Assembly: GCA_016181765.1 (NCBI GenBank)
Contig: JACOYR010000004.1
Coordinates: 115,937 to 179,936, forward strand
Direction of reading: 5' to 3'
Length of the DNA: 64,000 nt
From: Parcubacteria group bacterium
GTDB lineage: Bacteria; Patescibacteriota; Patescibacteriia; UBA2169
A model generated the notes under the pieces. That model saw only the letters and a program-made list of their open reading frames with translations, did no database searches and had not been told where the DNA came from. Every line of letters begins with the position of its first letter. The first letter of the stretch is position 1. Shown piece after piece: positions 1 through 64,000 of this stretch. The position numbers were made by a program, and so were the translations under genes.

Positions 1-58
1 ATCTCATCCTGGTTGGCGCTCTTGGAAACGCCTAGTATTTGATAATAGTCTTTTGCCA
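1..58 (-). CDS. dnaJ: Chaperone DnaJ, N-terminal fragment (J-domain start MAKDYYQILGVSKSANQDEI); gene runs off the window
   Basis: Reverse-strand translation from ATG at 58 gives the canonical DnaJ N-terminus; completes the hrcA-grpE-dnaK-dnaJ operon order. Confidence 0.8.
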
Positions 59-66
59 TATGGTTT

Positions 67-102
67 CCCCCTCCTTTACCAAGGAGGGGGTCAGGGGGTG
101 GT
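67..102 (+). repeat. Palindromic GC-rich repeat copy 1 (ccccctcctt-tacc-aaggaggggg-tcagggggtggt)
   Basis: Hairpin plus conserved YNAGGGGGTGG tail; intergenic between dnaJ start and upstream ORF. Confidence 0.7.
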
Positions 103-104
103 CC

Positions 105-407
105 TTATTTCCTGTCCTCAAACCCCAAGCCGGTCTGCGTTTGCGGAGCATCTGCCGCCTTGATCTCACCAAAACGCTCTTCGTACTTTTTGATGTTATC
201 CGCAAGCGCCGCCACAATGCGCTTTAAGTGCCCGGGGCTGGTTTGTACTTTGCTTACGACCTTGCCGGAAAGCCCGGCAACGTTCATGAATACCATCATG
301 AACTCTTCCTGGGTGTGGCTCACCTGCATCATGTTCGCGTACTCACCGCCCGGGATGTTGTCCGCGATTTTAATTTCCTGCCTTTGGGGCTGCTGTTCGT
401 TTGCCAT
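105..407 (-). CDS. Hypothetical small protein (100 aa), AT-richer than surroundings
   Basis: ORF in AT-rich block inserted between dnaK and dnaJ; no recognisable motifs. Confidence 0.4.
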   Translation of the reverse strand: MANEQQPQRQEIKIADNIPGGEYANMMQVSHTQEEFMMVFMNVAGLSGKVVSKVQTSPGHLKRIVAALADNIKKYEERFGEIKAADAPQTQTGLGFEDRK

Positions 408-413
408 ATAATC

Positions 414-1124
414 TTATTTTAATATGATAGTCGGTTCAATGATTTGCTGCATCTCATAACAACCATGCGGTAATCCAGACCCATCATCAAAGCCTGTCCC
501 GCAGGCTGACGCAAAAAGCAAATAATTTCTAGAAACTAACAATGGATACCGAATGCCTCCGGCGAAACACAAATCAAAATCATTTTTAAACTGGTCCATG
601 TTAATATATCCAAGTTTATTTGGAATTGCAGTGACCTTCCAATCTCCCTCTTGTGATTGGCCGTCATAAGCAAAAGAGTATGCCGTACCCATGTCGTTCT
701 CGGTATACGCGGACAATAATTGCTGAAAATACTGCTTGTCTTTTTCTATTCCGCTCTCATTGACGTCTTTTCCAATCGTACATTCAGCGCTGTTCGCCGC
801 AAGTTCGCTCGGTTTCATGGCCTCAAGCACGGCAAAGTTTCCCTCCGACATATCAAAGTTTCTTCCCGCATCCGAATACGCAAAAGCATCTGTAGATTTC
901 TCATTTATTGATGTTTCTTTTGGGTTTAATAGACCAGGGGCTGCTTCTGATTGGCTTGACTGTCTTGGATTAGCTGATTTATTTAAAACAGAACAACCTG
1001 ACACAACAAGCACAACAAAAACCCCGATAAACAAATACAGAAAATATGCATTCATTCGTGGCTTATTTGGTTGTGCTTGTTCGTTTGCCATAATATTTTC
1101 ATTTAGACCATATTGGCTTACCAC
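414..1124 (-). CDS. Putative lipoprotein (signal peptide with LVVSGC lipobox); start probably internal (MANEQ... or MNAYF...)
   Basis: N-terminal hydrophobic stretch followed by Cys lipobox; AT-rich composition. Confidence 0.5.
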   Translation of the reverse strand: MVSQYGLNENIMANEQAQPNKPRMNAYFLYLFIGVFVVLVVSGCSVLNKSANPRQSSQSEAAPGLLNPKETSINEKSTDAFAYSDAGRNFDMSEGNFAVLEAMKPSELAANSAECTIGKDVNESGIEKDKQYFQQLLSAYTENDMGTAYSFAYDGQSQEGDWKVTAIPNKLGYINMDQFKNDFDLCFAGGIRYPLLVSRNYLLFASACGTGFDDGSGLPHGCYEMQQIIEPTIILK

Positions 1125-1545
1125 CAGCGGCCCTTATAAATTGACTAACACCTAGTTGACCTCGTACATTTCGAGCTTTTGACCCTGGCTTTTTCAATTC
1201 TTCTTCAATTTTTGACCTAGAAGCTTTGTAAATATCTGAAACCTGATACCTTTCGTCTAGAAGAACGAGTAAAGTACTGTCCCATTCTTTTGACAAGTCA
1301 ATGCTTCCTAACCGACCACCATTTATTCTTCCGCTAATGATTCTGCGAGTCTTAATCTGAATTTTTTTCTTTCCTTGTGTTGCGTCATACCCATCCTGAC
1401 GGGCAGGAGCTAAACGAAGATTAAGCAAACGACACGCTTCGTATTCACCTATCTCGCCAGTGACGCCAAGCGGACGACCAGTCAAATTATAATATCTCTT
1501 GGCTAACGATTTTATCTGACTAATCAATTTCAGTTTTTGATTCAT
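1099..1545 (-). CDS. Hypothetical protein (148 aa), possibly restriction-endonuclease-like fold
   Basis: ORF with weak D...QIK motif pattern; AT-rich; in inserted block. Confidence 0.35.
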   Translation of the reverse strand: MNQKLKLISQIKSLAKRYYNLTGRPLGVTGEIGEYEACRLLNLRLAPARQDGYDATQGKKKIQIKTRRIISGRINGGRLGSIDLSKEWDSTLLVLLDERYQVSDIYKASRSKIEEELKKPGSKARNVRGQLGVSQFIRAAGGKPIWSK

Positions 1546-1551
1546 ATCCTA

Positions 1552-1586
1552 CCACCCCCTAACCCCCTCCTCATTAGAGGAGGGGG
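1552..1586 (-). repeat. Palindromic GC-rich repeat copy 2, inverted orientation (ccaccccctaa-ccccctcctc-atta-gaggaggggg)
   Basis: Reverse complement matches the family consensus; lies just downstream of dnaK stop, may act as its terminator. Confidence 0.7.
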
Positions 1587-1596
1587 AACCAAGAGA

Positions 1597-3522
1597 TTAC
1601 TTTTTATCATCTTTCTTAACTTCCTCGTACTGGCCTTCCACGGCTTCTGACTGCTTGTCATTTGACGATGAAGCATCGGCTTTCGCGCCGGATGATGATT
1701 TGGCAGCCTCCTCCTGCGCCATCTTGTTCAGGACTTCTCCGATCTTCTGCATCTCTTTGGAGAGCTCCTCGGACGCCTTGTTAATGGCTTCCCTGTCATT
1801 CCCGTCCTGCACTTTCTTCAGAGCATCAATCTTGGCCTGGATGCCTTTTTTGACGTCATCGCCAACTTTGTCGCCTGCATCTTTCAGAGCCTTATCTGCT
1901 GTGTACGCCAACTGCTCCGCAAGGTTGCGCGATTCAATCAGCTCTTTCTTTTTCTTGTCCTCTTCCGCGTGAGTGGCAGCATCCGCCTTCATCTTTTCCA
2001 CTTCCTCCTCGGACAAGGACGTGGTTGCAGTGATGGTGATTTTTTGTTCTTTGCCGCTGGTTTTGTCTTTCGCCTTAACATTCAGGATGCCGTTCGCGTC
2101 AATGTCAAACGTCACCTCAACCTGGGGCATGCCGCGTTGAGCCGGCGGAATGCCGTCCAGAATAAAGCGGCCCAAGGTCTTGTTGTCGCTTGCCATCTGC
2201 CGCTCCCCTTGCAAGACGTGGATTTCCACTGATGTCTGGTTGTCTGCGGCAGTTGAGAAAATCTGGGACTTTGACGTAGGAATGGTGGTGTTGCGATCAA
2301 TCAAGGGCGTGCGCACCCCGCCCAACGTTTCAAGCCCGAGCGTCAGAGGCGTTACATCCAAGAGCAGAACGTCTTTGACATCCCCCTGCAGAACGCCTGC
2401 CTGCACTGCCGCGCCAAGAGCAACCACTTCATCCGGGTTGACTCCGAGATGCGGCTCCTTGCCGAAGTAGGCCTTGACCTTTGCCTGCACCAGAGGCATG
2501 CGCGTCATGCCCCCGACCAAGACCACTTCATTGATGCTGTTCGGAGTCCAGTTCGCATCAGCCATTGCCTGCTTTACCGGGCCAAACGTCTTTTCCACCA
2601 AGCCCCCCACCAGCTCCTCCAGTTTGGCGCGCGAGAGTTGCATCACCAAGTGCTTGGGGCCGTTCGCGTCAGACGTGATGTACGGCTGGTTGATTTCCGT
2701 GGTGGCGGAAGAGGAGAGTTCGTGCTTTGCCTTTTCAGCTGCTTCCTTGATGCGCTGGAGTGCCAATGGATCCTTGGAAAGGTCAACACCTTCGGCCCGT
2801 CCGAACTCATCAACAATCCATTTGATGATGATCTGGTCAAAGTCATCCCCTCCGAGGTGCGTGTCCCCGTTCGTGGCTTTCACTTCCACGGTGTCTGCGG
2901 AAACTTCCAAAAGCGAAATATCAAACGTGCCGCCGCCGAGGTCATAGACCGCGATCTTTTCGTCCTTTTTCTTATCAAACCCATACGCCAAGGCTGCTGC
3001 GGTCGGCTCGTTGATGATGCGCTTGACATCCAAGCCCGCGATCTTGCCCGCGTCCTTGGTTGCCTGGCGCTCGGAGTCGTCAAAGTACGCAGGCACGGTG
3101 ATGACTGCTTCGGTAATTTTTTCTCCCAAACGCGCTTCTGCGTCCGCTTTCAGTTTGCTCAAAATCATTGCCGAGATTTCCTGGGGCGTGTACTCCTTGT
3201 CCGACATTTTGATTTTAACCCCGTCCCCGGACTGCGTGATTTCGTACGGCACCATGCCCCGAGTCTTGGCGACTTCCGCATCCCCAAACCTGCGGCCGAT
3301 GAGGCGCTTGATGGAATACAGCGTATTGCGCGGGTTGGTGACTGCCTGGCGCTTTGCGGACTGCCCAACCAAACGCTCGCCGTTTTTGGCGATGGCAACC
3401 ATGGACGGCGTGGTTCTCGCGCCTTCCGCGTTTTCTATAATCTTCGGCTTGCCGCCCTCCACAATGGCCATTGCCGAGTTGGTGGTGCCGAGGTCTATTC
3501 CGAGAATTTTTCCCATATGCAT
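1597..3522 (-). CDS. dnaK: Molecular chaperone DnaK (Hsp70); probable true start [14 protein letters not shown] at 3516
   Basis: Full-length Hsp70 signature motifs ([30 protein letters not shown]). Confidence 0.97.
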
Positions 3523-3579
3523 ATATGATTAATTGATGTCGTTGCGAGGCGCCGATTCGGCGCCCCGTGGTGAAACCAA

Positions 3580-3993
3580 TTACTTTGCGGCAATCTTGAT
3601 CTGCTTGGGCTTTGCGCGCTCTTCCTTGGGAATGGTGATTTTCAAAACACCATTCGTGTAATCCGCTTTCGCGCCTTCGCCGTTAACGGACGCAGGCAAG
3701 GCAACCGCGCGGTGGAATGCGCCATGCCGCACTTCCTTGCGGTAGTAGTCTTTGTCATCCACCTCTGATTCCTTCTTGGTTGCGCCCTCAATGGTGAGCA
3801 CGTCGTTTTCAACGGAGATGTTCACCTGGTCCGGATCAATGCCCGGCAAAGGCGTTTCCACGATTACGTGGTCCTTGTCCTGGTACACGTCCAGGGCAGG
3901 GACAAACCCTTGGGCGCCGCCTCCCCACTCCTCAAAGAACTTGTCAAAGTCCGAGAAGGGGTCAAGCATGGGCCGCCATCGTACGATAGACAT
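3580..3993 (-). CDS. Small heat shock protein Hsp20/alpha-crystallin family
   Basis: 137 aa with ACD domain pattern; positioned between grpE and dnaK. Confidence 0.85.
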   Translation of the reverse strand: MSIVRWRPMLDPFSDFDKFFEEWGGGAQGFVPALDVYQDKDHVIVETPLPGIDPDQVNISVENDVLTIEGATKKESEVDDKDYYRKEVRHGAFHRAVALPASVNGEGAKADYTNGVLKITIPKEERAKPKQIKIAAK

Positions 3994-4014
3994 ATGATTG
4001 TCTCCTTTCCTTAA

Positions 4015-4497
4015 TTAATGATGTGTGCCTTTAGAAACGATTACGCGGCTGGGCCGAATGAGCCTGTCTTTCATGGCGTATCCGACCTGTACTTCCTTGA
4101 TGACGTGCCCCTCGGGCACGGTTTCGGACGGCTCGTGGCCCACGGCCTCGTGCTGGTGCGGATCAAAGCGTTTGCCTTTTGATTGGACGCGCTCAATGCC
4201 CAAGGTCTCAAGCATCTCATCCCGCTCTTTTTGGACCTGGAACAAGCCCTTTGCCCACTCCGAGCTTTTGGCATCCTCGGGCAGGTGCAGAAGCGCGAGC
4301 TCAAAGTTATCAATCACCGGCATGAACTTGGCGATGATGTCCGCGGCCGCGTACTCCGCGATGCTCGCCATGCGCCTGGCGTATTCTTTTTCCAGGTTTT
4401 GGTAGTCTGCCTGGGCCCGCTTCCAGCCCGCCAGGTATTCGTCCGCCTTGGTTTGCAGTTCCACAAGCTTTGGGTCCTCGTCTTTTTTATGGTGCAT
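4015..4497 (-). CDS. grpE: Nucleotide exchange factor GrpE
   Basis: Size, coiled-coil N-terminus, C-terminal GrpE motif; operon context. Confidence 0.9.
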   Translation of the reverse strand: MHHKKDEDPKLVELQTKADEYLAGWKRAQADYQNLEKEYARRMASIAEYAAADIIAKFMPVIDNFELALLHLPEDAKSSEWAKGLFQVQKERDEMLETLGIERVQSKGKRFDPHQHEAVGHEPSETVPEGHVIKEVQVGYAMKDRLIRPSRVIVSKGTHH

Positions 4498-4500
4498 AAT

Positions 4501-5175
4501 TTACGAAAGTAATGTTTTGATGTGCTTCAAAAACGCAATGTTCCGGCCGTAATCCATGCGCATGGGCCCGAGCATGCCGATCACCATGCCGCCTCGGGCG
4601 AGCGTCAGCACGCTTGCGCACTCATCGCCGAACGGGTTGTCGCTGCCGAGCAGAACCGAGATGTCGTCATCCAGCATGGCCCCAATACCGGACATCACCT
4701 CATCCAAGTGGTCAATAATCCGCGAGATGCCCACCACGCTGTCGTGATCCGTGAATTCCGGCTTGGCAAAGATGTTGGAGAGGCCCGTGTAGAACACGTT
4801 GTTCGGGTTGAACCCCACGACCACGGCTTCGCCCGAAAGCTCGGCTCCCTTTTTGGCGACTGCTTTGATGCCGTCCACGGACGTGCTGCCCCACGCCTCG
4901 GAAAGAGCTTTCTGGTGCTTCGGAGAAAGCGCCCTCTCCGGCAGCATCTGCTGGATGTATAAGCGGTACCCGGCTTCAGTCGGGATCCTGCCCGCCGAGG
5001 TGTGGGGGTGCGTGATAAACCCTTCCCGCTCCAGCTCCTGCATCCAGTTGCGCACCGTTGGCCCGGAAACATCCTTGAAACAGTGCTCCGCGATAAACGC
5101 CGAACCAACCGGCAGAGCGGTTTTTACGTGCGATTCAATGATATGGCGTAAAAGCTCTTTTTGGCGCTCATCCAT
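4501..5175 (-). CDS. hrcA: Heat-inducible transcription repressor HrcA
   Basis: N-terminal winged-helix HrcA signature (ELLRHIIESHVKTALPVGS); first gene of chaperone operon. Confidence 0.9.
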   Translation of the reverse strand: MDERQKELLRHIIESHVKTALPVGSAFIAEHCFKDVSGPTVRNWMQELEREGFITHPHTSAGRIPTEAGYRLYIQQMLPERALSPKHQKALSEAWGSTSVDGIKAVAKKGAELSGEAVVVGFNPNNVFYTGLSNIFAKPEFTDHDSVVGISRIIDHLDEVMSGIGAMLDDDISVLLGSDNPFGDECASVLTLARGGMVIGMLGPMRMDYGRNIAFLKHIKTLLS

Positions 5176-5199
5176 AGTATAGTTACTATAGCTGACAGA

Positions 5200-5226
5200 T
5201 TATCACTCGTCAAGGGTGAGTGATAA
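5200..5226 (-). promoter_or_regulatory. CIRCE-like operator TTATCACTC-N9-GAGTGATAA upstream of hrcA
   Basis: Perfect 9-bp inverted repeat with 9-bp spacer, one mismatch per arm to CIRCE consensus TTAGCACTC-N9-GAGTGCTAA. Confidence 0.6.
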
Positions 5227-5230
5227 TTCC

Positions 5231-5258
5231 ACTATACAAAACTTGTTTTTCGTGTCAA
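5231..5258 (-). promoter_or_regulatory. Putative sigma70-type promoter for hrcA operon (TTGACA-N16-TATAGT on minus strand)
   Basis: Consensus-like -35/-10 immediately 5' of CIRCE element. Confidence 0.35.
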
Positions 5259-5321
5259 GGCGCAAAAAAAGCCAGCGGGTTTGTTTCCGTTGGCTTAACT
5301 GCCATACTTCTCTACGGAAAT

Positions 5322-5708
5322 TTAGCTTTCTATAACAATCTGCCGTGTCTTTTCCTTAAAACTGATAATAAACGGGACAAAAAAGTTATCCCTGCCGAGC
5401 AGATTGAAAGATACATTGAACTCGGGAGAGAAAATAATTTTGCAGGGGAATTTTTTGGAGCCGAACTGCACAGTGAGGGTATGCAAGTAGCCGGTTATTT
5501 TACCGCCGATGCCCGAAAGCTGGATGCGCGCGCCGTTCGTGATGGGGATTCCCAGGTATTCTGCCACTTCCGGACGAAACACCGAAAAAGACGCCCCGGA
5601 ATCAATGAGCGCTTCTATGGTAATTCTGTTGTTTCCTCGTGTCAGTGTGACCGGAACAATGGGGAAATGCTGGCTTCCCTTTTTGAAGTAGGGAAATGCC
5701 TTTTTCAT
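5322..5708 (-). CDS. Retropepsin-like (clan AA) aspartic protease; likely start MKKAFPYF
   Basis: IDSGAS active-site motif and single-lobe size typical of bacterial retropepsin-like proteases; AT-richer segment. Confidence 0.6.
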   Translation of the reverse strand: MKKAFPYFKKGSQHFPIVPVTLTRGNNRITIEALIDSGASFSVFRPEVAEYLGIPITNGARIQLSGIGGKITGYLHTLTVQFGSKKFPCKIIFSPEFNVSFNLLGRDNFFVPFIISFKEKTRQIVIES

Positions 5709-5917
5709 ACCCAGAGCACGTAGGGACCCTCGTTTTTTCGGGGAACCAAAAACACGGAGGCCTTGTCCTGCAGGCCCTTTTTCTCCACCTGCGCCATGGT
5801 TTTTGGGAGGGTTTTGTCGTGCGCTACCACACTGTTCTGCACAAACGCAACCCACTCACCGGTGTATCGGGAAAGATTTCTCCTGGTCCGTGGCCTTGTT
5901 TTGGTCCGTGTCGCCAT
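5705..5917 (-). CDS. Small conserved protein (70 aa, GEWVAFV..VVAH pattern, DUF5678-like), overlaps start of aspartic protease
   Basis: 4-nt overlap with downstream protease gene suggests an operon pair. Confidence 0.4.
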   Translation of the reverse strand: MATRTKTRPRTRRNLSRYTGEWVAFVQNSVVAHDKTLPKTMAQVEKKGLQDKASVFLVPRKNEGPYVLWV

Positions 5918-5937
5918 ATAGTAACATTGTACGCGTT

Positions 5938-6168
5938 TTAGTCTCTAACCGTCAAGCCACGATTCTGGCAGTCCCGCGCAACCCATACTACAAACCACAG
6001 GTGCGCCTCTACGAGCGCGTTGTGGGCCGCTTCGTCGCCTGCTTGGATGCGTTGCGCAAGCTCGCACTCCTCTTCGCGCGACAATCTGCGGCCCGAGTAC
6101 TTCCGAAGATCATCAAAGTACGAATCCTCCACAGAAGGAGGACCAAAACGCCGCTTGGTGCCGGCCAT
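5938..6168 (-). pseudogene. Truncated sigma-70 paralog fragment (regions 1.2-2.2 only, 76 aa)
   Basis: LSREEECELAQRIQAGDEAAHNALVEAHLWFVVWVARDCQNRGLT is clearly homologous to residues of the adjacent full sigma factor (LSREKEAELALRIHEGDAKARNELVEANLRFVVSVAREYQGRGLT) then terminates. Confidence 0.5.
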
Positions 6169-6368
6169 GGCGTTCCTCCTGTCTGGTGGACGTGAAATGA
6201 GCTTGGAAAAGACCTGCCCTCATCCTAGCAAAAAGATGTCCTGATGTGAAGCTCCCGTGGAAAATATACCGGCCAAAAACAAGGCTGTCAAGGATAAAAA
6301 AGGCCCACGGAACCTCGCGATTCCGTGGGATGGGAAACAGGCGTCGGAGCGCCTCAACATTGAAGCGC

Positions 6369-7376
6369 TTACTGTTGGGCCAAGGCTAGGCTCTTTCTCG
6401 GCCTTCCGGCGCGCCTGGCGCCGGGTTTATTGGAAGCAGGGCACTTCCGGTGCGCTTGGGTATACTTTGCCCGAAGCGCCTCTGCCGCGTCCAGCCGGGC
6501 CGATTCTCCGCCTGCGCCGTCAAACACGGCTAAGCGCTTCGCATTCGCACCGGCGCGGAGCAGATGGAGTGCCCGCTCCTTGATCTGACGCGCGCGCTCG
6601 CGCGTGACGTCTAACCGATGGCCGATCTGTTCCAAGGTCATGGGCAATTCCCCGTCCAAGCCGAAGTAGAGCCTCAAGACTTCAGCTTCCCTTCGGGGAA
6701 GCCTGTAAACCGCGGCATCAATCTGCGCGCGCATATCCTCCTGGTCCAGAACTTCATCCGGCGGCTCGGCGGATTCGTCCGCACGCCTTTCAAACAAGCT
6801 ATTGCCCGGATCACCCTGTATAGACGCGCTTCCGCTTGCGCCCCCTGCCTCCGCATCAAGGGAAATGGCGGGCTTGCTTGCAACGATTGAGCGTTCCACC
6901 TCATCCTCCGCGATGCCGAGATTCCCGGCAATATCCTCTGTTGTGGGGCTGGCACAGCCGCTGTGCTGCAGCTCGCGGGCGGCTTTGGATATCTTCAAAA
7001 GCAATTGGCTGGTGCCCGCGGAAAGCGGGACAACCCTGTCTTTCGCAATCGCCTGAAGCATTGCCTGCCTGATCCACCACACCGCGTAGGAGATGAACTT
7101 GAAGCCGCGCGTCTCATCAAAGCGCTCCGCGGCCGTGACGAGCCCTGTGTTGCCGGCGCTGACGAGCTCGTCCATGGTCAGCCCGCGGCCCTGGTACTCT
7201 CTGGCCACGCTCACCACGAACCGCAGGTTTGCCTCCACCAGCTCGTTGCGGGCTTTTGCATCGCCTTCGTGGATGCGCAGCGCAAGCTCTGCCTCCTTCT
7301 CGCGCGAGAGCGGAATTGAGTGCATGATGATGTTGAGGTAATGCCCCAACCCGTCCACATCGCTCCTGGTATTCAT
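6369..7376 (-). CDS. RNA polymerase sigma-70 family factor (regions 2-4) with basic C-terminal extension
   Basis: Region 2 (FISYAVWWIRQAM), region 3 and 4.2 HTH motifs present; 335 aa. Confidence 0.9.
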   Translation of the reverse strand: MNTRSDVDGLGHYLNIIMHSIPLSREKEAELALRIHEGDAKARNELVEANLRFVVSVAREYQGRGLTMDELVSAGNTGLVTAAERFDETRGFKFISYAVWWIRQAMLQAIAKDRVVPLSAGTSQLLLKISKAARELQHSGCASPTTEDIAGNLGIAEDEVERSIVASKPAISLDAEAGGASGSASIQGDPGNSLFERRADESAEPPDEVLDQEDMRAQIDAAVYRLPRREAEVLRLYFGLDGELPMTLEQIGHRLDVTRERARQIKERALHLLRAGANAKRLAVFDGAGGESARLDAAEALRAKYTQAHRKCPASNKPGARRAGRPRKSLALAQQ

Positions 7377-7501
7377 TCCCCGCCTCTCTTGTCCGTGAAA
7401 GTGAAAAGGGTATGGTTAGCCGCTTGTCAAAGTACAAAAACAACGCTGCCCTCTGTACCTGTTTGCAAACCTACCAAATAATGCGTATCAACGCAAGGCG
7501 C

Positions 7502-7816
7502 CTATAGTTCGCCAATCTTTGCGGCCAGCGCAAAATCCGCTTCCGTGAGTCCTTGCCGGAAATGCGTGTACAGCACAATATCAGCATATTTGAAACTGAA
7601 CGTGATGTCCGGGTGGTGGTTCGCCTGTTCCGCAAGCGCGGACACCTTGTCCACGAACACCTTGGATTCTTTGAAATTATTAAAATCAAAATGCTTAAAT
7701 AGTTTTCCGTCTCTGATGCCCCAGGACGGACCGAGCTCTGCCTTAAGCGCGCTGACCTCGTCATCCGTAAGTTTTGGGCCGTGGTCTTCTGGCGTGCGTT
7801 GTGAAAGTTTTATCAT
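7502..7816 (-). CDS. Pterin-4-alpha-carbinolamine dehydratase (PCD/DCoH); start at MIKLSQ
   Basis: Conserved PCD core including HHPD motif; upstream part of long ORF overlaps TPM gene and is not coding. Confidence 0.8.
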   Translation of the reverse strand: MIKLSQRTPEDHGPKLTDDEVSALKAELGPSWGIRDGKLFKHFDFNNFKESKVFVDKVSALAEQANHHPDITFSFKYADIVLYTHFRQGLTEADFALAAKIGEL

Positions 7817-7823
7817 AGGATAG

Positions 7824-8723
7824 TTACCACCTGCCGCTTGCTCCGCCCCCGCCGGAAAGCCCGCCGCCAAATCCTCCGAAGCCGCCTCCTTTATCCCACC
7901 GGTGCGGGCCGCCTCCCATAAAAAATATCCACGGGAATAGGGAATGATGCTTTGTGGAGCCGTCCTTGTGGAGAAACAAGCTGCGGTACTTTGTTGATAC
8001 CAGGTAGTCAAGCCCCAAGCCCGCGGCAATAAGAATCGGCAGCCACCACCACCCGCCGGTTGCAAATCCCGCGATCATGCCGCCTGCTGCGCCAACCACG
8101 CCGCCGAGCCACCACGAGCGCGAACGCGCGAACACGGAAGCGAGCCAGATGAAGATAAAAATAAAGACCCAGAAAAACTCGCCGATAAACGAGCCGGTGC
8201 CCCCCTGGCTTTGCGCAACTGCCGCGCCAACAGACGCATCCGCCCCAACCGCCTGGAGCATGCCGATGACGCCGGCGCGCACGCCGCCGCCAAAGTCGCT
8301 TGATGCAAAATATGGCGGAATGACCGTGCTTACCAGATGCTTGGCTTCCACGTCCGTGAGATCCCCTTCCAGGCCATAGCCCACCTCAATGCGCATTTCC
8401 CTGTCAGCCACCGCAACCACAAAGAGCGCGCCGTTATCCCGGCCCTCGGCGCCGATTCCCCACTCTTGGAACAGGGCTGCTGCGTACGTTTCAATGGTTT
8501 CATCCCCGACTGAATTGACTATGGCCGCCGCAATCTCGTTTCCGGTCTGCTTCTGGTACTCCGAGAGCAGCTGCTCCAGGCTCGCTCGTTCCTCCGATGA
8601 GAGCACGCCCGCAAAATCGTTCACAAACCCGGTTGGCGCGCCCGGGGAAACGTACGCGGCTGCTGAAAGCGGCAGCGCGAGCAAAATTGTCGCGAGCCAG
8701 AGCCGCATGGAATTAGCTCTCAA
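7824..8723 (-). CDS. TPM-domain (TLP18.3/Psb32-like) protein with signal peptide, C-terminal TM helix and Gly-rich tail
   Basis: TPM domain pattern (FVNDFAGVLS...IVNS...FVVAVADREMRIEVGYGLEG). Confidence 0.75.
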   Translation of the reverse strand: MRANSMRLWLATILLALPLSAAAYVSPGAPTGFVNDFAGVLSSEERASLEQLLSEYQKQTGNEIAAAIVNSVGDETIETYAAALFQEWGIGAEGRDNGALFVVAVADREMRIEVGYGLEGDLTDVEAKHLVSTVIPPYFASSDFGGGVRAGVIGMLQAVGADASVGAAVAQSQGGTGSFIGEFFWVFIFIFIWLASVFARSRSWWLGGVVGAAGGMIAGFATGGWWWLPILIAAGLGLDYLVSTKYRSLFLHKDGSTKHHSLFPWIFFMGGGPHRWDKGGGFGGFGGGLSGGGGASGRW

Positions 8724-9279
8724 AATCTACGGCCGGAGCTGCTTCCGCGCCTGCTGATGCCTCAAACAGCTCGTGCGGCCCGAACCCAAACACACTGGCT
8801 ATGATGTTGCGGGGAACTTTCCGGATTGCCACGTTGTAGTCGCGAACTTTTTCGTTGTAGCGCATGCGCTCAACGCTGATGCGGTTCTCGCTCCCCTCCA
8901 GTTCCGCGATCAGGGCCTGGAACGATTCCTGGGATTTGAGCGTTGGGTAATTTTCCACGATGACCAAAAGCCGCGCGAGCGCTGATTCAACCTGGGTCGC
9001 GGCTGCCGCCTGCTCATCCGTTGACCCGGCGCCCGCGTACCGCGCGCGCGCGTCCGCTAAATCGCCGAACACTTTTTCGTCCTGCGCCGCAGAGCCTTTG
9101 ACCGTGTTCACGATATTCGGGATGAGGTCCAACCGGCGCTGGTACACGGACTCAATGTTGGCCCACTGGGCCAAGACTGCCTCGTCGCGGGACACGAGCC
9201 CGTTATATCCGCTCCAGAGCCAGAGCACGGCCAGCGCAATGGCACCTATGATGATCCAGGATGTCTTGATCTTTGGCAT
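8713..9279 (-). CDS. lemA: LemA family protein
   Basis: N-terminal TM plus LemA domain; frequently paired with TPM protein. Confidence 0.85.
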   Translation of the reverse strand: MPKIKTSWIIIGAIALAVLWLWSGYNGLVSRDEAVLAQWANIESVYQRRLDLIPNIVNTVKGSAAQDEKVFGDLADARARYAGAGSTDEQAAAATQVESALARLLVIVENYPTLKSQESFQALIAELEGSENRISVERMRYNEKVRDYNVAIRKVPRNIIASVFGFGPHELFEASAGAEAAPAVDFES

Positions 9280-9386
9280 ATACTATTGATGATTAATGGT
9301 ATGAAACCAGTATAGCAAACGGTTGCATTTTCCGCAAAAATCCGCTATAGTATGCCGTATAAATCACAGCGTCCCTGCGACAGCAC

Positions 9387-9461
9387 GCCGCTATCGTCTA
9401 ATGGTCAGGACGCCAGGTTCTCATCCTGGCAATCGGGGTTCGATTCCCCGTAGCGGTACCA
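9387..9461 (+). tRNA. tRNA-Glu (anticodon CTC), CCA encoded
   Basis: Cloverleaf: acceptor GCCGCTA/TAGCGGT, anticodon loop TTCTCAT, T-loop GGGGTTCGATTCCCC. Confidence 0.85.
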
Positions 9462-9465
9462 ACGC

Positions 9466-11043
9466 ATGCCTTCCATCACCCAGCCAATCCAGGCGCTGGT
9501 CCAGGCCGCGCTCGCTTCCAAGCGCGAGCAGGACATTGACCCGCAGGAGCCCAAAATAGCCATTCCCACGCGCGCGGCGGCCGCGAGTTTTGTGTATGAG
9601 CGCATGCGGAACGCGGTTGACTACAAAGAAGAGCACCTCATCCGCCGCAACGCCATTGAGCGCATTTTGCGCAGGATGCTCTCCCAAGGAGAGCGCGAGA
9701 ATATCGCGGAGAACCTGGTATACGAACTCATCCACGCGCGCTATTTGCCGAACAACGCCATCCCCCAACGCAAACTCGGGGACCTGAAAAAAATCTTTGA
9801 CAAGTACGTTGCCATTCTCGGGTTTGCGCATCTCAAAGACGCGGCTGATCGCGCGAGCCTGCCCGGATTCATGCTCGGGATATTTGCCACGGAGGTTGAT
9901 GAATTTTTGGTGCCTCCGCACGTGATGCACGCGTCCATCAACGCCATGTACGAGTCTATGGACCGGCACATGCACATTGAGCGCGCGGGCATTCCGCCCG
10001 AGGACCGCGCGAAACAGATTTACCTGGCCGCATCGCGCGCCCTCTACAAGAACGACAACGACACGCTCGCCTACCACTTGATGCTCGTCTACTGCCCGCG
10101 CTGGAGAAACGCGGACCCAAGCCTCATCCGGGACGTGGGCGCGCGCCTGGAGGAACTGCGGCAAAAAATCAGCGCGGACCTGAACCACCCGCTCAAAGAA
10201 AAACTCGCGGCCGCCCTGCGCAAGCGCGTGGCGTACTTCGCCATAGTGCGCGACATCATTGTAGGCGATCCGAGCAACGCCTGGCACGACCTGCAAACTC
10301 CAGGCCTTGCGTTTGAAGCGCGCATCCGCGAGCGGTGCGGAGAAAACTACAAAGCGTCCCGCACGAGCCTCCACCGATCCATCACGCGCTCCATCATCTA
10401 CCTCGTCATCACCAAGTTCCTGCTGTTCCTGGTGCTGGAAATTCCGGTTGACTACTTCATCATGAAGCACTTCGCCCTTGCACCCATTGCCATCAACCTC
10501 CTGTTCCCGCCGAGCCTGCTCGCCATCATTGCGCTCTCCACTAAGCTGCCGGACGAAAAAAACACGGACCTCATCGTAACGGGCATCCAGGACATTGTGG
10601 AGGGCCGCGGGGATCTGGTGCAGGTCGCGAAGAGCGCCCGGCGGAGCCTGGTGCGCGGGGCCGTGTTTATCGTGCTCTATGCCATGCTCTTCGCGGTCTC
10701 GTTCGGACTCCTCATCTATATTTTGCAGCTTTTGGAGTTTACCGCGGTCTCTATTTTGGTCTTCCTCTTTTTCCTATCCTTGGTTTCTTTGTTTGCGTAC
10801 CGCATTCGGCTCGCAAACCAGGAGTTGATTGTGACCCCGCCCAAGCGCGGCATGTTCCGCGCGCTGTGGAGCTTTTTTACGCTGCCGGTGCTGCACGCGG
10901 GCAAGTGGATGTCCACACGCTTTGCCCATATCAACGTATTTATTTTTGTGCTGGACTTTGTGATTGAAGCGCCGTTCAAAGCCTTCATCAAAGTGATTGA
11001 GGAATGGATGAATTATGTGTACGAGAAAAAGGAGGAGATTTAG
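9466..11043 (+). CDS. Hypothetical integral membrane protein (525 aa; cytoplasmic N-domain plus C-terminal multi-TM region)
   Basis: Long ORF with coding-like composition and multiple hydrophobic helices; start adjacent to tRNA is uncertain. Confidence 0.45.
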   Translation: MPSITQPIQALVQAALASKREQDIDPQEPKIAIPTRAAAASFVYERMRNAVDYKEEHLIRRNAIERILRRMLSQGERENIAENLVYELIHARYLPNNAIPQRKLGDLKKIFDKYVAILGFAHLKDAADRASLPGFMLGIFATEVDEFLVPPHVMHASINAMYESMDRHMHIERAGIPPEDRAKQIYLAASRALYKNDNDTLAYHLMLVYCPRWRNADPSLIRDVGARLEELRQKISADLNHPLKEKLAAALRKRVAYFAIVRDIIVGDPSNAWHDLQTPGLAFEARIRERCGENYKASRTSLHRSITRSIIYLVITKFLLFLVLEIPVDYFIMKHFALAPIAINLLFPPSLLAIIALSTKLPDEKNTDLIVTGIQDIVEGRGDLVQVAKSARRSLVRGAVFIVLYAMLFAVSFGLLIYILQLLEFTAVSILVFLFFLSLVSLFAYRIRLANQELIVTPPKRGMFRALWSFFTLPVLHAGKWMSTRFAHINVFIFVLDFVIEAPFKAFIKVIEEWMNYVYEKKEEI

Positions 11044-11053
11044 ATTCCACGTT

Positions 11054-11087
11054 CCCCGCCTTACTAAGGAGGGGTTAGGGGAGGTTG
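11054..11087 (+). repeat. Palindromic repeat copy 3 (ccccgcctt-acta-aggagggg-ttaggggagg), supplies SD for dus
   Basis: Family consensus with minor degeneration, immediately upstream of dus ATG. Confidence 0.55.
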
Positions 11088-11091
11088 TACG

Positions 11092-12129
11092 ATGAATTTC
11101 TGGAATGACCTTCCACGCCCCTTTTTTGTATTGGCCCCCATGGCCGATGTCACGGACGCGGCATTCCGGCGTTTGATTGCAAAATACGGCGGGCCGCACG
11201 CCATGTGGACTGAATTTGTGTCTGCGGATGGTTTGTTTTCCGCGGGGCATGATGCCGTGGTAAAAGATTTGGCATATGATGAGAGCGAGCGCCCGATTGT
11301 GGCCCAGCTCTTTACGTCCAAGCCCCACGTGATGGAGAAAGCCGCGGCCATGATTCAAAGTATGGGCTTTGACGGGTTTGACATTAACATGGGCTGCCCG
11401 GACCGGGCCGTGGAAAAGCAGGGATGCGGAGCCGCACTCATGAAAGACCATAAGCTCGCGCAAGAATTGATTGCCGCGGCAAAACAGGGCGCGCCCAAGC
11501 TGCCAATCTCGGTTAAGACTCGGATTGGGTATCGTACCAATGAACTTGATGCATGGCTGCCTGCTCTGCTTGAGGCTGAACCTGCTGCCGTAACCTTTCA
11601 CTGGCGCACGCGGTCTGAACTCTCGGATGTGCCCAGCCACTGGGAATTGGCGCATGACGCGGTGCGTATTCGGGACGACATGCATGCAAAGACGCTGATA
11701 GTGGGCAATGGGGATGTTTTGTCCCTGGAAGACGCGCAACGAAAAGCTGATGAGACTGGAGTGGACGGAGTCATGGTCGGCAAAGGCATCTTCGGCAACC
11801 CCTGGCTCTTCTCCGGCCATGTGCCGACTGTTGATGAAAAGCTAGCTGTTTTGGTTGAGCATTGCCGTTTGTTTGAGAAACTCGTGTCCCACAAACGGTT
11901 CCACGTCATGAAAAAGCACTTCAAGGCGTACGTCCAGGGATGGGACGGGGCTAAAGAGCTACGCATGAAACTGATGGAGTGCGAAACCGCGGATGAGGTG
12001 GAGCGTGTGATTAGTGTGGCAATGGTGGCCAATGGAATGGCAACGACACGGAGCGGGGCCTTGAGTCAAGAAACCCAACATGCTATAATGGCTCCATGGA
12101 TAACCAAAACGAACAAGACCAACCGGTAA
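11092..12129 (+). CDS. dus: tRNA-dihydrouridine synthase (Dus family)
   Basis: FMN-binding TIM-barrel motifs (LAPMADVTD, INMGCP) and C-terminal helical domain. Confidence 0.9.
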   Translation: MNFWNDLPRPFFVLAPMADVTDAAFRRLIAKYGGPHAMWTEFVSADGLFSAGHDAVVKDLAYDESERPIVAQLFTSKPHVMEKAAAMIQSMGFDGFDINMGCPDRAVEKQGCGAALMKDHKLAQELIAAAKQGAPKLPISVKTRIGYRTNELDAWLPALLEAEPAAVTFHWRTRSELSDVPSHWELAHDAVRIRDDMHAKTLIVGNGDVLSLEDAQRKADETGVDGVMVGKGIFGNPWLFSGHVPTVDEKLAVLVEHCRLFEKLVSHKRFHVMKKHFKAYVQGWDGAKELRMKLMECETADEVERVISVAMVANGMATTRSGALSQETQHAIMAPWITKTNKTNR

Positions 12130-12398
12130 CCCAACGAGAATTCAAGAAGGATATCTCGGATGTCAAGGAATCCATTGATTTTATTATTCAAAACGCGGCC
12201 ACCAAAGAAGACTTAACGCAGTTTAAGAGTGATATTCTGACGGGCGTGGACAAAGTTTTTAAGGAAGTCAAAACCATGCGCGAGGAGCAAACCATGAAAG
12301 TCGCGCGGGACGACCGGCAGGATGATGAAATCATAGGCATCAAGCGCCGCGTGACGCGCGTTGAAACGCATGTCGGCCTTGAGCCGCTGGCGGGCTAG
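12096..12398 (+). CDS. Hypothetical small charged protein (100 aa)
   Basis: ORF only; overlaps dus 3' end, start may be downstream. Confidence 0.3.
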   Translation: MDNQNEQDQPVTQREFKKDISDVKESIDFIIQNAATKEDLTQFKSDILTGVDKVFKEVKTMREEQTMKVARDDRQDDEIIGIKRRVTRVETHVGLEPLAG

Positions 12399-13651
12399 TT
12401 CAAGCGGCGGGGCTCGGCCATGATTTCTTTGACGATTGCCTCCATCTTCATGCCGCGCGAACCCTTGACCAGCACCAGGTCCCCTTTTTCCATTCTCTGC
12501 TGGACAAACAAGCCCGCTTCCTGCGTGGCGCCAAATTCAAACACGCGCTCCTCTTCCATGCCAGCTTCCCGCGCGCCGGCCGCAATGTCCCTGGCGCGCT
12601 CCCCGACCGTAATGAGCACGTTAATCCCGGAAAGTGACGCAATGAGCTGGCCTATGGCGCGGTGCTCGCCTTCGCTCAAACTCCCGAGCTCAAGCATGTC
12701 CCCGAGCACGGCAAACACGGTTCCGTGGCGATGCAAATCCGCAACTGCCTGCAGCGCGGCTTTCATGGAAGCCGGGGACGCGTTGTAGGTATCATCAATA
12801 ATGGTGGTGCGCTTAATGCCGGGAAGCACGCGCATCCTGCCCGGCTCAAGTTTGAGCTCGCGTAAGCCCTCCGCAACCTCAACCATATTCACCCCCAGTA
12901 TGCCGGCGACGCTCGCCGCAACCAGCGCGGGGTAGGCCCAGTGGCTGCCCAGCGCATCGCGGATCAAAACGGGCGTGACTGACCCGGCCGCGTGCACTTT
13001 GAACGACATTCCCGCGATTCCTGTTTCAGTATCATTGGTTTCGCTTACCAGGATATCGGAGGCAAAGACATCAACCCCCTCTGCCTCTGACAGCGCATAG
13101 CTGACCCTTTGCGCACGTGACGATTCGGCGAGCTTCGCCACTTCCGCATCGTCCCGGTTCACCACAATCCACCCGCCCGGCCGCACTGCGCGGAACAGGG
13201 CGCCCTTTTCCTTTGCCACGCCCGCGGCATCGCCGAACGCTTGCGTGTGCGCCGTAGAGATCGCGGTGATAACGGCAATGTCCGGCGGTACAAAAGCTGT
13301 TAAGGCCGCAATGTCCCCGGGCTTGTCCGCTCCCATCTCAAGGATGAGCACCTTGGCGTAATTGCACGGCCGCACAAGCAAACTCGCCGCGCGCAGCAAC
13401 ACAGCGCACCACCGCACCGGCGATCTGCCCGGCATCCAGCCTATGTCAAAAATGGCGAGCGGCACGCCGATTTCCGTGTTGAAATTCCCGCGGCTCCGGC
13501 GGGTTTTGAACTTCTTCTTAATGGCCGCGTACACCGCCTCTTTGGCCGCGGTCTTGCCCACGCTGCCCGTAATGGCGATAACCGTGGGCCGGTACTTCTG
13601 TATGACGCGGCGCGCGAGTACCGCGAGTACTATTATGACTATGCGCTTCAT
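12395..13651 (-). CDS. murF: UDP-N-acetylmuramoyl-tripeptide--D-alanyl-D-alanine ligase (Mur ligase family, MurF-like)
   Basis: ITGSVGKT P-loop, GNFNTEIGVPL motif, dcw cluster position after ftsI. Confidence 0.8.
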   Translation of the reverse strand: MKRIVIIVLAVLARRVIQKYRPTVIAITGSVGKTAAKEAVYAAIKKKFKTRRSRGNFNTEIGVPLAIFDIGWMPGRSPVRWCAVLLRAASLLVRPCNYAKVLILEMGADKPGDIAALTAFVPPDIAVITAISTAHTQAFGDAAGVAKEKGALFRAVRPGGWIVVNRDDAEVAKLAESSRAQRVSYALSEAEGVDVFASDILVSETNDTETGIAGMSFKVHAAGSVTPVLIRDALGSHWAYPALVAASVAGILGVNMVEVAEGLRELKLEPGRMRVLPGIKRTTIIDDTYNASPASMKAALQAVADLHRHGTVFAVLGDMLELGSLSEGEHRAIGQLIASLSGINVLITVGERARDIAAGAREAGMEEERVFEFGATQEAGLFVQQRMEKGDLVLVKGSRGMKMEAIVKEIMAEPRRLN

Positions 13652-15402
13652 AGTGCTTCATCCGGCGGAACTTCGTAGTACTGCATAATGAATTTGGCAA
13701 TGTCCCCGAACAGAGGAGCGGCAGTTCCCGACGCAAACCTGCCGTTCTCGGGGGCATCCAATTTGATGAGCATGGCGAACCGCGGAGCATCCACCGGGCC
13801 GTAGCCCGCAAACGAGTGCATGGTCTTTCTGCCGTACGCCCCGCCCTCCGCAATCTGCGCGGTTCCGGTCTTGCCCGCAATGTAGTACCCTGGCACGCCC
13901 CCGTGGTTATCATACCCCTCCCTGACCACGGACACGAGCATGCCCGAGATGATGGCAGACGTGCGGGGGCTTACAACCGTATCCACGGCTAAGGGCTCAG
14001 TGCGGCTTACCACAGCATCAGACCGCCGCTTTTCGGCAATAATATAGGGTTTCATCAGTGTACCACCATTTGCCAGGGCTGCATATCCCATCACAATCTG
14101 GAGCGGAGTTACGGTGATTCCCTGCCCGAACGAGGCCGTGGCAGCCCAGATGTCGCCCCGCTTTTTGAGGGATGAAATGTTCCCGGAAACCTCGTTCGGC
14201 AGCTCAATGTCTGTACTCCTGCCGAACCCGAACGTCTCCACGTACTCGCGGAACGTGCCTGATCCGATGCTCTGCTGGGCAAACACCGCGCCCGTGTTGA
14301 GCGACTGCTCCAACACGGCAACCATGTCCACGAGCCCGCGCCCCTGTCCGTCAAAATTATTCAAACGATGCTCTCCGACAACCATAAACCCCTCGTCTGT
14401 GTACGTGGTCTGCGGGGTGAGCGCCTCCTCGTTCAAGGCAGCTGCCATGGTAAACGGCTTAAAGATTGAGCCCGGCTCATAAGTTCCGGCAATGGCCGGG
14501 TTCAAATACACGCTGATGTCCGCAACCTCGTTGTAGTTATTCGGGTCAAAGCCGGGAACCGAGCACATCACGAGCACGGCCCCGCTTGCGGGGTCCACGA
14601 TAATGGCGGTTCCGCCGGAAGCGGCCACCTGGGCAACGCGCTCCGAAAGCTTTTGGCACGCGTATGTCTGCAAGGTCCGGTCTATGGTGAGGACAAGGTC
14701 AATGCCGGGCTCGGGCTCAATGCGTTCCAAGGCCGCGTTCTGTATGAGCCTCCCGGACGAATCCGTGGCCCCGGAAATGGATCCGTCTTTCCCGGCGAGC
14801 TCTGCATCAAAGAGCCTCTCAAGCCCGTACTGCCCTGTTTTCTCTTCGCTTGCGGACCCCACAAACCCGGTGACGTGGGCCACGAGCCCGCCCTCCGGAT
14901 AGTAGCGCCACTCTTCGGGTTCCCATGCTAATCCCGGCATGCCCAGCTGTTCAAACGGCGCCAACTCCTCTTTGGTGAGTTTATGCAGAAGCGGCTCGTA
15001 GATATCGTTCTCTTTGCCCAGGCGATAGCGCAGCGTTTCTCCATCCAGGCCGTACGGCTCAAGGAGCGGCACAAGCGCGGTAAACGCGGCTTCCGCATTC
15101 CCGATATCTTTAGGCACAATGTACAGCTGGCTGAACGCGCGGTTTGTGGCAACCGGATATTCGGTGCCGGATGCGCGCTCGCCGATGAATATCTTGCCCC
15201 GTTCCGCCATCAACACGCGCACGGTTCCGTGCTGGCTTTGGGCGCGCTCCAGAATCTCGGCCGCGCGCAGAATCTGCAGATCCGCGAGCCGGTATGCAAG
15301 CGTTGCCCCGAATATAAAAATAACCCCAATCATCAAACTGAGGCGGACCGGCGAGAGGGACGCGGACGCGTTAAGGCGAGAGCGGGGAACCATACGCGGC
15401 AA
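13648..15402 (-). CDS. ftsI: Penicillin-binding protein 2/FtsI transpeptidase
   Basis: SxxK (SIFKP), SxN, KTGT motifs; N-terminal TM; dcw context. Confidence 0.9.
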   Translation of the reverse strand: MPRMVPRSRLNASASLSPVRLSLMIGVIFIFGATLAYRLADLQILRAAEILERAQSQHGTVRVLMAERGKIFIGERASGTEYPVATNRAFSQLYIVPKDIGNAEAAFTALVPLLEPYGLDGETLRYRLGKENDIYEPLLHKLTKEELAPFEQLGMPGLAWEPEEWRYYPEGGLVAHVTGFVGSASEEKTGQYGLERLFDAELAGKDGSISGATDSSGRLIQNAALERIEPEPGIDLVLTIDRTLQTYACQKLSERVAQVAASGGTAIIVDPASGAVLVMCSVPGFDPNNYNEVADISVYLNPAIAGTYEPGSIFKPFTMAAALNEEALTPQTTYTDEGFMVVGEHRLNNFDGQGRGLVDMVAVLEQSLNTGAVFAQQSIGSGTFREYVETFGFGRSTDIELPNEVSGNISSLKKRGDIWAATASFGQGITVTPLQIVMGYAALANGGTLMKPYIIAEKRRSDAVVSRTEPLAVDTVVSPRTSAIISGMLVSVVREGYDNHGGVPGYYIAGKTGTAQIAEGGAYGRKTMHSFAGYGPVDAPRFAMLIKLDAPENGRFASGTAAPLFGDIAKFIMQYYEVPPDEAL

Positions 15403-15718
15403 CGGTGCTGAATCCCAGGTGCACGTACGTAACCTCCTGGGGCGCCTGCAGCGCCAGGCGCTCGGCGCGGCGCGCCACCGCGGCGAGCGAACGCGCCTGG
15501 GAGAGCTGCAAATTTAAATCACGGATCTCGCCCGCAAGCTCCGTGCGCCGCGCCTCCAGGTCGCGGATGGAAAATGTGTGCCCTGCCTCGGAGTTGAGCT
15601 GCCACACGTATACCGCGGCAAATCCGACCAACAACAGGATGAGGATGGCGTGCCATTTTACCAAGCCTGTGTTGTGCGATCGGGAATAGTGCATGGGCAA
15701 CGCGTAAGCCCGCTCCAA
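15371..15718 (-). CDS. ftsL: Cell division protein FtsL-like (single TM plus coiled coil)
   Basis: Size, topology and position between rsmH and ftsI. Confidence 0.55.
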   Translation of the reverse strand: MERAYALPMHYSRSHNTGLVKWHAILILLLVGFAAVYVWQLNSEAGHTFSIRDLEARRTELAGEIRDLNLQLSQARSLAAVARRAERLALQAPQEVTYVHLGFSTVAAYGSPLSP

Positions 15719-15729
15719 GCGCAGCGCGG

Positions 15730-16668
15730 CTACGTTTTTTGTATAATGCGCAGCTTGGCGCTCCGCGAAGGCTTGTTCGCGAGCGCCTCGGCGCGGGTTG
15801 GTTTCTTGACTTTCTTGTTTACCAGGGTGATGGTTGGCGCTTGGGCGCGCGCCGCATCCCTAAAAAAGAATTTCACGATGCGGTCCTCCAGGGAATGGAA
15901 CGATAATACCGCCATGCGCCCGCCCGGAGCGAGCAGCGAAACCAGCTCGGGCAGGGCCCTCTTGAGGTTTTCCAATTCACCGTTGGTAGCTATGCGCAGA
16001 GCCTGGAAAATGCGGGTAGCGGGGTGGATGCGGTACCTACCGCGCCCTCCGGCTCCGCGCACAACTACGTCTGCCAGTTCTCGGGTGGTGTTGATGGGCG
16101 CGCGCTTGCGCGCAGCGGCTATTGCCTGTGCTGCGCGAGCGGCGTGCCGCTCTTCACCATATTCGGTGAATATTCGTTCCAGAGATTTCTCTGGCCAGGT
16201 GTTCACTATCTCGCGCGCGGTTAGCGTCCCCTGGTCAGAAAACCTCATGTCTAGCGGTCCTTCAGTGTTGAAACTAAATCCTCTAGACTCGTCTTTGAGT
16301 TGATCGCGAGATACACCCAGATCCAGTAGTACAGCGCTAACCGGATAAAATCGTTGTTCATACGCAATTCGTTTTGTTTCGGTATAATTTGCTTGTTTGA
16401 AGATGACTCTCTTTGCTTCCCCCTCCTTTGTCCTCAAGGAGGGGGCGAGGGGGTGGTTGTACTTTGCAAGGCGTTTTTGTGAACGCCCGATCGCGTCCTG
16501 GTCCCAGTCAATGGCGAGGAGCCTCCCGTTTGGGGCCGTTGCGTTAAGGATCGCTTCCGCGTGTCCCCCTCCGCCCACGGTTGCATCTATGACAAGCGCT
16601 CCGGGTTTCAAATTAAGCCCATTAACTGCCTCCTCAAGCATGACGGGAATTTGTAGGGATTCACTCAT
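15730..16668 (-). CDS. rsmH: 16S rRNA (cytosine1402-N4)-methyltransferase RsmH, containing an in-frame palindromic-repeat insertion
   Basis: RsmH motifs (DATVGGGGH, LLDLGVS, GFSF); repeat copy 4 at 16419-16457 translates as NHPLAPSLRTKEGEA. Confidence 0.9.
   Translation of the reverse strand: MSESLQIPVMLEEAVNGLNLKPGALVIDATVGGGGHAEAILNATAPNGRLLAIDWDQDAIGRSQKRLAKYNHPLAPSLRTKEGEAKRVIFKQANYTETKRIAYEQRFYPVSAVLLDLGVSRDQLKDESRGFSFNTEGPLDMRFSDQGTLTAREIVNTWPEKSLERIFTEYGEERHAARAAQAIAAARKRAPINTTRELADVVVRGAGGRGRYRIHPATRIFQALRIATNGELENLKRALPELVSLLAPGGRMAVLSFHSLEDRIVKFFFRDAARAQAPTITLVNKKVKKPTRAEALANKPSRSAKLRIIQKT
16419..16457 (+). repeat. Palindromic repeat copy 4, located inside rsmH coding sequence in frame
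   Basis: ccccctcctt-tgtcctc-aaggaggggg-cgagggggtggt matches family consensus. Confidence 0.7.
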
Positions 16669-16817
16669 GGCATTAAAAAGGAGCTCTTACAAAAGCTCCA
16701 CTAAAAAACAATGCAAAACAGTCATGCGAAAAAAAACTGGATGTGTTTTGTTTTTGTTTTTTGGCGTAAAGCCTTTGGGTCATAGCGCGAGCTGCCTCGC
16801 GGTATGATTGAAAGACA

Positions 16818-17246
16818 TTACACTCCGAGCTCTTCCGCGATTTTGGCGGAATCTTTCTCGGTAGCAAGCTTGTACTTTTCCCAAGTCTTGGCATCCCACA
16901 CTTCCAAGCGGTTGTGCAAACCCGCAATGGTGGTGTCTTTTTTGATGCCGGCAAATTTTCTCAAATACTCCGGGATTAAGATGCGGCCCTGGCTGTCCAG
17001 TGACACGTCCATGGCGCCGGCGAGCATAAGGCGGCTGAATGCGCGCGATGTGCCTTGCGAGAGCGGGAGGCCGGAAAGCCTCTCTACAAATTTTTTCCAC
17101 TCATCCGGGGTGTACACGAACAAGCAGTTATCAAGTCCCCTTGTGACGATTGCCCCTTTTTTCAAAGTCTGGCGGAATTTGGCGGGAATTGCCATTCTGC
17201 CTTTCCCATCAATGGAATGTTGGTACTCTCCGATGAACATGGCCAC
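16818..17246 (-). CDS. mraZ: Transcriptional regulator MraZ
   Basis: Tandem MraZ repeats with DxxxR motifs (IDGKGRMAIP, LDSQGRILIP). Confidence 0.9.
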   Translation of the reverse strand: MAMFIGEYQHSIDGKGRMAIPAKFRQTLKKGAIVTRGLDNCLFVYTPDEWKKFVERLSGLPLSQGTSRAFSRLMLAGAMDVSLDSQGRILIPEYLRKFAGIKKDTTIAGLHNRLEVWDAKTWEKYKLATEKDSAKIAEELGV

Positions 17247-17380
17247 TCTTTATCAACAGTTTTGGTGACTTATCCCCACTTCCATCCACCTTTCACCACT
17301 GTGCAGGTATTATACACCACTTTGCATTTCATCACAACCCCCTGCAAGAGGGGTTTTACGCACAACTTATTCACAACAGC

Positions 17381-17456
17381 ATTCCCCCTCCTTGATTTAA
17401 GGAAGGCTTGACTAAACATTCCCCCTCCTTGATAAGGAGGGGGTTAGGGGGTGGTA
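17381..17456 (+). repeat. Palindromic repeat copy 5 with partial tandem duplication, upstream of mraZ
   Basis: cattccccctccttgat occurs twice (17380 and 17418); second unit completes aaggaggggg-ttagggggtggt. Confidence 0.65.
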
Positions 17457-17489
17457 AAAAAAAAGCCAATCCATGTAGGTCTGGATTGG
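17453..17489 (-). terminator. Rho-independent terminator (hairpin gccaatcca...tggattggc followed by T-run on minus strand)
   Basis: 9-bp stem plus poly-T on minus strand, downstream of small membrane protein gene. Confidence 0.5.
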
Positions 17490-17666
17490 CCGTGGTATAT
17501 CTGCAACGGCGGCGCTTGACTTTGTCAAGGTCCACGTTGGTAAGGAGGCGGTAACGCGCCTGCTGCGCCATGGGCCCCGTCCCCTTGCGGGGCTTAGCTA
17601 CGGACGAAGAACAACTGGCTTGTCAGTCCCGCGCCAGCTTCGGTTTGTAGCGGAGTAGATGACTCC

Positions 17667-17903
17667 TTATCTCCCCCAAATCTCACCCGCAAGCCGAACG
17701 GGTATTGCAAGAACAGACAACGCCAAAAACACAAGAAATCCCAGAAGCAGTGCAGTTGCTGCTGCCTCTCCCGCTCTACCTAAGGGGCCATGCCGAAGGC
17801 CGATCTTAGAAGTATCATTCATGAATGAGCGGAAGATGAATAGAGAGATGATGAGCGATATCACTATCAACCATGGGTTCATAGCTGACTCTCCTTGACC
17901 CAT
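17667..17903 (-). CDS. Small membrane protein (78 aa, two TM helices)
   Basis: Strong SD (AAGGAGA) 7 nt upstream of ATG; hydrophobic. Confidence 0.45.
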   Translation of the reverse strand: MGQGESAMNPWLIVISLIISLFIFRSFMNDTSKIGLRHGPLGRAGEAAATALLLGFLVFLALSVLAIPVRLAGEIWGR

Positions 17904-17970
17904 GTGCTCGGTCCGGTGAGGGTGAAAAAACGTAGCCTAACTTGTTGACAAAATACAATTTTAACCTATC

Positions 17971-18111
17971 TAGGACTTACGCGTTTGCCGTCATTCTGGA
18001 GCGAGGGTACTCCCGAGCGATAGAATCTATGCGTTTTTCACGGAGATTCTATCGGCTTTGAGTACAAAGCCTCCAGAATGACGACTATTTTTGTCAAACG
18101 CGTAAGTCCTA
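17971..18111. mobile_element. MITE-like 141-bp element with 17-bp terminal inverted repeats (TAGGACTTACGCGTTTG ... CAAACGCGTAAGTCCTA) and nested internal palindromes
   Basis: Directly visible TIRs plus a second inner inverted repeat (CCGTCATTCTGGAG / CTCCAGAATGACG) and a central palindrome (cgatagaatct / agattctatcg); non-coding. Confidence 0.5.
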
Positions 18112-18114
18112 TAA

Positions 18115-18375
18115 TTGTCATTACCATATACTGCTTTTACTACTAACTGTATGAAAATCAAGTACGACAAAACAACTGACACGCTTTACGTTGAATTTTT
18201 GGATACCACGGTCACCACCAAGCGGCTATCGGACGACATTGCCGTTGATTATGATGCCGCCGGAAAACTGGCCGGCATTGAGGTGCTGGGCGCGAAACAT
18301 CTCGTTTCAGAGGAATGGCCCAACCGGCATGTGGAATACCAGGAAGACGCGCTTGCGAAAGTGCAGCGGCTCTAG
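18115..18375 (+). CDS. DUF2283-family small protein
   Basis: MKIKYDKTTDTLYVEF... pattern typical of DUF2283. Confidence 0.55.
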   Translation: MSLPYTAFTTNCMKIKYDKTTDTLYVEFLDTTVTTKRLSDDIAVDYDAAGKLAGIEVLGAKHLVSEEWPNRHVEYQEDALAKVQRL

Positions 18376-18408
18376 CGGCTGGCGTGTGCTTTGCGAACGG
18401 ACGCGGCG

Positions 18409-18819
18409 TTAACCGCGCTTTTTTGGGATGATGTCCGGCTCACGCCCGTACTCGGGTATGATGATGGCTGGGGTTTTTGACGTTTTGCGGCGGCGTTTGA
18501 ACAACACAGCTATTTTATCAATCCCCTGTTCTTTTGAAACGCCGACAACAGGAATCTGCAATGCGTATGCCAAGGCATTGGCCGTTGCAATGCCGATGCG
18601 CAGGGACACGAACGAACCCAGGCCGCGGACGCAGGCGATGCCGCGTATATCTGACAGTGACGCTTTTGCCTGCGAAAGCATGCGCTGAATTGACGCTAAT
18701 AATTTTTCCGAATGCTGGCGGTTTGATGCGACGGTTTTTGTGCGGACGACTCCCCCGTCATTCACCAGTGCGACGGCAAATGAGTCGCGCTCGGTTGTAT
18801 TGATATAAAGATACATCAC
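18409..18819 (-). CDS. tsaB: tRNA threonylcarbamoyladenosine biosynthesis protein TsaB (YeaZ-like)
   Basis: N-terminal Kae1/YeaZ fold pattern (LYINTTERDSFAVAL...GSFVSLRIGIATANALAYAL). Confidence 0.8.
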   Translation of the reverse strand: MMYLYINTTERDSFAVALVNDGGVVRTKTVASNRQHSEKLLASIQRMLSQAKASLSDIRGIACVRGLGSFVSLRIGIATANALAYALQIPVVGVSKEQGIDKIAVLFKRRRKTSKTPAIIIPEYGREPDIIPKKRG

Positions 18820-18852
18820 GGTGATAGTAGTATTTCAGGAGCAAAAAGTAAA

Positions 18853-18878
18853 CCCCGCCTTATCCGAAGGCGGGGCCT
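18853..18878 (-). terminator. Stem-loop ccccgcctt-atccg-aaggcgggg downstream of hypothetical gene
   Basis: 9-bp perfect stem. Confidence 0.35.
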
Positions 18879-19245
18879 AGTGGTTTGCGTGGTTCGGAAA
18901 CCGCTCACGCAGTTTTTGCGGAAAGTTCGGGTGCCGGGCATACTCGCGGAACGCCCTGCGCTCAACGCCGGCTGGGGCGCGCGCCATTGCCCGCGCGAAC
19001 GCGCATGCGAGCTTCCATACGCCCCTCGCAACAGTCCTCCCTTCCGCATGCTCAATGAGCGTCCTGATGTGCGGGAGGTAGCGCGCGATGTACACCCACG
19101 AGAGCGCCGCGGCGCGCACCCACCGGTGCGTTGCCCAGTGGAGCAGGTACTCCTCTTCGGAACGCGGGTACGCGTACCGCGCGAGCCGGGACACGACAAC
19201 AAGGAACAATTGCAGCCCTGTAAGCGCTCCGAGAAATTGGAGCAC
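18877..19245 (-). CDS. Hypothetical protein (122 aa, GTG start with strong GGAAGGAGG SD)
   Basis: Consensus SD 6 nt upstream of GTG; N-terminal hydrophobic segment. Confidence 0.4.
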   Translation of the reverse strand: MLQFLGALTGLQLFLVVVSRLARYAYPRSEEEYLLHWATHRWVRAAALSWVYIARYLPHIRTLIEHAEGRTVARGVWKLACAFARAMARAPAGVERRAFREYARHPNFPQKLRERFPNHANH

Positions 19246-19292
19246 GCTTTACCTCCTTCCCGTGTAAGTGAACGGGTAAAAAGGCGCCGTGG

Positions 19293-19320
19293 GCAGCAGG
19301 CCACGGCGCCGATGTCTCTG
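19293..19320 (-). terminator. Rho-independent terminator of dapB (ggcgccgtgg...ccacggcgcc plus T5 on minus strand)
   Basis: 10-bp GC stem followed by TTTTT. Confidence 0.55.
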
Positions 19321-19413
19321 CGGGGAACCCGCCTTGAGAGAGGTCCGCGGCCACCGCGGGCTGCCAGGCTCCCAGAGCCGCGACCGGTGAGGATGCGCGG
19401 CTCGCGCAGAGGC

Positions 19414-20289
19414 CTACGTCCAGATGTGCATGTTCGCGGGATTGGGCAGGCGCATCACGTCCCGCATGCGGTACACCTTCCCCTCAAAGCCGCCCGCGAC
19501 CGGCCCGGACGAGAGGGGCGAGCAGAACATGATGGCCAAAAGCGCGCCGAGCGCGAAACTCACTGTTGAGTATGCGCGCTGCTCCAGCACGAGCAAATCG
19601 TGCTGGCCTGCGAAATACACCTCATGCTCTCCAGGAAGTCCGCCGAGCCTATGCCCGGTAACCGAGATGTCACTCTCCTTGCGTTCCGCTCCCGGCCGCG
19701 CCCCGTGGCGCTGGATGACGGCTTCGGGATCAAGTCCGCGTCCTCGGGCAATGCTCCGCGCATACATCAGGGCGGTCCCGCTTAAGGGGCCCGCTTTCCG
19801 GTTGTGGTGCTTGTCCGTAACCCCAGCGTCATAGCCCGGAAAAACCTTGGCCCAGACCTCGGCGGTCCAGTCAACAAGCGTAGCTGCGGGGCTGAAGTTC
19901 GGCGCGTCCAGCACCAGCTCTCCGCGCACGGCCATCTCCTTTAGGTACTGCACGGTCGCGGGCGGAAGATCTGTGGAACCCACCACATGCCTTTTGAACC
20001 CGTTCTGAACCGCCTCCTGCATGCGTTTCAAAACTTGGTCGCCCTTTGTGGCATAGAGCACTACGGTTCCGTCCCGGTTGGAGACAAAGGCACTGGACTC
20101 GCGAGCGAGCGACGCGAATGATCCGGCCACTGCTACTCCTCCGAGTTCCTGGCTACGTTGTACGACGCCGCCATTGGGGCTCGTTACCCCGCCGACGAAC
20201 GCGCACGCTTCGGACTCAAGGATAGCACGGCACACGGGTCTGCCCAGCGCCTTCCCGTACGGACCTACCACTATGACCGGGATTTTCAC
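19414..20289 (-). CDS. dapB: 4-hydroxy-tetrahydrodipicolinate reductase (DapB)
   Basis: N-terminal Rossmann motif (IVVGPYGKALGR), HHNRKAGPLSGTA matches DapB HHRHKxDAPSGTA signature. Confidence 0.85.
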   Translation of the reverse strand: MKIPVIVVGPYGKALGRPVCRAILESEACAFVGGVTSPNGGVVQRSQELGGVAVAGSFASLARESSAFVSNRDGTVVLYATKGDQVLKRMQEAVQNGFKRHVVGSTDLPPATVQYLKEMAVRGELVLDAPNFSPAATLVDWTAEVWAKVFPGYDAGVTDKHHNRKAGPLSGTALMYARSIARGRGLDPEAVIQRHGARPGAERKESDISVTGHRLGGLPGEHEVYFAGQHDLLVLEQRAYSTVSFALGALLAIMFCSPLSSGPVAGGFEGKVYRMRDVMRLPNPANMHIWT

Positions 20290-21176
20290 TACTCACCTCC
20301 CTTTCGGGTTGGGGTTATCCTGCGTTGAGGTTGAACAACGTCAGTCACATCATCCTTAAACCCCCCGTGCTCGCGCGGCCAATCGTGGATGGCATTCACA
20401 AGCGTGTCATAGGGATAGATAAACTCTTCACCGCGCCGTGTGCCAGGATCATTGGTGATAAACTGCGTTGGCGTGTACCCGCGGATGATGAGCATGTGGT
20501 ACAGGGGCCCGTCTCCGGTAAAATTTGGGTTCCCGAGCATCCGGCCCGCAGCAGGGATAATGACGAGCTTGTTTGATGAGATGCGGCGCTTGATGTTATC
20601 AACGCTCACATCATCATCCAGCACTGCGGAACCCTTAAAATATTCCTGCCAGATGAACGCCACTTCTGCGGCTGTGGTGTCTTCGTAGTACCCGAACGTA
20701 TTCTGCTCCCAGGCAACCAGTTCTCTGATTGCCTCATCCATTTGTTCCGCGGACAAACTCTCGCCGAAAAAAAATCTATCAGCCATGATAAGGGACGCTT
20801 CTTCGCACGCTTCCTGATAGGGCAATGACCAATCAGCATGCGGAGCTTGGGATTGGAACGGGACCGCAAGGTTGTACTCAACCGGAATTCCCCCTCCTGT
20901 AACTCCGGGGTCCCCAGAAACTGCCGAAGGCATTTCTGGGGTGGAACTGAGGGGGACGGGGGGTGGTGACGCGCCCTCGCTGTCATTGCGAGGAGCCCCG
21001 TCCGGCGCATCATTAAGATTGCTTCGCTCCCCCGCCGAATCGGCGGGTTCGCTCGCAATGACATCAGAGTATGGAACAGCCTCCGGCAAACCAGGCTCTT
21101 GGTTTGCATACCAAATAATTACAGCCCCTATAATGACGATAATTACAAAAATTTTTTTCATAAAAAAGTTATCCAC
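20289..21176 (-). CDS. Membrane-anchored secreted C39-like peptidase domain protein with low-complexity linker containing an in-frame repeat copy
   Basis: N-terminal TM, candidate Cys (EACEEAS) and His (YHMLIIRGY) of C39_2-like fold; repeat at 20890-20968 encodes PPPVPLSS...GGGI. Confidence 0.5.
   Translation of the reverse strand: MDNFFMKKIFVIIVIIGAVIIWYANQEPGLPEAVPYSDVIASEPADSAGERSNLNDAPDGAPRNDSEGASPPPVPLSSTPEMPSAVSGDPGVTGGGIPVEYNLAVPFQSQAPHADWSLPYQEACEEASLIMADRFFFGESLSAEQMDEAIRELVAWEQNTFGYYEDTTAAEVAFIWQEYFKGSAVLDDDVSVDNIKRRISSNKLVIIPAAGRMLGNPNFTGDGPLYHMLIIRGYTPTQFITNDPGTRRGEEFIYPYDTLVNAIHDWPREHGGFKDDVTDVVQPQRRITPTRKGGE
20890..20968 (+). repeat. Palindromic repeat copy 6, expanded by ~50-bp internal insert, inside C39-like peptidase gene
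   Basis: ccccctcct ... gagggggacggggggtggtg flank an inner hairpin ccagaaa..ttctgg. Confidence 0.55.
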
Positions 21177-21185
21177 AATAACCTA

Positions 21186-21214
21186 TTTGACTTTCGGTTT
21201 TTCTTCGGCTATTA
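21186..21214 (+). promoter_or_regulatory. Putative sigma70-type promoter TTGACT-N17-TATTAT upstream of the 111-aa ORF/lexA operon
   Basis: Near-consensus -35 and -10 hexamers with 17-bp spacer. Confidence 0.4.
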
Positions 21215-21244
21215 TAAAACCATAACAAACGAAAAGAAAAATAT

Positions 21245-21580
21245 ATGGCAACCTCCCTCTTCCAACTCACGCTCGCGATTACCCCGGCTCTCCTGGTGGG
21301 CGCTTTTTTAAAGCGCGTAACCATGCCCTGGGAAAAAGAGAAGCGCCCCAATGAGCGCGCTATTCTACTCCGCATGCTCGCCAAGGACGTAAGCCGCGTC
21401 AAAACCATTATGGCCGCAAACATTGCGGCAGTCAACCAGGGCCGCGCGTGCACCGTACGCAGGCTCCCCCTCTCCAACTGGAACCGCCTCAAAAAAGACA
21501 CGCGCTTCCACAAGTATTCAAGCGAACCCATTTTCCGGCACATGATCAGCCAGTTCCGCGAATGGGAGCGCGCCTATTAA
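21245..21580 (+). CDS. Hypothetical protein (111 aa) immediately upstream of lexA
   Basis: Stop 2 nt before lexA start; same strand. Confidence 0.3.
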   Translation: MATSLFQLTLAITPALLVGAFLKRVTMPWEKEKRPNERAILLRMLAKDVSRVKTIMAANIAAVNQGRACTVRRLPLSNWNRLKKDTRFHKYSSEPIFRHMISQFREWERAY

Positions 21581-21581
21581 T

Positions 21582-22169
21582 ATGACCATCATCTTACCAA
21601 ACAAAAAACAGCAGCTGCTTGATTTTTTGAAATCATACGTCAAGGACCGGGGATACGCGCCCACGCTCTCGGAGATCGCGAAAAAATTCAAGGTCTCGTC
21701 CCTAGCTACGGTGCACGAGCACATGGCGTTTTTGGAGAAGCACGGGTTCATCAAGCGCACGGGCAACATCCAGTCCCGGGAACTTGAAATTGTGAGGAGC
21801 GGAAGCAATGTGGAACCAACCTTCCTGGAAGGCAGCATGCACTCCCTGCCCCTGGTTGGATTGATTACCGCAGGAGCGCCCATTGAGGCAGTGGAGAACC
21901 GCGAAGCGGAGATCGCGGTGCCCGCGGAGATTACGCGCGGCAGGCAGTGCTATATGGACGGGGATTTGGTGATTGTGGAAAAAACCGAATACGCCAAGAA
22001 CGGGGACATGGTGGTTGCGGTGCTGGATGATGGAACCGCGACTCTGAAGAAGTTCTACAAGGAAAAGAACTACGTGCGCCTTCAGCCCGCGAACGCCAAG
22101 TACCAACCCCTGATGGTTGAGAATGTGATCATTCGCGGCAGGGTGGTGGGGATTATCAGGAAGTACTAA
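21582..22169 (+). CDS. lexA: LexA-like repressor (wHTH plus S24 peptidase domain)
   Basis: N-terminal LexA DNA-binding domain (GYAPTLSEIAKKF), Ala-Gly site (ITAGAP), MDGDLVIV and Lys (TLKKFYK) of S24 fold. Confidence 0.8.
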   Translation: MTIILPNKKQQLLDFLKSYVKDRGYAPTLSEIAKKFKVSSLATVHEHMAFLEKHGFIKRTGNIQSRELEIVRSGSNVEPTFLEGSMHSLPLVGLITAGAPIEAVENREAEIAVPAEITRGRQCYMDGDLVIVEKTEYAKNGDMVVAVLDDGTATLKKFYKEKNYVRLQPANAKYQPLMVENVIIRGRVVGIIRKY

Positions 22170-22208
22170 ATTTTGGGTGCAAGCAGTTTTTTCTGCTATA
22201 ATTTAGAT

Positions 22209-23165
22209 ATGCCGAAAATACATAAAAAAAGAAAAACGGTACTGGAACTTTGCGCGGGCGGTGGTGGACAATTTTTAGGATTAGAAGGGGCGGGATTTGA
22301 TTGTGTCGGCGCTGTTGAAATAGAGGAAGAGTATTGCCGAACTCTTACGCACAACCGACCCGGCCTAAACGTTATAAATTACGATTTAAAGCAATTTAAT
22401 GCGAAAAATTTTTTAGGGGTTGATTTAGTCGCAGGCGGGGTTCCCTGTCCTCCATTTTCCATTGCGGGCAAACAGCTAGGACAAAAGGACGATAGAGATT
22501 TATTTCCCTATGCGCTCAAAATAATAGGGCAAGCCGACCCAAAAGCGGTATTGCTTGAAAATGTTCCCGGCCTGGCTTCGGCAAAATTTGCAACCTACAG
22601 AAGAAATATTCAAAAAAAATTAACTGATTTGGGTTATTGGTCTGATTGGAAAATATTAAATGCTTCCGATTTTGGGGTGCCGCAATTGAGGCCTAGATTT
22701 ATATTGGTGGCGGTAAAAAACGGATTAAAAAATTTTTTTGAATGGCCGAGGACTCTCTCAACTAAAGTTACGGTTGGAGAAGCCCTCTTTGATTTAATGT
22801 CAGCCAATGGCTGGACAGGCGCGCATAAGTGGTTGAAAAAAGCAAACAATGTCGGCCCAACCTTAGTGGGAGGTTCAAAAAAACACGGCGGGCCTGATTT
22901 GGGGCCAACACGAGCGCGAGAGCAATGGAAAAATTTGGGAGTTGACGGATTAGGCATTGCCGATTCTGCTCCGGAAATAAAATTTCCACATAACAAACTA
23001 CCAAGGTTGACCGTGCGCATGACTGCCCGTATCCAGGGCTTCCCGGATTCCTGGCATTTTCCGGGGCGAAAAACTTCATCATACAGGCAAATTGGCAACG
23101 CTTTTCCACCCGCAGTCGCCAAAGCAGTTGGGTTTAGAATCATCAAAGCCATCCAAACAACATGA
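22209..23165 (+). CDS. DNA (cytosine-5)-methyltransferase (type II R-M, M subunit)
   Basis: Motif I LELCAGGGG, motif IV GGVPCPPFS, motif VI ENVPGL; AT-rich island. Confidence 0.9.
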   Translation: MPKIHKKRKTVLELCAGGGGQFLGLEGAGFDCVGAVEIEEEYCRTLTHNRPGLNVINYDLKQFNAKNFLGVDLVAGGVPCPPFSIAGKQLGQKDDRDLFPYALKIIGQADPKAVLLENVPGLASAKFATYRRNIQKKLTDLGYWSDWKILNASDFGVPQLRPRFILVAVKNGLKNFFEWPRTLSTKVTVGEALFDLMSANGWTGAHKWLKKANNVGPTLVGGSKKHGGPDLGPTRAREQWKNLGVDGLGIADSAPEIKFPHNKLPRLTVRMTARIQGFPDSWHFPGRKTSSYRQIGNAFPPAVAKAVGFRIIKAIQTT

Positions 23166-23734
23166 AAAGAGACAGGGAGAAAGGATCAAAACAAAAAATT
23201 CTTGATTTCCTTACCGATAATATCGGGAAAGTCGTAAACTCAAAGGAAATTCAAGAGGCTTCTGGCTGGGCCGCTGAATGGGCACGGCGCGTCCGTGAGC
23301 TGCGCGATGAACAGGGGTATCAAATTCTGTCGCACAAAGACCGCGCTGATTTGAAGCCAGGACAGTACATAATGGCCACCAAAAAAAGAAAACCGGCTTT
23401 TGCTCGCGGCATTTCCAAGGAAACAAAAGCTATAGTGTTGGAAAGAAACGGTTTTACCTGTCAAAGCTGCGGCTTAGCAGCAGGCGATCCCGACCCTTTT
23501 CACACTGGCAGGACTATCCGCCTTACTATGGGCCATATTATTGATAAATCAAAAGGCGGTCCAGATTCTCCCGAAAATTTAAAAGCTATGTGTACAAACT
23601 GTAACGAAGGATTACAGAATGCCGCCCTACCAAAACCCAATACAGTCCAGCTTCTGGCGCAGGTCAGAAGAGGCACCATTGAGAGTCAACAAGCCGTTCT
23701 TGATTGGCTTATAAAAAAATACAAAAAGCATTAA
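23162..23734 (+). CDS. HNH endonuclease, probable cognate restriction enzyme (ATGA start/stop overlap with methyltransferase)
   Basis: CxxC...H-N..CxxC HNH motif (CQSCG...GHIIDKSKGG...NLKAMCTNCN) preceded by wHTH-like domain. Confidence 0.75.
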   Translation: MKRDREKGSKQKILDFLTDNIGKVVNSKEIQEASGWAAEWARRVRELRDEQGYQILSHKDRADLKPGQYIMATKKRKPAFARGISKETKAIVLERNGFTCQSCGLAAGDPDPFHTGRTIRLTMGHIIDKSKGGPDSPENLKAMCTNCNEGLQNAALPKPNTVQLLAQVRRGTIESQQAVLDWLIKKYKKH

Positions 23735-23743
23735 CACTAGTAC

Positions 23744-24202
23744 ATGCAAGTTCACAATCCCGATTACTATAACGTTGCGCTCAAAATTATCTTAAAAAAT
23801 AAAAAAGGGAAAATTTTAGTACTCAAAAACGCCGAAGAGACCGGGGAAGGTGATTATTATGATATGCCCGGGGGTAGAATTAACACGGATGAATTTACCA
23901 CTCCATATGAAACACTTATTGACCGAGAATTAAAAGAGGAGATTGGAGGAGATGTAAAATATAAATTATCGCTTGATCCAGTTTCGTTTGGGCGACATGA
24001 ATATTTTTCTGTACGTCAAAAAAAAGAAATCCGCGTATTCTACCTGCTCTTTGAGGCAGAATATATTGCAGGTGTCCCCATAGTATCTCATGAGCACAGC
24101 GGCTATAAATGGTTGCGCCTAGAAAATATTCCATTTGAAAAATACTTTATAAAGGGAATGCTTGAGTCTGTGAAGCGATACGCGGCAAATCAAAAATCTT
24201 GA
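23744..24202 (+). CDS. NUDIX hydrolase
   Basis: Nudix box GGRINTDEFTTPYETLIDRELKEEIG. Confidence 0.85.
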   Translation: MQVHNPDYYNVALKIILKNKKGKILVLKNAEETGEGDYYDMPGGRINTDEFTTPYETLIDRELKEEIGGDVKYKLSLDPVSFGRHEYFSVRQKKEIRVFYLLFEAEYIAGVPIVSHEHSGYKWLRLENIPFEKYFIKGMLESVKRYAANQKS

Positions 24203-24263
24203 TTCACAAACAAGTATCTGATATAATGCAAACGTACTAGCGCAACTACAGATACCAGTTCAG

Positions 24264-24296
24264 AAAAACAGCCGATGCTATCGGCTGTTTTTCTTT
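24264..24296. terminator. Bidirectional rho-independent terminator (aaaaacagccgatgctatcggctgttttt)
   Basis: Perfect stem flanked by A-run and T-run between convergent nudix and rluB. Confidence 0.7.
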
Positions 24297-25021
24297 TTGA
24301 GTGATGCAATCTCCTGCGGAGTAAGTTGCCGGTACGCGCCCTCCTTGAGGCCGCCGAGTTTGATCGGGCCCATGCGTACGCGCGTGAGGGATACCACGGA
24401 TGCGCCGATGGCGTTGATCATCTGCCGCACCTGGTGCTTGCGGCCCTCGTGGATGGCGATGCAAATGAGGTACTGGCGCGCTCCAATCTTTTTGATGAAG
24501 CGCGTTTTGGCGGGGCTTGTTCTGCCGGTGGTGATCTTCACACCCTGCCGGAGCCGCTCCAGCCCTTTCTTGAGAAGCCCGGCTCCCCAGTTGCCCGGAA
24601 TCTCCACCACTGCCTCATATTCTTTCTCGTGCTCAAACTTTGGGTGCGTGAGCTCGTACACGAGCTCCCCGTCGTTCGTGAGAATGAGGAGGCCCGTGGT
24701 ATCAACATCAAGCCTGCCCACCGGAACGATCCGTTCCCGCGTTTTGACGATATCTAAAACTGTTGTGCGGCCGCGGTCATCATGCGCGGTTGAGAGCACG
24801 CCTTTGGACTTGTGCAGCAAAAAATAGACTTTAGAGCCTTCGTGTCCAAGCGGTTTGCCGTTTATGGTGATGCGGTCGCGCTGTACCTCAACCCGCGTTC
24901 CGAGTTTCGTGATCTTTTGGCCGTTGACCTTGACTCTGCCCGCACGGATCAGTTTTTCAGCGGCGCGGCGCGAGGCAGCCCCGGCGTCCGCAATTGCTTT
25001 CTGCAGCACCACTCCCTCCAT
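24278..25021 (-). CDS. rluB: 23S rRNA pseudouridine synthase RluB/RsuA family
   Basis: S4 domain plus catalytic VGRLDVDTTGLLILTNDGEL motif. Confidence 0.9.
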   Translation of the reverse strand: MEGVVLQKAIADAGAASRRAAEKLIRAGRVKVNGQKITKLGTRVEVQRDRITINGKPLGHEGSKVYFLLHKSKGVLSTAHDDRGRTTVLDIVKTRERIVPVGRLDVDTTGLLILTNDGELVYELTHPKFEHEKEYEAVVEIPGNWGAGLLKKGLERLRQGVKITTGRTSPAKTRFIKKIGARQYLICIAIHEGRKHQVRQMINAIGASVVSLTRVRMGPIKLGGLKEGAYRQLTPQEIASLKKKNSR

Positions 25022-25022
25022 G

Positions 25023-25652
25023 CTACACTCCGAGCTTGTTAATGACGGTAATCTTACGGCCGTTCAGAATGGTGAAGATGAACCTGTCCCCAAGCTCCAC
25101 GCGGTGCTGAAACTCTTTTTTGTTCATGACCGTGTACTTTAAGTCGCGGCCGCTCTCTTTGAGGTAATTTTTTACGAACTGCTCCAGCTTGGGCTTTTGC
25201 ACGCGGCCCACGATGAAAATGTCAACCGGCGATTCTGCCTGGCCCACGAACGAGCCGGCGAGCACTAAGAGGTCCATGGTGCCCACCTTCTCCAGCTGGC
25301 CGACCAGCTTCTGCTCCCCGAGCTCGCGCGACTTTAAGAGCAGGGACTTGAGCTCCGGCACCAGCAAAAAATCTTTGTTCACGCCGTAGTACTTGCGCTT
25401 GTCCTTTTCCTGGGACACCACAAGCCCCACGTCTTCCAGATTTTCCAGCTCCCGGCGCACTGAATTCAAATGCTCCCCGAGGATGCGGGCAAGCTCGCGG
25501 ATGTAGTAGTCCCGTTCGTCCGTGGGGCCCGCCAAAAAGAGCTTTAGGAGCTTTACCCGAACCTTTGACCCGAAAATGTGCTCAAGCATACACAAAATTT
25601 GTTCACTGATAGCAGATGTAGTATAATACCTTGATACCCCCACGTCAACCAC
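25023..25652 (-). CDS. Winged-helix (ArsR-like) transcriptional regulator with C-terminal nucleotidyltransferase-like domain
   Basis: HTH region (RDYYIRELARILGEHLNSVRRELENLEDVGLV) then DLLVLAGSFVGQAESPVDIFIVG. Confidence 0.4.
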   Translation of the reverse strand: MVDVGVSRYYTTSAISEQILCMLEHIFGSKVRVKLLKLFLAGPTDERDYYIRELARILGEHLNSVRRELENLEDVGLVVSQEKDKRKYYGVNKDFLLVPELKSLLLKSRELGEQKLVGQLEKVGTMDLLVLAGSFVGQAESPVDIFIVGRVQKPKLEQFVKNYLKESGRDLKYTVMNKKEFQHRVELGDRFIFTILNGRKITVINKLGV

Positions 25653-27835
25653 GGCCCCAAAAAAACAATATGAAAAGCCGCCAATCCACCATTGTTTCCA
25701 CGGAGGTTTTAAGGCAGTCCGGAGCCCCGGGCACGCTTGAGGTGTTTGATCTCTCCCACGAGCGCGCCCGGGACAAAAAACTCGTGGTGCTTGTGGAAAT
25801 AGAGATCTCAGACCGCGACAACGAAATCATCGTTGAGGATATCGTCCGGGAATTGGAGTACCAATTTTTTAACGCGCCCACCCAGGAAACGGAGTACGCG
25901 TTTGAAAACGCGCTCGCCAAGGCGAACATCAAAATCAAAGATACGCTGCTCGGGAAACCGAAAAACTGGCTGAACCGCATCCACATCGCGGTGCTCGGGC
26001 TCGCGGAGAGCGAGGTGCACCTCGCAGCAGTAGGCATGGTGCACGCATTTTTGGTGCACAACGAAAAAATCGTGGACGTGCTCAAATCTCCGAACGATGC
26101 ATCCGCGCCCAACCCCATTAAGCTCTTCACCAACATCATAAGCGGCAAACTCACAAACGAAACCGCACTGGTGCTTACCAATGAATCCGTGCTTGACTAC
26201 CTCTCGGTGGAGCGTATCCGGAAGTGCGCCCGGGAGTTTGAGGCCCCGGAGGCGTGCGCCGCGCTCACCGAACTCCTGGCGCGCGCGCCGAGCCACAAGC
26301 AGTTCGCCCTGGCGGTCGTCTCCCCCGCGCGCGCGAGCGTGGAGCCGCGCGAAACGGCGCGCCCAAGCGTACCCAAAGCGCGGTACGCGGAAGAGGCAAC
26401 GCTGGCCGCCGAATACCAGCCCGCGCTGCCCGAAAGCGCGCCCTACCCCGAGGCGATCACGCGTTTTGAAGAAGGCGGACAAACAGCCCAAGCCGTTCTT
26501 GCGCGAATGGGGCAATATTCCCGGGCAGCCTTGACGTTTATGCTCGCGACACTCGCAAAGCTCCTGGAAGCGTTCCAGAGAGCGCTCAAACGCGCCATCC
26601 CGGCCATGGTGGCTTTTGAAAAAACCGTCGCAGCAAGCCTGAAAAACGGCAATACCCGATCCTATATGCGGCAGCGGATCAAAAATACGGCGGCCGCGTG
26701 GACCCGCAACCTTGTGTACGGGCAATCTAAAAAACGGAAGCTCGCCGGGCTCGCCGCGGTGGCGCTGGTACTCGTGTTCGCGGGGAGCATCGCAGTGCGC
26801 GCGCGCCGGCAGAACCAAGAAAGCCGGATTGCGGAATTTCAGGGGCGCATCGCGAGGGTTGAACAAAAGGTGAGCGAGGCGGAAGCGTCCCTCATCTACG
26901 GAAACAAAATCAAATCCCAAACACTGCTTGCCGAAGTGCAGGCCCTGATTGCCGAGCTTGAGCGCGAATTTCCGGACGAGGAAGCGCGGTACCAGGCGCT
27001 CGCGGGCGCCATCGCAACACTTCAGAATAAGAGTGAGAAAAAGCAGCCTATAAGCGACATTGCGACTGTTGCAACCATCATTCCCGCGCCCATTTCCGCG
27101 AACGAATCCGGGCTTGCCGCGCTCGGAGAAACCATATTCTTCTACGACGGGGTGCAGGAAAAAATCGCGAGACTGGATGCCGAAAACGGGCTCCTGCTTT
27201 CGCTCGCCCTTACACCCTCGGGCATGGCCCCGTTCAATACCGCGCTTCCCCTTGAGGGAAGCGCTATCGCGGCCCTGGCTCCGCAAGCCGCGCTCATTGT
27301 GGACGCGGATGGCGAAACCGTAGCGCGCCAGGAATTCCCCTATGCCCCGGAGAGCGCCAAGCCGTTCGCCGCGTACGGCACCAGTTTGTACACGTGGAGC
27401 GCTGAAGAAAACCAGATTATCAGGTTCAGGCGGGCCGGAGCAGGCTTTACCGCGCCCCAAAAGTGGCTCACCGGAGAGTACGAGTTCGCCACCATGCAAG
27501 ACATTGCGGTTGACGGATTCGTTTACCTGCTGGACTCCCAGGGCACCATACACGCGTTCCTGCGCGGGAGCCTGAACAAGACCATCCCCTGGGGCGCGAT
27601 TGAACTGCCCGGAGACTACGTGCGGCTCTACACCACGGAACAAGGAACCCGGCTGTATGTCCTGGATCCCGCGTACAGCCGCGTGGTGATCACGAGCAAA
27701 GAGGGTGAACTTCTGACCCAGCTCACCAACCCCATTCTGAATGATGTGACGGACCTTGCGATTGGCGCGGACGAAAAGAGCCTGTACGCGCTCGCCGGAG
27801 ACAAAATCTACCGCATCAACATTCCGGACTACTAA
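25631..27835 (+). CDS. Large hypothetical membrane protein (734 aa: cytoplasmic N-domain, one TM, coiled coil, C-terminal beta-rich domain); start may be at 25670
   Basis: Coding-like composition, TM helix LAGLAAVALVLVFAGSIAV, followed by strong terminator; antisense 694-aa ORF judged spurious. Confidence 0.5.
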   Translation: MIPPRQPRPQKNNMKSRQSTIVSTEVLRQSGAPGTLEVFDLSHERARDKKLVVLVEIEISDRDNEIIVEDIVRELEYQFFNAPTQETEYAFENALAKANIKIKDTLLGKPKNWLNRIHIAVLGLAESEVHLAAVGMVHAFLVHNEKIVDVLKSPNDASAPNPIKLFTNIISGKLTNETALVLTNESVLDYLSVERIRKCAREFEAPEACAALTELLARAPSHKQFALAVVSPARASVEPRETARPSVPKARYAEEATLAAEYQPALPESAPYPEAITRFEEGGQTAQAVLARMGQYSRAALTFMLATLAKLLEAFQRALKRAIPAMVAFEKTVAASLKNGNTRSYMRQRIKNTAAAWTRNLVYGQSKKRKLAGLAAVALVLVFAGSIAVRARRQNQESRIAEFQGRIARVEQKVSEAEASLIYGNKIKSQTLLAEVQALIAELEREFPDEEARYQALAGAIATLQNKSEKKQPISDIATVATIIPAPISANESGLAALGETIFFYDGVQEKIARLDAENGLLLSLALTPSGMAPFNTALPLEGSAIAALAPQAALIVDADGETVARQEFPYAPESAKPFAAYGTSLYTWSAEENQIIRFRRAGAGFTAPQKWLTGEYEFATMQDIAVDGFVYLLDSQGTIHAFLRGSLNKTIPWGAIELPGDYVRLYTTEQGTRLYVLDPAYSRVVITSKEGELLTQLTNPILNDVTDLAIGADEKSLYALAGDKIYRINIPDY

Positions 27836-27840
27836 CCAAA

Positions 27841-27877
27841 AAACACCGGGGAGCCGTGCGGCTCCCTGGTGTTTTTG
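27841..27877. terminator. Bidirectional rho-independent terminator (aaacaccggggagccg-tgcg-gctccctggtgttttt)
   Basis: Long perfect stem with A/T runs between convergent genes. Confidence 0.75.
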
Positions 27878-27892
27878 TAATGCGCGGAACAA

Positions 27893-28324
27893 TTATTTGA
27901 GTGCAACCGTGGCGCCCGCTTCTTCCAATTTCTTCTTCAGAGCCTCGGCGTCTTCTTTCTTGACGCCTTCTTTTACGATCTTCGGAGCGCCGTCAACCAA
28001 ATCCTTGGCTTCTTTCAAGCCGAGCTCCGTGACCTCGCGGACCGCCTTGATAACCGCGATCTTGGTGGCACCGGCGCTCACGAGCTCAACGTCAAACGTT
28101 GACTTCTCTTCCTCGGCCGGAGCAGATGCGGCTGCGGCTCCCGCCATCATCATAGGAGCTGCGGCTGACACGCCGAACTTCTCCTCCAAAATCTTTACGA
28201 GCTCCGAGAGGTCCAAGACGCTCATCTGCTCTATTTTTTCAACGAGGTCCTTGAACTTTGCCGGAACCTCTGCTTTCTTTTCGCCCTCTGCCGCGGCAAT
28301 AGGCTGCTTTGCTTCGTCTGCCAT
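27893..28324 (-). CDS. rplL: 50S ribosomal protein L7/L12
   Basis: Canonical L7/L12 sequence including hinge [14 protein letters not shown] and C-terminal domain. Confidence 0.95.
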
Positions 28325-28368
28325 AGTATGTCTCCTTAAGTTATGGGTGATAGATGAATAAATTGACG

Positions 28369-28890
28369 TTATGCTTTTGCGTCCCGGATGCCTCCCAGCA
28401 CTCTTACCAGGGCGCGGATCGTTCCGGCGAGCACATGCACAAACCCGGAAACCGGGGCATTGATTGAGCCCGCGAGCTTACTGTACAGCTCCTGCTTTGA
28501 GAGGAGCTTTGAGAGCGCCACAACCTGCGCCTCGCCAATGAACGCACGCTCCATGATGCCGCCGTAGAGTCGTAACGCTTCGTTCTCCTTTTGGAACTGC
28601 GCGAGCACCTTGGCCGCTGACACCTCATCCGAGAGGGCAAACGCGACTGCCAGGCCTTCGCCCAGATTTTTGACGTCTACCTCAAGCTTGGCTTCGTCCA
28701 AGACCCGCTTAATAAGGGTTTTTTTGATGACCTGAAACGCAACCTGCTCGGCCCTGAGCTTCCTGCGGAGCTCGGAGAGCGCGGCCACGGACAGGCCGTG
28801 GTAGCCCACGAACACCATTGATTTGGCGTCTTTGACGTATTGGCTCGCCTCTTTGAGCGCCTCTTCTTTTTGCTTTCTTGTTTTTGGCAT
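28369..28890 (-). CDS. rplJ: 50S ribosomal protein L10 (start at [10 protein letters not shown])
   Basis: L10 family sequence, directly upstream of rplL. Confidence 0.9.
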
Positions 28891-29072
28891 ATGGCGTGGA
28901 TGAGACAAACTAAAAAATCTGCGGAAATTCCGCAGACGGGGCATAACAGCTGATCAACCGCAATGGGCTCTACCTGCTGCTTGTTCCTCGGCAGGTCATT
29001 GAGCTCCGGAGAGCGCCTGCTGTCTGCGGAAACATAGGTTTAAGGGCATACTACTACAACCCGGGAATGGTG
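28891..29072 (-). promoter_or_regulatory. Possible rplJ leader / L10 autoregulatory structured 5' UTR
   Basis: ~180-nt untranslated leader with hairpins (atctgcggaaattccgcagac) before rplJ; identity not verifiable by eye. Confidence 0.25.
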
Positions 29073-30119
29073 TCAAGGCTGCCGCAAGTGCCGCGCTTTT
29101 GCGGCGTTGTGCTCCCGAAGGGTGCGGCTGAATATGGTCTCCCCTTCCGGGGTTGAGAGAAAGTAGAAATAGTCGGTTTTTGCCGGGTATATGGCTGCCT
29201 GGATTGCAGAGGCCCCCGGGTTTCCGATGGGCGTGGGCGGCAGGCCGCGGTACTTGTAGGTATTGTAGGCGGAATCAATCTCAAGCTGTTCCAAGGTCAA
29301 AGCCGGCGAATCGCCGCCAATGATGTAGTTGAGCGTCGCGTCTGACTGCAGGGCCACACCGCTCTCAAGGCGCGACCAGAAAATGTCCGAGACGATTGCG
29401 CGGTCAGATTCGTGCGGCACCTCGGCCTCAATGATGGACGCCATGATGAGCACGCTGTAGAAATTTTTGCCCTGCCGCACGATCTCCTCCCGCAGATCCG
29501 CGGTGAACTCTGCATCAAAGTGCGCGACCATTTTTTCTATCACGTCCCGGGGCGCGGCGTCTGCGTACACCTCATAGGTGTCCGGGAACAGGTACCCCTC
29601 TAATGGGGCTGCCGCGGCCCGGTACACCAGGGGCTGGTGGCGGCCTACAAGCTCATTGTAAAAATTGTTGTCCGCGGAGCCGAACGCGCCGGGTACGCCC
29701 GTAAGCCGCAAAAACTCGCCTTGGGGAAAAAGCCCCTCGCGTTCCAAATACGCCGCAATGTCGCCGATCCCCCACCCCTCAAGAATGATAATGGTGCGGA
29801 CGTCCTGGCGAGCGCCGCTCGTGAAGAGCGTAATGAGGCCGGACGGAGAAACGCGTTCCGGCAGGTCAAAGGTCCCGGCTAAAAATCGGCTCTGCTTCTG
29901 TTTGAGCCACACCAGGGTCCTGAACCAAAAATCGCTCCTGATGATGCCGCGCTCGGCAAGTTGCGCGCTTATCTCTTTGACCGGGGTGCCCGGGGACACA
30001 GTAAATGCGCGGAACTCGCCTGGGACCGGAACGCTCCCGACGAGACGGAATGAGACGTACGCCGCGGATACAACCGCGAGTGCGGCAAGGGCTATGATGG
30101 CGCGTGCCTTTGGGGCCAT
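29073..30119 (-). CDS. mltG: Endolytic murein transglycosylase MltG (YceG family)
   Basis: N-terminal TM plus YceG domain signature. Confidence 0.85.
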   Translation of the reverse strand: MAPKARAIIALAALAVVSAAYVSFRLVGSVPVPGEFRAFTVSPGTPVKEISAQLAERGIIRSDFWFRTLVWLKQKQSRFLAGTFDLPERVSPSGLITLFTSGARQDVRTIIILEGWGIGDIAAYLEREGLFPQGEFLRLTGVPGAFGSADNNFYNELVGRHQPLVYRAAAAPLEGYLFPDTYEVYADAAPRDVIEKMVAHFDAEFTADLREEIVRQGKNFYSVLIMASIIEAEVPHESDRAIVSDIFWSRLESGVALQSDATLNYIIGGDSPALTLEQLEIDSAYNTYKYRGLPPTPIGNPGASAIQAAIYPAKTDYFYFLSTPEGETIFSRTLREHNAAKARHLRQP

Positions 30120-30120
30120 A

Positions 30121-31194
30121 CTACAAATACTCCTTCTTGCCTCGCAGGACAAGTTCCGCGACCAGGGCCTTTACCTCCTGTGCGCGGCCTTTATCCGCCA
30201 ACAGTATCACATCGCGCGTCTGCACCATCACCAGGTTGCGCACGCCGAGCGAGGCGACCAGCGTGCCGGGTTGCGCGGAAAAATAGTTGTTGCTTGAGTC
30301 CAGCAGGACGGATTCCCCAACCACCGCGTTACCGTCGCGATCTTTCTCGGACATTTCAGAAACAGCGCGCCAGTGGCCGATGTCAGACCACTCAATGCGC
30401 GTGGGGATCACCAAGCGCTTGCCCGTCTTCTCCAAGATCCCGCGGTCAATGGAAACGGAGGGCAGTTTGGGGAACTCGCGCTTGATGGCGGCAGTGCGGC
30501 CGCGGCCGGTGACCCTCGCGATTGCCGAGAGCGGGCCGTAGTGTTTGGGAAGATGCATGCGGTACAGTTCCAAAAGCGCGCCAACCTTCCACCCAAACCA
30601 TCCCGGATTCCAGAAATAATTTTTGTCGCGTACAAACCGCTCCGCAAGCGCTTGTTTCGGTTTTTCTATAAAGCGTTTGACCGAGTACACCGAGTGGCCG
30701 GCAAGCCGTACAACTTTTTTGTTCAGCTGGATGTAGCCGTATCCGGTTTCGGGGTACGTGGGCGGAATGCCGAAGAGGAGCGTGTGCTCCGGGTAGCGCA
30801 GAAGCGCGCTGTGTGCAGCGTGGATGGCGGAAACGAACGGCTGCTCATCCGGAATCCATGCATCAGCGTGCACCGAGATGAGCACCTCTTCGGGACAGCA
30901 CTGCGCAAGGAGCGCCGCGGCAAGCCCGATGGCTCCGGCTGAATCCCGGCGCACCGGCTCAACGAGCATATTCTCGCGCGGCAGGCCCGGGAGCTGCCGC
31001 GCGACTGACCGCGCGTGCGCTGCTCCGGTTGAAACCAAAATATCCCGATGCGAAACCACGCGGCGTACTCTCTGGAACGTCTGCTGCAGAAGCGTACCCT
31101 TTCCTAAAATTGTTTGAAGCTGCTTGGGGCGCTGTTCGCGTGAGAGCGGCCACAGCCTCCTTCCAACGCCCCCGGCGAGAATGACGACTTTCAT
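30121..31194 (-). CDS. Mannose-1-phosphate guanylyltransferase-like sugar nucleotidyltransferase
   Basis: MKVVILAGGVGRRLWPLS nucleotidyltransferase motif and GMP-like length. Confidence 0.75.
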   Translation of the reverse strand: MKVVILAGGVGRRLWPLSREQRPKQLQTILGKGTLLQQTFQRVRRVVSHRDILVSTGAAHARSVARQLPGLPRENMLVEPVRRDSAGAIGLAAALLAQCCPEEVLISVHADAWIPDEQPFVSAIHAAHSALLRYPEHTLLFGIPPTYPETGYGYIQLNKKVVRLAGHSVYSVKRFIEKPKQALAERFVRDKNYFWNPGWFGWKVGALLELYRMHLPKHYGPLSAIARVTGRGRTAAIKREFPKLPSVSIDRGILEKTGKRLVIPTRIEWSDIGHWRAVSEMSEKDRDGNAVVGESVLLDSSNNYFSAQPGTLVASLGVRNLVMVQTRDVILLADKGRAQEVKALVAELVLRGKKEYL

Positions 31195-31295
31195 GAAAAG
31201 ATTGTAGCATCTCTTGACTTTGTGTTCAAGGTGTGCTATACTTACCTTATTGTTTCCTCGCGAGACCCGTGTTTAACCCAAAAAAACACGGGTTT

Positions 31296-32342
31296 ATGTT
31301 TATATCACTATTCTCCAACCTACTACTCTCGTTTCCCCTCTGGAAACTCTGGAAACGCGGCCTTGCGAATTGTGCGGCCCTCTCCATTGCAGGGGGCATT
31401 CTGTTTGCGCCGGCCATAGCCCTTGGGGCGAGCATTGAGGCCTCTGACCTCATCCTCTTCACCAACCAGGAGCGCAAAGCGCTCAAGCTGCCGGAGCTTG
31501 TCCCGAACCACGACCTCACCCAGGCGGCCCGGGCAAAAGCCGCTGACCTCTTGGAACAATCCTACTTCAGCCACACCACCCCCCAAGGAAAACCGTTCTA
31601 CGAATGGATAGAAGAAGCCGGCTACCGCTACCTGTATGCCGGCGAAAACTTAGCCATTGATTTTGCGGACTCCCGCGCCCTTATGGCCGCCTGGATGAAG
31701 AGCCCAACGCACCGCGCCAACATCGTAAATGATCACTATACGGACATAGGCATTGTGGCGTTGCGGGGCGCGTGGGACAACAGGGAGACGACCGTGGTGG
31801 TGCAGCTCTTCGGTTCCCTGCTTACGGATGCGCCCACGGTGCTCGGACAGGCCTTTGAAAACGCGAGCGCGGGATTGGGGCTGCGCCGGGAGTCGCTCGC
31901 AACGCTCGCCGCGGATTTGGTGCTCCTGCCGAGCCTTGCCGGCAACCGCTACTTTGACGTGATGGTGCGCCCGAAGAACACTGCCACGCTCGCGGCATCC
32001 AACCTCTCGCCGCAGGCAATCGCGCAAGTTCCGTTCACAAAAATTGTACAAAACGAAACGTACCAGACCCTGCTCAAAGCAAGCTCCGAGTGCTGCTACC
32101 CCGAGACTGCGTTCGCGCTCACCGAAGAACGCTACGGCGCCCTTGCCTCCACCCCAATCTCCTACCCCACGCTTGCGTATGTGTTCTCGCGCGTGGCCGG
32201 CACGGCATCCGGAGCGCTCCCGGCGTTTCCGCAAACGCTCGCAACCAACCTGGCCATCGCGGGCATTGCAGCCCTGCTGCTGCTCGCGGCGTTTGAAGCG
32301 GAAATCAGGCGGGAGTTTCTGCGGCTCAACGCGAAACGATAG
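31296..32342 (+). CDS. CAP/SCP (YkwD-like) domain protein with N- and C-terminal hydrophobic anchors
   Basis: CAP motifs (SYFSHTTPQGKPFYEWIEEAGY...GENLA...HRANI). Confidence 0.65.
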   Translation: MFISLFSNLLLSFPLWKLWKRGLANCAALSIAGGILFAPAIALGASIEASDLILFTNQERKALKLPELVPNHDLTQAARAKAADLLEQSYFSHTTPQGKPFYEWIEEAGYRYLYAGENLAIDFADSRALMAAWMKSPTHRANIVNDHYTDIGIVALRGAWDNRETTVVVQLFGSLLTDAPTVLGQAFENASAGLGLRRESLATLAADLVLLPSLAGNRYFDVMVRPKNTATLAASNLSPQAIAQVPFTKIVQNETYQTLLKASSECCYPETAFALTEERYGALASTPISYPTLAYVFSRVAGTASGALPAFPQTLATNLAIAGIAALLLLAAFEAEIRREFLRLNAKR

Positions 32343-32850
32343 CGCGCACCCGCGCAATACGCAGGGACAACCGGACCGCGAGAGCCGCGCCAAGGCCCAC
32401 CAGCGCGCCAACTGCCGCATCCTCAACGAAGTGGACGCCGGCAAGCACGCGTCCCACGGACACCAAAAACGCCATGCCCAAAAATAGCCAGGCGTTTTTT
32501 TGTTTCATCAGGGCATAAGCGCACCCGAGCGCCCACGCGATTGCGGCATGGTCCGAGGGGTACGAGCCCCCTAAGTGCGCGGTGCTGATGAGAGCATGCG
32601 CAACCTCGCCCGAAACAAACGGCCGGGGGCGGACGATTAGGAAGCCAATCAGCGCATTAGCGCCGTACGCAAGAAGGGCGCTCCCAGCAAGGAGTATTGC
32701 CGCGCGGCGCGTGGTCCGGGCGCGCCAGAGCGCGATCAAAAGCAAAACGGCCATCACCCATATCAAATAGGACGCCAAAAAAACAACCAGGGATTCGGGC
32801 AGGCGCTCTCCCGCCTCAAACAGGGCACGGCTTGCGGATGGGCCAATCAT
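32326..32850 (-). CDS. PAP2-family phosphatase (undecaprenyl-diphosphatase-like)
   Basis: PAP2 motifs KX6RP (IVRPRPF), PSDH (YPSDHAA), SRX5HX3D (GRVLAGVHFVEDA). Confidence 0.8.
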   Translation of the reverse strand: MIGPSASRALFEAGERLPESLVVFLASYLIWVMAVLLLIALWRARTTRRAAILLAGSALLAYGANALIGFLIVRPRPFVSGEVAHALISTAHLGGSYPSDHAAIAWALGCAYALMKQKNAWLFLGMAFLVSVGRVLAGVHFVEDAAVGALVGLGAALAVRLSLRIARVRAIVSR

Positions 32851-34427
32851 ACGAGCGAGCGGGAGGCCATGTCCGCGGGAATGGGCAGGCCGAGGATAGT
32901 GAGGATGGTCGGGGCAACGTCCGAAAGCACGCCCCCAACCGTCATCTGGTGCAAGGCGAGATCGCGCTCAAGCGGTTCCGCGCGCTTGAACGCGTCCCCC
33001 ACCAGGGTGCACGGCACCGGATTGGCGCTGTGCTCTTTGATGATGTGCCCGTTTTCCCAATTCACCATCTCTTCCGCGTTTCCGTGGTCAGCGGTTATGA
33101 TGAGCACACCGCCCCGCTTGGCAACGGCGCGGGCGACCGCGGCAAGGGATTCGTCCACCGTGCGCAAACCCTGGATGGTTGCCGCGAGGTTGCCGGTGTG
33201 CCCCACCATGTCCGCGTTCGCGAAATTGGCGATGATCACGTCGTGCGCCCGGGACTGGAGGGACTCAAGGATCTTCCTGGTGATGTCCGGGGCAGACATC
33301 TCGGGCTTGTCCGCGTACGAGGCAACGCCCGCGGAGGGCACGATCACGTTCTCCTGGCCTTGGTAGCTCTTGTCCTCGCCCCCGTTGAAAAAGTAGGTCA
33401 CGTGCGCGTACTTTTCGGTTTCCGCGATATGGAGCTGTGAGAGCGAGGCTTCGGAAAGCACGCGCGAAAGCGGGTACGCAACGATTTCTTTTTTGAACGC
33501 GACCCGCACCGGAAGGTCCAGGCCGTAGGAAGACATGGCCACGAAGTAGAGGTCCGAGAGCAGGGTCCGGGGAAACTTATTGAACCCCGGCAGCACGAAC
33601 GCGGCAGTGAGCTCCCGGGCGCGGTCCGGCCGGTAGTTCGTAAAAATCACTGAATCCCCGGGCTGGACCCGGCTGGTGCCGGGATCTCCCGGATGGGAGA
33701 TGGCTGCGGGAACAAACTCCTCGTCGTACACCCCGCGTCCGTAGCTTGCCGCAAGCGCGGCAAGCGCGTCCGGAAACGTTTCCGCGGACTCGCCGCGCGC
33801 CATGGCGCGGTACACCTGCTCAATCCGGTCCCAGTGGTTGTCGCGGTCCATGGCCCAGAACCGCCCGGAGAGGGTGGCAATGGTTCCGGCCCCGAGCCGC
33901 TTGATGGCTTTATCAAGCTGCTTGAGGTAGGTTGCGGCGCTATTGTACGGCGTATCCCTGCCGTCCAGGATGAGGTGCAAAAAAACCCGCGAAAGCTTTG
34001 CCCGCGCAGCCAGTTCCAAGGTGGCGTAGATGTGGTCCGCCTGCCCGTGGATCCCCCCGTCAGAGAGGATGCCCGCAATGTGCAGACTGGAATTATGCTT
34101 CTTGCAGTGCGCAATGGCCCCCGCGAGCTCCGCGTTCTCAAAAAAGCTTCCGTTCTCAATGGCCTGGTTGATGCGCAACACGTCCTGGTACACGATCCTG
34201 CCGGCCCCGAGGTTAAGGTGCCCCACTTCGGAGTTGCCGGGCTCGCCCCAGGGCAATCCCACCGCCTCGCCGCTCGCGGCGAGGCTGAATGTCTGGTACT
34301 GCTTGAGCAAGGAGCCGTAAAACGGCAGGCGCGCCTCGGTGATGGCGTTGCCGCGCGAAGGAGGGGCAATCCCGAACCCGTCCAGAATCACGAGCGCGAG
34401 CGGTAGGTTGTTGGCGGATGCGGGCAT
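32847..34427 (-). CDS. gpmI: 2,3-bisphosphoglycerate-independent phosphoglycerate mutase, paralog 1
   Basis: Full-length iPGM with metal-binding and phosphoserine motifs. Confidence 0.9.
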   Translation of the reverse strand: MPASANNLPLALVILDGFGIAPPSRGNAITEARLPFYGSLLKQYQTFSLAASGEAVGLPWGEPGNSEVGHLNLGAGRIVYQDVLRINQAIENGSFFENAELAGAIAHCKKHNSSLHIAGILSDGGIHGQADHIYATLELAARAKLSRVFLHLILDGRDTPYNSAATYLKQLDKAIKRLGAGTIATLSGRFWAMDRDNHWDRIEQVYRAMARGESAETFPDALAALAASYGRGVYDEEFVPAAISHPGDPGTSRVQPGDSVIFTNYRPDRARELTAAFVLPGFNKFPRTLLSDLYFVAMSSYGLDLPVRVAFKKEIVAYPLSRVLSEASLSQLHIAETEKYAHVTYFFNGGEDKSYQGQENVIVPSAGVASYADKPEMSAPDITRKILESLQSRAHDVIIANFANADMVGHTGNLAATIQGLRTVDESLAAVARAVAKRGGVLIITADHGNAEEMVNWENGHIIKEHSANPVPCTLVGDAFKRAEPLERDLALHQMTVGGVLSDVAPTILTILGLPIPADMASRSLV

Positions 34428-34436
34428 AGAGGGGGC

Positions 34437-36008
34437 TTACGCCTTAAACAGGCTCTTGCCGGTCATCTCCTCGGGCTTCCGGATGCCGAAAAGGTCCAGG
34501 ATAGTGGGGGCCACATCCCCGAGGATCCCCTCCTGGCGCACCCGGGGCAGGGCAGGCCTGCCCGCGGATTCGGCGGGCCAGATCCAGCACGGAACCTGGT
34601 TCTTGGAGTGCTCGGTGTCAACGCGCCCGCTGGACAAATCTTTCATCTCCTCAATGTTGCCGTGGTCCGCGGTCACGATGAGTACGCCGCCCCTGCGCGC
34701 AACCGCATCAGCAACCGCGCCCACGGCCGCGTCCGTTGCCTTAAGCGCGATCCGTGCCGCCGCAAAGTCGCCGGTGTGCGCCACCATGTCCGTGGCCGCA
34801 ATGTTCGCGGCCACAAAATCATACCCCTCGGAAAGGGCGCGCACGATTGCTGCCGCGATTTGGGCGGTTGCCATTGCCGGAGCCTGGTCGTAGCGGTCAA
34901 CCGCGGGCGACGGGATCATGAGCCGCTTTTCGCCGGCGACCGGATCCGCGTACCCCCCGTTGAAAAAGTACGTCATGTGCGCGTACTTTTCGGTTTCCGC
35001 GATGTAGAGCTGGCGCTTGCCCGCGAGTACTGCGGGCAGGGTGCGGGTGACGTCTATGCTCGGGTAAGCCGTGAGAATGCCTTCCAGGTCCGGCCCGAAG
35101 TCCGAAAGCGCCACAAACTTCAGATTTTTTATGACCTTTTTTGGCTTGAACGTTTCCGAGTTCTTTCCGATGAAATCTTTCTGCACAAAAGGCTTGGTGA
35201 GCTGGCGCGCCCGATCCGACCGGTGGTTGAAAAAGATGATGGAATCGTTATCTTGGATCGTGCCGATGGCCCTGCCGCCCTCGCAAATGACTGTGGGCTC
35301 TATGAACTCGTCCGTAACGCCATTTTCGTAATTTGCGTCAAACACTGCAAGCGGCTCTTGGGCGCAGGGCCCCTCGCCCAAGACAATCGCGTTATAGATC
35401 CGCTCGGTCCTTGCCCACTCTTTTTTGCGGTCCATGGCAAAGAACCGGCCCGTGATGCTCGCGATTGCCTGGCCCGGGGCGAGCCGCCGCGCGAGGGACG
35501 CGCAGAGCTCGCGTCCCGCGCGCGGCGAAGAGTCCCGGCCGTCCGTGAACAAATGCACGTACACGCGCTCCACGCGTTCCCGGGACAGGAGTGCAAGCAG
35601 CGCGTACAGATGCTCGGGCGTTGCATGCGCGCTCTGGCCGTCCGAGAGCATGCCCATCAAATGCACGCGTGAGTTATTCCGCTTGGCATGGCCAATGGCT
35701 TCGCGGAACGCGGGATTTTTGTTAAAAGTGCCATCCGCGATTGACTCCGAAATGATCACCGGGTCCTGCTTGACCACCCTGCCCGCGCCCAAATTAAGGT
35801 GCCCTGCCTCGGAGTTCCCGTCCTGGTCCTTGGGCAGGCCAACGTACTGGCCGTGCGCCCAGAGCCGCGCGGTCCGCGACTCGCCCTCTATTTTATTGAA
35901 CAAGGGCAGCTCGGTTCTTGTGATGGGATTTGATTCGGAATCCGGAGCAAGCCCAAAGCCGTCCAGGACGAGCAGCACGACCGGCCCTAAAATTTTTGTG
36001 TTCTGCAT
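34437..36008 (-). CDS. gpmI: 2,3-bisphosphoglycerate-independent phosphoglycerate mutase, paralog 2 (divergent, roughly 45% identity to paralog 1 by eye)
   Basis: Same domain architecture; tandem with paralog 1. Confidence 0.9.
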   Translation of the reverse strand: MQNTKILGPVVLLVLDGFGLAPDSESNPITRTELPLFNKIEGESRTARLWAHGQYVGLPKDQDGNSEAGHLNLGAGRVVKQDPVIISESIADGTFNKNPAFREAIGHAKRNNSRVHLMGMLSDGQSAHATPEHLYALLALLSRERVERVYVHLFTDGRDSSPRAGRELCASLARRLAPGQAIASITGRFFAMDRKKEWARTERIYNAIVLGEGPCAQEPLAVFDANYENGVTDEFIEPTVICEGGRAIGTIQDNDSIIFFNHRSDRARQLTKPFVQKDFIGKNSETFKPKKVIKNLKFVALSDFGPDLEGILTAYPSIDVTRTLPAVLAGKRQLYIAETEKYAHMTYFFNGGYADPVAGEKRLMIPSPAVDRYDQAPAMATAQIAAAIVRALSEGYDFVAANIAATDMVAHTGDFAAARIALKATDAAVGAVADAVARRGGVLIVTADHGNIEEMKDLSSGRVDTEHSKNQVPCWIWPAESAGRPALPRVRQEGILGDVAPTILDLFGIRKPEEMTGKSLFKA

Positions 36009-36024
36009 AGTATGCGTACTGATA

Positions 36025-37284
36025 TTATGCGGACTGGCGCTCTATGTCCATAAGCCTATTATACTTTGCAACGCGCTCGCCTCGCGAGGGGGCGCCTGCC
36101 TTGAGGTACTCTGCCCCAGAAGCCACGGCAAGATCACTGATATATGCGTCATTTGTTTCTCCGCTGCGGTGCGAGACAACCACGATGATGCCGTGCTTTT
36201 GCGCGAGCTTGATGACCTCCATAGTCTCGGAGAGCGTGCCGATCTGGTTTGGTTTGACGAGAATGGCGGTCATGGCCTTCTCTGCTATCCCCTTTTCCAG
36301 CCGCTCTTTGTTGGTGGCGAGAAGGTCATCCCCAATCACCATAATACCTTCCTTCGCAACGCTGCCCGTGAAAGCGCGGAACGAATCCCATGCGTCTTCG
36401 CTAAACGGGTCCTCAATGCTCGCAAGCTGGTACTCGCGAATCCACCGGCTGTAGAGCTCCCCGAGCGTTTCCGTGGTGTACGTTTTTGCGGGCGGGGCAA
36501 CGGTGTACGCTCCATCAGTATAGAACTCGCTCGCTGCCGCGTCTATGCCCAAGGCCACGTCTATGCCCGGGGTAAAGCCCGCGTCTATGATGCTTGAGCC
36601 GAGCAGGTGGAACATGTCCTCCACGTCCGGGACGTCCGGAGCATACCCTCCCTCATTGCCCACGTCGCTGTCCAGGTCGCGCTTGACCAGTTCCCTCCCG
36701 AGCAGGTGGAAAATCTCGCTTCCGATTTCAATTTTTTCGGCAATTGTTTCCCCGGCGCGCGGGATGATCTGGAACTCCTGGACCGTAAGATTTGTGTCCG
36801 CGTGCCTGCCGCCGTTGACCAGGTTCATGATGGGAGCGGGCATTGAGGCGTGGCGCTTGAATCCAAACGTCTCCTGCAGGGAACGGTAGAGCGGCAGGCC
36901 CCGCCCAACGGAAACCGCGCGCGAAACCGCGAGGGAAACCGCGAGAATGGCATTTGCGCCGAGCTTGGATTTGTTCGGGGTGCCGTCCAAGCGGTTCATA
37001 ATGCGATCAATGCGTTCCTGATCCTCTCCATCTTCGCCAAGCAACGCTCCCGCGATTTTGACATTCACGTTGCTGCACGCCTTGAGCACGCCTTTCCCGG
37101 CATACCGGTCCGGATTGTTGTCGCGCAGCTCAAGGGCCTCGTGCGTGCCTTTAGACGCGCCCGAGGGCACGGCTGCCGCGGCTTTAGCGCCGTTTAAGAG
37201 GCGGACCGTAGCCATGACCGTGGGCTCGCCCCGCGAATCCAGTATTTCCCCGGCTTCAATGTGAGTTATGGCAAACTTATTCAT
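36025..37284 (-). CDS. eno: Enolase
   Basis: Canonical enolase signature throughout (SHRSGETED-like, LLLKVNQIGT-like). Confidence 0.97.
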   Translation of the reverse strand: MNKFAITHIEAGEILDSRGEPTVMATVRLLNGAKAAAAVPSGASKGTHEALELRDNNPDRYAGKGVLKACSNVNVKIAGALLGEDGEDQERIDRIMNRLDGTPNKSKLGANAILAVSLAVSRAVSVGRGLPLYRSLQETFGFKRHASMPAPIMNLVNGGRHADTNLTVQEFQIIPRAGETIAEKIEIGSEIFHLLGRELVKRDLDSDVGNEGGYAPDVPDVEDMFHLLGSSIIDAGFTPGIDVALGIDAAASEFYTDGAYTVAPPAKTYTTETLGELYSRWIREYQLASIEDPFSEDAWDSFRAFTGSVAKEGIMVIGDDLLATNKERLEKGIAEKAMTAILVKPNQIGTLSETMEVIKLAQKHGIIVVVSHRSGETNDAYISDLAVASGAEYLKAGAPSRGERVAKYNRLMDIERQSA

Positions 37285-37313
37285 AATTTACAACTCCTGC
37301 ACACCTCTTATTA

Positions 37314-38471
37314 TTACAAGGAAACAGCCGCGAGTCCTGGCATATCTCCGCCGACTAAGAACGTAAGCATAGCGCCTCCGCCGGCTGACACAAAACCAAA
37401 CTGATCAATCAATCCGAGCCGTTCAATGAGCTCCACGGTTTCCCCGCCTCCGGCAAGGGTGCGGCTACGCCGGTTCTTTGCAATGGCCCGGGCAACCTCC
37501 TCTGACCCGCGGGCATAGGCGCTCTCTTCAAAGGCGCCCAAGGGGCCGTTCCATAGGATGGTTTTTGCCTCGGCAATGCGCTGTACAAAAAGTTTGGTCG
37601 TTTCCGGGCCGATATCAAGCACCGCCTGGTTGGAACTGACCGCCCCAATGCCAACGACTTTTCCGCCTGCGGCAACCGCGTCACTCGGAAGCACGAATGC
37701 CTCCCCGGAGAGTTCGGACGCTCTGTTGAGCATGGCCTCTTCCACGAGCGACGCTCCCATGGAAACTCCGCGGCTTGCGAGGATTGTGTTGGCGAGCGCG
37801 CCTCCTATGAGGATGCTCTGGCTCACGCGCGCGAGTAGGGAGAGCAGTGGAAGCTTGGTGGAAATTTTTGCTCCCCCGACCACGGCGACGAACGGCTCCT
37901 TGATGCCGCCTAAAAACGACTCAAGCTCTTCTGCCTCGCGGGCAAGCGCCGGGCCCGCGAACGCCTGGCTCAAGGCGCGGGGCAGGAGCACCAAGGACGC
38001 GTGCGCCCGGTGGCTTGAGCCGAACGCATCATTCACGTACACCTCGCCCCATTGGGCGAGCTTTGATGCAAATCCTGAATCAGCGGCTTTCTCCCCGGGG
38101 TTAAAGCGGAGATTTTCCAGCATCACGAGGTCCTGGTCGCGGTGGCCCGAAGGCTCAACACTGCTGTCCTCAACAAAGGCAATGGGCTCATCCAGCCCTT
38201 CGGCGCGGCAAAGCTCCGCAAGGCGGTCGCACACGGGCGCGAGCGAGTGCTCCGGCGCGGCAGTGCCCCCGGGATTGCCGCGGTGGCCCATCATGACCAC
38301 TTGCTTGGCGCCGAACGAAAAAAGTCCAGAAAGAGTCGGGACAATGCGCTCTAACCGCAAATCGTGGAACTCGTCAACCCTGCCATCGCTCCCTACGGCA
38401 ACGTCCAAATCGCACCGCAAAACAACCCGTTTTCCCCGAATGTCTTCTTGTGTATAGCGCGCGAATTCCAT
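37314..38471 (-). CDS. pgk: Phosphoglycerate kinase
   Basis: PGK N- and C-domain motifs. Confidence 0.95.
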   Translation of the reverse strand: MEFARYTQEDIRGKRVVLRCDLDVAVGSDGRVDEFHDLRLERIVPTLSGLFSFGAKQVVMMGHRGNPGGTAAPEHSLAPVCDRLAELCRAEGLDEPIAFVEDSSVEPSGHRDQDLVMLENLRFNPGEKAADSGFASKLAQWGEVYVNDAFGSSHRAHASLVLLPRALSQAFAGPALAREAEELESFLGGIKEPFVAVVGGAKISTKLPLLSLLARVSQSILIGGALANTILASRGVSMGASLVEEAMLNRASELSGEAFVLPSDAVAAGGKVVGIGAVSSNQAVLDIGPETTKLFVQRIAEAKTILWNGPLGAFEESAYARGSEEVARAIAKNRRSRTLAGGGETVELIERLGLIDQFGFVSAGGGAMLTFLVGGDMPGLAAVSL

Positions 38472-38497
38472 GCGCTAAGTATAGCAGAAAGCGCGTG

Positions 38498-39643
38498 CTA
38501 CCTCAATTTTCTAATCTCCTCGGAAAGTACGGGTACCAAACGCTTAAGGTGCCCGAGCCGGGTGGATGCGCCCAGGGTTATGCGCAGGCTCCCTTGGGCC
38601 GCGTTTTTATCCAGTCCGCAGGCAAAAAGCACGTGCGAAGGGTCCAGGCTCCCTTCAGAGCACGCGGAGCCGCTTGAGCACCAGAATCCGCGCTCCGAGA
38701 GGCGCAGCACCAGGTGCTCGCCGGAAATCCCGGGAAAGCAGAATGATGCGCTGTTTGGGAGGCGCTCGGACGGATGGCCGGTCAATAGTGTGTCTGGAAT
38801 CCGGGACATGACTTCCTTGATGAGCCAGTTGCGCAGTTTTGACAAACGGGCGGCTTCTTTCTCCCGATGGCTCTCCGCGCGCTCAAGCGCGATTGCGGCG
38901 CCGACAATTCCAGGCACGTTTTCCGTGCCTGACCGTAACCCCCGCTCGTGCCCGCCGCCCTGCATCTGCGGCGAGACGTGCGTGCCGCGTTTAACATACA
39001 CTATGCCCGCGCCCTTGGGGCCGTAGAACTTGTGCGCCGAGAGGCTCATCAAATCAATGTGCAGCTTATTGGCAGCAAGCGGCAAAAGCCCCGGAGCCTG
39101 CACCGCGTCCGTGTGCATGAGGATCCCCTTTTTCTGCACCAGGTTTCCGATTGTTGCAATGTCCTGGATGGTGCCGATCTCATTGTTCGCGTACATGATG
39201 GATACCAAAAATGTATCATCGCGGATTGCGGCTAAGACATCCTGAGGATTCACGCGGCCGTACGCATCAACCCCGACAATGGTGGCTGATACGCCGCGCA
39301 TTTTGAGGCGCCCAACAACTTCCAAGACGCTCGCGTGCTCAATAGGGCTCGTGATGATGTGGCCTTTGCAGCCATGCGCTTCCGCAACGCCGGCAAGAGC
39401 CAGGTTGTTTGATTCGGTTCCGCCGGACGTGAACACCACTTCATCCGGATTGCAGCCAAGAACACCCGCGATTTTTTGGCGCGCCGCAGCAACTGCTTTT
39501 TTCGCGTTATGCCCGCTTGAGTGGATGGATGAGGGGTTTGCGAACTCTTCGGAGAAATACGGCCGCATTGCGGAAAACACCGCCCTGTCAAGCGGCGCAG
39601 CGGCTGCATAATCCAAGTATACGCGTTGGCGTGCCTGAAACAT
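38498..39643 (-). CDS. Cysteine desulfurase (NifS/IscS family, class V aminotransferase)
   Basis: PLP-Lys motif SAHKFYGPKG and catalytic Cys loop. Confidence 0.9.
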   Translation of the reverse strand: MFQARQRVYLDYAAAAPLDRAVFSAMRPYFSEEFANPSSIHSSGHNAKKAVAAARQKIAGVLGCNPDEVVFTSGGTESNNLALAGVAEAHGCKGHIITSPIEHASVLEVVGRLKMRGVSATIVGVDAYGRVNPQDVLAAIRDDTFLVSIMYANNEIGTIQDIATIGNLVQKKGILMHTDAVQAPGLLPLAANKLHIDLMSLSAHKFYGPKGAGIVYVKRGTHVSPQMQGGGHERGLRSGTENVPGIVGAAIALERAESHREKEAARLSKLRNWLIKEVMSRIPDTLLTGHPSERLPNSASFCFPGISGEHLVLRLSERGFWCSSGSACSEGSLDPSHVLFACGLDKNAAQGSLRITLGASTRLGHLKRLVPVLSEEIRKLR

Positions 39644-39695
39644 ACATCTGAACTCTAGTTCAGATGCGGCAAAAAATCAAATAACGTAACGCGCG

Positions 39696-40052
39696 CTACT
39701 CAAGGCTCTTTGACCATGCAACGCACGCCTGGTAGTTTTCGCTCTGCTCGCAGTAGCCCGCGCACTCTTCCCAGTTCCTGCACCCCGCGAGCTGGGCTAT
39801 GGGGAACGGCGCTGTTTTGGCGTCTACCGCTTCAAACGGGTTTTGGTAGTATGGGCCCGCTCCAGTGCCGAGCACGCGCGTTACAGGTACGGTCGTTGCC
39901 AAAGCGCGGTTCACCGCCTCCTCGGAGAACTCAAAGAGCGCAATGCTGTATCCCCAGACTCCGCCGACAATCAAGAAAGCCGCCGCGATAACCGCGGAGA
40001 GGAACTTTTCGTTCAACGATGCGATGGAGAATGATGTGATGTGGCGTTTCAT
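39696..40052 (-). CDS. Small membrane-anchored protein with C-terminal Cys motif (CRNWEECAGYCEQSENYQACVAW), co-directional downstream of giant surface protein
   Basis: TM helix plus Cys module resembling CTTPEQCEQYCTANPGVRGCEW in the giant protein. Confidence 0.45.
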   Translation of the reverse strand: MKRHITSFSIASLNEKFLSAVIAAAFLIVGGVWGYSIALFEFSEEAVNRALATTVPVTRVLGTGAGPYYQNPFEAVDAKTAPFPIAQLAGCRNWEECAGYCEQSENYQACVAWSKSLE

Positions 40053-40061
40053 AATTGCGCG

Positions 40062-43000
40062 TTAGAGGCCTAAGAGTGATTTGATGGGCGCGAACACGCG
40101 GAACGGGTTAAAGCCGGATCCAGAGGAACCCCGCTTAGTGGAAGCTCCCTGCACGGTCCCGCAGTCAGCCGGGCAGGATGACGTGGTTTCTCCGGTGCCG
40201 CAGTATGCGTTGCCGCACGTTTCCGAGGTATAGGAACTACTCCCGCAGTCGCCCGGGCACTTGGAAGAATCTTCCCCGTTGCCGCAAACGCCATCGCAAC
40301 TCGGGCCGTAATCATAGCTGCCGCTTCCAGTGCTTCCACTGCTTCCGCAGTCGCTCCAGCACGACGTGGATGTTTCGCCGCTGTCGCACGCGCCATTTCC
40401 GCAGTATGATCCCGAACTTCCGCCCGTGGCGCCGGTGCTGGAACAGCCGGTTGCGGGCGTGGCGGCACAGGAATACAGGGTTCCGTTCGCGGTGTAGTAA
40501 TTGAGCATGGACGAATCAAAACAGTTGCCGTCCGAACCCATAGTGTGCCAGCCGCTCCCGTATTTGGTGTCACAACTAGAGGTTGTTGATGTCGTGCCGC
40601 CGGTGAATGCGGAACAGCCAGGGTCCGCCGCATCAATGAAGCCATCAGCATCATTATCAACGCCGTCCGCGCATTTGAGCTGCGTGTCTTCGTAGCTGCT
40701 CGCCGCCGTTCCGCACCCGGATGATGAGTAATAGCAGTAGCTCGTTGAACCACTGCTGGTACTGGCGTACCAGCAACAATTTGAGGCAGCGGTGCACGAC
40801 GCCTGGCCAGCATACGAACCGCATGAGCCATACTGGCCGCTTGAGCCGCCGCAGTCGCTTGGGCAGCTTGAGTACGATTCATTGGACTCGCACACGCCGT
40901 CGCTGTCGCAGAATGAGCCGCTTCCCCCGCTCGTGTACGCGGAACAGCCCGGGTCCGCCGCATCAATATAGCCATCAGCATCATTGTCAACGCCGTCCGC
41001 GCATTTGAGCTGTGTGTCTTCGTAGCCGCCGCTCGTGGTTCCCCCGCAATCAGCAGGGCACGACGTGGAAGATTCGCTGGAACCGCAGATGCTGTCCCCG
41101 CACGTGTCGGTCCTGCACGCCGTAGGGCAGCCCGTGCTGCTGTAGGTACAGCCACTCGGGCACTTTGAATAGGAGCACGAGTAGGAGCCCGTGTTGTTGT
41201 TGTACGCGTTGATGGGGCACACCCCGCCGGAAGAGAGGCAGCTCGCCGGGCACCCGGTTGAATCGTAGTTGCACCCATTCGGGCATGCCTTGTAGTTGCA
41301 CGTGGTTCCGGTGGTCTGGTTGTTGTACTGGTTCGCCGGGCACGAAGGGGCGGTGTAGCAGCCCGTGGTACAGCCGGTTGAATCATAGCTGCACCCTGAC
41401 GGGCACTTCTTGTAACTGCACGAGTAGCCGCTGGTATAGTCGTTAAACTCAGTTGCCGGGCACGAAGTTGTTGTGCCGGACTTGCAGTCGCTCGGGCAGG
41501 ACGACGTGGTTTCTCCGCTTCCGCAGAATCCATTGCCGCATGTCTCCTTTACTTCTACTTCACTGGCGCCAGAACAATCCGGAATGCCGAAGTTCCTCCA
41601 GTCTCCGTCATCCCCTGCGTTGGATTTCCAGGAAAAATTCGCTTTTGGAACCTTGGTGCACTGCGCGGCAACGCCTGCGATGAAGCTTATGTACTCGCTG
41701 TCCGTGCGGTTCAAAATGTATGAGGTTTCAGTTTGGCCGTCGCTGAACTTCCAGGTCTTGCTCACCCAATTCTTGCTGCCCGGGTCTTCTGGGGCTTTCT
41801 CCGGGGCTGTGCACTTGCCCAGGAACTGGTCGTAATAATCCCCCGGGGCGCAGGTTGGGGAGCAACCCTTGGCGCAGCCAAAATTATCGTACAAGCAGTA
41901 GCTTGAGCCGCTACACGAGGGCGTGCACGAGAGCGGGCAGTTGCCCACCACCGAACTGTCCTGCCTGCAGTACCCACTGTCGTCCCACACCCAGCCGCGC
42001 TCGCACGAGCCCTTGCTTGGTGGTACGTAATCACTGCTGTTCAGGCACTTCTTGATCTGCTGTGCCCAGAACTGGCCCTTGGCGCACTCCTGGATAAAGG
42101 TTCCGCACTGCCCAAAGTATTTAACCGCAACGCCGCGAGCGCGCGCCTTGCAGTCATTGTCATAGGTGGCGTTGTCGCTGCCGCACACCGGACTGTAGAC
42201 ATCCGGGCAACCAGTTCTTCCCGTTGACTGGATGCACTCGCCGAATCGGGCGCACCCCTGCGAATCTTTGACAATGTCGCGCACCTGCCCCTCGGGACAC
42301 CCGAGCGGCGATTGCGCCGAAAGGTCCGGGCAAATGGCTACCTGCTGTATGCACGAGGGCTGGCCGCAGGGATCCCCGGGCCGGGGTGGAACAGGCTGTT
42401 CTCCGGGATTGCACGCCCGCGGCGGATTGTAAACCGCCGGACAGATGAGCGTCTGTTCGCAATACCCTCGGCTTGAGTTCCACCGCTCAAAAGGACCGCA
42501 CTGCGCAAAACCAACCGGTGGACGGTAGTAGGGGTCAACCGCGCACGAAGTTCCATTCCAGTACTGGCCAGCTGCGCATGAAACACTCGCCAAGTCAATC
42601 TCATTTTGGTACACGCACTGGTTGCGCCCCTGGTCAAAAAAGCCGCCCGGGCCGCAATCCTTGAACGTGTGTTCAACCGTTGCCCACTCGCACCCCCGAA
42701 CCCCGGGGTTCGCCGTACAGTACTGCTCGCACTGCTCCGGGGTAGTGCACTTGCCGGCCAGGGGGTTGTTCTCTTTGAAATCTTTCCGCTCCCGCTCAAT
42801 GCGGTTGCGCTCCCGCACCAAGTCGTCCGCCAGGCGCTCTTTTTCGTGCCGCGCCTCCTGCTCCAAAAACGTCAGCTGTATCTGGCGGCACGCGCTGTCG
42901 CACCAGGGGTCATTTTGCATGCGAGCCTCAAAAATCCGCTTGCGCTCGCCAAACACCTCGTCAGACCGCGATACCTGATTATTGATTTTTTCTTCCCACA

Positions 43001-44948
43001 GCGCCTTTCGGGTTCCAAAGTCTTCCCAGGAAATATCGTTGAGCTTCTCAAAAAATGCCTCCTCTTCCTGGCGCTGGACACGGTCCACCTGGAAGTTCAC
43101 CTCCCGCTCTTCATAGTCCAGCGCGGCCCGCGCAATCTCCCGCTCGCGCTCAAACTTCTGCTGTTCAACCTTGCGGACCTTGAACTGCAAGGCATCCTGG
43201 AATCCGCTGTCGCGGGCCCTGATGTCGTTGATGACGAACTCCGGCACGTCAAAGAACCGCTCGTGGAACCGGTCAAACGCTGCCGGCTCGGAAACGTCCT
43301 GCATGAACACTTTGTATTGTTCCGTGTTCTTGCGCACGAATTGGTCCTGGAACTCATCTCCAAACTGCAGATCCGCAAGAATCGCCATGTCAGAGGGATC
43401 CAGGGTTGCCACCTGGTTCAAAAACCGGTCCCCTTGCCGGCGATACTGGCTCTCAAACTGCTGGGTCATGGCCTGCTCTATCTGGTCCAAGAACTCCCGC
43501 TTTGCCGGGTCGGCTTGAACATCCTGTTCAAGGGAAGCAATCAGCTTAAAGGTCTTTGGAGAGGGATTGTTCAAAAAGTCGTCAGAGAGTTTTTGAAACC
43601 TCGCTGCCTGGTCCTGGGACTCGGCATCCTTAAACCGCTGCTTGAACGCGTCAACCGAACGGCTGTGCACCCCCTCAACGAGCTTGAATTCCTCCGAATC
43701 GGCGCTCATGCGGTTCTTAAACTCATCAAGCACAACCAAGTCCGCAACATCGTCGGTATCAAAAGACCGAAAGAACCGGTCAGAAACCTCGGGGTCGTCA
43801 ATAAGGGAGAGCTTGTCCTCAAACTTGCGGACCGCAATTTCCTTGGCCTCTTCTATCTTTGCGAGGATGTCGTCCGAAATGCCGCTTGACCGCTTGATTT
43901 CTTCCAGGATCCCGAGGAGCCGCGTTTCATCAATGGCCGCGTGCTCCAGGTACTGGGAAAACTTCTGGCCGCGCACGGCCTCGGGAATGTTCTGGATGCG
44001 GATCTCAAACTTTTGGATGGTGTTCTTTTTGGCCTGCGCAATCGCGTCTTTAACCGTAGCCGGAGCGCTGTCCCGCATGGCCTCAAGGATTTCCAAATTC
44101 TTAAGCTCCTTAAACTCGGACCCGGCCTGCTTGTCAAAGGCGCGCGTCATGCGGACGCGGACCTGATCCGGCTCATCTTCCACTCCGGCCAAGAGCTCGG
44201 TAAAATTTCCAATGGTTTTTTCCTTGGCGTCCGAAACATGCGCCACCACCTGCTCAAGCCCGGCATCCGGCTCCTCGCCCGTATCCCGCGCAAGCTGGCG
44301 CGCTTTGACTGCCTCGTCCGAAATGTCCTCCAGCACCTGCCGGTGCTTGATCTGCTTGTCCGCCACCTCGTCCAGCACGCGCTCCACCTCAAGCGGGTTG
44401 TCGGCCTTGGCGCTCTTGAGACGGGCCGTGGTCGCCCGCACATCCTCAAACTTCTTCTCAAACCGATCAATGGCGCGGTTCAGCGCGCCCGGATCCACTT
44501 GCGAAACACCTCGCTCATCAACCATCTGCTTGACCTCGGAAAGCTCCTGGTTCGCGTGCTTGAACTTAAGCTCCGCGTCCGCGACCGAGTCAAAAGTGAA
44601 CGCCTCCTGGATGCCCCAGCCAAAACGCTTGAACACGTGCAGAGGGTTATCAGGCAGGATGCGCGCCTCGCTGGTTCCCAAATCTTGAAGGCTGACACTG
44701 AAGTCCTGCACCACCTCAAGCGGAGGCTCATTTGACTGGGCTGCGGTCTGGGTAGCGCCGTCAGAAACCGGTTCTTGAGTTGCAGATTCAGCATCGCCCG
44801 CAGCCTGGTCCTGTACTGCTTGGTCTTGCGCCCCCGCAATCCCAACAAACAAAAAAGCCGCTGACAACGCGGCTACGAAAACAGACAACAACGAAAATCG
44901 TGTTGTTTGGCGGTTTAAGCGTACACTACAATATGTGCCAACCCCCAT
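40062..44948 (-). CDS. Giant membrane-anchored surface protein (1628 aa): N-terminal TM, ~700-aa charged helical stalk, C-terminal mosaic of Cys-rich modules including a Kazal-like domain, tandem ~38-aa Cys repeats, Asp-rich Ca-binding-like motifs and CGNGxCxxGET..CPxDC repeats
   Basis: Uninterrupted ORF; CPDVYSPVCGSDNATYDNDCKARARGV matches Kazal consensus; KCADGVDNDADGYIDAADPGCS occurs twice; repeats CP..YN..TG..C.Y..CP.GC.YDSTGC three times. Confidence 0.7.
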   Translation of the reverse strand: MGVGTYCSVRLNRQTTRFSLLSVFVAALSAAFLFVGIAGAQDQAVQDQAAGDAESATQEPVSDGATQTAAQSNEPPLEVVQDFSVSLQDLGTSEARILPDNPLHVFKRFGWGIQEAFTFDSVADAELKFKHANQELSEVKQMVDERGVSQVDPGALNRAIDRFEKKFEDVRATTARLKSAKADNPLEVERVLDEVADKQIKHRQVLEDISDEAVKARQLARDTGEEPDAGLEQVVAHVSDAKEKTIGNFTELLAGVEDEPDQVRVRMTRAFDKQAGSEFKELKNLEILEAMRDSAPATVKDAIAQAKKNTIQKFEIRIQNIPEAVRGQKFSQYLEHAAIDETRLLGILEEIKRSSGISDDILAKIEEAKEIAVRKFEDKLSLIDDPEVSDRFFRSFDTDDVADLVVLDEFKNRMSADSEEFKLVEGVHSRSVDAFKQRFKDAESQDQAARFQKLSDDFLNNPSPKTFKLIASLEQDVQADPAKREFLDQIEQAMTQQFESQYRRQGDRFLNQVATLDPSDMAILADLQFGDEFQDQFVRKNTEQYKVFMQDVSEPAAFDRFHERFFDVPEFVINDIRARDSGFQDALQFKVRKVEQQKFEREREIARAALDYEEREVNFQVDRVQRQEEEAFFEKLNDISWEDFGTRKALWEEKINNQVSRSDEVFGERKRIFEARMQNDPWCDSACRQIQLTFLEQEARHEKERLADDLVRERNRIERERKDFKENNPLAGKCTTPEQCEQYCTANPGVRGCEWATVEHTFKDCGPGGFFDQGRNQCVYQNEIDLASVSCAAGQYWNGTSCAVDPYYRPPVGFAQCGPFERWNSSRGYCEQTLICPAVYNPPRACNPGEQPVPPRPGDPCGQPSCIQQVAICPDLSAQSPLGCPEGQVRDIVKDSQGCARFGECIQSTGRTGCPDVYSPVCGSDNATYDNDCKARARGVAVKYFGQCGTFIQECAKGQFWAQQIKKCLNSSDYVPPSKGSCERGWVWDDSGYCRQDSSVVGNCPLSCTPSCSGSSYCLYDNFGCAKGCSPTCAPGDYYDQFLGKCTAPEKAPEDPGSKNWVSKTWKFSDGQTETSYILNRTDSEYISFIAGVAAQCTKVPKANFSWKSNAGDDGDWRNFGIPDCSGASEVEVKETCGNGFCGSGETTSSCPSDCKSGTTTSCPATEFNDYTSGYSCSYKKCPSGCSYDSTGCTTGCYTAPSCPANQYNNQTTGTTCNYKACPNGCNYDSTGCPASCLSSGGVCPINAYNNNTGSYSCSYSKCPSGCTYSSTGCPTACRTDTCGDSICGSSESSTSCPADCGGTTSGGYEDTQLKCADGVDNDADGYIDAADPGCSAYTSGGSGSFCDSDGVCESNESYSSCPSDCGGSSGQYGSCGSYAGQASCTAASNCCWYASTSSGSTSYCYYSSSGCGTAASSYEDTQLKCADGVDNDADGFIDAADPGCSAFTGGTTSTTSSCDTKYGSGWHTMGSDGNCFDSSMLNYYTANGTLYSCAATPATGCSSTGATGGSSGSYCGNGACDSGETSTSCWSDCGSSGSTGSGSYDYGPSCDGVCGNGEDSSKCPGDCGSSSYTSETCGNAYCGTGETTSSCPADCGTVQGASTKRGSSGSGFNPFRVFAPIKSLLGL

Positions 44949-45066
44949 GTGTTTTATTTTTGATTTCTTTTAGGTTGTGAGTGAAGAGGTACACTACTAT
45001 TACACCACATGCGCGGTGTTTGCACAAATGGAGTTGTGGATAACTACGCCTGGGGACTTTTGACCT

Positions 45067-45172
45067 CAATCGGCAGTGTAAATGTAAACATACTCCCCTT
45101 GCCCTCGCCCTCTGATTCGGCCCAGACGCGGCCGCCGTGCGCTTCTATAATTTTTTTGGCGATGAAAAGCCC
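45067..45172 (-). repeat. Diverged duplicate of the histidine kinase 3' end (encodes ...[40 protein letters not shown] on minus strand)
   Basis: ~106 bp aligning to 46263-46368 with differences concentrated at codon third positions. Confidence 0.75.
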
Positions 45173-45247
45173 TCTTCCGGACCCACCGGAAAATTTTGAC
45201 AAAAAACCAACACGGAATTTTCATTAACTCGGCAAGAGAAATTTAAC

Positions 45248-45285
45248 AATCAACGACCTCGGGCAGCAATGTCCAAGGTCGTTTT
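45248..45285 (+). terminator. Stem-loop acgacct...aggtcgt followed by T6
   Basis: 7-bp stem plus TTTTTT at the cassette edge. Confidence 0.4.
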
Positions 45286-45912
45286 TTACAGCGTCTTTAT
45301 CACTCCTTCAATTTTCTCTCGATCGGCCGTATTAAAATGACAGGTATCAATAAAGTGAGTATATTTTCCCGGCTCAACAGACAGCTCTCCAGCTACATAC
45401 CGTTGCAATGCCACGAACTCATTCATATTCATGAGCAGCTTTCCATAACAATCACTGGCACGCATATGTACGTGAATATCAAGCTTTCCGTCAATAATCT
45501 GAAACCATAGGATCTGTAAGCAAGGAGCTATGGATCCATGAATATCCACTTCTTGTTTCCAAATAGAGGCTTGCGCTCGTTTTCCGTTTGGTTTTTCTCT
45601 GAGATATTCAATAACATTTTGAATTTGATTTGGCTCACTGTCAAACAGGCGTTTGCGATATATCTTGGTCCAGTCATGGGTTACTTGATCTGCATGCTCA
45701 CCTGTCAGTAAGTAGTGGCTAATAGTATCTACCTGGCCTTTCGGCATACCAAAACGAATATCAAACAAATCTTGAATCGCATCTTCTACCTCAATAATCA
45801 TCGCTTCATCGCGGAATATTTCGTCATTCTCCGTGGCGCGGCCATTGTTATACAAGTCTTTCATGGCTTTTCGCCATGCCTGGCTGATAGTTGCTGTTTT
45901 TATGGTAAGCAT
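45286..45912 (-). CDS. Short thymidylate synthase-like protein (ThyA fold, methanogen-type size, 208 aa)
   Basis: SIAPCLQILWFQIIDGKLDIHVHMRASD aligns with ThyA catalytic-Cys segment (APCHxxxQFYVxDGKLSCQLYQRSxD); AT-rich. Confidence 0.55.
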   Translation of the reverse strand: MLTIKTATISQAWRKAMKDLYNNGRATENDEIFRDEAMIIEVEDAIQDLFDIRFGMPKGQVDTISHYLLTGEHADQVTHDWTKIYRKRLFDSEPNQIQNVIEYLREKPNGKRAQASIWKQEVDIHGSIAPCLQILWFQIIDGKLDIHVHMRASDCYGKLLMNMNEFVALQRYVAGELSVEPGKYTHFIDTCHFNTADREKIEGVIKTL

Positions 45913-46013
45913 TATACTGAATTCATAGTTGGTTAGGCAGTACTGCGTCCATGCCAGGGGCTAGCGGAACTCTTTTTAGTATACAACCTCTGGCGCGGAA
46001 AGGAAATCACACA

Positions 46014-46277
46014 ATGGAGCCATATATCGGTATCACCGGATTTACCACAAGGAAACAAACGGTGGTGATTGCCGACGGACTCTCGGCTGGTACTATTACG
46101 TTCCTTGATCCTTTGACCATGCATTCCTCTAAGTTAAGTATTGATGCCGAAAGTCGGCTGCGGACCGCAGATGATGAGCTCGATATAGAACGCTGTCGTG
46201 CGTATATAATTCAATCATTGAAATTTTTTAGCAGATTTGGTGCGGCCACTCTTATTCCACCGCAATCGGCAACGTAA
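46014..46277 (+). CDS. Hypothetical small protein (87 aa) inside the cassette
   Basis: ORF with plausible SD (aaggaaa); no motifs. Confidence 0.3.
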   Translation: MEPYIGITGFTTRKQTVVIADGLSAGTITFLDPLTMHSSKLSIDAESRLRTADDELDIERCRAYIIQSLKFFSRFGAATLIPPQSAT

Positions 46278-48432
46278 ATGTGAACATGGAGCCCTTGCCC
46301 TCGCCCTCTGATTCGGCCCAGACGCGGCCGCCGTGCGCTTCTATAATTTTTTTGGCGATGAAAAGCCCGAGGCCCGATCCGCCGGTGTGAATGCGCGTGG
46401 TTGCCTCTGCGCGCGTGAACTTCTGGAACAGCCTGTCCATTTCAATGGGGTCAATGCCCATTCCCGAATCCCGCACCTCAAACGTGATGAGCGACTTTGA
46501 GCGCGCAAGCCGCACGTTGACCCATCCGGTATCAGTGTACTTGATGGCATTGTCCACCAGGTTCATCATCACGTCGTGGATCTTGTCCCTATCAAGGCTC
46601 ATCGCGGGCAAAGGCCCATCCGGCTTCTGCACCGTAAGCTCTAATCCCTTGGTCTTTGCCTGATGCTGCAAGTCCCCAACCACCTCATCCACGATCTCCT
46701 CAAACCGGACGCTTGACTTGGTGAGTTCCAGCCTGCCCGTCTCAATGCGCGACACGTTCAAAAACACGTCAATGAGGCGCGTGAGCCGGTCCGAGGAGCG
46801 GAAAATGCGCTCCAATTCTCCGCGCTGTTCCGGAGTGAGTACTCCGTAATCGCCATCCAAAAACATGGACACATAGCCCTTGATGCCGGTGAGCGGAGTG
46901 CGCAATTGGTGCGCGGCGATGGAGAGGAACTCGGATTTTGACTGGTCCAGCTGCTTTAAGTGGGCGTTTGCAACCTGCAGTTCCGCGGTCGCATCATCCA
47001 CTTCTTTCTTGAGTTTGACCGCGAACTGCTGGGCTTCGTCGTAGAGCTTGGTGCGGCCCAAGGCGGTCGCCATCTGCGGGGCAAGCACGTCAAACGCATC
47101 AATAAGTTGCCTATCAAAAATATCTTTGGAAAGTTTTGGCCCCAATGCCACGATGGCAACCAGATTCCCCTCAACCATCACGCGCCGCGCAAGCGAAATG
47201 TCCAAGCCGTGGAGTTCATCAACAAGGAGCCCAATCCGCGCGTACTCGCCCTTGGTCGGAGCCTCGTTCTGCTCAAGCTCAACCTCTTCGGCCACGAGCA
47301 CCGGCTCGCTTGAGAGCGCGGAAACGAGCGTTGAACCGGCCGCAATGGCGCCCGTATCCCCGGCAAGCAGGGCATACCCGCCGCTCGCCTCATCCAGGAT
47401 GTAGACGCGCGCGTGGCGCACCTTGAGCCGCTCTTGAAGCATCATGGACACCGCGCGCACCAAACCCTCCTGGCTCACCTCCTCGGAAATGGACAGGCCC
47501 ATGTCGCGCAAGAGCTTCTGGTAATCCGGCTGGCCGCGGAAAAAAATGTTCGCCGTGATTGTGGCAAATAGCCGATCAAACGGGTCGTGTAAAAAGATGA
47601 CTAAGAGCGCGAGCACGCCCCCCACCAAGAGCGACTGCGTGCTGAATAGGTCCCTGCCGAACGCGCCGAACGCGAAGAGTACAATCTGCACGAACACGAA
47701 CGACGTTGCGAACGAAAACGCGTACTGCAGCAGGCGGCTCGCGACCAGCCGAATGCTCATAAGCTTGTACCGCACAATGGCAATGGCGATGAACGTAATC
47801 AAGAAGAGCGTAAACAAAGGCCCGAGCCAGATGTAGCGGTAGTCGCCGACCAAGGGCAAGATGAGGTTCGTGGTTGCGCCGCCTGCGGTGGTGATGAGCG
47901 TGCCCAAGAGCACGTACCGAATCTGCAGCTTCCGGATGCCGATGGACTCTCTGCCTTTGCGCCAGAGCAAAAAGAACGCAATGCCCATGTACATGATAAA
48001 GTACACAGTGTACACTACATACCCCCACCCAAGTATCACATCCTTGCCCCAGGGCTGGATGAACAGGGCCTCAATGTGGAGCGGGGTGAAGACCATGATG
48101 CAGATGGCGAGGAACGGAACTCCGAGGGCCGCCTCGGAGAGGCGCGAGATGGGGTTCTTGGCGTACGGGAACGCGCGCGCAAACAGCAGGAACACGTATG
48201 CGATGAATGCCGCGGAAATGTAGTAGAGCCGGGCCCAGTTGAGGGCGTGCGAGAGCGTATCCGTGCTCTCAAAAAACGCCAATCCGAGCGACCAGCCGAA
48301 GATGCCCAAGGTTACCAGGCCGAATGCTACGTTGATGCGGCTCCTCGCGAGGCGCGCGAAAATCAAAAACCCAAGGACAAGGTTGAGCCCTCCAAACACC
48401 AGCAAAACTATGTCCCTGGGGTCAAACGCCAT
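46252..48432 (-). CDS. Sensor histidine kinase with multi-TM sensor domain (7TM-like), HisKA and HATPase_c domains
   Basis: H-box (SIAAHQLRTPL), N, G1, G2 boxes (GGSGLGL); N-terminal ~7 TM helices. Confidence 0.9.
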   Translation of the reverse strand: MAFDPRDIVLLVFGGLNLVLGFLIFARLARSRINVAFGLVTLGIFGWSLGLAFFESTDTLSHALNWARLYYISAAFIAYVFLLFARAFPYAKNPISRLSEAALGVPFLAICIMVFTPLHIEALFIQPWGKDVILGWGYVVYTVYFIMYMGIAFFLLWRKGRESIGIRKLQIRYVLLGTLITTAGGATTNLILPLVGDYRYIWLGPLFTLFLITFIAIAIVRYKLMSIRLVASRLLQYAFSFATSFVFVQIVLFAFGAFGRDLFSTQSLLVGGVLALLVIFLHDPFDRLFATITANIFFRGQPDYQKLLRDMGLSISEEVSQEGLVRAVSMMLQERLKVRHARVYILDEASGGYALLAGDTGAIAAGSTLVSALSSEPVLVAEEVELEQNEAPTKGEYARIGLLVDELHGLDISLARRVMVEGNLVAIVALGPKLSKDIFDRQLIDAFDVLAPQMATALGRTKLYDEAQQFAVKLKKEVDDATAELQVANAHLKQLDQSKSEFLSIAAHQLRTPLTGIKGYVSMFLDGDYGVLTPEQRGELERIFRSSDRLTRLIDVFLNVSRIETGRLELTKSSVRFEEIVDEVVGDLQHQAKTKGLELTVQKPDGPLPAMSLDRDKIHDVMMNLVDNAIKYTDTGWVNVRLARSKSLITFEVRDSGMGIDPIEMDRLFQKFTRAEATTRIHTGGSGLGLFIAKKIIEAHGGRVWAESEGEGKGSMFTFTLPIAVE

Positions 48433-48435
48433 AGG

Positions 48436-49200
48436 CTAGGTTTTTTTTGACGAGAGCACCAGCGCCTGGTTCGCAAACGAGTATGCGGTCCGGGTGCTTG
48501 AAAATCCGGCTTCAGAAAGCAGCTCAACAAACCGCGCTTCCGGCAAAAACTGGTACTCGCCCTTTTTCCCTTTTTTTTGTATCTTGAGCGCGTACCGCAG
48601 GATCGCCGGGCCGTAGAAGAGGTTGTAGTACTTGCGCGGATCAAAAATTTCGCGCCACGAAGCCGCGAACACTCTGGCGAAGTTGACCCGGTATTTTGGC
48701 GTGCTCCACACGAACTGTCCGCCAGGCTTGAGGATGCGGCGCACTTCGCGGAAGATGGCGCGCAAAGACTCTATGCCCTTATTGCCCTCGTGCTCCTCAA
48801 TGTAGGTTAACACCAGGCTTGCGGTTACTCCATCAAACGAATTATCTGCAAACGGCAGGCGTTTTGAGAGGTTATGTTTGACTAAGGTGATGTGGTGCTC
48901 GCTCGGCGCGGGCTCAAGCGCGGGAAGGCGCTTGCGGAGATGCTCAAGCATTACGTCCGTGAGGTCCAGAGCCACAATCTCTTTAACGCGGCCACCTGAC
49001 TTATTCCAAATGAGGTCAACTAAGGCACCGGAGCCGGTTCCCAAATCAAGCCACCGCTCCCCAGGTTTCGGGTCTATGTATTCTGCTATCTGTTTGAGCA
49101 GTTTTTTGTACGGAGTTGCATCCTCAAGGTACGGATAGATTGACCCATACTTGGGCCCCCAAAACTGTTCGTCTGTGGTGAGATGTTGTTGTGTAGCCAT
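48436..49200 (-). CDS. Class I SAM-dependent methyltransferase
   Basis: Motif I LDLGTGSGALV. Confidence 0.8.
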   Translation of the reverse strand: MATQQHLTTDEQFWGPKYGSIYPYLEDATPYKKLLKQIAEYIDPKPGERWLDLGTGSGALVDLIWNKSGGRVKEIVALDLTDVMLEHLRKRLPALEPAPSEHHITLVKHNLSKRLPFADNSFDGVTASLVLTYIEEHEGNKGIESLRAIFREVRRILKPGGQFVWSTPKYRVNFARVFAASWREIFDPRKYYNLFYGPAILRYALKIQKKGKKGEYQFLPEARFVELLSEAGFSSTRTAYSFANQALVLSSKKT

Positions 49201-49304
49201 GCGTTGATTATACTAAAAATACCTCTTTTGGGCAAAATAAAACGCCCGCCTCCCCAGGTGAGAAGCGAGCGGCCTCGATAGATAGATAGAAGCATCCTCA
49301 TCGG

Positions 49305-49991
49305 TCAAGCGAGCAATTGCGCGTCAAGGCGCCTGGCTTCCTTCTTGAAAAATGCCTTGATGGTTTTCCAGTTTGCATCAAAGTAGGTCTCTGGCATGGG
49401 GTCATTCTCCGCATCATCAAAGTACGCAAGGCTCTTGATGAAGTGCGGAACGTTGTGCTCCTGATCGGGATACTGGTTCGGGACGCGCTTGAGAACGCCA
49501 ATGAGCGGCTCCCGATGCTTCGCGTACCAGTACAAATCAACAAAATCCCGCTTGCGGCCGCGCTGGGAAAGGGCAATGATTTTCATGACCGCAATGTCTT
49601 CCGGAACCAGCATGCGCACGTTGCCGCATGCGACGAGCCGAGGCGACGGGCGGAAAAAGGGATAGGCGATAAAACTCATTTTCACGCCTTTCAGCGTTCC
49701 GTAGAGCGTTCCGTTTTCCTGGTACGTAGTTTTCCACTGTTCAGTTGCGACAAGCGACCGCTCCAGCAAGGCTTTATTGAACTCGGCGTACGGGATGAAG
49801 AAATCAAGATCAACGGATTTCCGGTGCCCGACCTGCAGCGCGAGCGCGGTGCCGCCAGCGAGGTACCAGTCTGTGTTTTTGAGCAGCGGCAACTCGGCGA
49901 GGTACAAAAATGCCCGCCCGGTTGCGCGGGGGAGCGCATCAAGATGCAAATCATCGGGATTGGCTTTTTCTACCGAAAGACGAGCGACCAT
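49305..49991 (-). CDS. AbiEii/DUF1814-family nucleotidyltransferase (type IV TA toxin-like), copy 1
   Basis: YLAGGTALALQVGHRKSVDLDFF motif. Confidence 0.65.
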   Translation of the reverse strand: MVARLSVEKANPDDLHLDALPRATGRAFLYLAELPLLKNTDWYLAGGTALALQVGHRKSVDLDFFIPYAEFNKALLERSLVATEQWKTTYQENGTLYGTLKGVKMSFIAYPFFRPSPRLVACGNVRMLVPEDIAVMKIIALSQRGRKRDFVDLYWYAKHREPLIGVLKRVPNQYPDQEHNVPHFIKSLAYFDDAENDPMPETYFDANWKTIKAFFKKEARRLDAQLLA

Positions 49992-50248
49992 AGTGATCGT
50001 GATTTATCGTGAAGCACACGCGATTTTTTAACAACCTTACTGATTCGCCTTGGCGTGTAGTATCGCCGCATCCATTTGACTTCGTTTGTCCTGCCAAAAT
50101 CCAAAATCCGCTCAATGATGTAGGTTGAGTGCTTCTTGGGATCAATCTTTTTGGGGTCAACGTCCCAGAACAAAGACTGCCTGAATGCGATGACCGGCTT
50201 TTGGCGTTTCGCCTTGCTGGTTTTCTTTTTTATAACCGGCATATACAT
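49970..50248 (-). CDS. Small basic protein (92 aa), probable partner/antitoxin-like of AbiEii copy 1
   Basis: Overlaps downstream AbiEii start by 22 nt. Confidence 0.35.
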   Translation of the reverse strand: MYMPVIKKKTSKAKRQKPVIAFRQSLFWDVDPKKIDPKKHSTYIIERILDFGRTNEVKWMRRYYTPRRISKVVKKSRVLHDKSRSLWSLVFR

Positions 50249-50320
50249 TCAGTATAACACAAAATAGAGCTCTCTGCAAAGGTTTTCAAGGGAATGGCGC
50301 TGTGCTCCATCCTTAGGCTG

Positions 50321-51016
50321 TTACTTATCGCTCTCAAGACGCGCCTTTAGCAAAAAAATGGTTTCCGAGCGGAGTTTTGCCCGGGCCCAGTCTTTCTGGC
50401 TCTCAGTCAAAAATTCGCCGAGGCCGTCCAAGATGCTCCGATTGTTCATGCGCTCCAAGAGCTCAATGCACTTCTGCGCCGTTTCCGCGTACGGCATGCC
50501 TGCTCTCTTTTCCACGATCTTTCTGTTAATCGGCCAGTTGTTTTTTGCAAAAAAATACACGTCAAAAACATCCCGGCTCGTTTTGCCGAGGCGCTCGTAC
50601 AAAGCCATGAGCTTATTGGCAAACATATCTTCGGCAACCTGCACCAGCATGGAGATGCCGAGCAGCGTTTTGAGTTCATAACGGGAACCGAATGTCCTGC
50701 GGTTGACCTCAATCTTTATGTTTTGGGCCCTGGCATCGTAGGAAAGAATGATGATTGCGCTGTAGCGCTTGAGCCGCGACTCCCGTATGTCGCCGTAGCC
50801 GCGGGCAATCGTTTCCAGTTTCTCAAATACTTCTTTTTCTTTGCGTTCGTCCAAGAGATCAAAATCAAGATCAACCGAATAACGGTTCAAATGGTAAAAC
50901 AGGAGCGCCGCGGTTCCGCCTTTAAAGCCGAGGTGCGGGGCAATGGCTGTGTCAGTGTATATGTCCTTGAGCATCCGGAGCTGTATGTTTTTGTGTTTTG
51001 AATAATCAAATGCCAT
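50321..51016 (-). CDS. AbiEii/DUF1814-family nucleotidyltransferase, copy 2
   Basis: GFKGGTAALLFYHLNRYSVDLDFD motif. Confidence 0.7.
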   Translation of the reverse strand: MAFDYSKHKNIQLRMLKDIYTDTAIAPHLGFKGGTAALLFYHLNRYSVDLDFDLLDERKEKEVFEKLETIARGYGDIRESRLKRYSAIIILSYDARAQNIKIEVNRRTFGSRYELKTLLGISMLVQVAEDMFANKLMALYERLGKTSRDVFDVYFFAKNNWPINRKIVEKRAGMPYAETAQKCIELLERMNNRSILDGLGEFLTESQKDWARAKLRSETIFLLKARLESDK

Positions 51017-51019
51017 AGG

Positions 51020-51616
51020 TTATGCGGCGCTCTTGCAGTGTTTGAAATATTCGGCAACCTTCTTTGCCATGCTCTTGTTGTTGTAGATGGGCAAAATCTC
51101 AAAAACCCTATCCCAGTCCAAGGGATCCAAATGATCAAAGTGGTACTCTTTGCTTGCATACACCCGGTCTAAAAATGCCCTCTCTTTTTCGGCAATGGCG
51201 TAGCCTGCGGCATGGTCAATGCCGATGGTATTGGACAGCACATAATCTTTCATCCGTATGAATGCGATTTTTTGATCACCCACGCGTATCTCTCTTGAAA
51301 CGTATGACGCGACAAAAATAGTATCGTAATACTGGAACGTAATGCCGACGCGAGCCAAAACAGTCTCAAAGCTGACATACGAGGGCGTGTAGATCCTTGT
51401 CGCCAGTTCAAATGCGTCATACTTTTTATCTTTGGCATACAAGCCGCGGCGCACCCTAACCAGTTTTCCTGCCGCAACGTATTTATTCAACCGCGCGCTG
51501 ATGGCGCTCTCTTTTTCCTCGCCCCACAACAAAGCGGCATCTTTGGTGGAAAAGACGGTCCTGGGTGATCTTAACAAAATCCCCAAGTATTCCCCTTTTT
51601 TAGGTTTTTTATCCAT
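51020..51616 (-). CDS. AbiEi-family antitoxin/transcriptional regulator (wHTH)
   Basis: N-terminal AbiEi_4-like LVRVRRGLYA motif; 4-nt gap to AbiEii. Confidence 0.65.
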   Translation of the reverse strand: MDKKPKKGEYLGILLRSPRTVFSTKDAALLWGEEKESAISARLNKYVAAGKLVRVRRGLYAKDKKYDAFELATRIYTPSYVSFETVLARVGITFQYYDTIFVASYVSREIRVGDQKIAFIRMKDYVLSNTIGIDHAAGYAIAEKERAFLDRVYASKEYHFDHLDPLDWDRVFEILPIYNNKSMAKKVAEYFKHCKSAA

Positions 51617-51714
51617 TTTTGTACTGGAAATTACCTTAAAAGTAATTTACAGTTCATATAGTAACATAAATCAATATCAAAAGCAAGTGTGCCGCATCTA
51701 AAATTCAAGAAAAA

Positions 51715-53316
51715 TCAAAACAAGGTTCCGGCTTTGGCCGACCCTCCTGCTTCGGCATGCGCCCAGGCCGCGAGGAAGCGGTTCAAAAATTCCTGGGACC
51801 CGTCCCGGTCTTCCAAAAACTGCGAGAGCACCAGGGCTACGGAAATGACGATGTGGTACTCCTCCATGCCGCGCTGTTTGGCTTTTGCCCAGGCCGGGTG
51901 CAGGGTGTTGACGGTAAGCACATCATCAATGATGCGGCCCAACGCCATGTCCGGAGCATCCACCATGTCCGCCAGCTCAATGGCAAGTCCGCTGGTCCTG
52001 GCGCGGATTTCGCGCTTTTTGGCTGCATCCGCAACGCCAAAAGGCGGCCTGCTTTTCCCTGCATCCTGGCCGGAAGCGCCGTGGCGGCCGCCTGCTTTTT
52101 CCTCTGAAGCGCCCGATTGTTCTTCCTCTCCTAGCACAGCTTTCTTGGACGCGGCTTGGGGCTTCTCTTTTCTGCCAAGCGTTTTTGCGCGCCCGGCGCC
52201 GATGAGGCCTTCCAACTCCGGGAAATCGCCAAGCAAGCCATCTAGCGCGCCGCTGATGACGCGCCGGAGCGGCCTGACCAGCTGTTCCGGAGACGCGGAT
52301 GCGGACGGCGCGCGCTCCCCCAGGCGCTCCAGAATCAGCACCACTGCCTCTTGCACGGCCTTGCGGAATTTGTAGTATTTTTTTAAGGACCCGGAATCAG
52401 TCAAAAAATCATTCTTGTTGGTGGTAAGAATTTCCGACAGCCCGGGAATCTCCACGACCCCGGAAAGGCTGTCCGCGTGGCTGGGAATGATCCCCAGCCA
52501 CTCCCAGCCGCCCTTGATGATTTTGCCGAACGTGGAAACGTACAGCCCGGCCGGCAGGGACGTGGCAATGATTTTTTTGCCCAAAAAATTCTCCAGCCAA
52601 TTTCCCTGCATGTCGGTTTTGGCCAGAAACCCGATGCCGGCCGGACGCCGGGTTTTGCCAACGCTCACCTTGAACCAGTGCTGAAGCGCGTCCTGCCCGG
52701 ACTCCGGCAGTTCAATCTTTTTTCCGTTGATAAAAAAATAAATAGGCTTTTTGTAGAAATAACGCAGGAACTCGGCGTGCATGGTCTGGTTCAGCAGAGG
52801 ATAAAAATGCCTGATAACGGTGCGCCGCACAAAATCCGGCTTGAGAAGATGCGACTGGCTGTCGCTGAAATGCATGCTGACCGAAGTGCCGCGGGGTCCG
52901 GAAACAGCGCCCGAAAAAGACACGAATTTCCACGGCGCCCGGTACGCATTTGACAGGCGCCACTCGGTTGCGCACCGCGAACCATACCCGCCCTTGCTCT
53001 CGGTAACCACCCGCTCGGCCAAAAGCAAGGAGAGCTTTGCTCCCACGCCGGCGAATCCGATGCCCGCGCCCCGGCGCTTGGCCGTGGACGCGATATTGTG
53101 GTACTCCCGCAGAACAGAACGCTTCATGCCTTGGCCGTCGTCCGCGCACCGCAGAACTTTGCTGTCGGCGTCAACCGAAAAATGAATGGAGCTGGCCTTG
53201 CTGTCCAGCGCGTTTGCGATAAGCTCGGTTACAATAACCTCTTCCAGGGACGAAGCGTACGCGTCCCGGATATCCTCCAGAAGGTGTTTTAGATTGACGC
53301 GGGTTTCGTTGGGCAT
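51715..53316 (-). CDS. Standalone GHKL-family ATPase (HATPase_c_3 / MORC-like Bergerat fold) with long C-terminal region
   Basis: Bergerat motifs ELIANALD (N box), DDGQGM (G1), GFAGVGAK (G2); no kinase H-box. Confidence 0.6.
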   Translation of the reverse strand: MPNETRVNLKHLLEDIRDAYASSLEEVIVTELIANALDSKASSIHFSVDADSKVLRCADDGQGMKRSVLREYHNIASTAKRRGAGIGFAGVGAKLSLLLAERVVTESKGGYGSRCATEWRLSNAYRAPWKFVSFSGAVSGPRGTSVSMHFSDSQSHLLKPDFVRRTVIRHFYPLLNQTMHAEFLRYFYKKPIYFFINGKKIELPESGQDALQHWFKVSVGKTRRPAGIGFLAKTDMQGNWLENFLGKKIIATSLPAGLYVSTFGKIIKGGWEWLGIIPSHADSLSGVVEIPGLSEILTTNKNDFLTDSGSLKKYYKFRKAVQEAVVLILERLGERAPSASASPEQLVRPLRRVISGALDGLLGDFPELEGLIGAGRAKTLGRKEKPQAASKKAVLGEEEQSGASEEKAGGRHGASGQDAGKSRPPFGVADAAKKREIRARTSGLAIELADMVDAPDMALGRIIDDVLTVNTLHPAWAKAKQRGMEEYHIVISVALVLSQFLEDRDGSQEFLNRFLAAWAHAEAGGSAKAGTLF

Positions 53317-53334
53317 ACGGCGCGCGGTCCCAAT

Positions 53335-53763
53335 TCAAGAGAGGTGCGTAAGAATCTGCTTCTGAAATTCCTCCAGTTCCCCTATCCGGGTGGTGAGAAT
53401 CTCGTACACCTTTTTCCGGTCAATCGTGCCGTACTCGTGCACCAGAATATTGCGCAGACCCACCATCTTCGTAAGCGCATCCGCCAGAGATTCAGAAATA
53501 ATGCCCTGGCCGCGCAAAAGCGAGACAGCCTCGTAGTTGTCATCCGGGCGCTGTATGCCTTGGTCAATAATCACCAGATGCGCGCTGTCAATGATTGATT
53601 GCGCCGAGAGCTGGAGGTAGCGCTCCGCGTTTCCGAACAAATGAAAATCAGCAAGAAACTGCGCCTCGCTTTTTGCTTCTGACCGGAGCGTCTTGAGGTA
53701 TGATATGTACTCCTTTAAACGTTCCAGTTTTTCAAAAATTTTCTGCCTGCCGAGCTTGGTCAT
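53335..53763 (-). CDS. hepT: HepT-family RNase toxin (DUF86) of type VII TA system
   Basis: RX4HXY motif (LRNILVHEY). Confidence 0.8.
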   Translation of the reverse strand: MTKLGRQKIFEKLERLKEYISYLKTLRSEAKSEAQFLADFHLFGNAERYLQLSAQSIIDSAHLVIIDQGIQRPDDNYEAVSLLRGQGIISESLADALTKMVGLRNILVHEYGTIDRKKVYEILTTRIGELEEFQKQILTHLS

Positions 53764-54170
53764 ACGGATTGCGCCAGGCGGGCGCGGTACTGCGCAAGCA
53801 CCGGCTGGTAATCAAAGTACTCGTTGAGCGCCTTTAATTCAAAATCAATCCGCGCTTCCCGGGACCCCTCAAACGCCACAATACCCTCCCGCATTGCCAC
53901 GTACCGCAAAAACGGCGCAGCCGTATTGAGCACCACCACGTCGGCCTCGCTCCCCAGGGAGCGGGTGAACTGCTCAAGAAGCTCCAGACGGATGTCAAAA
54001 AAACGCGCGCGGAACGCAGGGTCCAGGTACACGGCTAGGTCAACATCACTTCCTTTGCGGCTGCCGCCGGTTGCGGCAGAGCCGAACACATAGCCGAATA
54101 AAACGTCTTTTCGGGCGGCCAGCACCCGTGCCGCGGCATCGGTTATTGTTGCGATATCGCTCTGTTCCAT
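53760..54170 (-). CDS. mntA: MntA-family minimal nucleotidyltransferase antitoxin
   Basis: GSAATGGSRKGSDVDLAV (GSx10DxD) motif; 4-nt overlap with hepT. Confidence 0.8.
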   Translation of the reverse strand: MEQSDIATITDAAARVLAARKDVLFGYVFGSAATGGSRKGSDVDLAVYLDPAFRARFFDIRLELLEQFTRSLGSEADVVVLNTAAPFLRYVAMREGIVAFEGSREARIDFELKALNEYFDYQPVLAQYRARLAQSV

Positions 54171-54258
54171 AGGCTTTCATCATAACATATAAAATAAGCC
54201 CGCTCAAGGTTCTGAACGGGCTTTGTCAACGGGGAATAGAAATGTCACCTTTTGCGGG

Positions 54259-55056
54259 CTATGTGCGGCGCGGTTTCCAGGCCGGGAATGTTGTGCCGAT
54301 TTGCTTGCCCCGCAGAATAGGCATAATCACCTCTTTGCCGGGGCGCGCGATATGCGCGGTGATGCCCGCTTTCTGCAGGCGGTCCGCAACCTTAAGTTTT
54401 GAACTCATGCCGGTCGGGCGGGCGGACGCATGGTCGCGCACCATACTCCAAACGGCTTTGGTAACGCGCGGGATAACCGGAATCGGGTCGCCCAGCGGCT
54501 TGCCCGAGGGACTCATTTCGCACACGCCGGGCACGTCCGTGAACAGAAACACGCGTTTGGCCTTCATTGCCCGGGCAACGCGGCACGCGAGCTGGTCATT
54601 GTCGCCTTTCTCGTTAATGTATGCCTTCATCTCCTCCGCGGAACGGGTATCGTCTTCGTTGATGATGGGCACGCCGCCGCACCTCGCGAACCGCTCCAAG
54701 AATGCAATGGACTCTGCGGCGGTTGACCCCCTTCCGAAATCCGCGTGCGTGCGCAACACCTGTCCCGCAAAAATTCCGCGCCTGGCGAATGCTTCAATCC
54801 ATGCCTGCACAATGGTCGGCTGGCCGACAGATGCCGCCATTTGCTTGCGCCAAACCTCGCCTCCCGCAGGTACCAAGTGCGCCTCGGCGCGCATGCCCGC
54901 GAGTGTGGCGCCGGACGTGATAATAATCACCCGGTACCCGAGCGCGTGCGCGTGCGCGACCTCATCCACGATCCAGCCAATCACCTTGCGGCGCACGGTA
55001 CCGGCCGGAAAAACCAGCGCATTGGAACCAATTTTGATTATGATGAGCTTGCGCAT
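54259..55056 (-). CDS. proB: Glutamate 5-kinase (ProB, no PUA domain)
   Basis: AAK-family motifs LIIIKIGSNAL, GDNDQLA, TGMSSKL. Confidence 0.75.
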   Translation of the reverse strand: MRKLIIIKIGSNALVFPAGTVRRKVIGWIVDEVAHAHALGYRVIIITSGATLAGMRAEAHLVPAGGEVWRKQMAASVGQPTIVQAWIEAFARRGIFAGQVLRTHADFGRGSTAAESIAFLERFARCGGVPIINEDDTRSAEEMKAYINEKGDNDQLACRVARAMKAKRVFLFTDVPGVCEMSPSGKPLGDPIPVIPRVTKAVWSMVRDHASARPTGMSSKLKVADRLQKAGITAHIARPGKEVIMPILRGKQIGTTFPAWKPRRT

Positions 55057-55338
55057 CACTTTTGCCTCCCTTGCGTATGAATGAACGATTCCGCACATAC
55101 CAAAAAACCAGCCCGGAAGCTGGTTTGCAAGGTAGTGCGTGGGTTACGAAATACAAATTATGCCAACTTCCGGTCGGGTTGTTTCGGCTGCGGCGGGGTT
55201 GTGATAATCGTGTATTCCATAGGTGGTGGAAGTATAGCAGTAAAGAGGTTATGCTGCAAGTAGAAACCACATAATTAATTAGCCTTGCTTTTTTACATGG
55301 AAGCGGTACTCTATAATAGAATATACCTCAATACCTAT

Positions 55339-55800
55339 ATGCCTGACTGCATTTTTTGCGACATCGTGGCCGGACGAGCCCCAAGCCACACCATCTGGGA
55401 AGACGAAAAGCACCTCGCCTTCCTTTCCATTTACCCGAACACCGAAGGATTTTCCGTGGTTGTTACCAAAGAGCACTACCCAAGCTACGCGTTTGACCTG
55501 CCGGATGAGGTATTGGCAAATTTGGCGCTCGCCGCAAAACGCGTGGGCAAGCTGCTTGATGGGCGTTTGGATGGCGTTGGCAGGACCGGCATGATACTGG
55601 AAGGCTACGGCGTGGACCACGCGCACGCAAAGCTCTTTCCCATGCACGGCACGGCCAAGGAAACGGAATGGCAAAAACGCGCGTCAAGCGTGGACAAGTA
55701 CTTTACGGAATACGAGGGGTACATTTCTTCGCATGACTACAAGCGGGCGGATGATGCTGCGCTCGCGGAGCTTGCAAAAAAAATCCGCGCGGAAACATAA
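55339..55800 (+). CDS. HIT-family hydrolase-like protein
   Basis: N-terminal CIFCDI and histidine triad-like segment GVDHAHAKLFPMH. Confidence 0.65.
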   Translation: MPDCIFCDIVAGRAPSHTIWEDEKHLAFLSIYPNTEGFSVVVTKEHYPSYAFDLPDEVLANLALAAKRVGKLLDGRLDGVGRTGMILEGYGVDHAHAKLFPMHGTAKETEWQKRASSVDKYFTEYEGYISSHDYKRADDAALAELAKKIRAET

Positions 55801-55858
55801 TGCTACGCCAGCCGCGGCACATCCAACAGGGCAACCGAAGTCAATCAAATGAAAAAGG

Positions 55859-55896
55859 AAAGCACGGGCGCACTCAAAAGAGCATGCCCGTGCTTG
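55859..55896. terminator. Bidirectional terminator hairpin (aagcacgggc...gcccgtgctt)
   Basis: 10-bp stem between convergent genes. Confidence 0.5.
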
Positions 55897-55988
55897 CATA
55901 AACAGCGCACTTTACTATACTACCTATCGCAGGGATGCGGATGCGTGAATGCCTAATCCCCAATTGGATTCACGCTCCCGCCCTGTTT

Positions 55989-57341
55989 TTAGGTTGCCTC
56001 CTGCCAAACGCACGCGCTCAAGTACGTGTCGCGCGCGCCGTGCACCAGAGAAGAACCGGGCCGCAGCATCACCTCGCACCCGGCCACTTCCCCTCCGTAA
56101 AGAAAGGCGCCATACTTGGTGTGGCCTTCTAGTTTCTGCGGAGACCCATCCGGCCCAAGCACCAACGCGGTTTCTTTGATGTTAAAGTACTCCTGCACCA
56201 CTGTCCCCGCACTCTGCGGAGAACAGCAGAACTCGTCCCACTTTCTCTGCGAACACGAACGGCCGATCATAATGCCGCGCGCGCACGCGCCGGAGGGCGG
56301 CTTTAAGAGCCAGCCCTTGCGGTTCAAATCCTGAATGGAGACGGCTCCATCCGGAAAAGAAACCGTGCCGCCACGCTCCAGGATGCCGGTCTTCGGAATC
56401 GCCTCATCCAGAACGCGGTACGCGTCCTGACCGAGCCGATCCTTAAAAACCTCTCTGAACCCCGGCATACGCAGTGCCACAAACCAGAACTTACTGCCCA
56501 AGAAACGGCGCCCGGGAGGGCTCATCACCGCATACCGATGAGGGGCTCCCTCCACAAGCCGCTGGAACTGCGGATGCCCGAACTTCACCTGGCTGCGCAG
56601 AACGCAGTTAATGCCGGAAGAGTCGTCAGGAACGTCTCCGATCATGCGCGCCGCGACGCCGCGCCGATTGAGTTCCTTTTCCAAGACGTGAAAGTTGTGC
56701 CACTCTCCTGCGTAAGCGTCAATAAGGATGCCCACGCGCGCTGCACTCTCCGCGGACCCGTACCGCGCTTGCCATCCGCGAAAACACTGCAACACGGTTT
56801 CCGCGAACACGCCGCCAGCGTCAAAACCGTTGAAAAGCGAATTGCGCAACCGATACTGCCTATCCAGCAACAGGTAATCCCCAAGGCCCAACGGGCACGT
56901 GGTGTTGATGTCAATGACCCGGAACCCCTCCTGCGTCCGGATCATATCAAGCCGAATGAACGGGGATACCGGCGACATATACCCAGGATCGTTCAGCGCA
57001 ACAGCGCGCTCACGCGCCGGCACCACCGCATCCGCAAGAACGGCGCATCGCGCATCGCCTCCGGAAAGCCCCTCCTGCACAAGTTCCAGCTGCACGCGGG
57101 TGAACTGATCCCATGCGAGCGCGAGATTCCGCAACTGCGCAACCTCTTGGGCTTCAAGCACAAAAGGCTCAAGCGTGGGCTGAATCAGCTCCTCAACGCA
57201 TTCCCCTTCGGCCCACCTTTTGCGCCGAGGAGACGGAAAAAGGGTTGCCGACTGATCCTTGAGTGCGTTCCACCGCTCCATGCTGTGCCGGTACACATGC
57301 CCGGCGTCAAAGAGCTCCTGCATATCTGCCTGCGTAAGCAC
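55989..57341 (-). CDS. Circularly-permuted ATP-grasp-like family protein (450 aa)
   Basis: Size and DINTT-containing segment suggest CP ATP-grasp/GSP-synthetase-like fold; weak. Confidence 0.35.
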   Translation of the reverse strand: MLTQADMQELFDAGHVYRHSMERWNALKDQSATLFPSPRRKRWAEGECVEELIQPTLEPFVLEAQEVAQLRNLALAWDQFTRVQLELVQEGLSGGDARCAVLADAVVPARERAVALNDPGYMSPVSPFIRLDMIRTQEGFRVIDINTTCPLGLGDYLLLDRQYRLRNSLFNGFDAGGVFAETVLQCFRGWQARYGSAESAARVGILIDAYAGEWHNFHVLEKELNRRGVAARMIGDVPDDSSGINCVLRSQVKFGHPQFQRLVEGAPHRYAVMSPPGRRFLGSKFWFVALRMPGFREVFKDRLGQDAYRVLDEAIPKTGILERGGTVSFPDGAVSIQDLNRKGWLLKPPSGACARGIMIGRSCSQRKWDEFCCSPQSAGTVVQEYFNIKETALVLGPDGSPQKLEGHTKYGAFLYGGEVAGCEVMLRPGSSLVHGARDTYLSACVWQEAT

Positions 57342-57459
57342 GGCGTACTCCTTTTCATAGTGTGGCAGGTTATGTCCTCATCGGGACTTAGCGATCCGCA
57401 GAACGTTTCTGTAGACCGCTTCGTCCCGACGAGAAGCAGGGACGAAACTACATACATTG

Positions 57460-58419
57460 TTAAAGAACGTCTTTTTGTTCACCTATGCTCCCCAACCTGC
57501 TCCCGGTGCGAACAAAATCACGAAACCGAACAGTGAGGAGTATTCCGGAAACTGGAGCGCGTACCGGCTCTTCTGCGAATGTCCGGATGTCAGCCACCGA
57601 CCCAAGCACATCACCTTTGCGCACTTCATCAAAAACATTTTTAGAAGGGACAAAGATGCCGCCCCCGTCCGTATAGAGGTAGTGGGAGACAAACACCGGG
57701 ATTTCCTTTTGAGGAACATCGCTCAAGGAAACATCGGACATGCCGTACGAGGAGAGGAGCCGGAAAAGAGAGTTGGCAATCCGGGAGATTGTTTCCGAAG
57801 AAATGGTCAGGTGGCGCTCCATCTCAAGCGCAATTGCGGGAACGCCCTCCTGAACCAGCGCGAGATCCAATGCTCCGGAAAAATGTTTGTCCGCATCTCG
57901 CTCCATATCAATCTGCCAGATACACTCCGGAGCAATTACCCGCAAAGCCTTTGAACATATCTGTTCCATCTCGCCGCCTGTTTTTACCAGAATGCCCAAG
58001 AATGGGCACTGCCGTGAAAAGGTGTGTAAATCCACAACCAAATCAGCCTTTCTCGCCTCTCCAAACACGGCAGAGGCAATGCGTTTCCCTAAATCTTTTT
58101 GGGAAGACCCGGGAAACGAGCGGTTCAAATTATCCCCATCAAGCGGCTCTTGCCGCGAGTCAAAAAGAAGACCTAAGGGATTTGCGGTAGAGATAATGAC
58201 AACTGTGCCCTTTTTGAGGGGGTATTTTTTAAGAAGCGCCAACAGCTCCTTGAGCACAAAGAGCGGCGTTATCTCGTTCCCGTGTTGATTGGCAATAAAG
58301 ACAATCCGAGGGCCAGGCACGCCCGAAGAAACCTCAATGAGCGGGAGAGATAAGTCAACGACCCCCAAAGAGCCGATAGTGAGTTGTTTTGACTGTATTT
58401 TCATATAAAATAAACACAA
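57460..58419 (-). CDS. Succinylglutamate desuccinylase/aspartoacylase (AstE_AspA) family zinc hydrolase
   Basis: NQHGNE zinc-binding motif and DLHT motif. Confidence 0.7.
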   Translation of the reverse strand: MCLFYMKIQSKQLTIGSLGVVDLSLPLIEVSSGVPGPRIVFIANQHGNEITPLFVLKELLALLKKYPLKKGTVVIISTANPLGLLFDSRQEPLDGDNLNRSFPGSSQKDLGKRIASAVFGEARKADLVVDLHTFSRQCPFLGILVKTGGEMEQICSKALRVIAPECIWQIDMERDADKHFSGALDLALVQEGVPAIALEMERHLTISSETISRIANSLFRLLSSYGMSDVSLSDVPQKEIPVFVSHYLYTDGGGIFVPSKNVFDEVRKGDVLGSVADIRTFAEEPVRAPVSGILLTVRFRDFVRTGSRLGSIGEQKDVL

Positions 58420-58448
58420 AACAAGTCCATCCGCCAGATGGACTTGTT
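58418..58448. terminator. Stem-loop acaagtccatc-cgcc-agatggacttgt between tRNA-Trp and AstE/AspA gene
   Basis: 11-bp stem. Confidence 0.4.
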
Positions 58449-58669
58449 ATCATGTTTTACCTTACGTGTTTAGCGTTTTTATGGTGTGTAAACGCTAGTG
58501 TTAGACAAAAATAGAAAACAACCTTCCGGCGGAGGGGTTTGTACGGTGCCAATAACGATATGCCGAAAAGGTATTCATAATGATTCAAGTATAGCTGAAA
58601 GAAAAAAGTTGTCAAGTGAATGAGAAAAAATTCGGCCATGATCGCTTATCGCAACCATGGCCGATATGA

Positions 58670-58747
58670 TGGCAGGGAGGGAAGGATTTGAACCTTCATC
58701 CTCTGGCTTTGGAGGCCAGCGCTCTAGCCTTTTTGAGCTACCTCCCT
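58670..58747 (-). tRNA. tRNA-Trp (anticodon CCA), CCA encoded
   Basis: Reverse strand cloverleaf: AGGGAGG acceptor, anticodon loop CTCCAAA, T-loop GAAGGTTCAAATCCTTC. Confidence 0.85.
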
Positions 58748-59147
58748 ATTCCTACGCTACTCCTGGTGCCTATGCGGGGACTGTTTTGGAACGGACAGTG
58801 CCGTTCGTGGATGCTCACTGACTGACTTAGAGCACGCATTCTGGAGAGCCACTGAATGACGTGCTCCACACGCGGAACACTCTCTCACGGTATGTGAGTT
58901 GCCCCATCCGGCCCGTACTACAACTAATTCCATTTGATGTGTAGAGTGCGCCATCGCAGCCCCCTTCCCAAGTGAAAGAACAAACAAAAATCCCGTCCCC
59001 GAAGCACAACAAATAATTGCGCATCAAGGGCGGGATTCTTTAATCTCGCGGTACCACCTTGGTTGCTGAACCGATTTTTGACGGATTTATTCAATGTGCA
59101 GGGATTGATGGAGGCGCAAAAATGTGAATATTGGCCCTCAAAACCTG

Positions 59148-59173
59148 CAAAAAAATCCGTCAGTAAAACGGAT
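59148..59173 (-). terminator. Rho-independent terminator on minus strand (atccgt...acggat plus T7), 160 nt downstream of msrA
   Basis: Hairpin followed by TTTTTTT on minus strand. Confidence 0.5.
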
Positions 59174-59332
59174 TCAAGCCACTTTACCGACTCTGGCTCC
59201 ACCTCATCGGTGGACGACATCAGCTAGGATAAGGTTACGGATCCTGCCGGGTTCGCACTATCGCACGAACCTCCTCACTCTGCCCAACCCCCAGCTCGCG
59301 CCAGGGACAGAGATCAACGGATTTTAGAATTG

Positions 59333-59908
59333 TTAATGTAACCCCAGTATAGCACGCCTGCGGAATTTGTCAAGAGGTCGCAAAAATTTTGCAAACTTCT
59401 CCCGCAGCTTCGCGACTTTGGGGTTGATGATGGCCTGGCAGTATGCCTGGTCCGGATTTTTTTTGAAGTAGTCGTGATGATAATCCTCTGCCTCGTAAAA
59501 CTCACCGAGTGGCTCAACTTCGGTGATGACCGGGCTCTCAAACGTCTTGGCATCCTCAAGCTCGCGGATGAAGCGTTCAATCTCCTGGCGCTGGTCGTCC
59601 CGAGTGTACAGGATGATGGAGCGGTACTGGGTTCCCGCGTCATTCCCTTGCCGATTTAAGGTGGTCGGGTCATGCACACCGAAAAATATGGACAATAAAT
59701 CCTGGAACTTTATTTGGTTTGGGTCGTATTCCACGCGGATCACTTCCGCGTGGCCAGTTGAGCCACTGCAAACTTGATCATAGGTTGGGTTTTTGACGGT
59801 GCCGCCCGCGTATCCTGGGGTGACTGACGTAACGCCGCGGAGCATCTGGAATGTTGCCTCGGTGCACCAGAAGCATCCCCCGCCTAAGATGATAGTTTGT
59901 GTTTGCAT
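59333..59908 (-). CDS. msrA: Peptide methionine sulfoxide reductase MsrA
   Basis: GGGCFWC active-site motif. Confidence 0.95.
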   Translation of the reverse strand: MQTQTIILGGGCFWCTEATFQMLRGVTSVTPGYAGGTVKNPTYDQVCSGSTGHAEVIRVEYDPNQIKFQDLLSIFFGVHDPTTLNRQGNDAGTQYRSIILYTRDDQRQEIERFIRELEDAKTFESPVITEVEPLGEFYEAEDYHHDYFKKNPDQAYCQAIINPKVAKLREKFAKFLRPLDKFRRRAILGLH

Positions 59909-59944
59909 AGAGTGCTTTTTGAACGAGGGATTGTCAAGGTGCTG

Positions 59945-61159
59945 CTACTGGATTTTCTTCTGGCCTGCCATATAGTCCCGCAGGACTTTTGGGATTTCAA
60001 TGGACCCGTCTTTTTGCTGGTAATTTTCCATGATCGCAATCATGGTGCGCCCCAGGGCGCATACCGTGTTGTTGAGGGTATGGACGAATTTTGGCGTGCC
60101 GCCGTCTTTGTACTTGATGTTGAGGCGGCGGGCCTGAAAATCCGTATCATTGCTGCAAGATGCGAGCTCACGGTACGCATTCTGGCCCGGAAACCAGCCC
60201 TCTATATCGTACTTCTTGGCGTTCGGCGCGCCAATGTCGCCGGAGCACATGTTGAGCACGTGGTACGGAATCTTTAGTGATTGCCAGAACTCTTCCGAGA
60301 TGGCGAGCAGGTCCTCGTGCATGTCCCATGACTGGCCTTCTTTACAGAATACGAACATCTCCACTTTATCAAACTGGTGGCCGCGGATAATGCCAGTTGT
60401 GTCCTTGCCATAGGTGCCGGCCTCGCGGCGGAAGCAGGAGGAGAAGCCGAAGTACTTAAGCGGCCCTTCAGAAAGGTCAATGACTTCGTCCGCGTGGTAC
60501 GAGGCAAGCGGCACCTCGGCCGTGCCGATGAGGTACAAATCATCCTCGTCCGCGTTGACCTTGTAGATTTCATTCTTGTCCGCCGGGAAAAATCCGGTGC
60601 CGAACATGGCGGCCTCGCGCACGAGCATGGGGGGCAGTATGGGCGTGAATCCTTTGGCCCGCATGAAGTGAGCGCTGTACTGGATAAGCGCAAACTCAAG
60701 CATGACCAGATCGTTTTTCAAGTACCAGAACCGGGCGCCGGACACTTTGGACGCTCCCAATTCCGCGTGGTCGCGCACTTTAAAATCAAACGTTGGTTTT
60801 TCGCCCCATGTTTTGACTTCCTGGTTGCCGGTTTCATCTGTGCCGACTGGAACAGACTCGTGCGTGATGTTCGGAAGCTGGATCAAGAGCTCGCGCAATG
60901 ATGATTCAACAGGTGCGAGCTTCTGCTCCAAAATTTTCACGGCATCGCCGAGCGCCTTTAACTTCTTGATTTCTCCGGGCGAGGGTTTTGACTTGGAGCC
61001 TGCTTTGAGCGCGGCGCGCTTCTCGTCAATCTCGGTGATAATGCTGCGCCGCTCGGCGTCCAATTTCAAAATTTCATCCACTGATGCGGCGCATTTGCGG
61101 ATTTTGTTGTTTGCTTTGACTTTGTCCGGGTGCTCCCGGATAAATTGCATGTCCAGCAT
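59945..61159 (-). CDS. serS: Seryl-tRNA synthetase (start at MLDMQF)
   Basis: N-terminal coiled coil and class II motifs 1-3. Confidence 0.95.
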   Translation of the reverse strand: MLDMQFIREHPDKVKANNKIRKCAASVDEILKLDAERRSIITEIDEKRAALKAGSKSKPSPGEIKKLKALGDAVKILEQKLAPVESSLRELLIQLPNITHESVPVGTDETGNQEVKTWGEKPTFDFKVRDHAELGASKVSGARFWYLKNDLVMLEFALIQYSAHFMRAKGFTPILPPMLVREAAMFGTGFFPADKNEIYKVNADEDDLYLIGTAEVPLASYHADEVIDLSEGPLKYFGFSSCFRREAGTYGKDTTGIIRGHQFDKVEMFVFCKEGQSWDMHEDLLAISEEFWQSLKIPYHVLNMCSGDIGAPNAKKYDIEGWFPGQNAYRELASCSNDTDFQARRLNIKYKDGGTPKFVHTLNNTVCALGRTMIAIMENYQQKDGSIEIPKVLRDYMAGQKKIQ

Positions 61160-61160
61160 A

Positions 61161-62408
61161 CTATATATTTGAAACCAGCTCTGTTTCTTTTGCGCCGCGC
61201 TTTTTGGCTTCAATCTTGCCTTTGGTCTTGGGGCTTATGACGAGCCGGGTTGGAATGCCGATTAAATCCGCATCTGCGAACTTTTCCGCGTTGGACGCTT
61301 CACGCCTATCATCCCATAACACTTCTTTTCCGCCCGCGGCCAGCGACTCGTACACTTTTTCGGACTGCTGGTATACTGCATCATCATCGCCCAAGCTAAC
61401 CAGGTGATAAGCAAAAGGCGCAACTTCCTCGGGCCAGATGATGCCATGCTCGTCATGGTGCACTTCCACGATCGCGCCCATTAAACGGGAGATGCCGATG
61501 CCATAGCAGCCGATGATGACCTCTTTTGATTTCCCGCTTTCATCCGTAAACTTGAGGCCGAAATCTTTGGAAAACTTGGTTCCCAAATCAAAGATATTTC
61601 CGACTTCAATAGTCTTGAGCTCTTTGACGGGTGTGCCGCAGTCAGGGCACGCCACCCCCCCTTTCTTCCCCCCCTTACCAAGGGGGGGATTGAGGGGTGG
61701 TAGATTTGCGATTTCCTTATTTTGCGCAAACCCGCAATCGCACGCAAAAATCACATCTTCCCCGTTCTCGGTTGCAACCTGGAACTCGTGCGAGTACTCT
61801 TTGGTGAATGACCCGCCCGATGCCTCGGTGATGATCGCGTCCAAGCCGCAGCGCTTGAAAACTTTTGCGTACGCGCCTTTCGCCTTTTCGTAGTATAGCT
61901 TGAGATCTTCGGCAGACGCGTGGAAGCTGTACAAATCTTTCATCAAAAATTCGCGGCCGCGCAGCAACCCGGCTTTGGCGCGCAGCTCATCCCTGAACTT
62001 GGTCTGAATCTGGTACCAGGCCCGCGGCAAATCGCGGTAGGAATTAATGTGCTTTTTGGCCAAAGGCACAATCACCTCTTCGTGGGTCGGGCCCAGGGCG
62101 TACTCGGATCCCGCGCGCGAGGGAACTTTGAACAGCACGTCCATGCTGTCCCATCGCCCGGTCTTCTGCCAGTTCTCTTTGGGGTGCAGGGCGGGCAGGG
62201 AAACTTCCTGCCCGTTGATTGCATCCATCTCCTCGCGCACAATAGCGCTGATATTTTCCAGAACCCGGACGCCTAATGGCAGGTATGAATACACGCCCGC
62301 CATCAACTGGTCAACAAACCCGGCGCGCACTAAAAAATTGTGGTTTGCGCTCTGCGCGCTCCCCTCGCCGGTTTTGCTTGTTTTGCTGAAGAGAAGCGAC
62401 TGCCGCAT
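61161..62408 (-). CDS. proS: Prolyl-tRNA synthetase, minimal form lacking editing insertion, with in-frame palindromic-repeat insertion between two Cys pairs
   Basis: ProRS class II motifs (MRQSLLFSKT, FRDE, SFH); repeat copy 7 encodes LPPLNPPLGKGGKKGGV. Confidence 0.9.
   Translation of the reverse strand: MRQSLLFSKTSKTGEGSAQSANHNFLVRAGFVDQLMAGVYSYLPLGVRVLENISAIVREEMDAINGQEVSLPALHPKENWQKTGRWDSMDVLFKVPSRAGSEYALGPTHEEVIVPLAKKHINSYRDLPRAWYQIQTKFRDELRAKAGLLRGREFLMKDLYSFHASAEDLKLYYEKAKGAYAKVFKRCGLDAIITEASGGSFTKEYSHEFQVATENGEDVIFACDCGFAQNKEIANLPPLNPPLGKGGKKGGVACPDCGTPVKELKTIEVGNIFDLGTKFSKDFGLKFTDESGKSKEVIIGCYGIGISRLMGAIVEVHHDEHGIIWPEEVAPFAYHLVSLGDDDAVYQQSEKVYESLAAGGKEVLWDDRREASNAEKFADADLIGIPTRLVISPKTKGKIEAKKRGAKETELVSNI
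61654..61703 (+). repeat. Palindromic repeat copy 7 inside proS coding sequence
   Basis: cccccccttaccaaggggggg-attgaggggtggtag, family consensus with C/G-homopolymer stem. Confidence 0.65.
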
Positions 62409-62444
62409 ATAGGGATATTCTACCACGCACGCTCTAAAAATCAA

Positions 62445-63266
62445 TCAATGCCTAACAAATCCCGGATCCCTCTGTGCGCCGCCATGTCGCGGTACCCCAT
62501 TTCGTAGGTTTCCAACATGCTCTTTTTGGTGCGCTGAAGCGTGGACACCGGAATCCCGCTTACAGGCGCAAGCCGCTCTATGCGGACCCCCTTGGGAGCT
62601 TCGTAGTGCACGAGACGCGGCCGGGCGGAGCCGGAGCCACGCTCCCATGGCAAGGCTCGCCTCCAGGCGGGGAACGGAATTGTTGATGGCAATGATGCGC
62701 TCGGCGCCGCGGCGCACAGCCTCGCGGATGTGCGCGCGCAGATCAGCGGAGAGTTCGGAATCGCAGTACCTTCCCCCGTCCACGGCAATGAGCTTCCCGA
62801 ACGCAATGGGCATGGCCTTGCTCGCGCGCAAGAGCTCAAAAATTTCTTCTTCATCCTCCCGTTCTTTATCCGAAAAGTACACGATCCCGCCGGTGTCCGC
62901 GTTCGTGGCCGCAATCAAGAGCTCGGAGGGCGAAGTTTTGACCTTGCGCAGGACAAGCGGATTGTCCTGCTTCATGATCACGTCAATCAAATAGTCCACG
63001 TCAATGATTTTCCACAGGCGCAGGCGGTTGATGAACTTGCGCGCGGCGAGCGCCTCGGTCCACACGCGCGTGATGGCATCGTACTGCTTGGCCGCATAGT
63101 ACGCGAACGTCCCGGTTGAGCCGGAACCCGCAATCAAAAAATCCGGCTCCTTGAATCCGTATTCGCGCGCCAGGGCAACCATGGCGCCTGCCGCGTAGCC
63201 GCAGGACATGCCGCCCCCGCTCGCCACCACCGCAATCTTTCCGTTCCCTTTCTGTTGTACCGGCAT
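62445..63266 (-). CDS. Patatin-like phospholipase, probable frameshift near 62640 (C-terminus continues in another frame)
   Basis: GGGMSCG oxyanion motif, GSGST (GxSxG) nucleophile, DGG catalytic Asp; two overlapping reading frames both ending at 62441-62447. Confidence 0.65.
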   Translation of the reverse strand: MPVQQKGNGKIAVVASGGGMSCGYAAGAMVALAREYGFKEPDFLIAGSGSTGTFAYYAAKQYDAITRVWTEALAARKFINRLRLWKIIDVDYLIDVIMKQDNPLVLRKVKTSPSELLIAATNADTGGIVYFSDKEREDEEEIFELLRASKAMPIAFGKLIAVDGGRYCDSELSADLRAHIREAVRRGAERIIAINNSVPRLEASLAMGAWLRLRPAASRALRSSQGGPHRAACACKRDSGVHASAHQKEHVGNLRNGVPRHGGAQRDPGFVRH

Positions 63267-63304
63267 AATCCAAAAAAACGCGCACACGCGTAAAGCGCCC
63301 AACA

Positions 63305-64000
63305 TTAAATGATTAAATGGGACACCATGTCCACGAGCCGGTTCGCATACCCCCACTCGTTGTCGTACCACGCGAGCACCTTGAGCAAGTTGCCGGAAAC
63401 GACGCGCGTATATTCCAAGTCTACGATTGCGGAGTGCGGGTTGCCGATGATGTCCGAAGAAACCAGAGGCTCGTCAGACGCCTCAACAATGTTCTTGTAG
63501 GGATACGCTTTGGCCTTTTCTCGGAAGAGCGCGTTGACCTCCTCTTTGGTCGTGTCTTTCTTGAGCAGGAACGTAAAATCCGAAATTGAGCCATTGATGG
63601 TGGGCACGCGCAGGGCAATGGCGTCAAACTTGCCTTTGAGGCCGGGAATGGTTTTGGCGGTGGCGATTGCCGCGCCCGTTGACGTGGGAATGATGTTGTG
63701 GCTCGCGGCGCGGGCCCTGCGGAAGTCCTTGCTCGGCCCATCCACCAGGTTCTGGGTTGAGGTATAGGAATGGATGGTGGTGATCATCCCTTTTTCTATT
63801 CCGTATGCGTCATCAATGATCTTGGCGACCGGACTCGCGGAGTTCGTGGTGCAGGACGCGTTGGAGACAATGGCGTCCTTGACCCCGTCCAGGGTGTTTA
63901 CGCTGATGATGCGGGTGCTCGTTTCCTCGTCTTTGGCCGGAGCCGAGATGATGACGCGCTTGGCCCCTGCCTTGAGGTGGGCTTTGGCTTTCTCGGTGGT
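63305..64000 (-). CDS. gap: Glyceraldehyde-3-phosphate dehydrogenase, partial (N-terminus beyond window end)
   Basis: SNASCTTN active site and WYDNEWGY C-terminal motif. Confidence 0.9.
   Translation of the reverse strand, partial: TTEKAKAHLKAGAKRVIISAPAKDEETSTRIISVNTLDGVKDAIVSNASCTTNSASPVAKIIDDAYGIEKGMITTIHSYTSTQNLVDGPSKDFRRARAASHNIIPTSTGAAIATAKTIPGLKGKFDAIALRVPTINGSISDFTFLLKKDTTKEEVNALFREKAKAYPYKNIVEASDEPLVSSDIIGNPHSAIVDLEYTRVVSGNLLKVLAWYDNEWGYANRLVDMVSHLII

Follow-up and report, generated by a model that had tools for sequence, protein, structure and literature searches.

A complete copy of a short palindromic repeat lies in frame within proS, the prolyl-tRNA synthetase (ProRS) gene of a Parcubacteria genome, and, judged by alignment, this insertion is lineage-specific and made of repeat sequence. 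It is one of at least six copies of its family in the window, by which we mean the whole 64-kb stretch of DNA analyzed here. By analogy with known systems, the repeat is best read as selfish DNA that is associated with a nuclease and resembles REP/RAYT, NTS/Ssn, and the Rickettsia palindromic elements, and a DUF559 nuclease probably spreads it. The gene, its two cysteine knuckles, the enlarged loop, and the parts of the repeat copy are placed in the window as follows.

61161-62408, minus strand: proS, bacterial-type prolyl-tRNA synthetase, 415 aa from MRQSLLF
61734-61742, minus strand: first cysteine knuckle of ProRS (C223 = 61740-61742, C225 = 61734-61736; codons read from the sequence)
61638-61649, minus strand: second cysteine knuckle of ProRS (C254 = 61647-61649, C257 = 61638-61640; codons read from the sequence)
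61650-61706, minus strand: enlarged ProRS loop, residues N235-A253 (NLPPLNPPLGKGGKKGGVA), from alignment to orthologs
61652-61703, no strand assigned: proS repeat copy in its complete two-tailed form (outer arms, inner hairpin, and spacers, then TAG)
61652-61661: outer arm CCACCCCCCC of the copy
61662-61667: first spacer (TTTCTT)
61668-61688: inner hairpin CCCCCCCTT-ACC-AAGGGGGGG, with a 9-bp stem
61689-61693: second spacer (ATTGA)
61694-61700: outer arm GGGGTGG, then TAG

The copy falls within an open reading frame at 61161-62444 on the minus strand (program-made ORF list), the product of which matches the Pfam families tRNA-synt_2b (E 2e-34) and HGTP_anticodon (E 8e-10), i.e., both the class II core and the anticodon-binding domain are present; the protein is 100% identical to NCBI HYT31_03390, from a Parcubacteria MAG. 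It resembles the bacterial ProRS structure 5UCM of P. aeruginosa (E 5e-100), and residues 252-407 of 5UCM are skipped in the alignment, indicating that the INS editing domain is missing. At the INS position, between motifs 2 and 3, there are instead ~16-28 residues of a putative zinc ribbon. In an alignment of 41 orthologs, C223 of the first knuckle and C254 of the second are invariant, whereas C225, P255, and C257 are at least 90% conserved. As read from these residues, this Parcubacteria ProRS has, in place of the INS editing domain, a mini zinc ribbon built on four cysteines. Rhodopseudomonas palustris ProRS (PDB 2I4L), a bacterial-type enzyme that likewise has no INS, shares the core and the anticodon-binding domain; in contrast, the ProRS studied here and those of related Patescibacteria have a C-x-C...C-P-x-C mini zinc ribbon at the INS position, which in this Parcubacteria genome is split by the repeat.

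The proS copy reads CCACCCCCCC-TTTCTT-CCCCCCCTT-ACC-AAGGGGGGG-ATTGA-GGGGTGG across 61652-61700, a pattern matched by 0 of 100 shuffles of the window. Like other members of the family, its inner hairpin has a C-rich 5' arm and a G-rich 3' arm and is followed within 2-5 nt by a GGGGGTGG(T) tail. More specifically, GGGGTGGT at 61694-61701 has its complement, CCACCCCCCC, at 61652-61661, making the copy two-tailed, a near-perfect 50-nt palindrome with terminal inverted repeats. The coding-strand RNA folds as a two-tier hairpin (-36.9 kcal/mol, z -3.3). The same two-tailed form was found at loci L026, L060, and L056, and the all-C/G variant of the hairpin seen in proS recurs in L040, L056, L109, and L202. 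The L040 copy, located in a priA-like gene of another genome, is 94% identical to the proS copy over 49 nt and encodes the same peptide, PPLNPPLGKGGRRGGV.

A sequence-only reading of this DNA had proposed that a minimal ProRS carries a repeat copy, in frame, with its CDCG pair on one side and its CPDCG pair on the other, and the ORF, the Pfam matches, and the alignment to orthologs all bear this out; the coding strand of the copy reads ...CDCGFAQNKEIANLPPLNPPLGKGGKKGGVACPDCG..., as stated there. Relative to 100 of 104 orthologs, the loop between C-x-C and C-P-x-C is longer by 12 residues, the segment from N-x-E-[IVL] to C-[PD]-x-x spanning 20 residues here versus 6-9 in those orthologs. The closest ortholog has seven residues (KVRAGDA) at the position of the enlarged loop. 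Of the sister genomes, which the sequence-only reading had proposed to check for absence of the insert, the nearest relative (P0002/L001; 90% amino acid and 85% nucleotide identity) has an empty site, GCAAA/AGTCAGGGCAGGGGATGCG; its MAG carries the repeat family elsewhere, in frame in fmt (L017). The insert had been described as 50 bp long, and the repeat copy is real, but the net gain over orthologs is 36 nt, less than the full 50 bp and equivalent to 12 rather than 17 amino acids; ~17 nt on the 3' side of the copy stand in for native G-rich codons. A more distant relative (P0003) carries a similar repeat copy at the same proS site, a related copy occupies this site in two independent assemblies, L002 (ENA) and L003 (Logan), and longer loops at the site are found in two further orthologs, P0068 and P0101. 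No target-site duplication, flanking direct repeat, or defined junction is visible at the proS or rsmH insertions.

Structural modeling agrees with the suggestion that the insert sits in a loop, and a disordered one. In the AlphaFold model (mean pLDDT 87), insert residues 240-242 and 244-250 have pLDDT values below 50 and no secondary structure; the repeat is predicted to add a floppy, disordered loop of 12 residues to ProRS. This site corresponds to the INS domain position of other bacterial ProRS and is thus naturally permissive.

The other family copies in the window are mostly intergenic.

65-102, plus strand: intergenic, directly upstream of a dnaJ-like start (ATG 61-59, minus strand)
1549-1588, minus strand: intergenic, flanked by the stop of dnaK (1597) and the ATG of a DUF6998 gene (1545)
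11050-11085, plus strand: degenerate, intergenic, with its tail GGGGAGGT 7 nt upstream of the Dus ATG (11092)
16418-16457, plus strand: in frame in rsmH (CDS 15730-16668, minus strand)
17385-17456, plus strand: intergenic, with a full copy at 17418-17456 preceded by a partial 5'-arm duplicate at 17385-17407

The first two form an inverted pair, 87% complementary and 1448 nt apart, and the AAGGAGG arm of the copy at 65-102 occupies the expected ribosome-binding-site position of the dnaJ-like gene. As had been claimed, the rsmH copy is a true in-frame insertion: it adds 14 aa, giving a protein that reads KY-NHPLAPSLRTKEGEAK-RV, and is absent from most orthologs. At the DNA level, the alignment shows a 42-nt insertion common to L205 (P0121) and absent in L204 and L206. 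The DUF6998 gene beside the copy at 1549-1588 was considered as a partner nuclease and rejected, because three homologs elsewhere lie in restriction/defence contexts without the hairpin.

The sequence-only reading had also taken a codon phase shared by the proS and rsmH copies as a sign of selection for a translatable frame. The phase is indeed shared over CCC-CTC, but only there; the spacers differ (TCG versus TCAAT), and the hairpin arms of the two copies are therefore read in different phases. Selection is not indicated, as composition alone opens frames: four of six frames are free of stops in 80-92% of 122 scorable copies, and copies within real genes of other genomes occur in at least five combinations of frame and orientation. 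The xHPL[TSA]PS frame is used by 17 of 30 in-ORF copies, several of these ORFs being spurious high-GC ones, and the frame excess among clearly real genes is modest.

Beyond what had been noted before, the repeat itself is not confined to one lineage: it is found in many phyla and is linked to DUF559 genes. The family takes the form CCCCCTCC-loop-GGAGGGGG-NN-AGGGGGTGGT, i.e., a G/C-rich hairpin of 38-50 nt overall with a GGGGGTGG tail on one or both sides. GGAGGGGGNNAGGGGGTGGT matches at least 120 contigs, where the complementary arm precedes nearly all matches and the top of the stem covaries, and nearly the same 38-nt sequence is found in many phyla, including Acidobacteriota, Proteobacteria, Bacteroidota, and Patescibacteria. 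Copies elsewhere are often in frame within conserved genes, among them those for LeuRS, RNase R, trigger factor, UvrD-like helicase, RarA, QueA, SufD, and others. Across an alignment of 123 copies, the base after GGTGGT is variable and there is no conserved tag; the 5' arms were out of register in this MAFFT alignment, and we therefore used fuzzy patterns rather than a covariance model. No Rfam family covers the repeat, either in the window at the gathering threshold or in ten loci at E up to 5. The sole nearby Rfam match is an Acido-Lenti-1 RNA ~110 nt from a repeat cluster in L055. A BLAST search of PLSDB plasmids with the repeat consensus gave no match, perhaps owing to the low-complexity filter, and literature searches by repeat sequence returned unrelated eukaryotic papers only.

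The association with DUF559 was seen in two sets of loci. All 11 DUF559 ORFs in a first set, chosen for containing the repeat, have a copy within ~100 nt, mostly on both sides. An independent set comprised 80 metagenome loci selected solely through a DUF559 protein pattern (four query sequences); here a hairpin lies within 150 nt of DUF559 in 64 loci (80%) and on both sides in 36 (45%), and hairpin density is 5.2 per kb near DUF559 versus 0.38 per kb farther off. The flanked ORFs match Pfam DUF559 (E 1e-31 to 1e-35), the profile of which matches PDB 3HRL (E 5e-31) and the catalytic domain of the I-Bth0305I homing endonuclease (3R3P, E 1e-4); the E-x-D-G-x-x-H residues E60, D62, and H66 are invariant. 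DUF559 has been grouped with Vsr and I-Bth0305I in one PD-(D/E)XK clade (PMC3424549). A hairpin-flanked DUF559 lies in frame within LeuRS in two Bacteroidota MAGs (L023, L025), and another splits, likewise in frame, the methyltransferase domain of an MmeI-type enzyme (L134). We found no intein domain around in-gene DUF559 (Pfam, E up to 0.001) and no intron in L023 (Rfam). The flanking copies are not uniformly arranged, their tails pointing inward, outward, or in the same direction. DUF559 protein similarity does not covary with hairpin subtype (50.5% versus 51.7% identity) and thus gives no sign of co-evolving specificity. The window itself contains no DUF559 gene, and the literature searched (DUF559, Vsr-like proteins with repeats, REP with Patescibacteria) yielded no published link between DUF559 and repeats.

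We consider it likely, though well short of certain, that the proS copy is a non-autonomous copy of a selfish repeat, harmless in the zinc-ribbon loop and owing its spread to DUF559. Under this explanation, a repeat copy would have inserted between the two cysteine knuckles, into the loop of the ProRS mini zinc ribbon, and would persist because it is harmless there: since the repeat is stop-free in most frames and encodes a Pro/Gly/Lys-rich linker peptide, the enzyme would gain only a 12-residue disordered surface loop. A lone nuclease is unable to transpose DNA by itself. The DUF559 protein, a Vsr/I-Bth0305I-like PD-(D/E)XK endonuclease, would recognize the hairpin and tail, and nicking or cleavage followed by host recombination repair would spread both the cassette and solo copies, in a homing-like manner or in one analogous to REP/RAYT and NTS/Ssn. 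A tail-hairpin/DUF559/hairpin-tail cassette may also collapse via its identical hairpins, leaving a two-tailed solo copy.

More tentatively, and with rather less than even confidence, we suggest that the repeats and DUF559 together make up an undescribed cross-phylum class of selfish elements, a minimal homing or nicking cassette of ~420-450 bp with inverted-repeat ends built for translation. If this is true, then: (i) stop-free Pro/Gly-linker ends let the cassette and its footprints live in frame without an intron or intein; (ii) the host genes of cassettes and footprints include essential ones, such as those for aminoacyl-tRNA synthetases, rRNA methyltransferase, and RNase R; (iii) the very large DUF559 family gains a function; and (iv) there is an explanation for the ...HPLTPSL..RRG... 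and ...PPLL.EGE... peptides that recur in proteins predicted from many phyla.

The proS copy could instead be the footprint of a former in-frame hairpin-DUF559-hairpin cassette from which hairpin recombination removed the nuclease, a sub-variant of the explanation above that concerns the arrival of the proS copy only. In-frame cassettes of this kind are known from the LeuRS and MmeI-type genes, those with outward tails (L083, L051, L085) would collapse to the exact tail'-hairpin-tail form of proS, and L098 holds a truncated DUF559 remnant between two copies. However, among the 120 ProRS relatives listed (395-478 aa), none is long enough to hold DUF559 at the site, and judging from L040, with its near-identical two-tailed copy, the 50-nt unit seems to be copied as such; we regard a collapsed cassette as an unlikely origin of the proS copy.

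Less probable still is that the repeat serves the host mainly as a cis-acting signal in RNA or DNA (such as a hairpin that hides or provides the ribosome-binding site, an mRNA stabilizer, or a terminator), its coding copies being accidental by-products or translational pause sites. Its arms contain AAGGAGG and CCTCCTT, the latter resembling the 3' end of 16S rRNA, and intergenic copies lie 3-11 nt upstream of dnaJ, DUF6998, Dus, and DUF559 start codons; copies with a Shine-Dalgarno-like sequence at gene starts make a host-level role in expression possible. The hairpin is strong (-37 kcal/mol) and its stem covaries. The rsmH copy differs between two lineages at 1 of 44 positions in a core chosen post hoc, versus 17% across the rsmH genes, whereas the alignment-defined 42-nt block differs at 4 of 42 positions, which is not significant (P = 0.14); nucleotide conservation of this copy is only suggestive on these alignments. 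Several observations argue against a host signal: the sequence is also present in Bacteroidota, a group that relies little on Shine-Dalgarno pairing; copies lie in both orientations and within ORFs; Rfam has no match; and the presence or absence of copies differs between close relatives. Such a signal would also leave unexplained both the two-sided flanking of DUF559 and the near-identical copies in unrelated genes.

We think it very improbable that ProRS gained the extra loop adaptively, for example for contact with tRNA or a partner, with the resemblance to the repeat secondary. In favor of this idea, the insert stays in frame, the second lineage (P0003) has a related insert at the same site, and P0068 and P0101 also have longer loops; yet the closest relative does without the insert, the peptide is of low complexity with disorder predicted, an unrelated gene (L040) encodes the same peptide, and the nucleotide palindrome is kept although protein function does not need it. 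An artefact or chance product (homopolymer mis-assembly, named in the sequence-only reading as a possible refutation, a chimeric contig, or local slippage) is scarcely credible, for although the copy contains three 7-base homopolymers and comes from a metagenome-assembled genome, the reading frame is intact through all three, the flanking protein sequence is conserved, an identical protein is public, this proS site holds related copies in two independent assemblies, shuffling the window never reproduced the pattern, and a hairpin-plus-tail architecture present in more than 120 copies elsewhere is not a product of slippage.

The nuclease-associated selfish repeat that we favor can be compared with several known systems. 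Rickettsia palindromic elements (RPE), reportedly described by Ogata et al. in 2000, are palindromic selfish repeats of 100-150 bp, found in Rickettsia only, that lie in frame in protein-coding and even essential genes and are tolerated as an extra surface peptide; to our knowledge, they have no associated nuclease. The proS repeat is likewise an in-frame palindromic insertion, the presence of which varies between relatives. Unlike RPE, it is 38-50 nt long, has a Parcubacteria host and an unrelated sequence, occurs in many phyla, and flanks DUF559. RPE are also discussed in PMC1779305 and a MITE review (PMC10969869). REP and BIME elements, which are associated with RAYT, a Y1 HUH protein, are imperfect palindromes, short and G/C-rich, that occur alone, in inverted pairs, or clustered (PMC3333891, PMC3479197, PMC3733652). 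As with REP/RAYT, the gene of the associated nuclease is flanked by repeats. In contrast, the associated protein here is Vsr-like PD-(D/E)XK rather than HUH/Y1, the conserved GTAG or CGTC tag of REPs is missing in the 123 copies, and REPs are species-specific and extragenic whereas the DUF559-linked repeat is cross-phylum and often within genes.

Flanking frequencies are similar in NTS/Ssn: according to PMC11893778, 71% of Ssn genes have at least one flanking NTS repeat and 42% have repeats on both sides, versus 80% and 45% for the small DUF559 nuclease here. The NTS/SRM-Ssn repeats also combine a hairpin with a conserved non-palindromic flank that orients the repeat, and also occur across phyla; they differ in repeat sequence and in having a GIY-YIG nuclease in place of the Vsr-like DUF559. 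The passages of that paper searched make no mention of in-frame insertion of repeats or of the nuclease gene for Ssn. Vsr-like (EDxHD) homing endonucleases such as I-Bth0305I (3R3P) are borne by group I introns or inteins (PMC3239194, PMC2677866, PMC3424549). DUF559 shares their Vsr-like catalytic domain, with the E/D/H residues conserved, but in-gene DUF559 is bounded solely by translatable hairpins and stays in the host protein, and unlike intron or intein elements the cassette has no self-removal from RNA or protein. Terminal inverted repeats in the two-tailed form recall MITEs; unlike these, the proS and rsmH insertions lack target-site duplications, and the associated gene is a PD-(D/E)XK nuclease and not a known transposase.

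An essential aminoacyl-tRNA synthetase and an rRNA methyltransferase thus carry live-looking selfish DNA in their coding sequence in a very small genome, a situation previously known mainly from Rickettsia. The ~40-nt sequence bracketing DUF559 leads to a concrete and testable hypothesis for the large DUF559 family, that of a hairpin-specific nuclease with its own repeat, which would add a third instance, with a different nuclease fold, to the theme of REP/RAYT and NTS/Ssn. DUF559 enzymes may be of biotechnological interest, like Ssn enzymes, if they prove to be nucleases specific for sequence and structure. For annotation, it is useful to know that the repeats give rise to spurious ORFs, add odd stretches of low complexity to conserved proteins, and break metagenome assemblies at contig ends.

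The proS copy of the G/C-rich hairpin-plus-tail repeat lies at 61652-61703 of the window, within the following frame:

61161-62444, minus strand: ORF holding the repeat copy, ProRS
From Met13 (coordinate 62408), minus strand: proS, bacterial-type prolyl-tRNA synthetase (ProRS), 415 aa

At the DNA level, 61652-61700 reads CCACCCCCCC-TTTCTT-CCCCCCCTT-ACC-AAGGGGGGG-ATTGA-GGGGTGG, a near-perfect palindrome of 49 nt with a 9-bp inner hairpin and an outer arm pair. This pattern was matched in 0/100 shuffles of the window, and the coding strand, taken as RNA, folds into a two-tier hairpin (-36.9 kcal/mol, z -3.3). The encoded ProRS is identical to NCBI HYT31_03390 (Parcubacteria group MAG, 281-kb contig), carries the Pfam domains tRNA-synt_2b (E 2e-34) and HGTP_anticodon (E 8e-10), and has P. 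aeruginosa ProRS (5UCM; E 5e-100) as its closest solved structure. More specifically, HMMER aligned residues 4-242 and 258-408 with chain residues 12-252 and 407-560 of 5UCM. Because the alignment skips the region between, the window protein lacks INS (~155 residues), the editing domain of other bacterial ProRS, whose place is taken by a short segment with C223-x-C225 and C254-P-x-C257.

In proS, a widespread and structurally constrained repeat, able to occupy coding sequence, has been inserted in frame and in a lineage-specific manner. We observed C-x-C-G-F-A-Q-N-K-E-I-A-K-V-(K)-x-G-D-x-C-P-x-C in 39 of 41 aligned orthologs. Loop length, scored from N-x-E-[IVL] to C-[PD]-x-x, was parsable in 104 of the best 120 database relatives; the segment so delimited spans 6-9 residues in 100 of these 104 versus 20 in the window ProRS and 15 in the relative P0003, and two further ProRS have loops of 15-16 residues with inserts unrelated in sequence. 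These lengths bear out the insertion proposed in the sequence-only reading, whose peptide exactly matches the coding strand (CDCGFAQNKEIANLPPLNPPLGKGGKKGGVACPDCG). Likewise, the site is empty in the nearest relative, P0002 (90% aa and 85% nt identity; common synteny GAPDH-patatin-proS-serS), which reads GAAATCGCAAA|AGTCAGGGCAGGGGATGCG|TGCCCT where the window has 36 additional nt. The apparent inserted stretch is ~38 nt (TCTACCACCCCTCAATCCCCCCCTTGGTAAGGGGGGGA). As the native G-rich 19 nt of the empty site are the aligned counterpart of the next 17 nt (AGAAAGGGGGGGTGGCG), the right-hand tail may be partly remodelled native sequence. No target-site duplication was visible in the comparison with P0002. 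At the identical proS site, P0003 (79% nt identity) carries TTCCCCCCCTGCCAGAGGGGGGGATAGGGGGGGTGG, the all-C/G variant of the window's proS copy but with one tail, seen in two independent assemblies (loci L002 and L003). In a neighbour-joining tree, the window ProRS (P0001) paired with P0002, and P0004, P0005 and P0006 are all empty-site. The distribution of filled sites reflects a double gain at one position, lateral spread of the filled allele, or a single gain with several precise losses after it.

An AlphaFold2 model (input, 41-sequence alignment; mean pLDDT 87, pTM 0.88) contains the strands bearing the cysteine knuckles on both sides of the insert and places the insert itself in a loop, with residues 240-242 and 244-250 at pLDDT < 50 and without secondary structure. 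On this model, the insert thus forms a disordered loop at the tip of a mini zinc ribbon, a permissive site where other bacterial ProRS naturally carry INS.

Other copies in the window share the plus-strand consensus TTCCCCCTCCTT-loop-AAGGAGGGGG-TYA-GGGGGTGGT, and the proS copy is the sole all-C/G, two-tailed member (i.e., with a tail on both sides of the hairpin):

65-102: intergenic copy, immediately 5' of the dnaJ-like start (61)
1549-1588: intergenic copy in reverse orientation, immediately 5' of the DUF6998 start (1545)
11050-11085: degenerate intergenic copy, immediately 5' of the Dus start (11092)
15730-16668, minus strand: rsmH, carrying a copy at 16418-16457
17418-17456: copy with a partial duplicate at 17385-17407

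Upstream of dnaJ-like, DUF6998 and Dus, the ribosome-binding position is taken by the AAGGAGG arm or the GGTGG tail. The rsmH copy is a true in-frame insertion (42 nt = 14 aa, NHPLAPSLRTKEGE...). P0121/L205 is the one relative that shares it; P0122-P0128 and every more distant RsmH examined lack it. The full-length window RsmH does not appear among the protein-database matches listed, of which the best full-length one reaches 85% identity and a fragment of 172 aa reaches 100%; rsmH with its insert may be uncalled, or called differently, in public annotation. Possible degenerate relatives lie at 18853-18875 (a tail-poor hairpin, CCCCGCCTT-ATCCG-AAGGCGGGG, then CCTAGTGGTT) and at 20951-20967 (a GGGGGACGGGGGGTGGT stretch in a low-complexity linker of a Peptidase_C39-like ORF).

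The shared codon phase of the proS and rsmH copies had been read as selection for a translatable frame, and here the earlier interpretation, otherwise sound in its core, fails. The two copies agree in phase solely over CCC-CTC; because their spacers differ (TCG in rsmH vs TCAAT in proS), the arms translate as L-A-P-S-L and L-N-P-P-L, respectively. Across 122 scorable copies, four of the six frames lack stops in 80-92%, and the remaining two, closed by a spacer TAG or TAA, are open in about one-third; at least five frame/orientation combinations occur among copies in clearly real genes of other genomes. Translatability is therefore built into the repeat, and these two copies give no evidence of frame-specific selection. 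Separately, 17 of 30 in-ORF cross-phylum copies read in one frame (xHPL[TSA]PS, antisense to the tail), an excess supplied in part by spurious high-GC ORFs.

A scan of one genome per species found exact GGAGGGGGNNAGGGGGTGGT matches in at least 120 contigs. The matches listed include Acidobacteriota/Terriglobia, Gammaproteobacteria (including Thiotrichales), Bacteroidota, Ignavibacteria, Patescibacteria/Gracilibacteria, Planctomycetota, Desulfuromonadales and Sphingomonadaceae, as well as the cultured isolates Rudanella and Altererythrobacter. On the 5' side of nearly all matches listed lie a loop, mostly of 3-5 nt, and beyond it the complementary arm (T)TCCCCCTCC; the stem-top pairs covary (TT/AA 51, TC/GA 14, TG/CA 6, TA/TA 3). 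The upstream ACCACCCCC arm of the proS copy also occurs in L026, L060 and L056. A crude ORF analysis for copies well within long ORFs, followed by reading of the sequences, placed many in obvious conserved proteins:

L023, L025: LeuRS
L026: RNase R
L017:1133-1993: methionyl-tRNA formyltransferase (fmt), in frame, EPPPSPLLDTGGGS
L042: trigger factor
L043: UvrD-like helicase
L048: RarA
L115: QueA
L107: SufD
L099: ComEC-like protein
L040: PriA-like protein

Since L017 and L001 (the locus of P0002) belong to one MAG (sister Parcubacteria), a genome with an empty proS site bears the family elsewhere, in frame in fmt. One copy in L040 (1103-1149) is 94% identical to the proS copy over 49 nt, with identical spacer and loop, and encodes PPLNPPLGKGGRRGGV in a gene other than proS; no other single observation points as strongly to copying of the 50-nt unit between sites. 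The priA-like gene of L040 holds two in-frame copies, including this one. The contig is labelled Gammaproteobacteria but resembles the window in G+C (56.6% vs 55.6%) and in its three repeat copies, so that the label may be a binning error. In an Acidobacteria intergenic region (L055:1560-1800), three copies form a BIME-like cluster ~110 nt from an Rfam Acido-Lenti-1 RNA match (38.9 bits; gathering score 37).

The repeat family also brackets genes for DUF559 (Vsr-like) endonucleases, and such cassettes can sit in frame in host genes. In the LeuRS frame of L023 (850-1500) and L025 (400-930), from two Bacteroidota MAGs, two direct copies (..DHPLSPSVGGGTQ.. / ..NHPLSPSVGGGTQ..) bracket a 105-residue DUF559 domain (PF04480, E 1e-33; cassette ~175 aa in total) at the entry of the editing domain, just before VFTTRPDT. 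Similarly, in an MmeI-family restriction-modification enzyme (L134:10-2988; at least 993 aa), a DUF559 domain (residues 497-604), again between hairpin repeats, interrupts the methyltransferase domain in frame. A profile search of the first set of loci found 11 DUF559 ORFs, all with a repeat copy within ~100 nt and most with copies on both sides; two lie 0.7-3.6 kb from the copy used for retrieval. As these loci had been chosen for containing the repeat, we ran the reverse test on 80 metagenome loci retrieved by DUF559 peptide patterns alone. A CCCCTCC...GGAGGGG-type hairpin lay within 150 nt of the DUF559 gene in 64/80 loci (both sides, 36/80), hairpin density was 5.2 per kb near the gene versus 0.38 per kb in the farther flanks of those loci, and an exact 7-bp C/T-rich arm criterion detected 72/80. 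The typical compact cassette comprises hairpin, tail, 5-40 nt, DUF559 ORF, tail complement and hairpin; variants show outward tails, direct repeats, or an extra small hairpin separating hairpin from tail, and other hairpin subtypes are CCTTCCC, CTCCTCC and all-C, the last being that of proS. Longer composite repeats (..AACCACCCCGTCTGCGC..GCGAAGCCACC....CCCCTCCTAACTTAGGAGGGG) flank DUF559 in many soil metagenome loci (L137, L135, L130, L175 and others); we take their translations (..NHPVCA..PPLL.EGE..) to be recurrent low-complexity peptides of Acidobacteria and Planctomycetes hypothetical proteins.

Rickettsia (RPE) offers a known case of palindromic repeats lying in frame within essential genes; RAYT and Ssn are known nucleases whose genes are bracketed by hairpin repeats of their own; and Vsr-like homing endonucleases are known from introns and inteins. 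The searched literature appears to contain no description of this repeat, of its occurrence in near-identical form across phyla, of an association between it and DUF559, or of a DUF559 cassette residing in frame without intron or intein. This wider context makes the proS case more than a single odd insertion. The E-x-D-G-x-x-H residues are invariant across element-associated DUF559 proteins, whose profile matches PDB 3HRL (E 5e-31) and 3R3P (E 1e-4). The latter is the catalytic domain of I-Bth0305I, a group I intron homing endonuclease; Vsr, DUF559 and I-Bth0305I were grouped in one PD-(D/E)XK clade (PMC3424549). We hypothesize a functional link in which DUF559 would recognise hairpin plus tail and promote copying of the cassette, and of solo repeats (i.e., repeats without a nuclease gene), via break or nick repair. 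Such copying would parallel REP/RAYT (PMC3333891) and especially NTS/SRM repeats with GIY-YIG Ssn nucleases, whose genes are flanked by their own hairpin targets at frequencies very similar to those of DUF559 here (PMC11893778). Recombination between the two identical hairpins of an outward-tail cassette would collapse it to exactly the two-tailed proS form, so that a footprint origin of the proS copy is plausible. Against a firm mechanism, a profile search found no DUF559 gene within the 64-kb window, no insertion junction is visible, the repeats are arranged around DUF559 in differing ways, hairpin subtype shows no co-variation with DUF559 sequence, and intergenic copies could serve expression of neighbouring genes.

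Elsewhere in the window, two repeat copies in inverted orientation (87% complementary, inward-facing tails) flank the dnaK-dnaJ interval (65-1588), which contains three extra minus-strand ORFs, namely DUF6998 (148 aa), a 236-aa ORF that opens with a hydrophobic run whose last residue is Cys, and a third ORF of ~100 aa. The D...IQIK motif of DUF6998 looks like a PD-(D/E)XK nuclease motif. Sister genomes have no close relative of DUF6998; its best matches, at 56-60% identity, come from Pseudomonas, Ralstonia and others, and its homologs occur in restriction/defence contexts, so that the block looks horizontally acquired. A minus-strand ORF at 40062-44948 (1628 aa) contains internal GCA/TGC-rich direct repeats of 57-131 nt (families D1, D3, D5 and D6). 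At 32847-36008, two neighbouring minus-strand ORFs (526 and 523 aa) have several conserved nucleotide blocks in common, ~1578 nt apart (D9, D16 and D19), which suggests a tandem gene duplication.
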